Positions 1 to 64,000 of a stretch of 64,000 nt of DNA are shown in pieces. Made by a program: the position numbers and the translations under genes. Origin of the DNA: an uncultured Planctomycetota bacterium (GTDB taxonomy: Bacteria; Planctomycetota; Planctomycetia; Isosphaerales; Isosphaeraceae); contig CAWJTV010000049.1 of assembly GCA_963845755.1 (NCBI GenBank), positions 32,001 to 96,000 of the forward strand. Reading direction: 5' to 3'. Every line of letters begins with the position of its first letter. Position 1 is the first letter of the stretch. Below the pieces are notes generated by a model. That model worked only from the letters and a program-made list of their open reading frames with translations. It did not search any database and had not been told where the DNA came from.

Positions 1-1
1 C

Positions 2-1165
2 GGATTAATATCTGCGGACGTGCTGGACCGACGGCACCTCGGCCCGCTCAGCCTGCGCAGCCCGGTCTTCCTGGCCACGGCGGCATTCTGGATCTTCATC
101 ACGAGTTCGGCGAGTCTGCTCCGCCTGGTGGGAATCATCGCGGCCCTGATGAGGGTCTACGCGCCGGTCGCGCTCGTGTTGCTCACGGCAACGGCGTTCT
201 GGCTGCTCCCGACGCTGGCCGATTATCGGGTCGAGAACGCGGTCGACATCGCACGCGCATCGGGCCTCGCCGAGGGAGGAGTGCCGACCGATTCGGCGCT
301 CTCGCTGTTCACGGGATTCTTCGCCATGCTGGGCTTGCTGAGCGTGGACTGGGGTGCCGCCTCGTCGCGGCGCCGCGACGTGACGGCCGGGGGACTGGCC
401 ACCATCGTGGTGACTGGGGCGTGGACGGCGACGATGGCCCTCATCGTGGTCGCGGGCGCAGTGGGGCGGGTCCGAGGGGTCGATCCGGTCTGGGCGGAAA
501 CCACCGCCGAGCCGCCGCCACTCTCGTTTCGATGGGGGGTCATTCATGGGATCGGAGGTTACCCGGCGAGTCTCATCCTGATCCTCTTCGGCCTGGCCGC
601 GCTCGCGCCCGCGTGCTATGCCTCATGGGTCTTTTCGTTCCGGTTCGCGGCCCACTGGCCGGGCATCCGTCGCTTGAACTGGACCTGGATCGGGGATGGG
701 ATTGCCCTCTTGCTGATCGCCCTGTGCTGGTCGAGCCGGCTCGACACGATTGACCGCATGATGGGATTGGTCTTCGCGCCGGCCGTGGGTGCGATGACCG
801 GCGATTTCCTGAGCCAACAGAGCCGTTGGGGCGGTGTACGTCGTGGCCTCAACGCCGCCGGAGTTCTCGCCTGGTCGGCCGGACTAACATTTCAAGGGAG
901 CGTCGAGTTCCTGGCGAACCGCAATCCGGAGAGCGTCGCCCGCTTCATCCCGTCGCCGCTCGTCGGATTCGCGACGGCGGCGATTCTCTACGTATTGCTG
1001 GCCCGGATCGGACTGGTACGACTGCCAATTCCTCACGACGGTCTCGAGAACCCCGGCGCCTCGCTTTCGACCGTCTCCGTTGCCGAGATTCCGACATCGA
1101 GTCGCGACTCGATCGCGGCCGGCGGCCCTGAACCGACATCGCCTGGAGCTTGTCGAGATGGATAA
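2..1165 (+). CDS. Polytopic membrane protein, possibly NCS1/cytosine-permease-like transporter (5' truncated by window edge)
   Basis: Frame is open from position 2; many hydrophobic helices; C-terminal 'GLVFAPAVGAMTGDF...GLNAAGVLAW' resembles NCS1 permease C-termini. Confidence 0.5.
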   Translation, partial: GLISADVLDRRHLGPLSLRSPVFLATAAFWIFITSSASLLRLVGIIAALMRVYAPVALVLLTATAFWLLPTLADYRVENAVDIARASGLAEGGVPTDSALSLFTGFFAMLGLLSVDWGAASSRRRDVTAGGLATIVVTGAWTATMALIVVAGAVGRVRGVDPVWAETTAEPPPLSFRWGVIHGIGGYPASLILILFGLAALAPACYASWVFSFRFAAHWPGIRRLNWTWIGDGIALLLIALCWSSRLDTIDRMMGLVFAPAVGAMTGDFLSQQSRWGGVRRGLNAAGVLAWSAGLTFQGSVEFLANRNPESVARFIPSPLVGFATAAILYVLLARIGLVRLPIPHDGLENPGASLSTVSVAEIPTSSRDSIAAGGPEPTSPGACRDG

Positions 1166-1246
1166 CCTACTTCGAGGGCGCCTCGGCCGTTGCCGACGGC
1201 GCCGGGCTCCGCTTCGTCGATCTCGACCGGCCCAGAGTCAGACGCA

Positions 1247-2572
1247 ATGACCGAATCCCGGCCGTCCTCCCGATCCTTCCGCGCGGTCCCTGCCCGGACC
1301 TTCGCCGCGCTGGGGCATCCCGGATTTCGACGCTACTACATGGGGCAGGGGATCAGCCTGGTGGGGACCTGGCTCCAGGCCGCGGCCGTGCGCTGGCTCA
1401 TCTTCGACCAGACCCAGTCCGAATTCATGCTGGGCGTCGTCGAGGTCGCATCGCTGATGCCCGGCCTGCTGGTCGGCCTGGTTGCGGGGGCCCTGGCCGA
1501 CCGGGTCGTGCCGCTGACCATGATCGTGCTGATGGAATGCGGCCAGATGCTGCTGACGTTCCTCCTGACGCTGCTGGTTGGGCTGGGGAGCGTGCAGATC
1601 TGGCACATGGCCCTGATCCTGGCCTTGACGCGAATCTGCGTGACGTTCGAGCTGCCCAGCCGTCAGGTGTTCTTCTACGAGCTGGTGGGAGCGGATGTCC
1701 TGCCCAATGCGATCGCGCTCAACTCGGGATTGTTCAATGCCACGCGCGTCCTCGGCCCGGCGCTGGCGGGCGTCTGCCTGACGTTCCTGGGGGCCACGGG
1801 TTGCTTCGCGTTGAACGGGATCAGCTACCTGGCCGCAATCGTCGCAATTTCATCCATCAGGGTGGAGCGGCGGACGACGTCTCAGCCGCATGCCAACTTC
1901 ACGCTCAAGGAAGTCCTGGGCGGCCTCCATTACTTGCGGACCGACCGGCGGATCCTCGCCTTCTTCCTGCTCGTGACGTTCTTCGGCGTGGTCGGTATGG
2001 GCTACGAGGCGATGGTCCCGGCCTATACGAGGCGCATTATCCGGGCGAACGTCGAGGGTTACAGCATCCTGCTGGCCGCCAGCGGGGTTGGTGCGACCCT
2101 GGGTGCCGTCATCGTCGCTTCGCACGGGGCACATCGGCGGAAAGATCGCTGGGCGATCGGTGGGATGATCGTGTTCGCCGCATTCCTGGCCGGAGCGGCC
2201 CTCTTCCCGCTGGCGATCGAGTCGAAGTCGTGGGCCTTCGCGCGACTCTGGGCTGCCGCGGCCTGCCTGCTCGGCATGGGATTTGGCGCCGTGGTCTTCT
2301 ATGCCTCGTGCTTGACGGTGATCCAGTTAAATGTACCCGACCATCTCCGGGGCCGCATAATGGGCATCTGGATGATCGTGTATTCGGGATCCGTTCCGCT
2401 GGGCGCCCTCTGGACCGGCCGGGCCGCCGTCGCGTGGGGCGTCGCCGCCGTGATGGCGTTCTCGGCCTTCCTCTGCGTGGTTGTAGGACTGGTGGTACTC
2501 GCCTCGGGAGTCTTGAACCCGCGCCATCTTGGCAAGGATTCGATTGACGACGACGGCCCACCAGGCCTGTGA
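1247..2572 (+). CDS. MFS transporter (MFS_3/H+ antiporter-like)
   Basis: 'FAALGHPGFRRYYMGQGISLVGTWLQ', 'GALADRV', 'NAIALNSGLFNATRVLGPALAG', 'PDHLRGRIMGIW'; about 12 TM helices; ATG 1247 chosen over TTG 1190. Confidence 0.9.
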   Translation: MTESRPSSRSFRAVPARTFAALGHPGFRRYYMGQGISLVGTWLQAAAVRWLIFDQTQSEFMLGVVEVASLMPGLLVGLVAGALADRVVPLTMIVLMECGQMLLTFLLTLLVGLGSVQIWHMALILALTRICVTFELPSRQVFFYELVGADVLPNAIALNSGLFNATRVLGPALAGVCLTFLGATGCFALNGISYLAAIVAISSIRVERRTTSQPHANFTLKEVLGGLHYLRTDRRILAFFLLVTFFGVVGMGYEAMVPAYTRRIIRANVEGYSILLAASGVGATLGAVIVASHGAHRRKDRWAIGGMIVFAAFLAGAALFPLAIESKSWAFARLWAAAACLLGMGFGAVVFYASCLTVIQLNVPDHLRGRIMGIWMIVYSGSVPLGALWTGRAAVAWGVAAVMAFSAFLCVVVGLVVLASGVLNPRHLGKDSIDDDGPPGL

Positions 2573-2658
2573 TCTGAGTAGGCCCGGTTCGGTTCGGCTC
2601 GACTTGACATCTTGGATCGAGCATCCGAACTCTGGCACGTGCCGAGAAAAGGCAGGTT

Positions 2659-4177
2659 ATGCGACTTCCACGAGTCCGGTTCACGATTCGATCTCTCATC
2701 CTCGTCGTGGCGCTGGAGGCATTGAACCTCGGCGCGATCATCGCCACTCCACGAGTCAACTTTCGTCGCAGGCCGTGGACCTCCTCACGTGGGTTAATCT
2801 ATGCCGACCAACGCAGGGAGTACGGCGTCTCCTGCACCTATGCAACGCCCAGCGCGGAAACGCACAAGACGATCGGAGCGAGGATCGTCTCGGTGGGGCG
2901 AAACTTCGAACCAACCGTGCTCCAGGTCTGGTCCCGAGCCATCGCCAGCGCGTCGATCACGCTCCTGGTACTGACCGGCTCCGCGTGGGATTGGGGCACG
3001 GTCCGCCGTAGCACGACGACTCACACCGGAGAAGTGGCTCACGGTCGACGGGCCAGATCATGGCTGGTAGCGAGACTGGGGGTGATGGTCATCGCCCTGA
3101 TCACCATTGCGATTATTGGCATGGTCTTCCGGCCGATTGTGAACGACTACCGAGCGGCAATCGTGGGTCTGATCCTCATGGCCGTCTTGTGGGATTGGGT
3201 CCCGGTGATGCCCCGCGTGTGGCCCGTGGTGCGGTGGGTGTTGCTCGTCATCGGCCTGGTCGCCCTGAACCTGGCCGGCGCCGCCTTTCCGCCCGCCTTC
3301 AACGTCTACGAGCGCACTTGGTCCAATAGCTCGCCTCGGCCACCGCGCGGATTTGGTATCAGGTTCGTGGGCGATTTCAGCCCGAATCCTTCGTTGACCG
3401 CCCGGCCGATCGAACCGCCTCCAGGCACGCGTCTGGAGCTCGACTATTGCGATCTCTTCGAGGGCCTTCCTCGCGTGCTCAACCTCAGCGTCGATGGAAC
3501 TCTGGTGCAACGGAGCCCCATGGAAGTGGCCCTCCCCCCGCCGAACCGGCTGCCAGAGGTTATCTTCCAGGATGATCCGATCGGCGAGGCCACGATCGAA
3601 TTCGGAGAGGACGGCCGCGTCGTCGGGTATGTGGGCCGACCGGGGAAGATGATGTCGGCGCCCCGCTTGCTCCGTCCGCCATCGATTTCGTTCCTGGACA
3701 TGCACTTGCCCATCATGTCCAGCGCGAGCTTCACCCTCCTCGCGTTCGTCATCGCTCGTTCAACGGCTGACGACGCGACAATTCCGAACTCTGGTTACTG
3801 TCATGGTCTTGACAGGCACAAATTTCGCCGGTGCAATCGCGTCCCACGGTAAGTTGCATCCGCGTCTCTTGAGTGCAACATGGGGCTATGCCAAGGAAGG
3901 AGAGAAGTATTACTCGGATGGCAGCAGGCACTTTTTCGAGTGGGCGCCAGGGATCTCCTGGCAAGCGACTGAGTTCGACGGACCCATCCCGCTGATGACT
4001 CTCCTGCAAGCCGGATGGCCGGTCATCGCCAGTGCGTCGATCACCCTTCTGGTCCTCGTGTTCTGGCGGCGCCGGTCCCTGACGACCCAGGCCGAGGCAC
4101 CTTCGGGTTTGCTCATTGGCGGGCTCGCCGCGTCGTCGCGTCCGAATCGGGAAGGGCTGCAGGACCCAGGTCGTTGA
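2659..4177 (+). CDS. Planctomycete membrane protein with three internal repeat modules (frameshift near 3755)
   Basis: 'MRLPRVRFTIRSLILVVAL' leader; ORFs 2659-3852 and 3803-4177 join through frame LVQRLTTRQFRTLVTVMVL; repeated ALNL(A)GA...IASASITLLVL motif. Confidence 0.65.
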
Positions 4178-7100
4178 CGTCCCAGACCAGGGCGGTGGCG
4201 TCGTCGCTTCCGGAAACGACCGACTTGTCGTCAGCCGTGAAGGCGACGACATTGACGGCCTCGCGGTGCCCCGCAAACCGGCGCAGCTCCTTGCCTGTCG
4301 AGATCTCCCAGACGCTGACCGTCCCGCCGCGGCTTGCGTCGTCGTTTCGGCTCCCTGAGGCGAGGAGGCGGCCGTCGGCGGAAAACGCGACGCTTTCGAA
4401 GGTGCTCCCGGCTACCCCTTCGAGCGCGGCGACCTCTCGGCCCGATGCCAGATCCCAGATGTGGATCGCCCGGTCGATGCTTCCCTGGTTGTTGCCTGTC
4501 TCTCCACCACATGTGGCCACGAGCCTGCCGTCGGCCGAGAAGGCCGTCTGATGACCGAAGCCGTTGGTCGGGTTGAGCTTCGCTCGGACGGCCCAGCGCA
4601 CGGCTCGACCAGACGCGATATCCCAGATCCGGATTCCTTTGGTTTGGACCGTGATGATCTGCTTCCCATCCGGGGAATACGCGATGGGGCAACTGTCGAG
4701 GATCGGCGGTTCGGGCTTTTGAGCGGGCTGGGGTCCAAACGAGGGATTCACCGGTATAGGGATGCCGAAATTGAGCGCGTTTGTCTCAGGCCCGGGAATC
4801 GGGCCGAGGAGGGTGAGCAGGACGTTACCGGTGGCGACATCCCAGACCCTCCCTTCCGCAACCACGGTCTTGCCGTCCGGGGAATACGCAACGTGGCACC
4901 AATTCCCGGGATCGTGATAAGCCAGACGGCGAATCTCCCGTCGATCGGCCACGTTCCATAACGTGACCCCTCGGTACGTGCCCGCGAGGAGGATCTTGCC
5001 ATCCGGAGAGAAATCCATCGTGCAGGCCGGAAGATCAAGTCGGGCCACGATGCCGAGCTCTCGACCTGAAGACGGATCCCACCGCCGGATCGTGCGGTCA
5101 CTCCCGCCGGTGTAGACGGTCCCGTCGGTCGGGGAGACGGCCAGGCACCAGATCGAAGTTTGGTGCCCGACATGGGGGATTCGCTCGCGCCCGGTGGAGA
5201 CCTCCCATAGCCGGATCACCGGCTCGAGCCCGATCGAGGCGAGCGAGTTTCCGTCAGGAGCAAACGACAGCGCGCGGACAAGATCCGGGTGCGCGGGGAA
5301 GTGACGAAGCTCTTTGCCCGAGGCGAGGTCCCACAAATGGATCAGGCTCTGCGACCTCGTCGGGGGAGGCGATCCGAAGCCACCCACGGCGAGGATCGAT
5401 CCGTCCGAGGAAAACGTCAAGCAATACTTCAGATCCCAGGCATTGGTTGATTGGTCGGGTTGCCCTCCAGGCTGGGGACGTGGCACGTGACCGAGCTTCG
5501 GACCACGTTCCTGTCCCGAGGCCACGTCAAGGATCCGGATCGCCCCATCGTTGGCGCTACTGGCCAGAAGGGTCCCATCTGCCGAAAAGGCGAACGGGGC
5601 GGCCAGGATTCCTGGGAGGTCGATACGCCTCCGTTCTTCCCCGGTCGGGACGTCGAAACGGCGTAGGCTGATACGATCGCGAACCGGCAGAGCGGCGAAG
5701 ACCTCGGCAGGCGGCTGGCGAAAAACTTCCTCCAGGATGACCAGGGCCTTGCCGTCGGCAGAGAGCTTGAAGCACGTGGAGTACGAGAGGTCCACTCGCA
5801 GACGGCGCCGATACTCTGTACGGCTGGTGACGTCCCAGAGCGTGATGAACTCCCACGTGTGGCCGACCTCACTGCGCTTCCCGGTGCACGCCGCCAGCGT
5901 AAGGCCGTCCGGAGAGAAGCTCAGCCCCTGGTACGTTTCTCCCGGCATTGCGTGCCAGCGCCGACGCAAATTCCCGGTGACCACATTCCAGAGGTTCAGC
6001 CGATGATCCGCGTCAAAAGCCGCCAGGGTCGCCCCGTCGGGTGAGAGTGCAATCTCCCCGGGGATCTCCGTGATCTTGTGGAGGAGTCGGCCCGTGATCG
6101 CATCCCAGACGCAGGCGTTCGTCCCGATCGACGTGACCAGGAGTTTGCCGTCGTGCGAGTGAAGGACCTGACCGAACTCCGAAGGGTAATCGAGTCCCGG
6201 TCCCTTTGCCAGGAACTCAAGGGTCCCGAGGCGCGCTAGGGCATGTCCGGGAAGGGGATAAGCCGGTAGATTGGGCGGAGACCTCTCGAGGATTCCCGTC
6301 CCGGCCGGACTGGGATCGGATCGAGACGATCCTGGCACGTCGAGTGCAGTCCCCAGTACGAGCGCGACGCCGCTCGCGAGCAGCGCCATCGTCAACGTGG
6401 TCATCTTCAAGCGAGTCATGAAGAGGTTTCTCAACACGCTCGAGACGAATGAAACGAGGCCAGCCGCTGCTGAGACGTCTTGCGTCGCGATGGTGACCGT
6501 TGCGTTATGCAAGGTCACAGGAACCTCTGCCCGGGCGCCTGGCTCCAGCAGGGCGGCCCCGATCATCCCCGCCGGCGCCAGTCCGCGGCGGATCAATCGC
6601 CTTCGGAGGAGATCCCTGGCCCGCGCCAGCCGGCCGCGGACTGTCCCGACCGGCCAGCGGAGCGCGGCGGCAGCCTGGGCATGCGTCCGCCCTTCCAGAT
6701 AGCAGAGCACCACGGGATCGCGATACTTGGCCGGCAGCCGGTTGATCTCGGCTTGCACCGTGGCGCGGAGATCGTCGAGCTCGACCATTGGGGCGACCCG
6801 ATCCGCCGCGGCATTCCGCGTCGCGATACGACGCTCGCGCGCCAATCGCCGGACCCGGCTGCGCCGCGCCTTCGAGGCGGTATGGTAGGCGACTCCATGA
6901 AGCCAGGGTCCTAACGATTCGGTCCCCCGCACCCGGAGCGTACCGGCGCGGTGGAGCAGGACCAGGAAGGTGGCCTGGAACGCGTCCTCGGCGGCGTGAT
7001 GGTCGCCCAGGACCTGCCGGCAGACGTTCAAGACCATCGAGCCATGCCGCGTCAGGATCGTCGCGAACGCCCCCTCGGCCGACTCCCGATCGCGGTTCGC

Positions 7101-7202
7101 CAGTTGCTGGACGAGCTGACTGTCGGCCAGTCCCGTGGCACTCCCCGTGCCGAAGAGACGGATCAAATGACGGCCGAGATCGCCTTTCACTCCGTTTGCC
7201 AT
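4113..7202 (-). CDS. ECF sigma-70 factor with TM helix and C-terminal WD40 beta-propellers
   Basis: Sigma2 'HGSMVLNVCRQVLGDHHAAEDAFQATFLVL', sigma4 'LPAKYRDPVVLCYLEGRTHAQAAAALRWPVGTVRGRLARAR', then a TM segment and many GH...WD repeats; GGAGG RBS upstream of ATG 7202. Confidence 0.92.
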   Translation of the reverse strand: MANGVKGDLGRHLIRLFGTGSATGLADSQLVQQLANRDRESAEGAFATILTRHGSMVLNVCRQVLGDHHAAEDAFQATFLVLLHRAGTLRVRGTESLGPWLHGVAYHTASKARRSRVRRLARERRIATRNAAADRVAPMVELDDLRATVQAEINRLPAKYRDPVVLCYLEGRTHAQAAAALRWPVGTVRGRLARARDLLRRRLIRRGLAPAGMIGAALLEPGARAEVPVTLHNATVTIATQDVSAAAGLVSFVSSVLRNLFMTRLKMTTLTMALLASGVALVLGTALDVPGSSRSDPSPAGTGILERSPPNLPAYPLPGHALARLGTLEFLAKGPGLDYPSEFGQVLHSHDGKLLVTSIGTNACVWDAITGRLLHKITEIPGEIALSPDGATLAAFDADHRLNLWNVVTGNLRRRWHAMPGETYQGLSFSPDGLTLAACTGKRSEVGHTWEFITLWDVTSRTEYRRRLRVDLSYSTCFKLSADGKALVILEEVFRQPPAEVFAALPVRDRISLRRFDVPTGEERRRIDLPGILAAPFAFSADGTLLASSANDGAIRILDVASGQERGPKLGHVPRPQPGGQPDQSTNAWDLKYCLTFSSDGSILAVGGFGSPPPTRSQSLIHLWDLASGKELRHFPAHPDLVRALSFAPDGNSLASIGLEPVIRLWEVSTGRERIPHVGHQTSIWCLAVSPTDGTVYTGGSDRTIRRWDPSSGRELGIVARLDLPACTMDFSPDGKILLAGTYRGVTLWNVADRREIRRLAYHDPGNWCHVAYSPDGKTVVAEGRVWDVATGNVLLTLLGPIPGPETNALNFGIPIPVNPSFGPQPAQKPEPPILDSCPIAYSPDGKQIITVQTKGIRIWDIASGRAVRWAVRAKLNPTNGFGHQTAFSADGRLVATCGGETGNNQGSIDRAIHIWDLASGREVAALEGVAGSTFESVAFSADGRLLASGSRNDDASRGGTVSVWEISTGKELRRFAGHREAVNVVAFTADDKSVVSGSDDATALVWDVNDLGPAALPDSDATTRRARQ

Positions 7203-7386
7203 CCTCCTCGACCCTCCTGCTCGAGAGTGCCGTGATCCCGGACTCCTCCCTATACTCCCCGCGGGCGAGGATCTCAATACACTTTGTGGTGCGAGATCTG
7301 GCGAAAATCAAGCGATTCTGCGAGGGTGTACCCGAATCGCCAGCCGTGCCCCGACCCGCCTCGTCCACCCCTGAGATGTGATTCTT

Positions 7387-8985
7387 ATGCTGATCGCCTA
7401 CGTCAGCGACGAGCGTTATGTCGCACTGGCCGATGTCCTTCTGGAGTTCGAGGGGGAATCCGGCTCGTTCGAGGCCAGCTCACGAGCCACGGGTTCGGTG
7501 CATGTCGACCTGGCGCCGGGCCGCTACAAGGTCACACTCCAGAAGCCTGGTTTCGGGTCCAAAAGCGTGCACATGGACGTCGTGCCGGGGCAGCCGCCTT
7601 ATCAGTTCCGACTCCTGACGGATGGCCTGCTCGGCTACGCCTGGCCCAAGTGGGTCAAGGTGGGTGCGAAGTCCGAGTTTCGGGTCCACTCCGTCGAGCC
7701 GTATCAGCTCAGCCTCTGGCGGTATGGAATCCAGAAGGAGTTCATCCGCAGCCTCGGATGGTTCGACGAACATGGACCCAGGGCCACGATGCAGATCACG
7801 CCCGACGGCGACTACACTCAGACCGGCGTCTTCTGGAACAAGTTCGGCTACGCCAACCCGCATTTGCACCAGTACGTCGAGGCGCCCTCCCGCTCGGGGT
7901 TGTACTATTTCCGTGCGCGGACGGCCCGGGGAGCCGAATTCAGCTTTCCCTGGATCGTTGCGCCGGAACAGCCGACGTCGCCCGTCGCGGTGCTGGCATC
8001 GAACATCACCTGGAATGCCTACAACAACTTCGGCGGCCGGAGCAACTACATCAATCCGGACCGGTTGCCGACGACTCCCACGGTCAACGCCCGGCTCGAG
8101 CTGAAGCGATACACCGATCCGGACAGCATCACGTACGACACCGAGGACTATGCCCCACTCTCCTTCGACCGCCCCGAACCGATCAATCACATCGATGCGA
8201 ACACCGAGATCACCGACCCGATCGAGGGCCGCGCCGCGTGTCATCTCGCGCCGGCCGAGTGGCGGTTCCTTGGCTGGCTCGAACGCGAGCGCCTGGCCTA
8301 CGACTACTTCGCCGAGACGCAACTCCACGACGGGACGCTCGACCTCGACGCCTACAAGGTCTTGATCCTCTCGACGCATCCCGAATACTGGTCGCGGGAG
8401 ATGTATTTCCGTGTCAGGTCGTGGATCAACGAGCGAGGCGGCCGGCTCATGTACCTGGGAGGTAACGGACTGAACTGCGAGGCGGAGTTCGTCGACTCGA
8501 GCGCCGTGATCTACCGCAACGGCGACGGCCGCGCCCTGAAGCGTGGAGGCTACGAGAGCCGGTTCCACATGCGCGTCGAATCGGAGGCCAACCTGCTGGG
8601 CGTGGTGTTCACCGACACCGGGATCATGACCGGTGCGCCGTATCGCGCGATCGATTCCGCGCACTGGGCTTTCGCCGGCACGAGCCTCGAGAACGGCAAC
8701 CTTTTCGGCCAGTCGAGCTTGCATATGCGGTGTCCCGGCGGCGCATCCGGCCACGAGACCGACAAGGTCTCGCCCAGCTCGCCGACGAACGTCGTGCGAT
8801 TGGCCAAGGGGACCAATATCGACGAAGGCGGCGCCGAACTGGCCTACTACGAGACGCCTTCCGGCGGCGCGGTCTTCTCCGTCGGCTCGATCGCCTGGCC
8901 CAGCGCGATCCTCGTCGACGATAATGTCTCCCGGATGACGGCCAATGTGTTGAGGCAATTCCTGAGCGCTCTGGTCTCTGGCTGA
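7387..8985 (+). CDS. N,N-dimethylformamidase beta-subunit family (DUF6605-like) protein with N-terminal carboxypeptidase-regulatory-like domain
   Basis: 'TWNAYNNFGGRSNY', 'LSFDRP', 'HPEYWSREM', 'LMYLGGN', 'GHETD', 'VFSVGSIAW' motifs. Confidence 0.8.
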   Translation: MLIAYVSDERYVALADVLLEFEGESGSFEASSRATGSVHVDLAPGRYKVTLQKPGFGSKSVHMDVVPGQPPYQFRLLTDGLLGYAWPKWVKVGAKSEFRVHSVEPYQLSLWRYGIQKEFIRSLGWFDEHGPRATMQITPDGDYTQTGVFWNKFGYANPHLHQYVEAPSRSGLYYFRARTARGAEFSFPWIVAPEQPTSPVAVLASNITWNAYNNFGGRSNYINPDRLPTTPTVNARLELKRYTDPDSITYDTEDYAPLSFDRPEPINHIDANTEITDPIEGRAACHLAPAEWRFLGWLERERLAYDYFAETQLHDGTLDLDAYKVLILSTHPEYWSREMYFRVRSWINERGGRLMYLGGNGLNCEAEFVDSSAVIYRNGDGRALKRGGYESRFHMRVESEANLLGVVFTDTGIMTGAPYRAIDSAHWAFAGTSLENGNLFGQSSLHMRCPGGASGHETDKVSPSSPTNVVRLAKGTNIDEGGAELAYYETPSGGAVFSVGSIAWPSAILVDDNVSRMTANVLRQFLSALVSG

Positions 8986-9111
8986 TAGCGTCGCTCTGCG
9001 AATTCCCCGGAAGACTCGGGATGCTGACTTGGGTAGAATTGATCAACATCCTGCCTGACGTCAAGCGGTAGTCGAGAAACCGACCATGCTTCCGAAAAGA
9101 GTCATTCGTCT

Positions 9112-9600
9112 ATGAAACCAGTTCGGCGCCTCAACCTCGATGCGTTCGAAGGAGATAGTAAAGTCGGCTCTGAAACGAATCGCGAGTATTTCCGGCGCGA
9201 TCAACGTGATGGCATCAGCCCTCCGGATTTATCCAAGCAGTGCACGTTCGCCGAGCATATCGTGCATGCACGGGGCAAACGAACCCGATACACAAGTGTC
9301 TCGCTTGATCTGACGAGGATCAAAGACTTCGGGGACACCGACTTTCGTCTGGAACGGCAAATCCTCCTTCAGGATCGGCACGAATTGGTCGAGCATGAGA
9401 TGTTACTCGGCGAACTTCGAAGAGTGATCCGCGAAGGTGAGAAGGCAGAGCGTCAGCGAGCGATCCAGGCGATGAGATACGCAACAAGGCGCAAAGAGGG
9501 TCTGGTGAACTGGTCCTTCGACATCACGCGAGTCGCGCCGAAGAACCTCTTGACCTGGACCAAGGCTCGAATTCAATCCTACTTCAGACGGCTAAAATGA
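9112..9600 (+). CDS. Hypothetical protein with R-S-E ADP-ribosyltransferase-like motifs
   Basis: YFRRD (aa 26-30), EHIVH (48-52), YTSVS (60-64), RKEGLV (127-132); stop overlaps the next start (ATGA). Confidence 0.55.
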   Translation: MKPVRRLNLDAFEGDSKVGSETNREYFRRDQRDGISPPDLSKQCTFAEHIVHARGKRTRYTSVSLDLTRIKDFGDTDFRLERQILLQDRHELVEHEMLLGELRRVIREGEKAERQRAIQAMRYATRRKEGLVNWSFDITRVAPKNLLTWTKARIQSYFRRLK

Positions 9601-10412
9601 TGGATGAGCTATTCTCTTGCCGCAATTGCATTCACAACGCCGGGCAGAGTCTCCTGATCGGCCAGGGCTCAGGATTCTGCTTGCAGCACGAATCCGTCGT
9701 TTGGGAACCCGATCGAACGACCTGCAAATATCTTCACCGCAAGGATCTGCCTTACTTCGTCGTGGAGGAAGGGATTCGCGAACACGCTGCCGAGTTCGCC
9801 GGATTCCCGTTTCTGGTTTCGCTTCATGAGAAGAAATCGATCGAGCGGATTCCCTACAGCGAGAAGCTTCGATGGGAAAAAAAGTCCTTCGATCCAGTCG
9901 TTCATTCGCTGGCCCAGTATTACAAGGTCCAACCGAGGTGGATCTTGATTTCGGCTCTTTCCGGAGGCGTGGACGGCCGGCGTTCACTCACTCACAGCTC
10001 TCTTGTTCGACATTATATGTATCAGTGTAATACCTGGAAGAGTTCGTATCGCCTAGTACTCGGCCTCTTGGAGGAGATCGACATCAAGCCCCAATTCGAG
10101 CCCCGAGAGATCGTCCGTTCGGAGGGCACTTCCGACGCGGAGGCGGCCGAGGAAGCAACTTGGGATGTGGTCTTCGCTCGCTTGAATGCGGTTCAAGAAT
10201 ATGGCTGGCACGCGGGTCTCGAAACCCTCATGTGGGCCAGCGACGCACTCAACGGCAGCCTGGCTGAGTTGAACTGGCCAGGTCTGCAAGCCGAGTTGGC
10301 GACACATCGCGCGTCGTGGATCAAGCTGATCATCTCGAGTGCGAAGAAGCACCACGAATTCTTCCCGACGCCGGAACCCGGTTCAGGGAGGGCCTCCGAT
10401 GTTGAAGAATGA
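9597..10412 (+). CDS. Hypothetical protein with N-terminal Cys/His cluster (putative Zn-binding)
   Basis: CRNCIHN...FCLQH...TCKYLH; 271-aa soluble ORF coupled to the upstream gene. Confidence 0.7.
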   Translation: MMDELFSCRNCIHNAGQSLLIGQGSGFCLQHESVVWEPDRTTCKYLHRKDLPYFVVEEGIREHAAEFAGFPFLVSLHEKKSIERIPYSEKLRWEKKSFDPVVHSLAQYYKVQPRWILISALSGGVDGRRSLTHSSLVRHYMYQCNTWKSSYRLVLGLLEEIDIKPQFEPREIVRSEGTSDAEAAEEATWDVVFARLNAVQEYGWHAGLETLMWASDALNGSLAELNWPGLQAELATHRASWIKLIISSAKKHHEFFPTPEPGSGRASDVEE

Positions 10413-10464
10413 GTGCCGACGACGCCGATCGCTTTGATTTTCGAAAACTCGTATGAGAACCTCC

Positions 10465-11584
10465 ATGCGGATTACCCGAGTTGAAGCCATCCCCGTCCGC
10501 GTACCACTCAAGGCGGGGATGACCACGAAGACAGCCCACGGCGACCATCACACGTCCGACTACGTGATCGTCCGGGTCCACACCGACGAGGGGATCGTCG
10601 GGTTGGGCGAGGCGACCGTCTCGGCTCTCTGGAGTGGCGAGACAAGCCGGAGCTGTGTCGCCGCCATCGATGACCTGATCGGCCCGGCGCCGTTCGGCTC
10701 CGATCCGACCGGGATTACGGCGATCCGGAAACAGATGGATTACCTCATCAAGCTCAATCCTTTCACGAAGTCGGCCATCGAGATGGCGCTCTGGGACATC
10801 GCGGGCAAGTCCCTGAATGTCCCGGTCTACCAGCTCCTGGGTGGCAAGGTCCGGGACGTCATCCCGACCAAGATGATGATCGGGGCCTTCGACCTGCCTC
10901 GCGTCCGTTCGCTGGCCGAACAATTCCTGAACTGGGGCATCCGCTGCCTCAAGGTCAAGGTCGGGATCGACGTGGCGGGCGATGTCGCGCGGGTTAGGGC
11001 CGTGCGCGACCTGGCCGGCCCCGATATCCCGATCACCATCGATGCGAATTGCGGCTGGAACGTCACCACGGCACGACTCGCGCTGGAACAACTCCGCCCG
11101 TTCCGCTTGCTTGTGGCCGAACAGCCAATCGGGACGGGAGATACCGAGGCGATGGCCAATCTGCGGACGGCCTGCGGCATCCCGATCATGGCCGACGAGA
11201 GCGTGTTCACGCTTGCCGACGCCTGGAATGTGCTCCGCGCACAAGCGGCCGACGTGATCAGCGTTTATCCTGGCAAGAACGGTGGGATTGTTGCATCGAT
11301 CGAGATCGCCCAGGTGGCCCAGGCGGCGGGGATCTCCTGCCACGTCGGCAGTAACCTGGAATTGGGCATCGGCTCGGCCGCGATGCTGCATCTGGCCTGT
11401 GCCGTGCCGAACATCGATAGCGCGACGTACCCTGCCGACATCCTCGGCCCGCATTATCACGAGGCCGATCTGCTCACCGAGCCGCTGGCACTGAACCCGG
11501 ACGGAGCCGCGCGTGCCGGATGGCCCCGGACTCGGAGTCGCGCTGGACGAGGATCAGCTCAATCGGTTCCGAGTCGATCGTTGA
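10465..11584 (+). CDS. Mandelate racemase/muconate-lactonizing enzyme (enolase superfamily); frameshift near 11510
   Basis: 'KSAIEMALWDIAGKSLNVPVYQLLGG', KVKVG, IDAN, EQP, MADES; true C-terminus VPDGPGLGVALDEDQLNRFRVDR* is in a shifted frame ending 11584. Confidence 0.88.
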
Positions 11585-11651
11585 GGGATCGATCGAGCCC
11601 AGCGGTCTTGTGGTACCGTCCGACCTCATCACTCCGAGGGAGACCTCCACG

Positions 11652-12445
11652 ATGCAGCCCGCCGACCCCACCCCGGTCCCGCCACCAGGCTCGATCGAGT
11701 CGCCGTTGGTCACCCCCGGAGCCTCTCTCAAGGTCCCTGTGGGCCGCGGTCGGCTCTGGTCCTGGCGCTGGGAGCGGGACTGGTGGCCGGTCTCCTTTCC
11801 TGGCTCGGTGGTGAGGAGTGCCTCGAACTGATCAAGCCACCGCGCCACTCGGTGAACTCGAAGGGGCTGACTTTGAGGGTCACCAGTCGCCGCGAGGAAG
11901 CGGCCGTCGTCGCCAAGAACGCGGGGCTGGCGTTCCTTCTCCTCGGTGCCGCGCTCGGCGGCGCACTGGGAGCGGCCGGCGGACTGTCCCGCCGGTCCCG
12001 CCGGGCGGCCGTGCAGGCGGCCTGGATTGGCGGGGTGATGGGCGTGGTCGCGGCAGCTGGGATGTCCTTGGCTCTCTTGCCCGCGTACAACGCCTACCAG
12101 CGACGCTATCCGGATGAGGCATCGCGCGACCTGGTCTTGCCCCTGCTTGTCCACGCCGGTATCTGGTCGGCTCTGGGTGCCGCGGGCGGCCTGGCGCTCG
12201 GCGTGGGCCTGGGCGAGCGCGCTCGGATCCCCCGGATCGCGCTGGGCGGATTCCTCGGCGCGGCTGTTGGCGCCGCAGCCTACGAGGTCATCGGTGCTTT
12301 CTTTCCCGCGGCCAGGACCGCGCAGTTCGTATCCGCGACCTGGGAGACCCGCCTGCTCGCCCGCCTCGTCGTCACGCTCCTCGCCTCCGCCGGCGCGGCG
12401 ATAGGTGTGTCCTCACCTTACGCACAGCCGGATTCCACGGGCTGA
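11652..12445 (+). CDS. Gly/Ala-rich planctomycete membrane protein; frameshift near 11760
   Basis: MQPADPTP...GRLWSW joins ALGAGLVAGLLSWLGGE; several Gly-rich TM segments; TGA stop lies within the IS target duplication. Confidence 0.65.
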
Positions 12446-12446
12446 G

Positions 12447-14136
12447 TTCGACTTTTGCCGATTGTTTGGCTTCCGCGGGGCTGCGCCTCCTTGGTGCAAT
12501 AGAGGGTAGGGATCTCCTCTCACATCGCACACAAGGAGGCCGCCATGACTATTGTAACACCTCGACGCCGGAAGCGGATCTCTCGAAAAGACCTCCGCGT
12601 CTTGCGACGGCGACAAGCCCAAAAGGCGCGGGCCGCTCGACACCTACTCGACCGCAATCACGACCAACTCCCCGCGCCGGTCCGCGCCCTCTTCGACCCC
12701 CTGCAACCGGCCTTTCGCCGCACCGTCTACCGCCGGTGGGTTCTGCTGGCGCTGGCCGCCATCCTCACGGTGGGCGGACGCACTCTCTCCAATCTGCTCC
12801 GATGCCTCGGCGGCTTGGCCCCCGGTCATTCGAGTAGTTATCACCGCATCTTCTCCCAGCGCCGCTGGTCCTCCCGCACCCTGGCGCGGCGATACATCGC
12901 CGCCGTGCTGGCGCGATTCGCACCCCAGGGCCTCGTGCCCGTGGTCGGCGACGATACCGTCACCGAACATCCCGGGCCCCGGGTCTACGGCAAAGGGTGT
13001 CACCGCGATCCCGTCCGTTCCACTCACTCGTTCACCGCCTTCCGCTGGGGACACAAGTGGGTCGTCCTGGCCCTGCTGGTCCACTTGCCGTTTTCCCGCC
13101 GGCCCTGGGCTTTGCCGTTGATGGTGTCGTTGTATCGGCCCGAGGACAAGGCGACCGACGGGGTTACCAAGCGGTGCGCACAAGACCCCGGCGGATTTGC
13201 TGGCACAGATGCTCCGCATCCTGATCCGCTGGTTCCCGGAGCGAACGTGGCTCGCCACGGCCGACGGCGATTACGCGACCCACGAACTGGCCGAATTGGC
13301 CACGGCCAACCCCAAGCGGCTGACGTTCGTCAGCAAGTTCTACCCCAACGCCAATCTGTTCGAGCCGTCGCCGCCGGTCTCGGGCAAGCGGCCGGCCCAT
13401 CGTCCCCGCAAGAAGGGGAAGGCACTGCCCAAGCCGGCCCAGGTGGTGCGCGACTGCCGTCAGCCCTCGGTGCTGAAGGTCGCTTGGTACGGAGGGGGAC
13501 GCCGCCGTGTGGAAGTAGTCAGTGGCCGAGGTCACTGGTATCGCGGTGGTCGGCCCTTGGTGCCGGTGCTCTGGGTCTTCGTCCGCGACCGGACTGGGAC
13601 GCACCGGGACGAGTATTTCTTCACGACCGACCTGACCATGAGCCCCCAGGCGGTGATCGAGACCTACACCGGTCGCTGGTCGATCGAGACGACCTTTCAA
13701 GAAGTCCGTTCCTACCTCGGCCTGGAGACGACGCGGGGCTGGAGTCGGCGGACCGTCTTGCGGGCGGCACCGTGCCTGTTTTGCCTGTATACCGTGGTGG
13801 CGTGGTTGTACACGGAGATGCCCAGACGGTACACACGCGCGGGTGGTGGATTGGCCGGGAAAGTGCGACGTGACGTTCTCGGATGCCATCACGGCGGTAC
13901 GGCGCTGGCTGTGGGTGGAATGGGTTTTTGCAATCCCTGGTCATCGCGAAGCCTTTTCAAAACTCGGTCGTCCTTTGAGGCAGATCCTGCTCAATGGACT
14001 GGCCCCGGCCGCCTGAGACGGGCCGCCGGGCCACGTTAAGGAAGCCCGCGCGGGGCGAATTGCGGTCGTGCGGCGCCCCCGCTCGATCGCGGTGTGCGCC
14101 GCGGGCGTCGAGGTGTTAGAATCGGCCAAAGTCGAA
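12447..14136 (+). mobile_element. IS701-like/DDE_5 insertion sequence
   Basis: Terminal IRs TTCGACTTTTGCCGATT (from 12447) and AATCGGCCAAAGTCGAA (to 14136), 16/17 match; flanked by 5-bp direct repeat CTGAG (12442-12446, 14137-14141). Confidence 0.85.
12545..14016 (+). CDS. DDE transposase (IS701-like); frameshifts near 13175 and 13845
   Basis: 'VGDDTVTEHPG...HRDPVRS', 'ADGDYA', 'YTGRWSIETTFQEVRSYLGLE'; C-terminus VTFSDAITAVRRWLW...GLAPAA* ends 14016. Confidence 0.85.
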
Positions 14137-14140
14137 CTGA

Positions 14141-14260
14141 GAGTCTGTTCCAGAAGGGGCCGGTCCGGGCGAGCGGGGGGGCGTCAGCCCCCTGTCTTGG
14201 AGGTCCGTCGCTCACCGGACAGGGGGCTGACGCCCCCGCTCGCCCTTCTGGGACAGACTC
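14141..14260. mobile_element. MITE/REP-like palindromic element with IS5(IS1031)-like ends
   Basis: IR GAGTCTGTTCCAGAAGGG / CCCTTCTGGGACAGACTC (17/18), flanked by TGA on both sides; long internal hairpin GGGCGAGCGGGGG..CGTCAGCCCCCTGTC / GACAGGGGGCTGACGCCCCCGCTCGCCC. Confidence 0.75.
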
Positions 14261-14318
14261 TGAGAGGTCGGGCAGAATCCATTTAAAATTCCAAATTAGA
14301 TTGATATCATTGATTCGC

Positions 14319-16211
14319 TTACTTCTCGCGCGGTTCGACGACCCGGTAGGTCGCATTGGGCGAGAGGTGCTCCCGGGCGCTGACCGTTCCCGACGGCCAG
14401 CGGATGCTCAGCCGCGTGACCTCATCGACCGGGCCCAGGCCGATCAGCAATCGCGGGTCGTTGGTTGACTGCATGCTACACCCCCCCTGGCGCTGCCGGG
14501 TGATGGTCCGGCCGCCGGCTTCGACCTCCACGCGGGCGCCGATGGCGTCGCGGTTGCTCCGGGTCCCGACCAGGATCAGGCGGATCCAACGGTTCGCGCC
14601 CGGCGTGTCATTGCGGAGGATGGCCGGGGCGTCGTCCATGTGGTTGACGACGATGTCGATATCGCCATCGTCGTCGAGGTCGCCGAACGCGGCGCCGCGG
14701 GCGACGTGCCTGGTGGCGAAGTACGGCCCCACGTCGCGCGTGGACAGCTCGAACCGACGCGCGTCGTCCCCCTTGGCCCCCGCGGCCGGGACGTTGCGGT
14801 ACAGGAGCGGCGGTTCCGAGTAACTGAGCGTGGGCGCGAGGTCCTTCCGGTTGTCGTCGATGTGTCCGTTGGCGACGAACACGTCGGGCCAACCATCCGT
14901 GTCGAAGTCCGCGAGCTGCGCAGCCCCAACCCACCCACGGCTTGCTGTCGGCGACCAGTCCGACGGCGGCCGACGCGTCGCGAAACAAGACCGGCGCGAT
15001 CGTCCGGTCGGCCGGGATCGGATCCTGTGACGGGCCGGAGCAGTTCCGATAATAGGCCGTGTATTCGTTCTGGAAGTTGGTCACGAGCAACTCGGGGCGA
15101 CCGTCACCGTCGCAGTCCTGGGCGTTGACCCCCATGCTCGACTGCGCCAGTCCCCGATCGTCGTATGCGGCGCCCGAGGTGTCGGTCGCGTCCTCGAACG
15201 TCCCATCGCCCCGGTTGAGGAACAGGAAATTGGGGTTCCGGTCGTTTGCGACATACAGGTTGACCCGGCCGTCGCCGTTGAGATCGGACGCGACTACACC
15301 GAAGCCATGTCCGTCGGTGCGGCCGACGCCGGCCTGGTCGGTCACGTCGCGGAAGGTGCCGTCGCCGTTGTTTCGGTAGAGAAAGTGCTTGGTCGTGCGG
15401 ACGTCCCAGGGCGAACAGAAGAGCGGGACCCGCTCGTTGCCGCAGCGATGCTCATCTTGCGGGTAGATCCAATCCCCATAGTTCGCGACGTAAATATCCA
15501 GGTCGCCGTCGTTGTCATAATCGAGCATCGCCCCGCCGGAGGACCAGCTCGGCCGGTCAATGCCGGCCGAACGACTCACGTCCCGGAACGAGCCGTCGCC
15601 GTTGTTGAGGTACAGGACATTCGGCCCGTAATTGCACAGGAAGACATCCGGGTCGGCGTCGTTGTCGACGTCGCCGACGATGATCCCGTGGCAGAACCCT
15701 CGGTATCCGAGGCCCGATGAATCGGTCACGTCGCAGAACGTGCCACCGCCGAGGTTCTTGTACAGCCGGTTCGGGCCCGTCTCGCGCTTCCCAGCGGGAT
15801 CGCGGTGCAGGTGGCGAAGTAGAGATCCACCCGGCCGTCGCCGTCATAGTCGAAGATCGCCACGCCCGAACCGAAGGCCGTCGGATAGAGCTTCCGCCGG
15901 TCCATGCCCGAGACGTGGACGAAGTCGATGCCGCAGGTAGGGCGGATGTCGTGGAACCGGAACGGGCTCGGATCCTTCGAGATGCTCGACGTGGTATCCC
16001 CGAGGGCGAAGAACGTGGCGTGGGCGCTCAAGCCCGGCTGGCGGTGGACGCCGAGGTGGCGCATCCGGGGATCCTCCGTCGGAGCGGGAGCCGAGGTGGT
16101 TTCGGGCGAGGGATCGGCGGCAGGCTCCTCGCAGCCGATGGGCAGCGCGCCGAAGCAGGCGATGGCCAGATAGCCGGCCGCGAGGCGACCATGGCGAGTC
16201 GGGCGCGCCAT
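14319..16211 (-). CDS. CRTAC1-family FG-GAP repeat protein with C-terminal ASPIC/UnbV domain (frameshifts near 15780 and 14925)
   Basis: Repeated DxDxDGxxD motifs, 'GSGVAIFDYDGDG', 'SNRDAIGARVEV...GGCSMQSTNDPRLLIGLG...IRWPSG'; N-terminal lipobox-like ALPIGC; three ORF pieces. Confidence 0.88.
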
Positions 16212-16236
16212 ACGTTCTTGCGCTCCTCGGCCGCAA

Positions 16237-16461
16237 TTATGGCTTGCTGAGGTTGGGGTTCTTCATCCCGGGTTTCATCTGGTATCGCCCATCCTTGCCG
16301 ATCAGCTTCTTGTAGTCATCCCCGGGCTCCTTGAGCCCACGGTTGCCACCGACCTTGCTCAGATCGACCTTGGATGCCGGAATTTCCGGTTCCGACCCGC
16401 AGCCGGAACCGAGGCCCATCAGGACGACGAGACCGAGCGTCGCGCGAAGACATCGCTTCAA
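16237..16461 (-). CDS. Small lipoprotein downstream of DUF1559 gene
   Basis: Signal peptide with lipobox LGSGC; GGAG RBS upstream; typical DUF1559 partner position. Confidence 0.7.
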   Translation of the reverse strand: MKRCLRATLGLVVLMGLGSGCGSEPEIPASKVDLSKVGGNRGLKEPGDDYKKLIGKDGRYQMKPGMKNPNLSKP

Positions 16462-16501
16462 GGGACACTCCTAACGCGACCTTCGGCCGCAAGGCAGGTG
16501 G

Positions 16502-16629
16502 GATTCTCGATTCCGGATTCCGGATTCCAGATTCAAAATCCAAGATTCCGGATTCCGGATTCCAGATTCAAAATCCAAGATTCAAGATGTCGGAATCGTC
16601 TTCTTGGATCATCTGGAATCCTTTGAATC
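16502..16629. repeat. Heptamer (GATTCCR/GATTCAA/AATCCAA) tandem tract with inverted copies
   Basis: 12 consecutive 7-mers 16502-16585, including an exact 35-bp duplication (16509-16543 = 16544-16578); inverted units CGGAATC, TGGAATC, TTGAATC follow. Confidence 0.9.
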
Positions 16630-16691
16630 TTCAATGTTGAAGCGACAACACGCCAGATGCATGCGAGGGGCCGGACCCCGCGGAGCAACGA

Positions 16692-17849
16692 TCAATACGA
16701 ATCGGAGCTGATGACCTCGCCGCGATTGCGGGAGCCCAGCGCCCACCACGTCTGCAAGTTGACCGTGTCCTTGATGAACTGCACGTGGCCGTCGCCCATG
16801 CAGACGTTGACACCGCCGGGATGATTGCTGTTGGCCGTGGACGCCCCCAGCCAGCCGCCGCCCGAGCCGTCGGAGGTGAAATTGCCCTGGGCACCGAAGA
16901 AGCCACTCTCCGCGCCGGTACACGTGTAGCCATTCGGCGTCATCACGTGTGAGTAAGAGAGGTTGATGGTGTCGTAGCCCTGGGTGTAGAGCCAGGCGTA
17001 TCCGCTGCCGGAATCCTCCGAGGGCGCTGTCCCGCCGGGGATGCTCTTGCACAACGCGACGAGCTGCGTCGCCACAGCGACGCCCGCGGCGCCCTGGTCT
17101 GGCAACGGAGCCACCGAGCTGATCTGGAAGAGAGCTCGCTTCGCCAACCCGGTGCCGGCAACATAGGGTGAGACGTAGCCGGATTGCAGGCCGTCAAGGC
17201 CATTGCCGGCGCCCAGCAGGTGCTCGCTGAACATCGCCGTATTGCTCGTCCCATCCGTGACCGAGGCGATCGAGACCGGGGCGAGGTTGGGGCTGGTCAC
17301 GAATTCATCTCCGCGAGACGGCACGATGATGCCGTTGCACGAGGAGATCATGCCCGGGCCGCCGTAGTTACCGGCGTAGTTGCACATGGCCCAGTCGCCG
17401 GAGTAGCTCACCTGGTGCGAGATGCTCTCCGAGGGGCAGAGCAGGCTCGCGATCGACATCAAGCCGGCCGTCGAGTTGGCCATGCCGCCGATCGGGTTCG
17501 GGCTGACGAAGCCGATCTCGAGCATCGGAAGGTTGAAGTTGATCGCATTATAGGCGGGCTGCTGCTCCATTTCCGGCAGGATGAAGGTGACCCACGAGGG
17601 CTCCCACGCCCAGCCCGGATTGATGGTGTTGTTGATCGACTGGCTCGGGTAGACGTTCATTATCGAGATGTAATTATGCGAAGCCAAGCCGAGCTGCTTG
17701 AGATTGTTGGTGCACTGCGCGCGCCGGGCGGCCTCGCGCGCCGATTGCACGGCCGGCAATAACAAGGCGATCAACACCGCGATGATGGCAATGACGACGA
17801 GCAATTCGATGAGGGTAAATCCTCGCCTCTTGCGGCTGGAATAGCTCAT
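16692..17849 (-). CDS. DUF1559 (SBP_bac_10) prepilin-type N-terminal cleavage/methylation protein
   Basis: '[49 protein letters not shown]', 'TDGTSNT', C-terminal '[14 protein letters not shown]' (H-X9-DG). Confidence 0.96.
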
Positions 17850-17965
17850 GAAATCGGTCCTTTCGATCGAGCGCACGACCCTTGACGATGAAGCGAGATG
17901 AGCAACTTAATTGTAAAGCAATCTTCAAAATACCGTCAAGGGAGCAGACAATCAGCAACCCTCGT

Positions 17966-20317
17966 TCACGGCATCCGGATCGGTGGGGCATCGAGGATTT
18001 GGAGGTCCTCCCGCCCTTCGGTGATCTCGATGGAGCGGTCGATGGGGACGTGGGAAAACGTCTGGCGGATCCCACTGGTCGGCCAGAAGACCTGGAGCGC
18101 GCGGATCATCTCGGCCCGACCCAGACCGACGGTGCAGGCCAGGGGATTGCCGCCGAAGCTTGATCCGGACGTGATGGTCCGGTAGCGGGAGACGACCGAT
18201 TCGCCGGTACCCGGTAGGTCGACCCGGATGCGGGCGCCAGGGCGGCGCGGTTGGTCCGAACGCCGATGAGCTTGACGGTCAGCCAGTGGTGACCGGACCC
18301 GGGGTTCTGGAACAGAACATTATGGGCCCGATCGCCCGGGGCGGCGCCACCGGCTTCGAGGAAGATGTCGGCGTCGCCGTCGCGGTCCCAATCGGCGAAG
18401 GCCACGCCATGACCCTTCTGGAGATGGCCGGTCCCCGTCAACGCGGTGATGTCCTCGAATCGCTGGCCGTCCTCGTTGCGGAGCAGCACGTTGGGCATCA
18501 GGTAGGAATACGACGGCCGCCCGGTCGCCAGGTAGATGTCCAGGAAGCCGTCATTGTCGATGTCGCCGAAGTTCGAGCCCATCGGCAAGACGACCCGATC
18601 GAGCCCGACCTCGGCCGTCACGTCGAGGAAGGACCGCGATGCGCCGAGATTGCGATACAGGCGAGGCCGCTCACCCGACGCCGGCCGGCCGAGCTGGTCG
18701 CGAATGACCTCGGACAACGTCGCGTGGTTCGGGTTGACCCAGAGATCGAGCCGGCCGTCGTTATCGAAGTCCCAGAACCAGCAGGCGAAGCCATTGATCG
18801 GCCCCGTCACACCCAGCGCGGTGGCGACGTCGAGGAACGTGCCGTCGCCCTGATTGTGATAGAGGCGAGGAGGCTGACCGAGATTCGAGACGAACAGGTC
18901 GGGCCGGCCGTCGTCGTCGTAGTCGCCCCAGGCGACCCCTTTGCCGAACTGATCGTTGGTCACGCCGGCCGCCTCGGCAACATCGAGGAACGTGCCATCG
19001 CCCCGATTGTGGTAGAGCCGGCCCCGGTTGCGACGGTCGGGGCGCTGGGGATCGAGCTCGCCCGCGACGTACAGATCGACGTGACCGTCGTTGTCGTAGT
19101 CGGCCCAGCCGGCCGCCTGCGACGCGATCGGCTCGCGCAGGCCGGCCGACAGGGTGACGTCCTCGAATCGGCCGCCGCGATTGCGGAGCAACGTCATCCG
19201 CCGAGGGAGTTCCCAGGCACCTCGGAGCATCAGGATGTCGAGCTTGCCGTCGTTGTCGTAATCGGCGTGGCAGGCATTGAGCGACAGGACCTGGTCGGCC
19301 AGGCCGGCTGCGTCGGAGAGGTCCTCAAACCGCCCGTCGCCACGGTTCCGAAGCAGCAAGGCCCCGCGCTCGGGGTCGGTCGTCGGCATGAAGACGTCGA
19401 GGCGCCCGTCGCCGTCGAAGTCGTCAACCAGGCAAGCGCCGGCCATCGACTCACCGCGCGGCGTTGAGCCCGACGCGGGATGCTACGTTGACCATCCTGT
19501 GCGGGCTGTCCCCCGTCGTGGCGAACCGGCCCAGCGGCAGGAGAAACCTGGGTGGGACACGTTCGGGGTATTCGCCCAGGGTCATGTAGGCGACGTTCAA
19601 GAGCCAGCGAACTCCCAGGTCTTCCGGCCGTTGCCGGAGGTAGCGCGTGAAGTGCTCGATGGCCTCGCGCGAGCCGGCAGTCCGCTGGTGGACCGCGGAA
19701 GCCGCCAGGGGGAAGATGCAGCTCGCCTCGTTGCAGCAGGCCACGCAGTTCTCGATCTCGCCGCGCCGCAGGGCGGCGACGCCCCGCAACGCGTCCATGT
19801 TGGCCCGCGCCAGCGACGAGCGCGCGGGATCGGCGTCCTGCGCCTGGGCGAACTCGGCGCCGGCCTCTTGCCAACGGCCGTCGTACATCAGCAACGAACC
19901 GATGATGAGGTGGATGTTCGCCGTTGTGGACGGAGTCGCCGGATCGCCGGGCGGCAGGCTGGCAAGCTTGTCCTCCAGGTAGGTAATCCCCCGCTGACCT
20001 CGCCCCACGACCGACTCTCGAATCTGCGTCAGCGAAGTTGGGTCGGTGATGGGTTTCGAGAAGCGGATCGCGGTCGCGTAGCCGCTGTCATCGAAGTTGA
20101 TGTCCGAGAATGGCGGCTCCTCGGCGTCCGGTCGCGCCGCGGCTGGCCGCGGCGCCGGCGGTCGCCGGGTCCGGACCACGACCCATCGCCAGGCCCGCAG
20201 GGGTAAGGTCGCCGGGTCCGCGTCCGTCAGCGCGAGGCACACTCCCAGGCATAGAGCGACCAGCCCCAGGCCGATCAGGGGGACCTTCCATAGGACGCGA
20301 CCTCGACCATGTTTCAT
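17966..20317 (-). CDS. CRTAC1-family FG-GAP/ASPIC-UnbV protein with N-terminal TM and TPR-like region (frameshifts near 19450 and 18240)
   Basis: 'RRGEIENCVACCNEASCIFP', many DxDxDG repeats, 'GHLQKGHGVAFADWDRDGD'; shifted C-terminus GARIRVD...SGSSFGGNP...FWPTSG...PIRMP* ends 17966. Confidence 0.88.
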
Positions 20318-20361
20318 GGTCTTGCTCCCGGAGGCAGCCCAGATGGGGCTTCCGATCGAGG

Positions 20362-21624
20362 TCACGCGGCCGGTGAATATTGCCGTACCGACATGCCTGT
20401 CAGCCGCACGACCGCTGCTGTAGGAGTTTCCCACCGTTTGGTGATCGGAGGGCACGTCGCCTGTTTGAATGCTGCCAGGTTTCCTCTCGCTCGGTCGTTC
20501 GAAGGATTCAGTCTTATCGATATTTCGAATGATGCCTTCACGAATTCCGAGGGGAACCCTAACTCGGCCTGGCTGATCGCAACCCATTCTGTCAATTCGC
20601 TCTTTACCGAGTCCGGAGCCGTCATTCGCAACGCTCCCTCGCAGGTGGCAAGAGAGTCCTTGAACCGCCCGTTGATTAGATAATGGTGAGCGAGGCAGTA
20701 ATAGGGCAAGATCACCTGTGTCCCTTTCGCGACCGCACGTTCGAAGTCAGCGATCGCCCGAGGGCTCAACCCGTAGAGCAGTATCCCTCGTGCTACGAGC
20801 ATCCCGTCATTATTCGGGTCAACTTGCAACCCTCGCGAGTAATTATCGAGGGCCTTCTGATTGTGTCCCAACCGCTCATAGCTAATTCCCAGCAGACCGA
20901 AGGTCAGGCCGTAGATCGATGGATCCAAGTCCTCTTCGTCACCGGCTTCAATCCTGGTGATGTTCCATTCAAGTACGGAGATAAGCCGCCTGGACCAGGA
21001 CGCGGCCTCGGTTTCATTGGATTGGCGAAGAGCCTTCAGCATGATATCGCACGCCCTCGTCACAGCGAAGGGCGGATATACTTCCGCATCCTGAAGAATC
21101 ACTTCTGACCTTCTGCGAGCCTCCATCGGATCGACTACGTCCAGTGCATGTAAGTAAGAGGCGAGGTGGTGGCCGTTCTGGGGTTCAAGACTAGCGGCGT
21201 GTCCGAAGAACAGTGCTGCGGTCTCGGGGTCGCCAGCATGCAGCCAAATCAACCCTCTGAGAGAACTACCCGATGCTGGGGGGAGATGTTTACCCCAACG
21301 CCTCACGAGTTCCAGTGCACGGTCCCATTCGCCGCGGTCGCGCGCCTCCCATGCTTCAAATAGTTTTGTCTGGGCTTGAGGATTCGACTCATGGACTTCG
21401 CCGACAGGCTCGCTGATCGAGTAAAGATCTTCGGAAAGGCCGCGGGCCCTTTCACGCTCAGTCTCGGACAGCGCCTCCCAGGGGCCATCGGTCGCATCAC
21501 GCACCGCTTCGGCCTCAGGTGAGTCGTCCCTACCCTGCAGCGCGAGCAGGTGCAACTCGCGGATCCCTCGCACGAATGCGAGATAACTCGGGCTGAAAGT
21601 GAGCGGTTGCCGGTGCATGTTCAA
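20362..21624 (-). CDS. TPR-repeat protein with distinct helical N-terminal domain
   Basis: TPR motifs such as 'LGISYERLGHNQKALDNYSRGLQVDPNN', 'AIADFERAV', 'FEISIRLNPSNDRARGNL'; ATGA overlap with the upstream gene. Confidence 0.85.
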   Translation of the reverse strand: MNMHRQPLTFSPSYLAFVRGIRELHLLALQGRDDSPEAEAVRDATDGPWEALSETERERARGLSEDLYSISEPVGEVHESNPQAQTKLFEAWEARDRGEWDRALELVRRWGKHLPPASGSSLRGLIWLHAGDPETAALFFGHAASLEPQNGHHLASYLHALDVVDPMEARRRSEVILQDAEVYPPFAVTRACDIMLKALRQSNETEAASWSRRLISVLEWNITRIEAGDEEDLDPSIYGLTFGLLGISYERLGHNQKALDNYSRGLQVDPNNDGMLVARGILLYGLSPRAIADFERAVAKGTQVILPYYCLAHHYLINGRFKDSLATCEGALRMTAPDSVKSELTEWVAISQAELGFPSEFVKASFEISIRLNPSNDRARGNLAAFKQATCPPITKRWETPTAAVVRLTGMSVRQYSPAA

Positions 21625-22034
21625 TTCTCATCGATCTGCCAACTGGAGAGGGTGGCCGCCAAGTCATTCTGATACTGGGAGAGCGGGACGGTTTGAGCCG
21701 GAGCAATACATCCATGACTTGAACTGTCGGGAACCAATTCTAACCCTGGAGCGAAGTCTCCTGCCTGGAATGGACCCGTGCCGGAACGGAAGCAGAAGGT
21801 GTTATTCGAGCCCCGAGCGCCCCGTACCTTGTCGCGCAGCCGCTTGGGTATCCGCAAGAGGGAGATGTCGCGCCAGGCGGGAGATACCGACATCCCCTTT
21901 CCGTTCGCGATCACGTCACCTTGCCGGTCCAGGTCAACATCGGTTCCCGGCCTCACGCCAAGGCCGCTGGCGGTTTGCTCGACAGTGGGCAGGTCGTCCT
22001 CGTCCTTCTTCATCACCCGATAGACCAAGGGCAT
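21621..22034 (-). CDS. Tse2-like ADP-ribosyltransferase-fold protein
   Basis: VYRVM (R6), GMSVS (S49), SHGCIAP (H107), then 'VPLSQYQNDLAAT', a pattern recalled from the ADPRTs_Tse2 family. Confidence 0.7.
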   Translation of the reverse strand: MPLVYRVMKKDEDDLPTVEQTASGLGVRPGTDVDLDRQGDVIANGKGMSVSPAWRDISLLRIPKRLRDKVRGARGSNNTFCFRSGTGPFQAGDFAPGLELVPDSSSHGCIAPAQTVPLSQYQNDLAATLSSWQIDEN

Positions 22035-22379
22035 GTCAACTCCGCGATAGTTTGTCACGAATCGCTGTCATTATACCCACGGGGCGACAATCAAAGGAGG
22101 ACTTTCTTCTCACGTGTACGAGCGCCATCTTCACCAATCTCGCTCGGAAAGAAACATGGGACGGGAGTCGTGCTCACGCGAAGGTACCGCCGTCGAGGGA
22201 TCGCCGAGACCTTGTACAACTGTCGGTTTTCCGAGATAGTGAGGGGACATCAGGATCAGGTCCGGCCACGTGCTACCGGTGCGCTGTTCCACAATACTGC
22301 GGCGATAGCGGGCATTTCTCGATCTGCTGGAGCGCTGCGAAGTCGCGTCCTTCTTCGCTATCGGGCGGGAGATGAATCC

Positions 22380-24676
22380 ATGGTCCCCTACGAACTCGAT
22401 ACCGTCGATCGCGACCGTTTGCCCTGGGGACCAATCCCTATCGCGCAATGGCTGCTTGCGAGCCTCCTGGTGGTGCCATGGCTTGTCGGTTCGGCGTGGG
22501 GACAATTGGTGAGTTCCACATCGGCGCCCGCATGGACCGCCATCGGCCTGGGCGGTGGCGGGGCACTGTACACGCCTGCGATCTCCCCGGCCGATCCGAA
22601 GCGGATCCTGTTAGGCTGCGACATGAGTGGCGCTTACCGGTTGACCGACGGCGGCAAGAACTGGGAGATGATCCACTACCGGCATCTGATGGGTTCGACG
22701 ACCGTACGACCGGCGTGGCATCCCATCGACCCGGAGGTGGCCTTCGCCGTGAATGGCTGGCGCGGGTCGCTGAAGATGACGAAGGACGGCGGAAAAACCT
22801 GGGGCGACGTGCCGGGTGCCCCATCGTCCGTCAGCGCAATCGAGATCGACCCCGACTGTCCGGAACGGATGCTGCTCGGCACCCACCGCGGGATCGTCCG
22901 CTCGACCGACGGTGGCAAGAGCTGGGTCGAAGTCGGGACCGAGCGAGAGCGCGTGCTCGGCTTCCACTTCGATCGGACGAGCCCGGTCGAGAATCGGACC
23001 TGCTTCGCGGCCACTGGTCGGGGTATCTTGCGATCCGACGGTGGAGGAACCTCCTGGCGCGACGTCGGGGCGAAGTTTGCAACAGGACCGATCGTCTCCT
23101 TCTCGGGTGGGTCGAACCCCAAGGGTGGGGACTGCGTCCTCTATTGCTCGGTCGAGAGCCGTGAGAAACAGGGACAGATCACGGGCGGGATCTACCTATC
23201 CGACGATCGGGGCTCGACCTGGGCGGCGCGCGATGGGGCCGGGCATCGATCTGCGGACGGAACGAAGGAAGGGGCAGGAACCACAGCCCGCGCAGTACGA
23301 GTTCGTCCTGACCACGGATGTCGCTCCGTCACGGCTCTACGCCTCGCGCGGGTCGGACGGCTGCGTTTTCCGGAGCGACGATCGGGGCGCGACCTGGCGG
23401 AATGTCCTCATCCAGTCGATGAAGGCGCCCGGGTTCAATGTTGGCCCGAACTACCTCATCGACGAGCGAGGCGGCGGAGGTGATACTATCTCGGGCTTCG
23501 GCATCAACCCCGCGGACCCGGATAACCTGGTCGTTGCGGACTGGATGGACTGTTACATCACGGGAGACGGGGGGAAGAACTGGGAGACGGCCCACGCGGA
23601 GCGCCGAAGAGCCCGGTCGGCGCGGCAAGGGGATGCGCTGGATCCACACCGGGCTGGTTGTGACGACGGCTTGGAACTACTACCTCGACCCATTCGAGCC
23701 GAACCGGCATTACATCGCCTATACCGACATCGGTTACGCCCGATCCACCGATGCCGGCAAGACCTGGTACTGGCAAGACGGCAAACCCCTGCGCAACACG
23801 ACCTACGAACTGGCCTTCGACCCCGAGACGCCAGGTACGATCTGGGGAGCCTTCGCGGATCTCCACGATATCCCGAACAACAACGTCATCTCCGGCCGGC
23901 ATTACTTCGCGCGGGCGCCGGGGGGTGTCGGACTCAGTACGGACTTCGGCGTGACATGGAGAGACACCTCCCAGGGACTCCCGCGCAAGCCGATCACCTC
24001 CGTCGTCCTCGACCCGAAAAGCCCTAAGGCGAGTCGGACACTCTATACCTCCGTATTCGAGGGGGGCGTGTACAAGTCGATCGACGATGGGAAGAGCTGG
24101 TCCGAGTCATCGAACGGCCTCGGCGCGCCGGGGATCAACATGCGGGCCTGCCGGATCATCCTCCATCCCGACGGCACGCTCTTCTGCCTGGTGACCGCGC
24201 TTCGGAAGGACCGCAAGTACCTCGCCGACGGCCCCGGCCTTTATCGATCGAGAGATGGCGCCCGGACCTGGGAATGGATCAACCGGTCCCAGCCCCTCCT
24301 CTGGCCCAAGGACTACGACGTCGATCCGCGCGACAGCCAGGTCATCTACCTCGGTGCCGCGGATGCCGACAAGGCGGAAGGCGGCCTGTACAAGACGATA
24401 GACGGCGGAGCCAGTTGGTCCCGCGTCGCGCGGAAAGGTAGCGACTGTTTCGGCGCCACGGTCCATCCGCGCAAGCCGGACTGGATCTATCTCTGTATCG
24501 CCGAAGGGGACGACGGGCCCGGTCTCTGGCTGAGTCAGGACGCGGGCAAGAACTGGAAGGCCCTGGATGGCATGCCGTTCCGCAATGCCCAGCGCGTCAC
24601 CTTCGACCCCAGGGACGACGCGATCATCTACGTTTCGACCTTCGGCGGCAGCGTCTGGCGCGGGCCGGGGGAGTAG
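22380..24676 (+). CDS. Secreted BNR/Asp-box beta-propeller protein (VPS10/GH74-like); frameshifts near 23230 and 23605
   Basis: 'WTAIGLGGGGALYTPAISPADP...GCDMSGAYR' and many SxDGGxTW boxes across three ORF pieces; ends 'STFGGSVWRGP'. Confidence 0.85.
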
Positions 24677-24717
24677 GCGTGCTCGTTGCCAACTTCGCAC
24701 CAGGGGAGGTTACGGTC

Positions 24718-25922
24718 ATGTCTCGACGGCGGAGGCGCCTGTTTGGGCCGTTGTTCTATTCGACATTGGCCCTCGCGTTCCTCGCAACGGCGTATACGGG
24801 GGTCGTGACCATCGGGGGAGATCTCGTCCGGAAGGCCGAGGAACGGCAGCAGATGAAATCGATTGTCGGCATGCTACGGGACACGAACCCCAGCACGCGC
24901 GAGACGGGTGCGAAGCTTCTGATCACAAAAGGCCGAGAGGTCGCCCTGCCGTACCTGCTGGAGTCGGCCCGCGACCCGCACAGCAAGGCTCGGGCGCTGG
25001 CGTGCCAATCGCTGGTCCAGGAATACGCGGATCCGCGAGTCGTCATTCCGGTGCTGGCCGCTGCCGCAGACGATGATCGGGAAGAGGTCCGAATCGAGGT
25101 CGCTCGGGACTTGGGACGCGTGCACGCGTACGCCCGGTTGGTCGTCGCATCGAGCTCGGTCCCGACCGATTTGAAGTCGACCTGCATGACCGTCTTGATC
25201 CGCTTGCTCAAGGACCGGGCAGGCGAAGTACGGACTGCCGCCGCGGGGACGCTCGGAGACTTTGCCCCCGATCCGACGGCCGCTGCTGGACTCCTCGCAG
25301 CCACGCGCGATGCCGATCCCTCGGTTCGTTTTGTCGCGGCGTCTGCACTGTTAAAGTTCGAAGGGAGCGGGCATCGTTCGGCCATCCAGACGCTCCTCAC
25401 TCTGCTCGCCAACCCGGACACGGTTCCCGACCGCCGCGCGGTCCTCGACGTCTTGAATAAGGTCGGTGGCGCGGCCCAACACCAGGCCGTGACCACGCTC
25501 GCGGGGTTGCTCTCCCATGGCGAATCCACCGAGCCGCGGACGTGATCGACTGCATTCAGTCGGTCGGCCCCGGGGCGATGCCCGCCCTGCCTGTTCTCGA
25601 AGCTCAGTTGAGTGACGACGACCCCCTCATTCGCTACAACGCCGGACTGGCCGTGGTGGCGATACGTGGCAAGCAAGACCCCCGGTGCGTCGCGATCCTT
25701 GTCGGGATCATCATCGATGAACAGTTGCCAAGCGACTGGCGGACCAACGCCGTGGAGGCGCTCGGGCAGATCGTACCGGCGGCGCTGGCGAAGGCCACGC
25801 CGGGCCTGATCCGCCAGCTCGGTGATCCCAATCCAAATGTCCGACTTACCGCCCTCGCCTTACTGGAACAGATCGTTGGGACTATCCCCGCAGAGATGCC
25901 GAAACCGGTTGAAGGAAAATGA
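24718..25922 (+). CDS. HEAT-repeat protein with N-terminal TM anchor; probable frameshift near 25535
   Basis: Repeated 'DxDxxVRxxAAxAL' units in ORFs 24679-25545 and 25542-25922. Confidence 0.8.
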
Positions 25923-26124
25923 CGTTCAGGCCCAGAAGAGCGCCATTCATGGCCGGTCCCACGAACTTGCGGCGAGAGGAAGCCTATCGGGAACTCTGCT
26001 CGACGACCCATTTCAGGCTCCGCGACCTGCTTGACATCGTGGTCGCCATCCGTTATTTAGACGATTGTCTAATTAGATGGCGATTGAACCATTGAGGAGC
26101 CGGCCTCCACCGGGAGATTCGACG

Positions 26125-27931
26125 ATGAAGAGGTTCACGACGTGGCTGACGCTGGTATGGGTCGGTTTCGCGCCCGCGTGGGCAGTCGCCCAGGGCACCA
26201 AGGCCGCCACGAGCGAAGGTGTGGCAGGGAACTGGCAGGGAGTGTTGAAAGCGACGCCCCAGATCGAGCTGCGGATCACGCTCGAGATCGCGAAGGAGAA
26301 GGATGGGTCCCTCTCGGGGACATGGGGCAGTCCTGACGAGGCGATCACGAAGCAGTCGCTCGCGTCCATCGCGCTGAAGGACGGCTTCTTGACGTTCACC
26401 ACGAAGCACGGCGTGACCTACAAGGGAAAGCGGAACCCGACGGGAAGCGAGGTCGTCGGCGAGTGGACCCAGCGCGGAAAGAGCTATCCGATTACGTTCC
26501 AGCGGTTCGATCCGTCGAAGGTCGTCGTGGTGCCGATCCCCAAGGAACTGGAAGGCATCTGGGAGGGGAAGATCAAGGTCGCCGGCGGCATCGAACTACG
26601 GCTCGCGTTGAAGGTCGAGAAAGGAAAGGACGGAGCATTGAAGGCGGTGCTGGCCAGCCCCGACCAGGGCGTGAACAACATCCCCATCAGTGCGATCGGC
26701 CTGAAGGACGGCTCGTTGAGCTTCTCGAGCAAGATCATCGGGGCGAACTTCGCAGGGAAGCGAAACAAGGACGGTGCGGCCTTCGAGGGTCAGTTCGAGC
26801 AAGGCGGTCTCAGGTTGCCGTTGACGCTCAAGAAGACGGAGAAGCTCACCGAGGCGATCCGTCCCCAGACGCCGAAGCCTCCGTTCCCGTATCACGCAGA
26901 GGACGTCACCTATCAGAATGAGGCCGCCAAGGTGAAGCTGGCCGGCACGCTGACGCTCCCCGGGGGAAACGGTCCCTTTCCCGCGGTCATCCTCCTCACC
27001 GGGTCGGGAGCCCAGGATCGGGATGAGACGATCCTGGGCCACAAGCCGTTCCTCGTCCTGGCGGATTATCTGACGCGGCGCGGGGTAGCGGTCCTCCGCG
27101 TTGACGACCGCGGTGTCGGTGGCTCGACCGATGGGAGCGCGTCGACGACCACCGAGGATTTCGCGGGCGATGCCCTCGCGGGCGTTACCTTCCTGAAGCA
27201 TCGGGCGGAGATCGATCCCGCGAGGATCGGCCTGATCGGCCATAGTGAAGGAGGCTTGATCGCGCCGATCGCGGCAGCCCGGTCGAAGGATGTGGCGTTC
27301 ATCGTCATGATGGCCGGGACGGGTCTGCCCGGGGCCGAGATCCTCGAAGCCCAGGGGCGGCTCATCCTCAAGGCTAACGGGGCGTCGGACTCCGAGCTGA
27401 AGCTTCAGCGCGAAGCTCAGCGGCGGATCATCGATATCATCGCGGGCGAGAAGGACGAGAAGACCGCCCGGACGAAGCTCGCGGCGGCCATGAAAGACGT
27501 CCTCGCCGCAGTCCCCGAGTCGGAGAAGAAAGCCCTGGGCGATGTCGGCGGCGCCGCTCTCCGAGGCGGCCCTCGACCAGGTCAACAACGCCTGGTTCCG
27601 CACGTTCCTCACCTTCGATCCGCGGAACGTGTTGCGTAAAGTGCAGTGCCCCGTCCTGGCGATTAATGGGGAGAAGGACCTGCAAGTCCCTCCCAAGGAA
27701 AACCTCGCGGAGATCGAGAAGGCCCTCAAGGCCGGCGGGAATCCGGATGTGAAGACGGTCGAGCTCGCAGGGTTGAATCACCTCTTTCAGCCCTGCAAAA
27801 CCGGTTCTCCCAGCGAGTATGCCGCGATCGAGACGACCATGGCTCCCGAAGCACTCAAGACCATTGGGGATTGGATCGCCGAACACACGGCGGGAAGGTC
27901 AGACCGTGTTCGAACGACAAGCGACCGCTAA
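26125..27931 (+). CDS. Secreted alpha/beta hydrolase (S9/S15 peptidase-like) with duplicated N-terminal beta domains; frameshift near 27555
   Basis: Signal peptide; 'RPQTPKPPFPY', 'TGSGAQDRDE', nucleophile motif GHSEGG, 'GEKDLQV', 'LNHLFQ'. Confidence 0.9.
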
Positions 27932-27934
27932 CCC

Positions 27935-29423
27935 CAATACCGTTGAAATAGGCGCAAGCCACAGCCTCCTGTTACTTTGGGTTTACTCACGACCCAAGCA
28001 ACACGGAGGCCATGACTCGCATGCCGCACGGACATTGCACGCTGCCGCCCGATGCGTCGGGCCGGATCTTGGATCGCTTGGCGGGACTGGAACAGATTAT
28101 CTCGCCCGAGGCCGTTCGCCAAGTCCTCGCGGCCACCGGTAAAACCAATCAACGACGTTGCACACTGACCCACGAGATTGTTTGCTGGGTGGTCCTGGCC
28201 ATGGGGCTGTTGACCGACTTGCCGATCCGCCAAGTCTTCAAGCATGCACGCCGGCTCCGAGTCGGCGAGGAGAGTCCCCATCGATCCAGCCTGTGTGTGG
28301 CCCGGCAACGCCTGGGCATCGCGCCGGTCCGCCACCTGTTCGAGCACGTCGTTCATCCTCTGGCCCGGCCCGATACGCCCGGAGCCTTCTACCGCGGGTT
28401 CCGCCTGGTCGGCATCGATGGGACCGTCTACGATGTCCCCGACTCGGAGGCCAACGCCGCGGCCTTCGCGCGCCCTCGGCCGGGCCGCGCGGCGACGGCG
28501 CGTTCCCCCAAGTCCGCAAGCTGAGCCTGGTCGAATTGGGGACCCACATCGAACTGGCCTTCGTGGTCCGGTCGATCGCCCACGGCGAACCGTCGATGGT
28601 CGGCGGCTTGCTCCGCCATCTGACTCCGGAGATGCTCCTGTTGGAGGATCGCGGGTTTTTCAGCTATGACCACTGGAAAACGGCGATGTTGCGGGGCGTC
28701 CAGCTGTTGGCACGCGTGAAAAGCGGCTTGATCCTCAAGTCGATCCAAAACCTGGCGGATGGCTCGTACCTGGCCAAGATTTATCGGGGTTGCTACGACC
28801 GTCAGATCGATCGGGATGGGATCGTCGTCCGGGTGATCCGCTATACACTGGACGACCCGCAACGAGTCGGACACGGTGAAACTCATGTGCTGATCACGAA
28901 TCTCCTTGACGCGGAGCTTTATCCTGCTGAAGAATTGATTATTCTTTATCACGAGAGATGGGAACAGGAGTTGGTCTATGATGAGCAAAAGACCCATCAT
29001 GATCCGCGGCGGGCGACCAAGCCGGCACAGATGCGAAGCGAGACCCCGGCGGGGGTGATCCAGGAGATCTATGCGCTGTCGCTGGGTCATTTCGTGATCC
29101 GAGCCTTGATGGTTGCGGCCGCCGGGACCGTGGGGCTGGACCCGGATCGGCTGTCGTTTCTGGGGTGCTTCCAGATCCTCAAGTGCCGGTTGCCAGAATG
29201 CAACAGCTCGACCCCCGAGGCGTTCGAGGAGTGGTACCAGGGATTGTTGTGGGAGATGCAGGGGGAGCGCACCGATGACGAAATGCGGAGGAACCGGATC
29301 AATCCGCGAGTGATCAAGCGTAAAATGTCCAAGTGGAAAAAGAAACGATCCAAACATCGACACATTCCGCCCTTGAAGAAAACCTTTGCAGAGACAGTGG
29401 TTATGCTTCCTTAAACGGTATTG
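27935..29423 (+). mobile_element. IS4-family insertion sequence
   Basis: IRs CAATACCGTTGAA (from 27935) and TTAAACGGTATTG (to 29423), 12/13 match; imperfect 10-bp flanks CCGCTAACCC / GCCCTAACCC. Confidence 0.85.
28012..29414 (+). CDS. IS4-family transposase; frameshift near 28480
   Basis: 'ARQRLG', 'LVGIDGTVYDVPDSEAN', 'LLLEDRGFFSY', 'LYHERWEQELVYDEQK' (YREK-like), 'RNRINPRVIKRK'. Confidence 0.92.
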
Positions 29424-29426
29424 GCC

Positions 29427-31010
29427 CTAACCCCGAGGCCGAACGCGTCTCGCTGCGCCCTTGATGGCGGCCGCGATGGAGACCATCGCAAACAGGGCGA
29501 GCGTCCCGGGTTCGGGAGTATTCTGGGGGAGAACGATGGAAACCGGATTACCCCCGGTCGTATCGGGCGTACTTGTGGGGAGAACGGTAGGACTGGCCTG
29601 GATCGGCGGCAGTGCGGAGGAAGCGCTCAGCGGAATTGGTGCGACCAGAGGAATCGTCGCGGCCGTACTCGAGGTAAACGCAGTCGTCCCGCCGACGGCC
29701 GCATTGATCTGGCTGCTCGCCGAACCAGGAAGGGCGGAACCGTCTGTACCGCCCGACGTGCCCTGAGGACTCGCGGCCAGCGAGACCAGGCTTGCTGCGG
29801 CGGATTGGCTGGCCGGAGCCAACAGGCTACTCGAGCCGTCCGGGCCACCGGGCGCCGCGATCAAGGTCACCGTGGTCAACGTGGGACTGCCAGGATTCGT
29901 CGCGCCGACGGTCAACGAAGGTCCGATGTTGTTGCCCGGCGACGATGCCGGGTTGACCGTGCCGGTCGCCGAGAGGGCCGACCCTTGCCCGGATTGCCCC
30001 GCGACCGAGGCTGCGGAGCCCGCGGCCGTCGGGATCGCCGGAGCCGGTGCTGGCAGGGTGGTCGAGGAGGTGACTGATTGGGGAACCGAGGTCCCGGAGC
30101 CGGTCATCGGTCCCGCGGTGCTTGGAGATAGCGCCGGCGAAACACCGGCATTGGTCGAGGTAAAAGCAGGCGCTTGACTGAATGAAGCAGTGTTCGGAAT
30201 CGGGGACGTTCCGGTCCCGGGTGCCGCCGCGCCCTGGGCGGAAGGCGCCGACGTGGCACTTCCGGCTTGAGGTGGCACCGCCGCCGCAGTCTGGTTCGTC
30301 GGGACCGTTGTTGTTGTAGAACTCTGGGGTATCGATGAGGTGGAGCTTGCCGAGGATGTGGTGGATCCCAACGGAGACGAGCTGGGATTCAGGTTGGAGA
30401 CGCCACCAACTGGCGGCGTGATCCTGCCTTGACCGGCCGTATCCGGAACGATCGTCCCCGTTGCACGGTGCTCGGGATGCGCGACCGCCGAGACCGGATC
30501 GGAAGAGGCCGTTCCAGAGACCTGGCCGGCGCCAGGAGGTATCGACAGGTTGGCCACGGCCGGAGTCGCCCGATCGCCCGATACGGTTGGTCGCTCGGGG
30601 GACCGTCCGAGTGAGTTCGACCGAGTCTCCAGGGGGTTCGGAACTGCGGGTGAACTGTTGACCGGCGCGGACATCGAGGTGTTCTTGGCGCCCGGGGCAT
30701 CGGCCGGGCCCGAAGCGTCGACAGGCCCAATTCCCGTCGAGAAAGTTGCCAGATCTTGCGGCAGAACGCCTAAGACTCCGCTCGACGATTGGTGGACAGG
30801 AAGCGTCACACCAGACATTTCCTGACCCACGGCTGTGAGCAAGCGGGCTGTCAGGCCGCCACGGGTATCCCCCGGCGAGTCGCCGCTCCCGTGTCGGAAA
30901 GTCCCGCTCGCAGCCGTGATGATCGGCCCGGCCAGGGCCCCGGAAATCGGCCAGCAAAGGATCCCGATCAGAAGCAGTCCGAATCGGGTGGAAAACAGGG
31001 TGCGCGGCAT
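29427..31010 (-). CDS. Ser/Thr/Pro/Ala-rich PEP-CTERM surface protein
   Basis: Signal peptide ending ALA-GPI; long low-complexity body; C-terminal TPEPGTLALFAMVSIAAAIKGAARRVRPRG; AGGAGG RBS. Confidence 0.85.
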   Translation of the reverse strand: MPRTLFSTRFGLLLIGILCWPISGALAGPIITAASGTFRHGSGDSPGDTRGGLTARLLTAVGQEMSGVTLPVHQSSSGVLGVLPQDLATFSTGIGPVDASGPADAPGAKNTSMSAPVNSSPAVPNPLETRSNSLGRSPERPTVSGDRATPAVANLSIPPGAGQVSGTASSDPVSAVAHPEHRATGTIVPDTAGQGRITPPVGGVSNLNPSSSPLGSTTSSASSTSSIPQSSTTTTVPTNQTAAAVPPQAGSATSAPSAQGAAAPGTGTSPIPNTASFSQAPAFTSTNAGVSPALSPSTAGPMTGSGTSVPQSVTSSTTLPAPAPAIPTAAGSAASVAGQSGQGSALSATGTVNPASSPGNNIGPSLTVGATNPGSPTLTTVTLIAAPGGPDGSSSLLAPASQSAAASLVSLAASPQGTSGGTDGSALPGSASSQINAAVGGTTAFTSSTAATIPLVAPIPLSASSALPPIQASPTVLPTSTPDTTGGNPVSIVLPQNTPEPGTLALFAMVSIAAAIKGAARRVRPRG

Positions 31011-31307
31011 CACATCGACCTCCTGGTGTGATGGCAACGGCTGAGGGCGGCTCGAGTCAAGCCAGGCGACATCCGTGTGCCCATACTCATGGGTGCGTGA
31101 GCGAATCGCGAGATGTTGACTCGAAGGTGCTGCTGGAAGTGTAGGCTCTTCGGGCGTCCCTGTCAATCAAAGAATACCCAAGTAGCGATTTTCTGACATG
31201 TCGGCTTTCGCGCAGGATCCCGTTGACGAACGGATGGATTCGTGCCGGCTTGAATCGCACAGTGCACGACATAGTCGAACTGGCCATCCGGGATTTCGCG
31301 TTTTTTT

Positions 31308-32937
31308 CTAGGCTGGCAAAGTTAGCTGGAGGCAGCGGTGCTCCAAGTCCTTGAGGTAGGCATCGGGATTGTGGCGGAACCGGCGTTGCTTCCGCCGCGA
31401 TTCCCGCCGCGCCTCCAGTTCCGCGCGCAGTCCCTTCCAATCCTCAACATAGCCCGGGCTCAGCACCAAGCCTTCGTCCGGCCGCAGCCGCGTCGCCAGC
31501 CCCGAGATCACCCGCGCCGAGCCCATCACCACCAGGCCCGGCGACCCCCGACGCCGACCGCTGGCCCGGCGACTCGTGGTAGCGATGACTGCCGAAGGTG
31601 TGCTCCAGGTCGTTATTCGTCCGCGGCAGATCCGACGACTCGTAGCAGGCAAACAAGCCCGGCCAGTAGCTCCGGGTCACCTTCACGAACTGCTTCAAAC
31701 CCGCCCGCACCGTGGGCTCGTCTGTCGTCGCCACCGCCCGGCGCATTCGCGCCAGCAGTTGCACCAGCCGCCGCCGCACCTTCTTCGCCGGCAGCCCCTC
31801 CTCGTTCTTGAGGATCCGGGCGGCGCGCTTGACCCATTGGTACGACTCGCGCACCGCCGGGAACAGCGCGGCCGTCTCCTCCAGCCCGCGCCGCAGCAAT
31901 TGCCTCAGCCGTTTCAAACCCCCGGGCAGGTCGCCCGCCTTGGCGACGACATCGTCCAAGTTGGCGGCAATCCGGCTCAATCGATCCTGCCGCTTCAGCC
32001 CGGAGGCCGAAAGCGGTGGCAGTCCGTCGTCGGTCAAGGCCCCGCGCACCGCGGCGCAGTAGTCCCGCACCACCTCCGCCTCCGCGTCCTCCGCGTCGTC
32101 CTCCAGCTCCTTCTCCGCCGCACGCTCGATCTTCCGGATGCCCCGCACCCGCTTCTTCAACTCCTTCTTGGCGTGGCGATCCGCCTCGTAGATCGGCTTG
32201 GCCGCCTCGCGGAGGTAGTGGAAATGGCAGAGCTGATGGGGGACACCTTTGAGGGCGATAGCCACGGCGTTGCGGATGCTCTCCTGACCGTCGGAGACCA
32301 CGCCGGTGATCGGCACCGGCAGGACCTTCCGCACCTGGTCGATCAGGCCGGCCAGGTCCTGGGCCGTGGACGACAGCAGGCTCTTGGCCAGGAGGATCTC
32401 GCCGGAGAGGCAGTCGCGCAGCACCCAGAGGACCTCGTGGCCGACATCCGGCTGCAGGCCGTCGATGGCCAGGATGACGCGGCCCTGCGGGCGCAACAGC
32501 GGACCGAGTCGCTGGGGATCGGCCGTGGCCAGGGACCGCAGCTCGTCGTAGCGGTCCAACAGGTTGGTGACGGTGCGTTCGGCCAGGATGAGCCCGCGGT
32601 GCGTGAGCTCGCGGTGGATCTCGGGGATGCTGCGGTGCTCGGCATAGCGGAGCCGGCCCACCAGGGCCATGACGTCGAGGCCGAACTCGTGATAGGGCAA
32701 GGCGAAGTGGGGCTCAGCCTCAGGGCGGTAGGGTCTCAGGAAGCGGGAGCAGGCGGGATTGGGGCAGCGTCGGATCGTCAGGGTCAGCCGGAAGACGCCG
32801 TCGAGGGTGCTGATGGTGCGAAAGTTGTTGTAGTCGGCACCGGTCCGGTGCTGGCACTCGGGGCAGTTCAAGAGGACCGGAGTGAGGGTTAAGGCGCGAT
32901 CGGGTTGCGGTCGAGGTCGTCGTTTGTGGTTGCGCAT
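31308..32937 (-). CDS. Transposase with N-terminal Zn ribbon; frameshift near 31575
   Basis: CPEC...CPNPAC; 'LAIDGLQPDVGHEVLW', 'VVSDGQ', 'HQLCHFHYLRE', 'LPRTNNDLEH'; C-terminal piece RRASGRR...LTLPA* stops inside the IR. Confidence 0.85.
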
Positions 32938-33018
32938 GGAAAGCCTCCTCTGCTCTGTTCTGTTCTTACGTCCATTATACCAAGCCGAGGGGCTTCCCAG
33001 CTACTTTTGCTATCCTAG
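31308..33018 (-). mobile_element. Insertion sequence (ISNCY-like, unclassified) inserted in a poly-T target
   Basis: IRs CTAGGCTGGCAAAGTTAGCTGG (from 31308) and, reverse-complemented, CTAGGATAGCAAAAGTAGCTGG (to 33018); flanked by T7 and T8 runs. Confidence 0.82.
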
Positions 33019-33325
33019 TTTTTTTTCGCGGCTCGCCACTTGCACCATCCTTCTTTGGCTTGTCGCGAACGGGTGCGGGCTTGCCCGGCATCGGTCCGGG
33101 CCAATCGCTGGCGAAGAGCACGTACCGTTCGACCGGCGACAGCCCGAGGGTCCTGGATCAACTCATCGTATCCCTCCGGCTCCAGGCGCCTCGGCAAGTC
33201 GGGCTGTCCGTGCCGGAACGCGTAGAACGCCATACCCTGGGCGATCTGGCCGACGAAGACGCAACGCTGTGTGGTAGCCGAGTAGAACTGAATTCCTGAT
33301 GGAGGATCCTCCCATCGTTCCCAGA

Positions 33326-35473
<2,148 letters not shown>

Positions 35474-35742
35474 GAAGGATTCTCCTGATTGGGTTTGCCC
35501 CGATCAGGTCGAGAGTGTGCTCACCCTCAACCACTCGGAAGGAGGTCCCGATTCCGCGCGTGACAAGAGACGCCGTCTCTCCGCCTACAGTAATAGATGG
35601 TCCGGTTGATTGCCCGCAAGACCGTGGTACTTCACGAGGCAATCCGATCTCCATTGCGGTCCCATGAATGGTTGCCCTGATACCTGGATGATGCCGTGGC
35701 GGTTTCCTTCGTCGTAGTCCTGCCAAGATCGGAGGCGTCACC

Positions 35743-37032
35743 ATGATCTCCTTCGTGCTGGTCACCTCGGTTCTGCTGGCCGGTCAGAACGCGACGGCTC
35801 CGAAAGCGAAGGCCACGGAAAAGGCGGCGACGAAGATCGCACCCAGTATCGATCCGGGCGAGGCCCTGGCGAAATACAACGAGTTGCGGGATAAGACACC
35901 ACCGACAGCCGCCGCCCATTGGAAACTCGGGCTCTGGTGTGAACAGCACGGGCTGAATGCCGAGGCTTATCTGCACTTCGCCGAGGTCGTGCGGCGAGAC
36001 CCAAAGCGCGATGCGGCCTGGAGAAAGCTCGGTTTCAAGAAGTACGGCCGTCGGTGGACGACCGACGAGCAGATCGCCGGAGACAACGAGCAGAAAAAGG
36101 CGGACAAGGTCTGGGGACCGCGGCTGAGAAAGGTGCACAAGGACATCCATGGGGCCCACGGGATCACGAAGCGGGACGAGGCGCTGACTGTTCTCGACGC
36201 GATCTCGGATCCCCGGTCCATTCCGTCGGTCTACCGCGAGTTTGGAGTCGGGGGCCCATCTCACCAGCTCCTCGCGATCCAGATCCTTGGCCAGATCAAC
36301 AAGCCGCTCTCCTCGAAGGTCCTGGCCATGCTGGCTGTGTACGGCAAATCGCCGGACGTCCGGCGGCGCACGACCGAAACGCTCCGCGACCGGGCGCCCG
36401 AGGATTTCCTCGACCTCCTCGTCGGCCTGATGGTCAACCCTCTCAAGTACGAGGTAAGACCTGTCGGCGGGCCCGGCTCGCCAGGCGTGCTCTTCGTTGA
36501 GGGAGAGCGGTTCATCGTGAGCCGGTTCTACGCGCCACCGCCTCCGCCGAACTTCACGCCAGGACCGGGCGACATCGTCACCTACGATTCCTTCGGCATG
36601 CCGGTCATCACCCATTCGCTGGCCTCCTTGGGCAGCCCGAGCAAAGTCGCGGGTTTGCCGGGACTTTCGCTACAGCGAGAGATTTCTGTTCAGTTCTCCG
36701 CTCGACAGATGATGATCGAGGCCCAGAAGGGAGCCGTCGTGGCACAGTCCCAGCTCGAGGGCGACGTGTCGCTGATCAAGTCGATCAACGATGCCCGAGC
36801 GAAGTTCAACGATCTGGTCATTGCGGTCCTGAAATACGTGATGGGAAATGACCGCGGCCGGACCCCCAAGGAGTGGCGCGACGCCCTCGCCGCGGCGAAC
36901 CTGTACGTCAAGCAACCATCCCAACTCTCCAAGAAGTCGACTCTCACCGAGCTGGTGCCGCTGGCGTATAGGCCCATGTTCGGGCCGTTGCAGTTCGTGA
37001 CCGACACTCGCTTCACCTTTGGGGACGGCTGA
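35743..37032 (+). CDS. Secreted planctomycete TPR/HEAT-like protein
   Basis: Signal peptide; 'AAAHWKLGLWCEQHGL.AEAYLHF..V...DP...AAWRKLG'; 'PVGGPGSPGVLFVEG'; GGAGG RBS. Confidence 0.75.
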   Translation: MISFVLVTSVLLAGQNATAPKAKATEKAATKIAPSIDPGEALAKYNELRDKTPPTAAAHWKLGLWCEQHGLNAEAYLHFAEVVRRDPKRDAAWRKLGFKKYGRRWTTDEQIAGDNEQKKADKVWGPRLRKVHKDIHGAHGITKRDEALTVLDAISDPRSIPSVYREFGVGGPSHQLLAIQILGQINKPLSSKVLAMLAVYGKSPDVRRRTTETLRDRAPEDFLDLLVGLMVNPLKYEVRPVGGPGSPGVLFVEGERFIVSRFYAPPPPPNFTPGPGDIVTYDSFGMPVITHSLASLGSPSKVAGLPGLSLQREISVQFSARQMMIEAQKGAVVAQSQLEGDVSLIKSINDARAKFNDLVIAVLKYVMGNDRGRTPKEWRDALAAANLYVKQPSQLSKKSTLTELVPLAYRPMFGPLQFVTDTRFTFGDG

Positions 37033-37071
37033 CCGGAGCTATCCCGGTAGCTTCCGGTCCGGAAGCCTAGC

Positions 37072-37101
37072 CCTCGCGAGCGATCGCCCAACGCTCGCGG
37101 G
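37072..37101 (+). terminator. GC-rich hairpin after 37032 stop (possible terminator)
   Basis: CGCGAGCG...CGCTCGCG inverted repeat; no U-tract. Confidence 0.3.
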
Positions 37102-37280
37102 ACCGACTCGACGGGCCCTCCCCAGAAAAGCTCAAGTTTTTCAGGCCAGCAGCCGACATCCGCGATTGACGCCCTCGGCGATCGGTCGTATGATCCCGCC
37201 CGATTCGGCCTGGTCTGGCACGACCAACCAGGATTCCGAACGGACTCGACGCGCACTCGAGACGGAAGGGAGGTCGTCGC

Positions 37281-39152
37281 ATGGGGCTGGCTCTGGGATG
37301 GATGGCAATTGCGTTGGCCGGGTTGGCAGGCACACCGCAGACGGAACGAACGAATGGTCCGATCAGGTACACGGTTCGCTTCGTGGAGGCAGACGGCCTG
37401 GGCTGGCGTGAGGGCGTCTTCACCCGCCTGACGCCCGTGTCCCGTCAGGGGGCCGCGACGATCTGGACGGCACCCCGGGCTGTGATGCCGAAGCTCCTGG
37501 AAAGCGCGACCAAAGATTCCGGCTCGAACGGCTGGATGAGCCCGATCATGTCCGCGAGACCAGGCGCGCCGGTGCACTTCGCGATCCGCAAGAATCAGCA
37601 GCTCGTCACCCAGGTTGCCTGGAACGGCGACGACCGGCCCGAAATGGCGAAGTCGGAAACCGTGCGGACCGGCCCGGTCGGTACCATGACCGGCCGCCAG
37701 ATCGATCAGGGTGTCCTGGTCCAACTCGTCCTCGAGGACACCGAGGTCCGTGCGGTCCATCGTGTCACACTCGCCGGCGCGGAGGCCCACAACTGCCAGG
37801 CCACACCGTCAGCGGCGGCCATGGTGAAGCCGCAGGCGTTCATCGGCCAGGGCAAGGCCGCCGGGCTGACCGCCTACGCCTATCAGATTCAGGATTCACA
37901 AGCAGGTGGTTGCTGCTCGTCGGCGACCTGTGGAACCGAGACGAAGGCGGTCAAGACGGGAGCCGAGCAGAGTGTTGATCGCGTCCTGGTCTTGTCGCTG
38001 CCTCCCTTGATCGAATCCCCGATGCCATGCGAAACGCATCCGCATGGGACGATCTCCGAGATCCGGATCAAGGGCAGTGCGACGATTCCTGTCGAGATAA
38101 TCAAGGCCAAGCTCCTCAGCAAGACCGGCCAGCCGATCGACATGCACAAGATCGACGCCGACATCAAGTCGCTGATGCACGCTAAGTGGTTCTCCGACGT
38201 GCAGGTCTACTATGCGCCATTCCAGGATGGGCGGAGGAGCCTCTACTTCGAAGTCCATGAGAAGCCCGCTCCGACCCACGCCGATCCTGCCACTGAGACG
38301 TGCCCGAACGCTCCGGCCGCGGTCAATTCGACCGCTTCGACCGACTGTGCCTCTCAGAAGGACGAGGTGATTCAGGCGCACCTGGAGCGGATCAGCCCGG
38401 CATCCGCGGTTTGTACGTCCTCGACGTCCTCCGTGGCGTGCGTGAAGGGTGACGAGACCCGAGCAGTCGCGATCGAGGTTCCTGAGATCGACAGCCAGGA
38501 GATCATGGGCGAGTGGCTGGTACCGAAGGACGGCATCCTGCTGGTGAGCTTCGGCCCGCACACCGTGGCGGACAAGGATGGCAAGGCCGTGGTCCGCGAA
38601 CGGCTGGCGATCGTGGAGGCTGAGGGGATCACCGACGGGGCGGTCCAGCGAACCAGCCGGGTTCCGGGCTTCGTGCCGTCGCCGCGATCGGTGCTGCCGC
38701 CCGCGACGGCCGCGCCGCGAACCATCCCCGCACCCGTCGTCGCTCCCAAGGTGCCGATTGCGGTCCCAGTCCCGCCGAGCCGATCGATCCCGCAGGGGGC
38801 CCACCCTGATGGCACTCCGGCCGAACTGCCTCCGCTCCCCGCCGATGAGATCGAGACGCCGCATCCTTCCCAATCGGCCGAGCCAAGCCCTAGCCCGCAA
38901 ATCAAGAAAACTCAACCGCCGGCCAATCCCGAGTCCGACTCGCAGGCGAAAAAGACCGGCTATCAGACCACCCCGACGTCAACCGCCATTCCCGGCATGT
39001 TCCTCGCGACGCCGAACGTTGGTCTGCAGTTCCTCGTGCCGTTCAAGCCGATCTCGTTCCAGCTTCCGTTCAACCGCCGACTGGAGATCGAAATCTTGGG
39101 CCGGGTCGTCCCCAACCCGGAACCCATCGACAATCACAAGACCGACGAGTAG
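37281..39152 (+). CDS. Secreted hypothetical protein containing a single POTRA domain
   Basis: Signal peptide; 'ISEIRIKGSATIPVEIIKAKLLSKTGQPID...IDADIKSL...WFSDVQV...LYFEVHEKP' (38049-38267); Pro-rich tail. Confidence 0.7.
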   Translation: MGLALGWMAIALAGLAGTPQTERTNGPIRYTVRFVEADGLGWREGVFTRLTPVSRQGAATIWTAPRAVMPKLLESATKDSGSNGWMSPIMSARPGAPVHFAIRKNQQLVTQVAWNGDDRPEMAKSETVRTGPVGTMTGRQIDQGVLVQLVLEDTEVRAVHRVTLAGAEAHNCQATPSAAAMVKPQAFIGQGKAAGLTAYAYQIQDSQAGGCCSSATCGTETKAVKTGAEQSVDRVLVLSLPPLIESPMPCETHPHGTISEIRIKGSATIPVEIIKAKLLSKTGQPIDMHKIDADIKSLMHAKWFSDVQVYYAPFQDGRRSLYFEVHEKPAPTHADPATETCPNAPAAVNSTASTDCASQKDEVIQAHLERISPASAVCTSSTSSVACVKGDETRAVAIEVPEIDSQEIMGEWLVPKDGILLVSFGPHTVADKDGKAVVRERLAIVEAEGITDGAVQRTSRVPGFVPSPRSVLPPATAAPRTIPAPVVAPKVPIAVPVPPSRSIPQGAHPDGTPAELPPLPADEIETPHPSQSAEPSPSPQIKKTQPPANPESDSQAKKTGYQTTPTSTAIPGMFLATPNVGLQFLVPFKPISFQLPFNRRLEIEILGRVVPNPEPIDNHKTDE

Positions 39153-39166
39153 CGAGGCGATCCGGT

Positions 39167-39196
39167 GTCGGGACGAGTTGACAGGCCTGTCCCGAC
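39167..39196. terminator. Hairpin between convergent genes (bidirectional terminator or REP-like)
   Basis: GTCGGGAC...GTCCCGAC 8-bp stem. Confidence 0.4.
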
Positions 39197-39200
39197 GATT

Positions 39201-39968
39201 CTACAACGACGAGGTATAGCCGCCGTCAACCGGGACCGCGATCCCGGTGACATAATCGCTGGCCGCGCTGGCCAGCCAGATCGCCGTGCCCGCCATATCG
39301 GCCGGCTTCGCCCATCGACCTTGCGGAATCCTTGACAAGACGCGCTCGTGAAGGCCCGGGATCTGCTCCCGGGCCTTCTCCGTCAGCTCGGTGTCGAACC
39401 AGCCCGGCAGGATCGCGTTGACCTGGATCCGGTCCGCGGCCCAGGCGAGTGCCAGACTCTTGGTCAACTGGACGATCCCTCCCTTGCTCGTTGCATACGC
39501 GGGCGCAAAGCTGGCGCCGAAGATCGATGTCATGCTGCCGATGTTGATGATCTTGCCGCCGCCCTCCCGTTTCATCGCCGGATAGACCGCCTTCGACATC
39601 AGGAACGCGCTGGTGAGGTTGGCGCTCATGACTTCGTTCCATTCCGCGAGCGTCATCTCCTGCGGAGGCCGGCGGATGTTGATACCGGCATTGTTGAACA
39701 GGATGTCGGCGCGGCCGAACCGGTTCAGCGTCTCATCGGCGGCGCGCTCGATGTCATCGGCGCGTGCAACGTCGGCGGTGACGACGAGCGTCTCGGACCC
39801 GGTCTGGGATTGGATCTGGGCCGCGGCCGCTTCCGACTTCGCCGTGTTCCGACCCAGGACGGCGACCTTGGCCCCGGCCTGGGCCAATCCCATCGCGATG
39901 CCCAGGCCGATCCCCCCATTGCCCCCGGTCACGATGGCCACTTTGCCGGTCAAGTCGAATAGGTTCAC
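39201..39968 (-). CDS. SDR oxidoreductase, 2-deoxy-D-gluconate 3-dehydrogenase/gluconate 5-dehydrogenase-like
   Basis: TGGNGGIG, NNAG, 'GGKIINIGSM', YATSK, 'VNAILPGWFDT', 'VDGGY'. Confidence 0.9.
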   Translation of the reverse strand: MNLFDLTGKVAIVTGGNGGIGLGIAMGLAQAGAKVAVLGRNTAKSEAAAAQIQSQTGSETLVVTADVARADDIERAADETLNRFGRADILFNNAGINIRRPPQEMTLAEWNEVMSANLTSAFLMSKAVYPAMKREGGGKIINIGSMTSIFGASFAPAYATSKGGIVQLTKSLALAWAADRIQVNAILPGWFDTELTEKAREQIPGLHERVLSRIPQGRWAKPADMAGTAIWLASAASDYVTGIAVPVDGGYTSSL

Positions 39969-40037
39969 TTCGTTCTCCGTTTGTATGACAGGTCGCAAAT
40001 GGGCAAGGCCATGCAGGCCGGGCAGCTCTCGTCTCCT

Positions 40038-41969
40038 TCAATCCCACTTGAGGATCGCACCGGTATCGGCGCTGGTGGCCATCTTGGCATATCGCGCGAG
40101 GTAGCTGGACTTGATCCTCAAGGGTCGCGGAGCCCAGGCCGCGCGGCGGCGGGCGAGCTCCTCATCCGAGAGGCGGACGGAGAGCACGCCGTTGGGAATG
40201 TCGATATCGATGATGTCGCCGTTCTGGAGGAGGCCGATCGGGCCGCCGACGGCGGCCTCGGGGCTCACGTGGCCAATCGACGCGCCGGCGGTCCCACCGG
40301 AGAAGCGACCGTCGGTGATCAGCGCGCATTGCTCGTCCAGGCCAACTCCTTTGATGGCCGTCGTTGGTGCGAGCATTTCCTGCATCCCTGGCCCGCCCTT
40401 GGGCCCTTCATAGCGGATCACGATGACATCGCCCGCCTTGATCTCGCGGTTGATGATCCCCTCGAAGGCTTTGATCTCGCTCTCAAAGATGACGGCGGGA
40501 CCCGAGTGCTTGAGCATCTTGGGACTGACCCCGGCCGTTTTGATCACAGCGCCCTTGGGCGCGAGGTTGCCCGAGAGCATCGTCAGGCCGCCGGTCTTCG
40601 AATAGGCGTTCGCCACGGTTCGGATCACGTCGTATGGGTCGAAACCGTCGTCCTCGGGACCGTTTCCGGCCGGATGTCGAGCACTGCTGTGACCGTTGCC
40701 GTTGCCCGATTCTTCCTCGCCGGTTTCGCCTTCCGCGTCGAGAAGGGCGAGCCCGGCGGCCTGCGATCGGGCCTCGGCGGCGACGCTGGGAACGGTCCAC
40801 GCCTGGCTGCTGCGCTCGCCGCCGGCGCGGATACGCGTCAACAACCGGGCCGCGGCGACTACCGCCGCGCCCCGCACATCATATTCCTCGATATTCTCGC
40901 CGATGGTCTTGCCCGTCACGGTGGGACAGGTCAGATCCATCAGGCCGGGACAACCCCGCGCCACCTCGCCCAGGATCGTGTGGATTCCTCCGGCGCGGGC
41001 GACGTCCTCGACGTGATAGCGGCTCGACGGACTCACCTTGCAGAGGTTGGGGGTCCGCTTGCTCAGGGCATCGATCCGATCGAGCGTGAACGGCACACCG
41101 GCCTCGTGCGCGATCGCGAGGATATGCAGGACCGTGTTGGTGCTCCCGCCCATCGCCATGTCGAGGATCATCGCGTTGTCGAAGGCGGACGGCGAGGCGA
41201 TCTCTCGGGGCAGCAGGCCATGACCCGGCCCGAGCTTGCCGAACTCCCGCGCCATGGCCACGACCCGATTGGCCGCGCGTTCGTAAAGCGCCTTCCGATC
41301 GGCCGAGGTTGCCAGGATCGTTCCATTGCCAGGCAAGGCCATACCGATCGCTTCGGCCAGGCAGTTCATGCTGTTGGCCGTGAACATTCCCGAGCAGCTC
41401 CCGCAAGTCGGGCAGGCAGCTTTCTCGATCTCCTCCAGTTCCTCGGCCGAGAGCTTACCGTTCTGCTTCTGCACACCTCCAACGAAGGCATCGATCAGGT
41501 CGACGGTCTTCCCCGACGCGGTGCGCCCCGCTTCCATAGGGCCGCCCGAGACGAAGATCGTTGGGATGTTGACCCGCATCGCCCCCATGAACATGCCAGG
41601 CACGATCTTGTCGCAGTTCGGGATGCAGACCATCGCGTCGAAGCAGTGCGCCTGGATCATCGTCTCGACGCTGTCGGCGATCAGCTCGCGCGACGGCAGC
41701 GAGAACTTCATCCCGTCGTGGCCCATGGCGATGCCGTCGTCCACGCCGATCGTATTGAACAGGAACGGGACGCCCCCCGCCGCGCGTACGCATTCCTTGA
41801 CGTAGTTCCCCACGACTTGGAGATGGACGTGTCCCGGGATGATGTCGACGTGACTGTTGCAGATGGCGATGAACGGCTTGTCCCAGTCCCCCTCGCCAAC
41901 GCCGGTGGCACGGAGCAGACTGCGATGGGCGGCGCGGGTGTCTCCCCGCTTGATCGTGTCGGAACGCAT
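40038..41969 (-). CDS. ilvD: Dihydroxy-acid dehydratase
   Basis: '[26 protein letters not shown]', 'CDKIVPG', '[19 protein letters not shown]', 'GGSTNT', '[15 protein letters not shown]', 'TDGRFSGG'. Confidence 0.97.
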
Positions 41970-42221
41970 GGTGCGGCTCTCATAAGATGCACGACGGTTG
42001 GAATCGAATCGCTCCAACCCATCCTATCAGACGTCACCGGAAGGGCCAAGCCGGGGAGCGGAGCCGAACGCAAACCTTCACCACAGGCTCTCCTCCGGCC
42101 GAAAAGTTCCATAAGAGGAACGCGGATCGACGAAGCTCGTTCATGACGCCATGACCGGAGAATGGGAGCGAGACGCGAACTCGGGAGATACGGATTCAAG
42201 AATGCGTCACGAGCAGCAAAT

Positions 42222-42944
42222 TCAAGGGGCGGTTCTCCAGAGGAAGTGCCCGATCATCAGGCCGGCGATGAACGACATCGCGACCGAGAGGAGGACGAAC
42301 AGCGACCAGGCCAGGACGACGGTCGCCGGCAGGGTGACCTCGCGGATGCGCCGGGCCTCGATGGCCGGCGGAAGGATCGGCGAGGTCTCGAACTGGATCG
42401 GCGGGACGACCACGTCCACAGGAGGCACGGGAAGCGGCGGAGGCGCGGCGATCGGGCCGGGGGTCGCGGCGAGCGGAGGGGGTGCGAAGGCCGGCTCTGG
42501 CGGAGCCGTGGCTTCAGGAGCCGGCGGCAGCATCTCCGGCGCGAAGGTGGCGGGGAACTCGAACGGATCCTGGCGAGTCGTCGACGTAGGCGGGGGTCGG
42601 TTCGTCAAACTTTCGAAGAACTCGGCCTCGACGCGCAAGTCCTCGGGTCGAAGCGCGGCAACGTCCGGCGGGATGATGGCCGCGATCTCCGACAGGAACG
42701 GCGACGGTTCTCCGATGGAAGTTGATGAGCCGGCGACCGATGTTGAGACCTTGACCGAGGAAGTCTGACTCGCCTCCAGGTCGGGATCCGCTGACCCGTC
42801 ACCTTTGGACGGAGTCTCCAGGCGCGGAATCATGAGATCGGCCTGGCATTTCGGGCACGCGACCACGGTGCCAACCTTGTTCGGCGCCACGGCCAGGAGT
42901 TGGTTGCATTGATAGCAGCGAATCTTCAGCCGTTCGACCGCCAT
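42222..42944 (-). CDS. Zn-ribbon, Pro-rich, C-terminally membrane-anchored protein
   Basis: CYQC...CPKC; Pro-rich linker; single C-terminal TM helix. Confidence 0.75.
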   Translation of the reverse strand: MAVERLKIRCYQCNQLLAVAPNKVGTVVACPKCQADLMIPRLETPSKGDGSADPDLEASQTSSVKVSTSVAGSSTSIGEPSPFLSEIAAIIPPDVAALRPEDLRVEAEFFESLTNRPPPTSTTRQDPFEFPATFAPEMLPPAPEATAPPEPAFAPPPLAATPGPIAAPPPLPVPPVDVVVPPIQFETSPILPPAIEARRIREVTLPATVVLAWSLFVLLSVAMSFIAGLMIGHFLWRTAP

Positions 42945-43344
42945 GGGTCGTTCCCTCGCTTCCCAACGAATCTGGCCGGCACACGGCGGCCGCCCCGAGG
43001 TTATCGCACTCCAGCCTACGCAACTCGATCGCGGTCCGCTACCGCAGTACCTGCAGCCCAGGTTTAAGGACGGGAACGAATAGTGGAATGGCTCACGACG
43101 TCCGAATGACCAGGCGACTTGACCTGCTCCGCGAGGCTGTCACAATAGGTAAGCGTTCCGTGGAGCGGAGATTGCGTCAAGGGGCTCGTTCCCGAGTCCG
43201 AGCCCGAATGAACTCGGATCGACCGACGGAGCCGATCGATCGGTCAGGAGGCGATCGGGCGGAGTCGTGAATCATCCCTGGACCCCCGGCACGGCACCGG
43301 ATCACGCGGAGACCGATATGGGCAACCACACGAGGGAACGCGAC

Positions 43345-45672
43345 ATGTGGCGGAATCGTGCAGGACTTGACCGATCGCTCGGCGGACTGGTGATCGGCTC
43401 CCTCGTGATGCTCGCCATTGGGCTCGAGTGTCGGGGCGATACGGTCATCATGAAAAACGGCCTGGTCTTCATGAGCCAGGGCACGCCGGACAAGGACAAC
43501 TCGCTCGTCTACATCTGGGATGGCCTGAAACGGGTCATCGTGCGGGACACGAAGGTCGAGAGGATCGTGGCGGACAACGCGTTCCGGACGGGCGAGCGGT
43601 TTACGTTGATCCAGCCCATCGTGGTACACGGCGGCGCGATGCCGCGGGAAGTCTTGAGCGTGAAAGCCGGCCCCTGGGATGATCGAGGCCGCCGCGAGTT
43701 CCGCTATATCGGCTCGAGAGCGGATCGGCAACTGAGCATGGAGCAGGCGATCATCGAGATCGGGCCTCATGTGGTTCGATACCGCGGGATCGACGGGTTC
43801 TGGCTGGGGGTCGTGGAGACCGGACAGGTTCCACGCCCGGTGGTGATGGCCCTGCTGGGTCGAATCGATCCGAAGAACTCCGGTGAGCGGGAACGGATGA
43901 TCCGGTTCTTGATGGATGCCGGCTGGTATTCCGAGGCCAAGAAAGAGCTCGACCGACTGGTCAAGGATTTCCCCGGGACCGACCTGGGCACGCGTGCGGC
44001 CGGTGCGCGCGTCTTCATGGTCCAGGCCGAGGCCAACCAGCGGCGGTCCGAGATCGACCTGCGCCGGAAGGCCCAGCAGTACCTGGCCGTGTCGCAGCTA
44101 TTGAAGACCTTCAGCGACAAGGGAATCGGCACCGAGCTCCAGCTCGAGGTCCGCGAGATCGAGCGACGCGACGCCCAGCAACTGGCGGCGAACAAGACCC
44201 TGGCCACTGAGCTGCGTGAACTCTTCGGCCGGCTTTCCAGCGCCTCACGGACGCCCTGGCAGAAGCGATTGGTGGAGGTCCTCAAGGCCCTCGACGAGGC
44301 GCCCGACGCGGTCCGCGATCGGTTCGCCGCCTGGCAGAAAGCCAAGACGGATCCGTCGTCGAACGACGAGGCCCGGTTCGCGCTGGCGATGTCGGGCTAC
44401 GTCGTCGGCCAGGACGCCGCCGTCTCCGAACTGGCCGGCGCCGACGCCCTCTGGCAGGCGCGCGGCGCGGTCGTCGGTTACCTCACGGGGGTCGAACCGT
44501 CGGAACGGAGCATCCAGGCGGCCAGTCTCGAGGGCCTCTCGTGGCCGGGTCTCCCCGGGACACCCGACATGATCCGACGGCTGGAGCTGCTCACCCGGAT
44601 CGTTCAGCTCATGCCTCCACCCCGACACGATAGTTCGGAAGTTGCCGAGAAGACCATGTTACATCGCGTCCTCGAGGACGAGAACGCCGCGCCCACCGAG
44701 TATGCCGTCCGGTTGCCGCCGGAGTACCATCCGCTCCGCAGTTACCCGGCCGTCATCGTCCTCCATTCCGGGCAGAGTCCCAGCGGCGCCATCGACGAGT
44801 GGGCCGCCGAGGCGGCGCGACACGGTTATATCCTCATTGCGCCGGAGTATAACCTGCCCGGCCAGGCGCACGACTATCGATACACGACCAGCGAGCACGC
44901 CGCCGTCGAACTGGCGCTGCGAGACGCCCGCAAGCGCTATGCCATCGACAGCGACCGCGTCTTCGTAGCCGGCCAGCTTACCGGCGGCAACATGGCCTGG
45001 GATTACGGCCTGGCCCATCCCGACCTCTTCGCCGGAGTCGTCGTGTTCTCCGGATTCCCCGCCAAATATGTGCCCAAGTACCTCCCGCACCACGAGCGGC
45101 TCCCCTTGTTTTACGTGATCGGCGAGCTGGCCCCGGCGGCCAACGAACTCATCTTCTCCAAGTACATCAAGCCGAAGATCCACAAGGGATTGGACGTCAC
45201 CTACATCGAGTACCAGCGTCGCGGTCTGGAGTCGTTCCCCGAGGAGGTCCCTCGGGCGTTCGACTGGATGGACCGGCACCGACGCGATCCCTATCCGAAG
45301 TCGTTCGCAACCCTCTCTGCCCGCACATCCGACGACCGGTTCTACGGCGTCGTCGTCCGCGCGTTCTCGCCGGGCCACACCACGGCGCCCGAGGCGGCCG
45401 ACGTCTTCGGGCAGAATCTCAATCCCGCCGAGATCCGGATGACCTCCAGCAGTCTCAGCAATCTTATTCGGTTGGACCTCAAGGGCGTGCAGCGGCTCGA
45501 TCTTTGGCTCAGCCCCAAGGTGGTCGATTTCAAGAAGCGGCTGGAGATCCGCGTCCAGGGCCGGCCGTACTCCAAGGGCACCGTCAAGCTCGACCTCGAG
45601 TCGATCCTGGACGATCTCCGCGTTCGTGGTGACCGGCAGCAGCTCTACTGGCATCGGATGACGATCGAGTAA
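43345..45672 (+). CDS. Secreted planctomycete peptidase/esterase-like protein (alpha/beta hydrolase C-terminal domain)
   Basis: Signal peptide then 'DTVIMKNG'; 'LPPEYHPLRSYPAVIVLH', 'YAIDSDRVFVAGQLTGGNMAWD'. Confidence 0.8.
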   Translation: MWRNRAGLDRSLGGLVIGSLVMLAIGLECRGDTVIMKNGLVFMSQGTPDKDNSLVYIWDGLKRVIVRDTKVERIVADNAFRTGERFTLIQPIVVHGGAMPREVLSVKAGPWDDRGRREFRYIGSRADRQLSMEQAIIEIGPHVVRYRGIDGFWLGVVETGQVPRPVVMALLGRIDPKNSGERERMIRFLMDAGWYSEAKKELDRLVKDFPGTDLGTRAAGARVFMVQAEANQRRSEIDLRRKAQQYLAVSQLLKTFSDKGIGTELQLEVREIERRDAQQLAANKTLATELRELFGRLSSASRTPWQKRLVEVLKALDEAPDAVRDRFAAWQKAKTDPSSNDEARFALAMSGYVVGQDAAVSELAGADALWQARGAVVGYLTGVEPSERSIQAASLEGLSWPGLPGTPDMIRRLELLTRIVQLMPPPRHDSSEVAEKTMLHRVLEDENAAPTEYAVRLPPEYHPLRSYPAVIVLHSGQSPSGAIDEWAAEAARHGYILIAPEYNLPGQAHDYRYTTSEHAAVELALRDARKRYAIDSDRVFVAGQLTGGNMAWDYGLAHPDLFAGVVVFSGFPAKYVPKYLPHHERLPLFYVIGELAPAANELIFSKYIKPKIHKGLDVTYIEYQRRGLESFPEEVPRAFDWMDRHRRDPYPKSFATLSARTSDDRFYGVVVRAFSPGHTTAPEAADVFGQNLNPAEIRMTSSSLSNLIRLDLKGVQRLDLWLSPKVVDFKKRLEIRVQGRPYSKGTVKLDLESILDDLRVRGDRQQLYWHRMTIE

Positions 45673-45932
45673 GCCGCAGCGCGTTATTACCAAGGCCGGC
45701 ATTGACGTCTGGGACGACCGGGCCTGGCGGAGGATCGCCTGGCTCAAGCCCGCGCCATGATGGAGAGGACCTGAGGTCGGACTTAGTTTCTGGTTTCTTG
45801 GCAGGGAACCACGGGGTCAGATCCGAATGGCACTCGAATTTTGCAACGTCTTACATCTCAATCAGTTGTGTCGTTGTGATCCGCTTTCATTCGTTGTCCC
45901 TCGCCGTGGGTCGCTTCATTTCCGTTCCACGA

Positions 45933-46247
45933 CTAATGCGAGATCGGCTCCTTGACGGAACGGACGAAGTGCATTCCCTTGCCCTGATCCTTGAGCTTGG
46001 CGACGAGGGCCTCGGCGTCGGCTTTCTGGGGATAATCGAACGTCGCAACCGTGCGACCACCCACATCACAGACGGCCCAGACGATGCGCGTCCGGGCGGT
46101 CGCGGTGGGTTTGGGACGCCGCTCGGATTCCGTCCTGGCTCGAGGACCTTGCCGGGCCGGGGTTCCGGTCTGATCAGTGATTCCCATCGCCTCGGCGGCT
46201 TCCGCCGCGGCGCGAAGCTCCCGCCGGTTGAGTGTGCGCCGTGCCAT
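45933..46247 (-). CDS. Small basic hypothetical protein
   Basis: 'MARRTLNRRELRAAAEAAE...WAVCD...VATFDY...HFVRSVKEP'; operonic with the GNAT gene (1-bp gap); GGAGG RBS. Confidence 0.75.
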   Translation of the reverse strand: MARRTLNRRELRAAAEAAEAMGITDQTGTPARQGPRARTESERRPKPTATARTRIVWAVCDVGGRTVATFDYPQKADAEALVAKLKDQGKGMHFVRSVKEPISH

Positions 46248-46248
46248 G

Positions 46249-47280
46249 TCAGGTCAATCCTCCTTCAATCAAGTCCTTGCCCGGCGCCCGCGCCGGGCTG
46301 TCGAGGGCCGTTGATGAATGGGGCAGCCGGTAGAGGGTCGCTTGATCGATCACCGCGCAGCCAAGCGCGGCATAGAGCGCCAGCGCGGGCTGGTTTTCCG
46401 CGTCCGTCTGGATCTCGACCAACTGGATCAAGTTCGACCGTGCGTGCCGAAAGATCTCGCTGACGAGGAAGCGGCCATAGCCCTTGCGCCGATGTTCCGG
46501 GGCAACTTCCAGGTCGATCAGGCCGATGCGCGCCCGTCCGTCCTCGCGGCCGAACCAGCGCATGTCCCAGAAGGCGGCGTGCGCCAGCTCGGTATGGTCG
46601 GCGCGGGACACGAGGCGCGCCTCCGACACGGGAAGCTCGCCGAAGGCCAGTCCTTGCCACCAGTGCGCGGGTGGTGCGTCCTCCTCGATCTCCAGGTGGG
46701 TCTGACGTCGGATCAAGGCGCTGCGGGGATCGCGCGGCTCGGGCGTGCTGAGGTCCGCCTCCAGGAGCACCGTCGAGCCGACGGGGACGTAGCCCCGGTC
46801 GAGGACTCCGCGTTGGAACGGATGGTGGCCGGAGAGGATGCCCGCGCCCTCGCTGCCACCAGAGATCCCCCAGTAGAAGGGGTTCAGGGGAAAGCGGCTC
46901 CCGGCATAAAGCACCTTGGCACCGCGCCGGCGGAGATACGCCTCGGCCGCCTCGATCAGTCCGCCGATCAGCTCGGAATCCTCGAGCCCGGGTTCGACGA
47001 GCAACATGACGATCGTTCCCAGGTCGAGGCAGAGGTCGAGCGGCCGGGTGGATCCCACGGGCAATTCCGGTCCGAATCCCGCATGAGCGAATCCGACGAT
47101 CCGGCCGTCTCGCTCCGCGACGATGAGACCGGCCGCCTCGAAAGCGACCGAGCCCCAAGCTTGCGTACTGAGCTCGTGCACGCGGAGCGGGCGTGCGGTC
47201 GCGGATTTGGGAACCGACTGGTTCCAGATCCGGGCCAGGGCCGGAGGGTCGTTGTTGCGAAAGGGGCGGAATCGCGTCAC
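46249..47280 (-). CDS. Tandem GNAT-family N-acetyltransferase
   Basis: 'FRPFRNNDPPALARIWN', 'GRIVGFAHAGFG', 'LEVAPEHRRKGYGRFLV', 'NQPALALYAALG'; GTG start inferred. Confidence 0.88.
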   Translation of the reverse strand: MTRFRPFRNNDPPALARIWNQSVPKSATARPLRVHELSTQAWGSVAFEAAGLIVAERDGRIVGFAHAGFGPELPVGSTRPLDLCLDLGTIVMLLVEPGLEDSELIGGLIEAAEAYLRRRGAKVLYAGSRFPLNPFYWGISGGSEGAGILSGHHPFQRGVLDRGYVPVGSTVLLEADLSTPEPRDPRSALIRRQTHLEIEEDAPPAHWWQGLAFGELPVSEARLVSRADHTELAHAAFWDMRWFGREDGRARIGLIDLEVAPEHRRKGYGRFLVSEIFRHARSNLIQLVEIQTDAENQPALALYAALGCAVIDQATLYRLPHSSTALDSPARAPGKDLIEGGLT

Positions 47281-47396
47281 CGGTTTGGATCGCCGCGTTC
47301 GACGTCGAGCGAGGCGAGAATCATCCCCGCCCCGGCGATCGTCCGTCGTCTTAAGATTCAGCCGCATACACGAGGGCAGCCAGTCGGGCGTCCGGT

Positions 47397-47705
47397 TCAC
47401 GGGACGGCGACCAGCACGTCCTGACCCTCAACCTTCACTTCAAAGACGCCTTGCTTGATCTTCGAGCCCAGCGGCGTCTTGCCGGTTCGAACATCGAATT
47501 GCCAGCCATGCCAGGGGCAAGTCACCGTCGTCCCCTGGACCTGTCCGTCGGCAAGCGGCCCCCCTTGATGGGGGCAGATCCCATCGATCGCCGAGATCAC
47601 ACCATCCACGTTGAAAAGGGCATAGATCCGGCCCTCGAACTCGACCTCTTTCGCCATACCCGCGGAGAGCTCGTCCAGAGTCGCCAACTTGACAAAACGC
47701 GGCAT
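47397..47705 (-). CDS. Rieske [2Fe-2S] ferredoxin (NirD-like)
   Basis: CPHQGGPL and CPWHGWQFD. Confidence 0.93.
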   Translation of the reverse strand: MPRFVKLATLDELSAGMAKEVEFEGRIYALFNVDGVISAIDGICPHQGGPLADGQVQGTTVTCPWHGWQFDVRTGKTPLGSKIKQGVFEVKVEGQDVLVAVP

Positions 47706-48087
47706 ATCATCGTCTCCCGACCTGTCCCGTCTTCGGCCAGCTCCCACGCCGCCCTCGTGCGGTGCACAGCTCCCTCACCCGGGCCGGTCGGGTTGGCCCC
47801 GCCTGATCGTCGCAGGTATCCCCAGTGTAACACAATCGCGCGGGATTTCTCAAATCCCGATGAGCCCCGTCAGCACCATAACGGTTCAAACCAGGAACCG
47901 GCCCGACCGTTCTACTCAATCTGCATGGGGTGCGGCCATAATGAGTCCTGCGCGAGCGGACTCCCGATTCCCGATCGGGATGGGTCGGCTTCCCTCGATC
48001 GGGAATCGTCCCGGGGCCATCAAGAATCCCGTTGGGGCCCGGAGCCCAGGCGGGAGTCGTCGCGGATCCTAGTGCGAGGGCAGGGCG

Positions 48088-49212
48088 ATGGATACGGTGC
48101 GCGTCGGCTTGATCGGATCGGGATTCGTGACGGCGATTCATCACGAGGCATTCCGGCGGGTGCCCGGGGCCGCGGTCATCGCCGTGGCATCGCCGACGCC
48201 CGGTCATGCCGAGCGATTCGCGATCGAGCGCGGGATCTCCCACCACTTCACCGATTACCGCGGGCTGCTCGACCTCAAGGACGTGGACCTGGTCGTGCTG
48301 GGCCTTCCCAACGACCTGCACGCTGAGGCGACCTGTCTGGCGGCCGACGCGCGGAAGCACGTCGTCGTCGAGAAGCCCATGGCGCCCAGTCTGGCAGAGT
48401 GCGATCGCATGATCGCCGCCTGCGAGCGAGCGGGAGTCCTGCTCGGTTATGCGGAAGAACTCTGCTTCGCGCCCAAGTACGTGCGCCTCAAGCAACTCAT
48501 CGACGAAGGTGCCCTGGGTAAGGTCCATCTGGTCAAGCAGTCCGAAAAACATGATGGCCCGCACGCGAACTGGTTTTACGATACACGCCGTAGCGGCGGA
48601 GGCGTGACGTTCGACATGGGCTGTCATGCCATCGAGTTCTTCCGTTGGTTGCTCGGAGATGCGTCAACGGGGGTCAAGGCGCGGGTGACCGGCGCCTTCG
48701 CCCAGATGAATACCTTTGTGCACCACGACAAGACCGATGGCGACGACGAAGCGCTCCTGATCCTGACCTTCGAGGGCGGCGCCATCGGGTTGGCCGAGGA
48801 AAGCTGGACCAAGCCCGGAGGCATGGACGATCGGGCGGAGGTTTTCGGGAGCGAGGGCCAGGCTTACGCCGACGTGCTCTTCGGCAATTCCCTTCGCGCG
48901 TTCTCAGGGCGCGGTTACGGCTATGCCGTCGAGAAGGCGGGGGCCACGGCGGGCTGGTCGTTTCCGATCTACGAAGAAATCTGGAACTACGGATTCCCGC
49001 AGGAGATGGAGCACTTCGTCGAGTGCGTTCGCCAGGGGACCGTACCGCGCGAAGATGGCCGGGACGGCCGCGCCGTGGTCGAGGTTGTCCACGCCCTCTA
49101 TGCCTCAGCCGGCTCGGGTCGTCGCGTCGACCTGCCCTTCGAGAGCGAGGCCGCCCGCCCGATCGAACACTGGAAACCGATCGGGTCGGTCGGGGCAGTC
49201 GCCGGCGGCTGA
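48088..49212 (+). CDS. Gfo/Idh/MocA-family oxidoreductase
   Basis: 'VGLIGSG', 'HVVVEKPMA', 'GGGVTFDMGCH'. Confidence 0.93.
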   Translation: MDTVRVGLIGSGFVTAIHHEAFRRVPGAAVIAVASPTPGHAERFAIERGISHHFTDYRGLLDLKDVDLVVLGLPNDLHAEATCLAADARKHVVVEKPMAPSLAECDRMIAACERAGVLLGYAEELCFAPKYVRLKQLIDEGALGKVHLVKQSEKHDGPHANWFYDTRRSGGGVTFDMGCHAIEFFRWLLGDASTGVKARVTGAFAQMNTFVHHDKTDGDDEALLILTFEGGAIGLAEESWTKPGGMDDRAEVFGSEGQAYADVLFGNSLRAFSGRGYGYAVEKAGATAGWSFPIYEEIWNYGFPQEMEHFVECVRQGTVPREDGRDGRAVVEVVHALYASAGSGRRVDLPFESEAARPIEHWKPIGSVGAVAGG

Positions 49213-49216
49213 GATG

Positions 49217-49597
49217 TCAGTGGCCGACCGCCTCCCAGCGGCCAAACGCTCGATTACAGGCGGCCACAGCTTGTTCGTAGCGCTCCTTGTCTTCGTCGTA
49301 CAACGATCCCGTCTCCAGGGGCAGCCGGCGGACGGTCTCGGCGATCTGGTCGCGCGCCCCGAGCATCTGATGATAGATTCGCTCGTAAGCCTCGCGCTGC
49401 GGATGATTCCCCAGCGTGTCCAGCTTCTGCCGCATCGCCTGGATTCGCTCCTCGCACGATCGGAGACTCTCTTCCAGCGTGCCGCGCTCGCGGAAATGCA
49501 CGCGCTGCGGATAGGTCGGGCTCTTGTAGGGATTGCGCGCCGGCGAGCCATCCGGCGGCTGATTCGCGATCTCCGAGTTGCGAGACGATTCCGACAC
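49217..49597 (-). CDS. Hypothetical helical protein
   Basis: 126-aa ORF with GGAGG RBS; 'YHQMLGARDQIAETVRRLPLETGSLYDEDKERY'. Confidence 0.65.
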   Translation of the reverse strand: MSESSRNSEIANQPPDGSPARNPYKSPTYPQRVHFRERGTLEESLRSCEERIQAMRQKLDTLGNHPQREAYERIYHQMLGARDQIAETVRRLPLETGSLYDEDKERYEQAVAACNRAFGRWEAVGH

Positions 49598-50037
49598 GAA
49601 TGAAGCCTCCCATACGATGAGCGAGAGCAGGGGGAGATCTTGGCCCGGATTCGATCCAGGGGACCCGGCCGATCCTCACGTTGAGGCGATTGGGCCCCGA
49701 CGTTACAATTCTGATGCCTTCGCTCACCGATCGCCAGAGCATCCCCGCTTCCCGTGGATGGAGGCGCCCTGCACTCGGCCCTCTCAGGATGCGAAAACTG
49801 CAAGGATTGCGACCTCGTGCCGACTTTCGCAACAGATTATGAGTCAGTGCCTTGCGCGGATTGTTGGCGTTGGGGAGCGTCGCGCTCCCTGCGAGGCCGA
49901 CCTGCAACCATTTCGGATCCTCGGGATTGCAGGCGGACCGGCAGCGAATGGATCGTCTCTGGGTGGACTTCCAGATCTTCCGCGTGTTGACGATCTCGAG
50001 CACCCTTGCGAATGCTGAATTCACGGAGGAGCAAACA

Positions 50038-50975
50038 ATGCCGGAGCGCGTGGTTTTGACCGGTGGGAGCGGATTCTTCGGTCGCCGGATCGCCGAGGCC
50101 CTGCGACGCCACGGTTACGATGTATCGACACCAGGTCGACCCGATTTCGATCTGATGGACGCATCCTTGACGCGCCGGGCGATCGATCGCCTGCGTCCGG
50201 AGACGATCGTTCACTCGGCGGCCTATTACGGCGGCCTGGGGATCTGCATGGCCGAGCCGACGCAGATCTTTCACCGCAATATCGTGATGGGTGCGAACCT
50301 CCTGGAGGCGGCCGCTCGGGCCGGCGTTCGCAAGATCATGGCGATCGGATCGGCCTGCTCGTATCCCGGCGCGGTGGCCGGCGACATGAAGGAAGACGAC
50401 TTCTGGTCGGGTCGGCTCCATCCTTCGGTCGAATCCTACGGATTCACCAAGAAAGTCCTCGAGGTGGGACTTCGCGCCTATGGACGAGGCTACGGGATCG
50501 TCGGCCAGATGCCGATTGTCACCAACCTCTACGGGGAATACGACGTCTTCGGCGAGTATCGGTCCCACGTCGCGGCCGCGCTGATCAAGAAGTTCGCCGA
50601 TGCCGTCCAGTCGCGGGCGCAGCGCGTGGTCTGCTGGGGAACCGGCGACCCGTTCGCGAGTTCATCTACTCCGGGGACGCCGCCGAGGCCGTCGCCCGGC
50701 TGCTCAAGAGCGGTTACACCGAGCCCTTGAACATCGGGACCGGCATCGGGACCTCGATCAAGGAGCTGGCCGAGCTGGTCGCGCGCCTCACCGGCTTCCG
50801 GGGCGAGATCGTCTGGGACACATCCAAGGCCGACGGCGTGCTCCGCAAGGTGCTCGACGTCTCGCAGATGGAGAGCGTCCTCGGCTGGAAGCCCCCGACC
50901 AGCCTCGAAGCCGGCCTGAAGAAGACGATCGGCTGGTATCTCGAGAACAAGACCGAGGCGGATGCTCGGCTTTGA
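50038..50975 (+). CDS. fcl: GDP-L-fucose synthase-like NAD-dependent epimerase/reductase; frameshift near 50655
   Basis: TGGSGFFG, 'IGSACSYP', YGFTK, 'TNLYG', 'SHVAAALIKKF', 'WGTG..REFIY', 'NIGTG..SIKELAE'. Confidence 0.8.
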
Positions 50976-51174
50976 GAGTCTGTTCCTTGGGAGTCGAAAC
51001 TCAATTTCGTAGGGCGGATCGCACCAGTCCCGCCGCAACCCCGGGGATCGCCCGGGGTTGCGGCGGGACTACGGGAGACAATGCGGCAGGATATGGCGGG
51101 GCCACCTTAGTCCTGGGGCTGACGCCCGTGGCTACGGCAATACCGCCCGCTACGCGGGCTTTCGGAACAGACTC
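50976..51174. mobile_element. MITE/REP-like element (same end family as 14141-14260)
   Basis: Perfect 11-bp IR GAGTCTGTTCC / GGAACAGACTC; internal perfect 20-bp stem 51026-51070; shared GGGGCTGACGCCC motif at 51115-51127. Confidence 0.7.
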
Positions 51175-51252
51175 CCAGGGGATCGACGACGACAAGGGTC
51201 GATACCCACCCCTCGGAGTATTCACGCGCCGCCAAGGAGGGAGGTGGAATCG

Positions 51253-54200
51253 ATGCGAGACGCCACGGTTCTCGCAATGCTTCTGATAATCTGGGCCGCC
51301 GGACCCCGGTCCGCGAACGCGGCACCGCCAAGGCTGCCCGCGGTCGCCGACGGCTGGTCCATCGAGCTGGTCGCCGAGGCGCCCCAGGTCCTGTACCCGA
51401 CGGCGATCGTCGCGGCGCCCGATGGCACGCTCTATCTCGGCTCCGATCCGATGGACATGCCGGGTCCAGTCAGCTCGCCGATCGACCGCGTTTTGGTGAT
51501 CCGCAAGGGGAAGGCCACTCCCTTCGCCGACAAGCTCTGGAGCGTGATGGGTCTGGAGTGGATGGATGGGACGCTCTACGTCGTCCATGCCCCGTTCCTG
51601 TCGGCGTTCCGAGACATCGACGGCGACGGCAAGGCCGACACGCGTGTCAACCTGATGACCGGACTCGGACCCGAGCGGCCCGGTTTCAATGGGATCAATG
51701 ATCATATCGCCTCGGGGATCCGTCTGGGGATGGACGGGTTTCTGTACATCTCGGTCGGCGATAAGGGAATCCCCCGGGGCGTCGCGCGCGACGGGACGAC
51801 CATCCGGCTTTTTGGCGGCGGCGTGATCCGAATTCGCCCCGATGGGACCGGCCTGGAAGTCGTTACGACCGGGGAGTGCAACCCGCTCTCGGTCGCCCTC
51901 TCGGCAACGGATGAAGTCTTCACCTTCGGTAACGACGACGACAGCAAGAAATGGCCCAACAGTCTGACCCATCATATCGTCGGAGGCCACTATGGTTATC
52001 CGTACCAGTTCCTGACGTCCCCGCAACGCGCCCTGCCGATCATGGGCGGGCAGATCGGCGGAGTCGGGGCGCAGGGGATTTGCTACAACGAGGATGGTCT
52101 CCCCACGGAGTACCGGGGCAACCTGTTCTTCTGCGATTGGGGGCTCCAGACCGTCCTCCGCTTCGAGATTCGCAAGGCGGGCGGAACGTTCGCGATCGGA
52201 CGACGCACTCCGCTGGTCACCAAGGGCGAGGTCACGGATTTCCGGCCGTTCTCCCTGGCCGTCTCGCCCGACGGCGCGAGCCTCTGGCTGGTCGATTGGG
52301 CCTATAACGGCTGGCTGGACGCCAAGGTGAAGACGGGCCGTCTCTATCGGCTGACGTATCAGGGTCCGGGCGCGGTCCGACCGGCATCGCGCCCGACGGG
52401 CCGGGAGCCGGCTGGCCGGATCGCGGCCCTCGATCACCCCGCGCTCTCGGTTCGGATGGAATCCCAGCGAATCCTGACGGCCATGGGATCAGCGGCGGTC
52501 GCGATGCTGGTCGATCGACTCAAGGCTGCCGAAGCTCCCGAAACCGGCCGGATTCACGCGCTCTGGGCACTCGACGCGATCGGCGGTCCTGAGGCGCGGA
52601 GTGCCATCGGCTCCGTCCTCTCCGATTCCTCGCCGCAGGTTCGGCTGCAATCCGTGCGCTCCGCGGGCATCCGCCGGGATCGATCGGTCTCACCGGATCT
52701 CGCTCGTCTGCTGAGAGATCGGGATCCGGCGGTCCGTCGGGAGGCAGCCATCGCGCTCGGGAGGCTGAAAGACCAATCCGTGGCGCCGGCCCTCTACGCC
52801 GCACTTGGCGATTCCGATCGATTTGCCGCGTGGTCGATCCGGCGGGCGATTCGGGATCTCGGTGCCTGGGATCGAGAAGCCCTGGTGGCCGCCCTGCTCG
52901 ATCTGCGCCGGACCGAGCCCGCTCTGGATTTGACGGATGAGGCGTGGTCCATCCCGGTCGTCAAAGCCCTGTCCGAAGCCCTGGGCCGGACCGGATCGCC
53001 CGCAGTCCGGGGCCGGATCGTGGCGAACCTGTCGGGCCTGTATCGCGGCTATCCGGAGTGGCCGGGCACCTGGTTCGGGACCAATCCGCTCGCGGGAGAC
53101 TTTCCGGAGAAGACCCGCAACTGGTTCAACGGAGGGTATGACGGAAGTCATCCGGGGTCTCACGCTGGGACTGGCCGATCGGGATAGCTTGGTTCGAGCG
53201 GCGGCCATCGACGGGCTGAGCCAGGCGGGCACGACGCCGTCCCGCAGCTCCGCGCGGCGATCGCCCGGGAGCGTGATCCGCGCAACCAGGCCGCCCTGGC
53301 CGAGACACTCGGCAAGCTCGGCGATGAGGCATCCGCGCCGATGCTCGCGGTACTCATGGCCGACGCCCGGTATCCCGAGGTGGTTCGCGCCGCGGCGTTG
53401 GGCGGGCTATCCACATTCCACGATCGTCGATCGCTGAACGCGCGACTGGCCTTGATCTACGACTCGAGCGCCCCGCGGGGCTCGTGGCCGACGCACTTCC
53501 CGGCCTGGCCGCCCTGGGACTCCTACCGACTTATGACCTCGCATCGTTCCTGGAGAACAAAGCGCCCGCAGTCCGGGCGGCGGCGCTCTTGAGCTTCAAT
53601 GTCAAGAAGGCGTTGCCGGTCGACCTGAAGCCAGCCGTGCTGAGCCGGCTCGACGATCCAACTCGGGAAGTCCGTGAGGCGGCGATCCGGGCGGTGGTCG
53701 CCTTGCGGATGACCGAGGCCGTCCCCCGTCTGCTCGTCCTCGCCGGCAAGCCGGAATCTCCCGAACACGATTCGGCCATCGCCGCCTTGTGCGGGCTACC
53801 CGATCCCCGAGCCTTGCCGATCTACCTGGCGGCCCTCGAAGATCGCAACCCGCAACTGCGCCGCGCGGGTGAGTCGGCACTGGTCGCCATCCGCGACCGT
53901 GTGCGAGGACCGATCGCAGCCGCGGCACGGTCCGCGTCCTTGTCCGGCGAGGCGGTACTGTCGCTGGATCGAGTCCTCGCTCGCTTCGAACCGATCCGGA
54001 GCTGGCGGGTGATCGGTCCGTTTCCCCGGGCTACCCCCCAGGTATTCGTCGGCGAAACCGCCATCGATTTCACACGAGTCTATGCGGGTGCCGCTGGCCG
54101 ATCGATCGGCTGGTCCGCCCGCCAGGCCAATCCGAACACCGGCCGAGTGGACCTGGATGACATGAAACTCGACGTCCGGCGATCGCGGACCCTTCGGGTA

Positions 54201-55005
54201 CGACGCGACCAGCTCGGCCAACCTCTGCGCCTTCGCCTACGCGGAGGTCGATTCGGACCGCGAAGGTCCTGCACTCATGCTCATTGGCTCAAGCGGGACC
54301 GCAATCGTGACGGTCAACGAGAAGATCGTCTACGAGTTCAATAGTCTCGCCGGCAGGGCCTACGCTTCGGACACGGACCGGGTGCGTTTTCAACTGGCGC
54401 GGGGCCGCAACCGCATCCTCGTCATCAGCCGGCAAGGGGCCGGTCGTTGGGGGTTCAGTATCCAGATCGCCTGGAGCGTCTTGGGAGCCGGTGTCGAGAT
54501 GGCGGGGAAGTCCGTCGCGAAGGTCGACGACCTCCGCCGGGTCGCCCTTCGCCACGAGGGGGATCCCCGGCGCGGTGCGCAGCTCTTCTTCGATCCCCGA
54601 GGGATCGGCTGCGCCCGTTGCCATGCGGCGGGTGGGCGGGGCTCGTCCACCATCGGCCCGGACCTGAGCGGCCTGGCTGCAAAATACGACCGGTCCGAGC
54701 TGATCCGCTCGGTTCTGGAGCCCTCCAGCCGGATCGCGACCGGCTACCAGCCGGCGATCGTCGCGACGCGCGATGGCAAGGTCTTCAACGGCGTGGTCCG
54801 CGCCGAGACCGCCGACTGGATCGAAGTCGCGGATTCCGAGGCGAGGATCGCACGGATCGCCAAGCGCGACATCACGGAACGCCGCTTGGGTGACGTCTCG
54901 ATCATGCCGACTCAGTCCGTCCAATCGCTCTCCCCGGCCGAATTCTCCGATCTGATCAGCTTCCTGGCGAGCTTGAAACAACCGGTGCGTACCGCCGCGC
55001 CCTGA
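51253..55005 (+). CDS. PVC-type heme-binding CxxCH protein (membrane-bound dehydrogenase-like propeller, HEAT repeats, cytochrome c); several frameshifts
   Basis: 'WSIELVAEAP', 'DIDGDGKAD', 'GIRLGMDGFLYISVGD', HEAT repeats, C-terminal 'GDPRRGAQLFF...CARCH...IGPDLSG...SIMP'; pieces joined near 53130, 53240, 53480, 54180. Confidence 0.88.
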
Positions 55006-55048
55006 AGATGAAGCCGGAGGCTTCCGGGCGATGCTGGTGCCACTCCGA

Positions 55049-55483
55049 TCAAGTTGACAGGAAAACAGCCGGGCTTACGTGGAAATGCCGCGACAGCGCC
55101 TCGATGTGCTTTCGATTCAACTCGCGCTTGCCACCCAGGATCTCCGAGATCGTCGATTCGGCGATGCCAGTCGCTGCCGCCACCTTGGCCTGCGTCGTCT
55201 CCTGACTCTCGATCAGGAAACGGAAGAGATCAGCGCCGGAGCCGGACGGCATGGGCTCATGCTCGTCCTCATATTTCTCGACCAGATCGCTCAGGACGTC
55301 GAGGTAGTCTTCCTCATCCGAATTGCGCCGGGTTTGATCGAGCAGCGCATCGACCATCGCGATCGCGCGGTCCAACTCCACTTCAGAGCGAATCGGACGG
55401 AGCGGGACCTGCTGGACGAGTTCGAGATAACGATCGTTGACAATCCGCCCCGGTGCTTTTTTGGGGGTCTGAGACCGTGCCAT
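55049..55483 (-). CDS. higA: HigA-family antitoxin (Xre HTH)
   Basis: 'PIRSEVELDRA...DYLDVLSDLVEKYEDEH', 'TQAKVA...ESTISEILGGKRELNRKHIEALSRHFHVSPAVF'. Confidence 0.9.
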   Translation of the reverse strand: MARSQTPKKAPGRIVNDRYLELVQQVPLRPIRSEVELDRAIAMVDALLDQTRRNSDEEDYLDVLSDLVEKYEDEHEPMPSGSGADLFRFLIESQETTQAKVAAATGIAESTISEILGGKRELNRKHIEALSRHFHVSPAVFLST

Positions 55484-55508
55484 CTTTCTGTCTTTTCTCG
55501 ATAAGGAT

Positions 55509-55799
55509 TCAGGAATCTTTCCACGCACCACGGCTATAATCGGAATGAGTCAGGACATGGCGAACGAAAAGTTTTTGCCCCCGGTAATTGATCTCGGCAA
55601 TCAGCCTGTATTTGTTGCCACCGACATTGAAGACAATGTACTTACCGACTTGGTCTGCGGACGGAAAGACAGTCCGAATCTCGGCGAAAGTACTCCAGTC
55701 ATGATGTTTGGCAATACGGTACCATTGATCGAGAGGGCTCTTAGCCTCGGCGTGGATCTCCCAGAAGGTGCGCAATTTCTTCCTGGATATAACATGCAT
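55509..55799 (-). CDS. higB: HigB-family (RelE-like) toxin
   Basis: 'MHVISRKKLRTFWE.H', 'FPSADQVG..VFNVGGNKYRLI', 'VLTHSDY'; toxin precedes antitoxin. Confidence 0.93.
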   Translation of the reverse strand: MHVISRKKLRTFWEIHAEAKSPLDQWYRIAKHHDWSTFAEIRTVFPSADQVGKYIVFNVGGNKYRLIAEINYRGQKLFVRHVLTHSDYSRGAWKDS

Positions 55800-55950
55800 A
55801 ACAGATTAGATTCCTCACCGTTTTCGAATATTTGATTTGTGATTATTATTTTCTAATTATTAACATTAATTAATTCTAGAAACATAGTTCCCGGGTTGTC
55901 CTTGCGAGAACGTGTCTTTGGTTTACTTTACCTCCTATATTATACGGAGC
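55800..55950. promoter_or_regulatory. AT-rich divergent promoter region (higBA / pcm)
   Basis: Strikingly AT-rich tract with palindromes ATTAATTAAT and TTCTAGAA upstream of higB. Confidence 0.45.
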
Positions 55951-56119
55951 TAGCCCCTTATCGGCCAAGGTTTTCTGAGCAGAACGGTCGATTTCCCCAG
56001 TTGTTTCCTGCATGCACTCTTCTGTGGCCACTCCGGCAATCGGACGACGTCACAATCTTACTTCGCAAAACGCGAACTTTCAAGCTCGAGATTCGCAGAT
56101 TGTGAAGAAAGGCCGTTCC

Positions 56120-56887
56120 ATGAACACGCGACATTTCCGCCGGCTTCAGATGGCCGCAGTCGGGTCGATCATGATTGCGGCGCTCGTATTCGTCATGACC
56201 TCGGCCGGGGGCTTCCTCGGGACCCAGTCGGAGCCGACCCAGGCGGCGCGTAGGGAGGCGATGGTCAAGACCCAGCTCGAAGGGCGCGGGATCAAGGACA
56301 AGGCCGTGCTGGCGGCATTGCGGAAGGTGCCACGGCATCGTTTCGTGCCGGCACTCTGGCAGGGGCGCGCGTATCACGACGGCCCGCTGCCGATCGGCGA
56401 CGGGCAGACGATCTCGCAGCCGTATATCGTCGCCTGGATGACTGAATTGATCGAGCCGAAGAAGGGGATGCGTGTGCTCGAGATCGGGACAGGCTCGGGT
56501 TACCAGGCGGCCATCCTGGCCGAGTGCGTCGGCGAGGTCGATACGATCGAAGTGGTCCCGGCCCTGGGTCGGAAGGCCGATGGCTTGCTCCGCGAGCTGG
56601 ATTATCGCAACATCCGGACTCGGATCGGCGATGGCTATGCGGGATGGCCCGAGCGCGGGCCTTTCGACGCGATCCTCCTGACTGCGGCCCCGCCCGTCGA
56701 TGTGCCGAAGCCGCTGCTCGACCAGCTCAAAGTCGGCGGACGCCTTGTGGCTCCCGTCGGTCGGGACGAGCAAAACCTCGTACGGATCACCAAGACCGAG
56801 ACGGGGCTGAAGCGCGAGATCTTGGATCCGGTGCGGTTCGTGCCGATGACTGGTAAGGCTCAGGACGATCGCGGAAAGGGCGATTGA
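56120..56887 (+). CDS. pcm: Protein-L-isoaspartate O-methyltransferase
   Basis: 'VPRHRFVP', 'GQTISQPYIVAWM', 'VLEIGTGSGYQAA', 'GPFDAILLTAA', 'VRFVPM'. Confidence 0.95.
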   Translation: MNTRHFRRLQMAAVGSIMIAALVFVMTSAGGFLGTQSEPTQAARREAMVKTQLEGRGIKDKAVLAALRKVPRHRFVPALWQGRAYHDGPLPIGDGQTISQPYIVAWMTELIEPKKGMRVLEIGTGSGYQAAILAECVGEVDTIEVVPALGRKADGLLRELDYRNIRTRIGDGYAGWPERGPFDAILLTAAPPVDVPKPLLDQLKVGGRLVAPVGRDEQNLVRITKTETGLKREILDPVRFVPMTGKAQDDRGKGD

Positions 56888-57543
56888 CGGCCGAGGGCAA
56901 GCATCCGATCGATGCCGGCGCGGAATTGAGCGAAGGCGCGGGCGCGATGGCTGAGCTGATGCTTGACCAGCGCGGAGAGCTCACCGAACGTCTGATGGTA
57001 TTCGGGGATGAGGAAGAGGGGATCGTAACCGAATCCGCGGAAACCTCGCGGCTCTCGGGTCAGCCGGCCGCGACAGGCACCCTCGGCCTCGAGTTGAATC
57101 GTCCCCGAGGGATCGGCCAGCGCCAGGCAACAACGGAACGCGGCGCCGCGACGCACGTCGGGGACGTTGGCGAGGGCGGCCAGTAGTTTGCGGTTGTTGG
57201 CCTCGTCGTCGCTCGGTTCGCCGGCATAACGCGCGGAGAATACGCCCGGGGCTCCTCCGAGCGCATCGACGGTCAGGCCGGAATCATCGGCGACCACCCA
57301 GACTCCCAGCGCCGTTGCGGTCTCGGACGCTTTCTTCCGGGCATTTCCCGAGAATGTGTCGGCGTCTTCGACGACCTCCGGAACATGCGGGAACTCCGCC
57401 AGCGAATGAATCTCTAGCCGATCGAGCCGCGGTTTCGCGTCCCACGGCGGCGCGATCAGCTCGGCCATTTCGCGGCATTTCTTTCGATTGCGCGATCCGA
57501 GGACCAGAATGATGCACGATCTCGGTGATTCCGGATCCGTCAT
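56860..57543 (-). CDS. rdgB: Non-canonical purine NTP pyrophosphatase (RdgB/HAM1)
   Basis: 'SRNRKKCRE', 'ADDSGL.VDALGGAPGVFSARYAG', 'GFGYDPLF', 'KHQLSHRARA'. Confidence 0.93.
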   Translation of the reverse strand: MTDPESPRSCIILVLGSRNRKKCREMAELIAPPWDAKPRLDRLEIHSLAEFPHVPEVVEDADTFSGNARKKASETATALGVWVVADDSGLTVDALGGAPGVFSARYAGEPSDDEANNRKLLAALANVPDVRRGAAFRCCLALADPSGTIQLEAEGACRGRLTREPRGFRGFGYDPLFLIPEYHQTFGELSALVKHQLSHRARAFAQFRAGIDRMLALGRQSPFPRSS

Positions 57544-57675
57544 GATGAATGGCTCACCGCACGAGGGACCGGCTTCGCGGATCCGTTCCGTCGAAGCGTG
57601 GTTTGTCATCGCGATCGCCGCGCACACCACGACGCGGGACAATCCATGATCCTTCCCGCCTCGGCTGCGCCGCAA

Positions 57676-57738
57676 CGGGAATCCGGATTCCGAATTCCCA
57701 ATTCTTCCCGCAATGGGAGGATCGGGAATCGGGAATCC
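57676..57738. repeat. Short degenerate heptamer (GATTCC/GGAATC) inverted tract
   Basis: GGATTCC GAATTCC CAATTCT followed by GGAATCG GGAATCC; related to the 16502 tract. Confidence 0.55.
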
Positions 57739-57788
57739 TTGCAACCGCACGATGCGCGCATGGCGCGGGGGATCTCCGCCATGGGCCA

Positions 57789-58958
57789 CTACCTCTGGAG
57801 CCCGGCCTTCATCACCTCGACATCGGTCAAGCTCGGGGCTGGTACCATCATGATGTCGGTGGAGTCTCCTCTGCCGATGGGTAGCATGCGGTCCTTCTTA
57901 TTAGCAACGGCCCAGGCGCATTTCAACAACTCGTTGCGTACGGCGACAGCCGAGGGGTCATCCGGCGCGTTGAAGGCCCCGATGAAGACGCGACTGGAGG
58001 TGCGGTCATGATAGACGAAGACCGGCTGACCGATGCGCTGGACCTCGGGAGACCGGGAGAGCTTGTCGGCCATTCGCTCGGCATCGTCGTGAGCGGTCTT
58101 GAGCGGGCTCTCCTTGAGGTTGAGCACACCGGTTGCCGTCTGCCCCTGATTGCCGTTGAGGTCGTAGCTGGTCCGGCCGGAGAACTGCGCGACTTGCAGG
58201 CTGTAATGGCCCGGGCAGTGCGCGAGACTTCGGAGCCCGTGATTCATCTGGATGACCAGCTTGTCCGGGGCCTTCGGGTAGAGATGTTGCGCCGGGATGT
58301 AAGGATTGGTCGTCCGGAGCGCCCGGCTCAGACCATGTCGCCACTGCCAGAGATGGGGCATCTCTTTCAGACACTTGGGATCCAGCTTCTTGACCTTGTT
58401 GAGGAGGATCTCGGTCGCGGCCAGGGTCTTCTCATTCCCGACCAGCACGGCGGCCTCGTCGTGAGTCCGCACGGCCTCGGGCTGCTTGATCACGGATCGC
58501 ATCGTCACACTGGGCGCAGTGGGTGGCGTGCCACGGATGTAGCTGCGCATCGGGAAATCCTTGGTTCGCAAGATGTAGGCCGGCAGGCCGAAGTCATTGC
58601 GGAGCTCCAGGCACAAGGCCAGCGCCATTTTTTCGGCGTCCGGTCCGCGGAACACCTTGGCCATGATCATGAACGGACCATTCTCCTTGGTCAGGAGGTA
58701 GGGTTCGAGCGGGTCGTCGGGCAGGACCATCTTCGGTGGCGTCTTGAGCTGGTCCAGGGGCGCCGGACCGGGCACGTTCGCGCCGGAATAGACCTTGGGC
58801 TCGCCCGGCACAGGGGGAGGCGACCGGTCCCCGCCTGTTGGCGGCGGGGTCCTGGGTGTGGGCATCCCGGTGGTGGGACCGGGCTGCGGCGTCTGTGCCC
58901 AGGTCGGGATGGGCGAAAGGGCCAGGCACAACGTCAAGGCAGCGATCGGAGATCTCAT
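57789..58958 (-). CDS. Secreted planctomycete hypothetical protein
   Basis: Signal peptide ending TWA-Q; Pro-rich N-terminus; 'YLLTKENGPFMIMAKVF', 'VYHDRTSSRVFIGAF'. Confidence 0.75.
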   Translation of the reverse strand: MRSPIAALTLCLALSPIPTWAQTPQPGPTTGMPTPRTPPPTGGDRSPPPVPGEPKVYSGANVPGPAPLDQLKTPPKMVLPDDPLEPYLLTKENGPFMIMAKVFRGPDAEKMALALCLELRNDFGLPAYILRTKDFPMRSYIRGTPPTAPSVTMRSVIKQPEAVRTHDEAAVLVGNEKTLAATEILLNKVKKLDPKCLKEMPHLWQWRHGLSRALRTTNPYIPAQHLYPKAPDKLVIQMNHGLRSLAHCPGHYSLQVAQFSGRTSYDLNGNQGQTATGVLNLKESPLKTAHDDAERMADKLSRSPEVQRIGQPVFVYHDRTSSRVFIGAFNAPDDPSAVAVRNELLKCAWAVANKKDRMLPIGRGDSTDIMMVPAPSLTDVEVMKAGLQR

Positions 58959-59219
58959 GGGCGATCCCTCTTTTCACACGTCGGCGCAGTCGCGACCGCG
59001 GTCGCGGTCGGAACACGCCGAGCTTGGAGCGCGGAGCCCCAACGTCTTGTCGAGGCTCCTCACTTTCCTCTTATCACACTCGCGAGAACGCCGGAGTCGA
59101 CGGGAAAGGAGCGCGAGCGGCTCGTTCCGGCGGAGAACCCCCGACTACCTAGCAAATATCGGCCGATCGGCCCAGGGGACTTTCGCGGATTTGAACGAAT
59201 ATACCGATTATCTGGAGGG

Positions 59220-59937
59220 TCAGTCCCCGATGGGCCAGTCCGGACCAAGGCATTCGCACTGGAGCCGAGTCAACTGGTCGATGCCCGCCTCGGCGAGATC
59301 CAGAAGCGCATCGAGCTGTCCGCGCGAGAACGTGCCCCCTTCGCCGGTCCCCTGGACCTCGACGAGTCCGCTACGCCCCAGGCGAACGATGTTGATGTCC
59401 ACCTCAGCGTTGGAGTCCTCCGAGTAGTCGAGATCGAGGACGAACTCGCCGGCGACGATCCCCGCGCTGACGGCCGCGATGCTGTCGCGGAGGATCGCGC
59501 GACAGGAATCGGCCCGATGGCGACTTAGCGCGTCGGCGACGGCGACGAATGCGGCCGTGATGGCCGCCGTGCGTGTCCCGCCGTCGGCATTGAGTACGTC
59601 GGTGTCCACATGGATCGTGGCGGGCCCGAGCGCCTTGCGGTTGACGACGGCTCGCAGGCTCCGGCCGATGAGCCGCTGGATCTCGGTGGCGCGGCCCATC
59701 GCCGCCGCGCCGCGACCGCGTCGGAGTGCTCCCGGGGAGCATTGCATACTCGGCCGTCAGCCAGCCGATCCCCTTGCCTTCGAGGAACGGCGGTACCGTT
59801 TCCGAGATCTGTGCGGTCGCCAGCACGACCGTCGCGCCCGAGCGATAGAGCACGCTGCCAGGGCTGTTGGGTAAATAGCGGCGCTCGATCGTGACGGGCC
59901 TGAGCTGATCGGCTTGACGTCCATCTTTACGCGTCAT
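59220..59937 (-). CDS. rph: Ribonuclease PH; frameshift(s) near 59700-59745
   Basis: 'RKDGRQADQLRP', 'GWLTAEYAMLP', 'GRATEIQRLIGRSLRAV', 'ADGGTRTAAIT', 'LDLDYSEDSNAEVD', 'EVQGTGE'. Confidence 0.95.
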
Positions 59938-59959
59938 GGTGGTTGGGGTCCCGTAGCCT

Positions 59960-60885
59960 TCAGTCGGACTCTTCGGCCAGGAGCCAGATCAGCAAGGCCA
60001 TTTGGAAATGGAGCCGGTTTGCTGCCTGGAGGATGACCCGGCTGTGAGGGCCGTCGAGCACGCTCGAGGTCACTTCCTCGCCACGGTGGGCGGGGAGGCA
60101 GTGGAGGAAGACCACATCGGATTTGGCCCGAGAGATCAAGGCTTCGTTGACCTGGTAGGGCTCGAAGACCTGCCGACGCTCCTCGGCCTCGTGTTCCTGG
60201 CCCATGCTCGCCCAAACGTCAGTGTAGACCACGTCGGCGCCGACGACCGCCGAGCGCGGATCGGGGTCGACCCATAGGGGTCTCCCGGGGAACCTCGCTT
60301 CGTACGGCGCTCGGAAAGCCTCTGGAAAAGCGTATCCGGCCGGGCGCACAGCAGAAACTCGGCGTCCAGCAGGGACGAGGCACAGGCCAACGACCTCGCC
60401 ACGTTGTTTCCCTCGCCGACGAAGACGATCTTCTGGCCGCGGGCCGTCCCCCTCAGTTCCACGATCGTCATCATGTCGGCCATCGCCTGGCACGGATGTG
60501 AGGCATCCGATAGCGCGTTGATCACGGGGATCCCGGCCGAGCAGGCGAGTTCCTCGACCGTGGCCTGGGAAAAAGTCCGGATCGCCAGCGCATCGACATA
60601 TTGACCCAGGACGCGTGCACAATCAGCAACGCTTTCACGGATACCCAGGCCGACGTCCTCTCCCCGGAGGAAGATCGCGTTCCCGCCCAGCCGGGCGATG
60701 GCCGCCTCGAAGCTCACGCGGGTCCGGAGCGAGGGTTTCTCGAAGATCAGGCCGAGGGTCCGCCCCGACAAGAGTGCGGGGCGTCGTCCGCTCCGTTCCT
60801 CTCGTTTGAGTTCAAGTGCGCGCTGGATGAGCGAACGAGCGTCAACTTCTGAGAGGTTCAGGAGGTCCACGAAGTGGCGGAGCAT
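59960..60885 (-). CDS. argF: Ornithine carbamoyltransferase; frameshift(s) near 60300-60345
   Basis: '[13 protein letters not shown]', 'HPCQAMAD', '[11 protein letters not shown]', '[13 protein letters not shown]'. Confidence 0.95.
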
Positions 60886-60903
60886 GGCCGGATCCCATCG
60901 ATT

Positions 60904-62181
60904 TCAGGCCGCGGCTTGACGCAAGACATCGGCCAGGATAGCACACCCCGCGTCGATCTGTTCGTCGGTAATCGTCAAGGCAGGCAGCAGGCGGATGACC
61001 GTCCCATGGGTCGCGTTGATGAGGAGCCGCCGGTCCGTGGCCGCTGCGACGACGTCGGTCGCCTCGACGGTCAGCTCCAGGCCAATCATGGTGCCGCGGA
61101 TGCGAATCTCGCGGATCAGATCGGGAAGCTCGGCGTGAAGGGCATCGAACCGGTTGCGGAATCGCTCGCCGATCGCGATACCTCGCTCGAGAAGCCCCTC
61201 CTCCTCGATGGTCTCCACGGCGGCCAGCGCCGCGCGGCAGGCGATGGGATTGCCACCGAAAGTCGAGGCGTGCATCCCGGGTTTGAATGCCGCGGCGACA
61301 GCGGGTCGCGCCATCATCACACCGGCCGCGAGCCCGCCGGCCAGTGCCTTGGCGCAGGTCAGGATGTCCGGGACCACGCCCTGGTGCTGATAGCCGAACC
61401 ATCGGCCCGTTCGCCCCATGCCTGTCTGAACCTCGTCGAGGATCAGGAGCACACCCCGGTGGTCGCACAGTTGGCGGAGACCAGACAGGTAATCGGGATC
61501 GGGGACGTTGATCCCCCCTTCGCCCTGGATCGGCTCGACCAGGACGGCTGCTGTCTGATCGTCGAGCACCTCGGCGACGGCGCCGAGGTCGTTGTACGGC
61601 ACATAGAGGAAGCCGGGAACCATCGGCTCGAACCCGACATGGTACTTGGGTTGGGCCGTCGCCGTCAGGGCGGCGTAGGTACGGCCGTGGAATCCGCCCT
61701 CCATCGTCACGATCTTGAACCGGCCTCGCTCGTGACCGAAAACCCGCGCCAGCTTGATCGCCGCCTCGTTGGCTTCCGCGCCGCTGTTGCAGAAGAAGCA
61801 CTGGCCGCCGAAGGACCGCTTCGAAAGCACCTCGGCCAGTTCCCCTTGAGGCTCCATGTACCAGGTGTTGGGCACGTGGATCAACCGGCCGACCTGCTCG
61901 CGGACTGCCTCGACGACCCTGGGCGGACAGTGACCCAGCAGGTTGCAGCCCCAGCCCGGGAAGAAGTCGAGGTAACGGTTTCCCTCGGCGTCCCAGACCC
62001 ACGACCCCTCACCGCGTACGAGGCAGACGGGGAACCGCCGGTAGTTGGGGATCACATACCGCTCGAACTGAGCGATGGTTTCCTGGGAACTCGCGTTTGC
62101 GGGCGGCTTCAAGGAAGCTCTCCTCGATAGACACTGTTTCGTACTTGAACGATTTATTAACTGAACACGGAAGACCGGCAC
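60904..62181 (-). CDS. argD: Acetylornithine aminotransferase (start uncertain, may be near 62110-62130)
   Basis: 'FFCNSGAEANEAAIKLAR', 'FHGRT', 'EPIQGEGG', 'DEVQTGMGRTG', 'AKALAGG', 'HASTFGGNP'. Confidence 0.93.
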   Translation of the reverse strand: MPVFRVQLINRSSTKQCLSRRASLKPPANASSQETIAQFERYVIPNYRRFPVCLVRGEGSWVWDAEGNRYLDFFPGWGCNLLGHCPPRVVEAVREQVGRLIHVPNTWYMEPQGELAEVLSKRSFGGQCFFCNSGAEANEAAIKLARVFGHERGRFKIVTMEGGFHGRTYAALTATAQPKYHVGFEPMVPGFLYVPYNDLGAVAEVLDDQTAAVLVEPIQGEGGINVPDPDYLSGLRQLCDHRGVLLILDEVQTGMGRTGRWFGYQHQGVVPDILTCAKALAGGLAAGVMMARPAVAAAFKPGMHASTFGGNPIACRAALAAVETIEEEGLLERGIAIGERFRNRFDALHAELPDLIREIRIRGTMIGLELTVEATDVVAAATDRRLLINATHGTVIRLLPALTITDEQIDAGCAILADVLRQAAA

Positions 62182-62188
62182 GAAGCGA

Positions 62189-63133
62189 CTACGACCGCGC
62201 CAGGACCGGGCGGCGGCCCGAGAGCGAGGAATTCGGGGAGTTCTCTTTGTGGACGATCTCCGTGCCGATCCCCATGTGTGTGAAGATCTCGAGTAGCAAG
62301 GCGTGAGGCAGGCGACCGTTGACGATGTGCGTCTTCTGCACGCCGGCTTCCAGGCTGGTGAGGCAGGCCTCGACTTTCGGGATCATCCCGCGGTCGATCA
62401 CGCCTCGGTCGATCAGGACGCGACACTCGTCGGGGGTCAGACCCGGGATCAAGCTGCCGGGTTCGGCTTTATCAAGAAGGATGCCGGGCGTATCGGTCAG
62501 GAATACCAGCTTCTCGGCCTTGAGGAACCGGGCGACAGCCGCGGCGGCGGTGTCGGCGTTGACGTTGAGCAACTGGCCTTCTTGCGATTCGTCCTCGGCC
62601 AGCGAGGGCAGCACGGGTACAACGCCAGCCAGGCAGAGATTCTCGATCGGCTTCGTGTTGACCTCGGTCACCTCGCCGACAAGCCCCAGGTCCACCGAAT
62701 CCCCGTTCGTGCCGGAGAGCGCGAGTTTCCGGCCATAGAGGCACTGAAGCGTCGCCTTGTGGTGCAGCCCGGATGCCCGGCCACCGAACTTGTTGATATG
62801 CCGCACGATGTCGGCATTGATCTCCTCCGCCAGCACCCGTGCCACGATCTCGAGGGTGGCTTCGTCGGTATATCGCCGGCCCTGGACGAAACGAGCGGTG
62901 AGGCCCGCTTTCTCCATCGCCACAGTGATCGCTTTCCCTCCGCCGTGGACGACCACCGGACGCATTCCGACCGTCTGCATGAACACCACGTTGACCAGCA
63001 GGGCGCGAAGCGACTCGGGGTCTTCCATCACCGAGCCCCCCAGCTTGATCACGGTATACCGCCCGTGGAACTGCCGGATGTAGCCCAGCGCCTCGATCAA
63101 GACATCCGCCTTGCGGATCGCTTCCTCATGCAC
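62189..63133 (-). CDS. argB: Acetylglutamate kinase
   Basis: 'VIKLGGS', 'VVHGGG', 'GRRYTD', 'NVNADTAA', 'GMIPKVEAC', 'LLEIFT..GIGT'. Confidence 0.96.
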   Translation of the reverse strand: MHEEAIRKADVLIEALGYIRQFHGRYTVIKLGGSVMEDPESLRALLVNVVFMQTVGMRPVVVHGGGKAITVAMEKAGLTARFVQGRRYTDEATLEIVARVLAEEINADIVRHINKFGGRASGLHHKATLQCLYGRKLALSGTNGDSVDLGLVGEVTEVNTKPIENLCLAGVVPVLPSLAEDESQEGQLLNVNADTAAAAVARFLKAEKLVFLTDTPGILLDKAEPGSLIPGLTPDECRVLIDRGVIDRGMIPKVEACLTSLEAGVQKTHIVNGRLPHALLLEIFTHMGIGTEIVHKENSPNSSLSGRRPVLARS

Positions 63134-63306
63134 GGCGATGTTCCCTCCTATCCTCGTCGGGCCAGCTCACGAGCAAACTGTATATCATTCCTTGTCCCGG
63201 ACGACTTGTAAAGATCCGTCCGGCCAAGGTATTCGAGGCGAGTTGAGGCTCGATCCCCGACCGATCACACAGGTCGAAACGACAGTTCTTGATCACTGCG
63301 CAGGAT

Positions 63307-63771
63307 TCATAAAGGATCGGCCATCCAGTGGATGATCGAGGCCTGAGGATTGGTCCTCATGGCATCGTAGAACGCGCGATCGGCCGTAACCAGACGGCAT
63401 CCCAAAATACGAGCGAGGGCCAGGTAAGAGCTATCGTACACAGTGGCCCGTTTCGGGCCGACTGCCAGGTCATACGCGTCCCTCAAGAGCGGCGCCATCG
63501 GATGCACGATCAGCGGGACGTTCAGCAGCAGATTCAGGATCCTGCGACCTTCCTCGACGGTGATTTCGGGCACTTTCAGTATGCGGGCCTTCTTCCAGAG
63601 GATGTTGCCGAACTCGGCGAAGAACAACTCGGGGACATGCAGCGAGTACGATGGATCGAGGACGCACTTGGCCTCAACTTCCAGAACCTCGGGGACATAC
63701 CACTTGATGGCGACCCCGGCGTCGATCACGAGGTCGGTAGTCACCAGTCCCGGCGGCATAGGCCCACTCAT
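63307..63771 (-). CDS. vapC: VapC-family PIN-domain toxin
   Basis: 'VIDAGVAIKWYVPE', 'EFGNILWKK', 'TVYDSSYLALA', 'LVTAD'. Confidence 0.9.
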   Translation of the reverse strand: MSGPMPPGLVTTDLVIDAGVAIKWYVPEVLEVEAKCVLDPSYSLHVPELFFAEFGNILWKKARILKVPEITVEEGRRILNLLLNVPLIVHPMAPLLRDAYDLAVGPKRATVYDSSYLALARILGCRLVTADRAFYDAMRTNPQASIIHWMADPL

Positions 63772-64000
63772 CGGGACCGATCCTCGCGCACCAACTCCGC
63801 GCTGTCGGTGTGCGCTCGTCCCTCCAGGCTACGCGTCATTTCCTCGGCGAGCGCACTGCGCTGTGGTCATCGCCATCTGTTTGGCCGCCTGCTCCACAAT
63901 CATCCTTAACTCCACGCCCAGAGTGCGACCGTTCAATCGCGCCCGCTCCTTCAGCCGTGCCACGGCGGTCTCGTCAACGTCGCGGACGAGTAGATCCGGC
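63768..64000 (-). CDS. FitA-like ribbon-helix-helix antitoxin (start codon runs off window; frameshift near 63855)
   Basis: Manual translation: PDLLVRDVDETAVARLKERARLNGRTLGVELRMIVEQAA...HTDSAELVREDRSR*; ATGA overlap with vapC; absent from the ORF track. Confidence 0.85.

Follow-up and report, generated by a model that had tools for sequence, protein, structure and literature searches.

Results

Organization of the ORF1-ORF2 cassette

The window, by which we mean the whole 64,000-nucleotide stretch of planctomycete DNA that was analyzed, carries two adjoining genes on its forward strand. ORF1 (positions 9112-9600) codes for a protein of 162 aa with a pI of 10.2, which is predicted to take the R-S-E (cholera/pertussis-clade) ART fold and to act as a toxin, and ORF2 (9597-10412) codes for its predicted antitoxin, a protein of 271 aa with a pI of 5.9 in which an N-terminal Cys site is followed by a helical body. 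The two frames are joined by an ATGA stop/start overlap at 9597-9600 of the same strand, as the initial annotation had described, and the motifs quoted there for ORF1 (YFRRD, EHIVH, YTSVS, FG, and YATRRKEGLV, the last containing E129) and for ORF2 (CRNCIHN-x13-CLQH-x11-CKYLH) are all found in the sequence. Neither protein had been assigned to a recognized family, and our searches agreed with this, as no match worth noting came from Pfam, NCBIfam, PHROGs, or PADLOC. To judge from their homologs (285 among 315 candidates for ORF1 and 456 among 1,749 for ORF2), both are real, conserved genes, and each is present as a single copy in the source genome.

The pair is contained in an inserted low-GC segment at 8986-10464, to which no strand is assigned. 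The cassette had been described as more AT-rich than its flanks, and its GC content is indeed 0.551, compared with 0.635 in one flanking gene and 0.644 in the other; equally low values occur in only 0.6% of 10,941 genome windows of 1.3 kb. Both flanking genes lie on the forward strand and outside the system. The one on the left (7378-8985) resembles the N,N-dimethylformamidase beta gene (PF20254, DMFA2_C), in agreement with the initial annotation, while the one on the right (10465-11814), which had been called an enolase, is a member of the mandelate racemase/muconate lactonizing enzyme (MR/MLE) family of the enolase superfamily according to its Pfam matches (PF02746 and PF13378), so that an enolase itself was rejected. 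The alignment of this MR/MLE gene with its relatives stops at about residue 348, and the ORF continues to 453 aa, which is probably due to a frameshift near the 3' end or to an assembly error. Farther downstream, two ORFs overlap in different frames at 12545-14039 of the window, and they look like a split DDE transposase. Terminal repeats were not found around the 8986-10464 segment, nor were a sigma70-like promoter and a terminator found at the cassette.

The insertion site was compared at 30 loci where relatives carry the left-flank gene, taken from 44 matches. The two flanking genes are directly adjacent, 16-184 nt apart, at 10 of the 30 loci; the partner gene (the ORF2 homolog) is present at six; an insert similar in size to the cassette, but consisting of a transporter-like ORF (MFS by appearance), lies between the same two genes at three (L053, L054, and L056); and neither the right-flank gene nor the partner exists within 1.5 kb at the remaining 11. 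The six partner-carrying loci comprise two intact pairs, one with a nonsense mutation in the ART gene, one with an internal deletion in it, and two without the ART gene. The GC content of the cassette is lower than that of its flanks at 38 of the 41 loci with enough flanking sequence, which were not de-duplicated. The pair is a sporadically inserted low-GC cassette at an otherwise empty site.

Predicted fold of ORF1

A typical homolog of ORF1 consists of about 148 aa and starts near residue 15 of ORF1, and the longer form beginning with the ATG near 9112 is common to two close relatives. The AF2 model of ORF1 has a mean pLDDT of 86.9, with low confidence at residues 1-20, and contains six strands in the order of the ART fold: R28 is in strand 1 (residues 27-31), S62 and S64 are in strand 2 (60-64), and E129 opens strand 5 (129-133). 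Such a distribution of the triad over strands 1, 2, and 5 is the ART arrangement (PMC13617354). When the model was compared with 48,161 chains using VIA, ranks 1-25 were all occupied by ART-fold chains. The best match was TreX (Z 7.1, rmsd 2.9, 95 residues aligned), and it was accompanied by EcPltA (Z 6.9), pertussis S1 (6.6), Scabin (6.3), KptA (5.6), and CARDS (5.4), while DarT and ParT gave Z-scores of 3.5 or less; two other chains among the 25 are Tse2 and AvrPphF. The top rows of Foldseek belong to the same ART families, all with E > 0.07 and none at E 0.001, and the ESM Atlas neighbors are Pertussis_S1, Scabin-like, NarE, and DUF7587 at 0.93-0.95. Because the Z-scores are middling, none of them reaching 8, and Foldseek gives no row at E 0.001, the support for the fold lies in the agreement of these lists, which bears out the ART-like assignment of the initial annotation. 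A cholera/pertussis-type ART fold is, therefore, predicted for ORF1 from its model. Five profiles and a single fragment were also searched against PDB sequences and gave no match at E 0.001. The two best ESM Atlas neighbors, at a score of 0.96, are Pseudomonadota clusters with 97 and 63 members of 143 aa, a length equal to that of the distant-clade ART described below, and they may represent a larger branch of the ORF1 family.

The nearest fold match, TreX, is an Rhs tip, and the order of the genes, toxin before immunity, is that of polymorphic toxins; in addition, an Ntox17/SUKH pair exists about 2 kb away from the cassette at one locus (L004). These observations would suit an orphan tip of the Rhs/CdiA type with its immunity gene, kept for recombination onto a secreted carrier. 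We consider this quite improbable, however, because a search of 1.84 billion proteins without length limit, which yielded 82 representatives of ORF1 at 50% clustering, found no carrier fusion among these hits: the one long hit, of 934 aa, consists of a low-complexity repeat, and that of 273 aa is a C-terminal ART fragment joined to unrelated sequence. Moreover, the 311 and 145 neighboring ORFs scanned include no Rhs, VgrG, or CdiA family, in line with the earlier remark that the pair has no Rhs or secretion carrier, and the ART gene has its own start codon at most loci.

Conserved residues and the missing loop

Conservation was counted in an alignment of ORF1 with the best 120 of its 285 homologs. 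R28 and S62 are each conserved in 120 of the 121 sequences, and E129 in 118. Across 15 diverse sequences from two clades that are only about 20% identical, R28, D30, H49, and E129 are invariant and S62 and S64 are each conserved in 14, so the R-S-E triad pointed out in the initial annotation holds in both clades. H49, which follows strand 1, is taken as the counterpart of the His of pertussis and cholera toxins.

The "R-x-E" loop proposed in the same annotation fared differently. R127 is conserved in 119 of the 121 near-clade sequences, but family-wide the position varies, being N, A, W, H, or C in 10 of the 15 diverse sequences, and R-x-E was rejected as a family signature. What position 127 never contains, among the R, N, A, W, H, and C observed, is Q or E. 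The ARTT motif, phi-x-x-Q/E-x-E, is accordingly not found in the ORF1 family; since helix 111-127 of the model also runs directly into E129 with no turn-turn loop between them, the ARTT loop is absent. The absence of Q/E and of the turn-turn loop is the distinctive feature of the family. The phi-x-x-Q/E-x-E loop selects Arg, Asn, or guanine N2 (PMC11281641), and CARP-1 is noted as an exception to the loop (PMC12945103). The family is basic, with a median pI of 9.4 and 97% of its members above 8. In the ART of one locus (L009:10037-10531), a stretch of about 14 residues within the helical hairpin is duplicated in tandem, with no shift or break of the reading frame.

Features of ORF2

In the model of ORF2 (pLDDT 92.8), which is confident, a small Cys region at the N-terminus precedes a helical body spanning about residues 100-250. 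The N-terminal region has the arrangement C8-x2-C11-x16-C28-x14-C43 followed by RKDL, and C8, C11, C28, and C43 are conserved in all of 30 N-terminal sequences from both clades, as are N10, Q17, G26, T42, and R48-K49-D50. The Cys/His-type metal site suggested in the initial annotation was, therefore, retained in part: its four Cys residues stand, whereas H31, which is replaced by W, F, or Y in six of the 30 sequences, was rejected as a conserved ligand. On the basis of this conservation, ORF2 likely carries a four-Cys metal site for either Zn or an Fe-S cluster. The Cys spacing resembles that of HiPIP, a [4Fe-4S] protein. A profile of the 30 N-terminal sequences found no HiPIP among PDB sequences or in Pfam, and the resemblance is not supported. 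Among the Myxococcota, five loci (L019 and L022-L025) form a divergent sub-branch in which the partner has W at the position of H31 and ends earlier, and C144 is missing from the three partners that were aligned.

Foldseek found no match to the fold of ORF2 at E 0.001 in the PDB and viral libraries. VIA returned generic helical repeats only (best Z 6.7), with the N-terminal part barely covered, and the ESM Atlas neighbors are all small Cys-rich proteins scoring no higher than 0.77. A search for longer, fused forms of the family found none, which is weak evidence. At the sequence level, the partner is unlike DarG, NADAR, and Xre proteins, as the initial annotation had it, with no macrodomain, NADAR, ARH, or Xre match in Pfam. 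Type II antitoxins commonly autoregulate; no HTH or RHH Pfam match was found in ORF2, and no convincing operator palindrome was found upstream of the cassette. The partner family is acidic, with a median pI of 5.4 and a median net charge of -12, and is thus complementary in charge to the ART family, the median pI of which is 9.4.

Pairing, distribution, and rarity of the cassette

A profile of the ART detected 27 loci in GTDB. Their record titles correspond to planctomycetes, gammaproteobacteria, Desulfobacterota, Chlorobium, Myxococcota, and Acidobacteriota. The partner is situated downstream of the ART gene at 25 of the 27 loci, the other two having a transposase instead and a contig edge, respectively, and in all of the 52 intact clusters defined in the next section the start codon of the partner is no more than about 6 nt away from the stop codon of the ART gene. 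Mean identity is 53% in each of the two families, and the distances within them correlate with each other (Mantel rho 0.62, 0 of 999 permutations, n = 51 loci). When plasmids were searched, a distant version of the cassette was detected in Ca. Methylospira mobilis, beside HicAB, ParDE, and an integrase. Its partner matches ORF2 with a probability of 96.9 and an E value of 1.6e-10, and the match of its ART to ORF1 is weak (probability 25, E 7.7e-4), although the motifs line up. The pair is kept at all five loci of this distant clade, that is, the plasmid locus and four more, and the conserved pairing inquired into at the outset was thus observed in both clades. One Methylumidiphilus genome (G536; loci L013 and L154) holds both the near and the distant clades and would offer a natural test of cross-neutralization. 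At another locus (L099:363-5339), two copies of the cassette, separated by 3.7 kb, flank a DUF1016_N/SNase gene.

The cassette is rare. The ART was found in eight of 120 genomes of the family, and the partner in none of 400 genomes sampled from the phylum, for each of which six candidates were scored, while the distant clade was found in two of 401 genomes of a gammaproteobacterial sample and in three of 251 in another sample. No copy was found in viral contigs (IMG/VR), in phage records searched with partner queries, or in E. coli genomes searched at the DNA level with the distant clade.

One-sided gene loss

The 128 loci with a hit were grouped into 86 sequence clusters, three of which were counted in two classes. 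Both genes are intact in 52 clusters. An intact partner exists beside a broken ART gene in 17 clusters and beside an absent one in three, giving 20 cases in total; both are damaged in five (both broken in three, and the ART broken and the partner missing in two); and 12 are unclassifiable at contig ends. An intact ART with a damaged partner was seen in none of the 86. The loci collected by partner queries, which are the best 80 of 115 hits, are biased toward intact partners. The set collected by ART queries is free from that bias, and its 26 of 27 loci comprise 19 intact pairs, five ART-only breaks, no partner-only break, and two double ones; the split of five to zero has a P of about 0.006 under length-proportional breakage. 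Near-identical loci with and without a deletion in the ART gene were found (L089 versus L082, L016 versus L020, and L027/L097 versus L093/L094), and the distant clade provides one more ART nonsense mutation beside an intact partner. Five of the ART breaks are frameshifts that are possibly assembly errors (L011, L017, L068, L113, and L147), but such errors would be expected more often in the longer partner, and several of the breaks, in-frame stops or deletions, have near-identical counterparts in which the gene is intact. A possible counter-case is L150, where the partner is frameshifted and the ART gene is cut by the contig end.

Such one-sided decay matches what would be expected for a toxin, ORF1, and an antitoxin, ORF2, and it strengthens the case for ORF1 as the toxic member of the pair. 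It also bears on the reverse polarity, in which ORF2 would be the toxic protein or effector and ORF1 would inactivate it by ADP-ribosylation in a type VII-like manner. The conserved polar residues of ORF2 could form an active site, but loss of the ART alone would then be lethal and is nonetheless what the 20 cases, and the one in the distant clade, display, which makes the reversed roles highly improbable.

One-sided loss would equally follow if the partner were useful by itself, as in a non-toxic pair for regulation or sensing where ORF2 is the main actor, a metal/redox sensor or an effector, and ORF1 is a dispensable accessory ART that modifies ORF2 or a pathway protein. Survival of the partner alone in 20 cases, its larger number of homologs (456 versus 285), conservation as strong as that of the ART, and the many invariant polar residues of ORF2 would all be accommodated by such a pair. 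A regulatory role is, however, difficult to reconcile with the patchy distribution (eight of 120 family genomes for the ART and zero of 400 in the phylum sample), with the GC deficit at 38 of 41 loci that were not de-duplicated, with the lack of a third gene or pathway common to unrelated loci, and with the failure to observe an intact ART without its partner. We regard it as improbable, though less so than the reversed roles.

Genomic neighborhood

Families related to toxin-antitoxin systems, defense, or mobile elements exist within about 5 kb of the cassette at eight of the 27 GTDB loci (L004, L007, L018, L020, L021, L022, L025, and L027) and within about 4 kb at 10 of the 20 metagenome loci scanned (L082, L092, L099, L107, L114, L115, L129, L137, L144, and L147), both of which are raw counts with no baseline. 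At L115, a partner without the ART is located between HicB and Phd-ParE. No third gene common to unrelated loci was found in the GTDB and scanned metagenome neighborhoods, and PADLOC gave no match to the cassette. These neighborhoods fit an accessory conflict module, but they fall short of demonstrating an anti-phage function, and an anti-phage role of the cassette is unsupported beyond these counts.

Discussion

The most probable explanation of the cassette is that ORF1 is an NAD+-using toxin acting on the cell that makes it and ORF2 its neutralizer, together composing a toxin-antitoxin pair, because the order and coupling of the genes are fixed, the two families diverge together, the pair is inserted at an empty site, the R, S, E, and H residues are conserved, the loss is one-sided, and the ART fold is predicted. 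ORF1 would bind NAD+ in the cleft containing R28, S62-S64, and E129 and would transfer ADP-ribose. A nucleic acid as its target has a chance close to even, and is favored because ORF1 is basic and lacks the Q/E-x-E loop involved in the recognition of Arg, Asn, and guanine N2; a protein target is less likely, and mere hydrolysis of NAD+ slightly less likely again. ORF2 might neutralize ORF1 in several ways, among which direct binding is fairly likely, on analogy with TriX, which occludes TreX (PMC11606950). Removal of ADP-ribose is doubtful, and any other way of neutralization still more so. If ORF2 were lost or inactivated, perhaps by way of its four-Cys metal site, the toxin would be released, and the outcome would be addiction of the host to the cassette and perhaps abortive anti-phage defense, for which the chance appears somewhat short of even. 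That all the components apply at once, so that the cassette encodes a stand-alone intracellular anti-phage ART that modifies nucleic acids without the loop and is released by a new-fold antitoxin through a four-Cys metal/Fe-S sensor, seems unlikely.

If the toxin-antitoxin reading is true, the pair would represent a new toxin-antitoxin family, in which an R-S-E enzyme from the pertussis/cholera clade acts in the cytoplasm and is held by an unclassified four-cysteine protein. Its ADP-ribose acceptor chemistry might be new because the usual specificity loop is missing, ORF2 might provide a new antitoxin fold, and the pertussis/cholera-clade fold would be placed in a non-pathogen setting, in a pair that is small and self-contained. 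The weight of these points is limited by the rarity of the cassette, which was met in none of the 400 phylum genomes and two of the 401 in the gammaproteobacterial sample. No description of the gene pair was found in the literature, including PMC9503650, PMC12945103, PMC13069673, and PMC13617354, although the supplements of the surveys PMC9503650 and PMC3482391 could list it. The ORF1-ORF2 pair is likely a new toxin-antitoxin system.

Among the known systems, the R-S-E (ARTC) toxins, namely TreX from Xenorhabdus bovienii, pertussis S1, EcPltA, Scabin/ScARP, and CARDS, resemble ORF1 in predicted fold, strand order, and the R-S-E triad, and TreX is blocked by a downstream-encoded protein that occludes its active site (PMC11606950). 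They are, however, secreted or borne by Rhs proteins, while ORF1 is free-standing with no carrier found; ORF1 lacks the phi-x-x-Q/E-x-E loop, a helix leading straight into E129; and their sequences are only 6-19% identical to that of ORF1.

The known ART-type toxin-antitoxin systems considered here, DarTG, CmdTAC, and RES/ParST, belong to other ART clades. DarTG, which is described as anti-phage, shares with the cassette the order in which the ART toxin gene comes first and the neutralizing gene second, but DarT gives a Z-score of 3.5 or less to ORF1, and Pfam detects neither a macrodomain nor a NADAR or ARH family in ORF2; by sequence the cassette falls outside DarTG, since searches of Pfam, NCBIfam, and PADLOC matched neither of its proteins. 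CmdTAC also contains an intracellular ART toxin within a toxin-antitoxin module (PMC11618068), but the triad of CmdT is H-Y-[EDQ] and the toxin depends on a SecB-like chaperone, whereas the cassette has R-S-E and no third gene. RES-Xre, ParST, and MbcTA combine, like the cassette, a small ART-fold toxin with a protein antitoxin, and ParST in particular consists of a small NAD+-using ART-fold toxin held by its protein antitoxin (PMC8120803). They differ in that no RES or Xre Pfam match exists here, the Z-scores are 3.2 or less, and the antitoxin of the cassette is encoded downstream as a 271-aa four-Cys/helical protein. The cassette resembles DarTG, CmdTAC, and ParST in outline, while it departs from each of them in the sequence features that define them.
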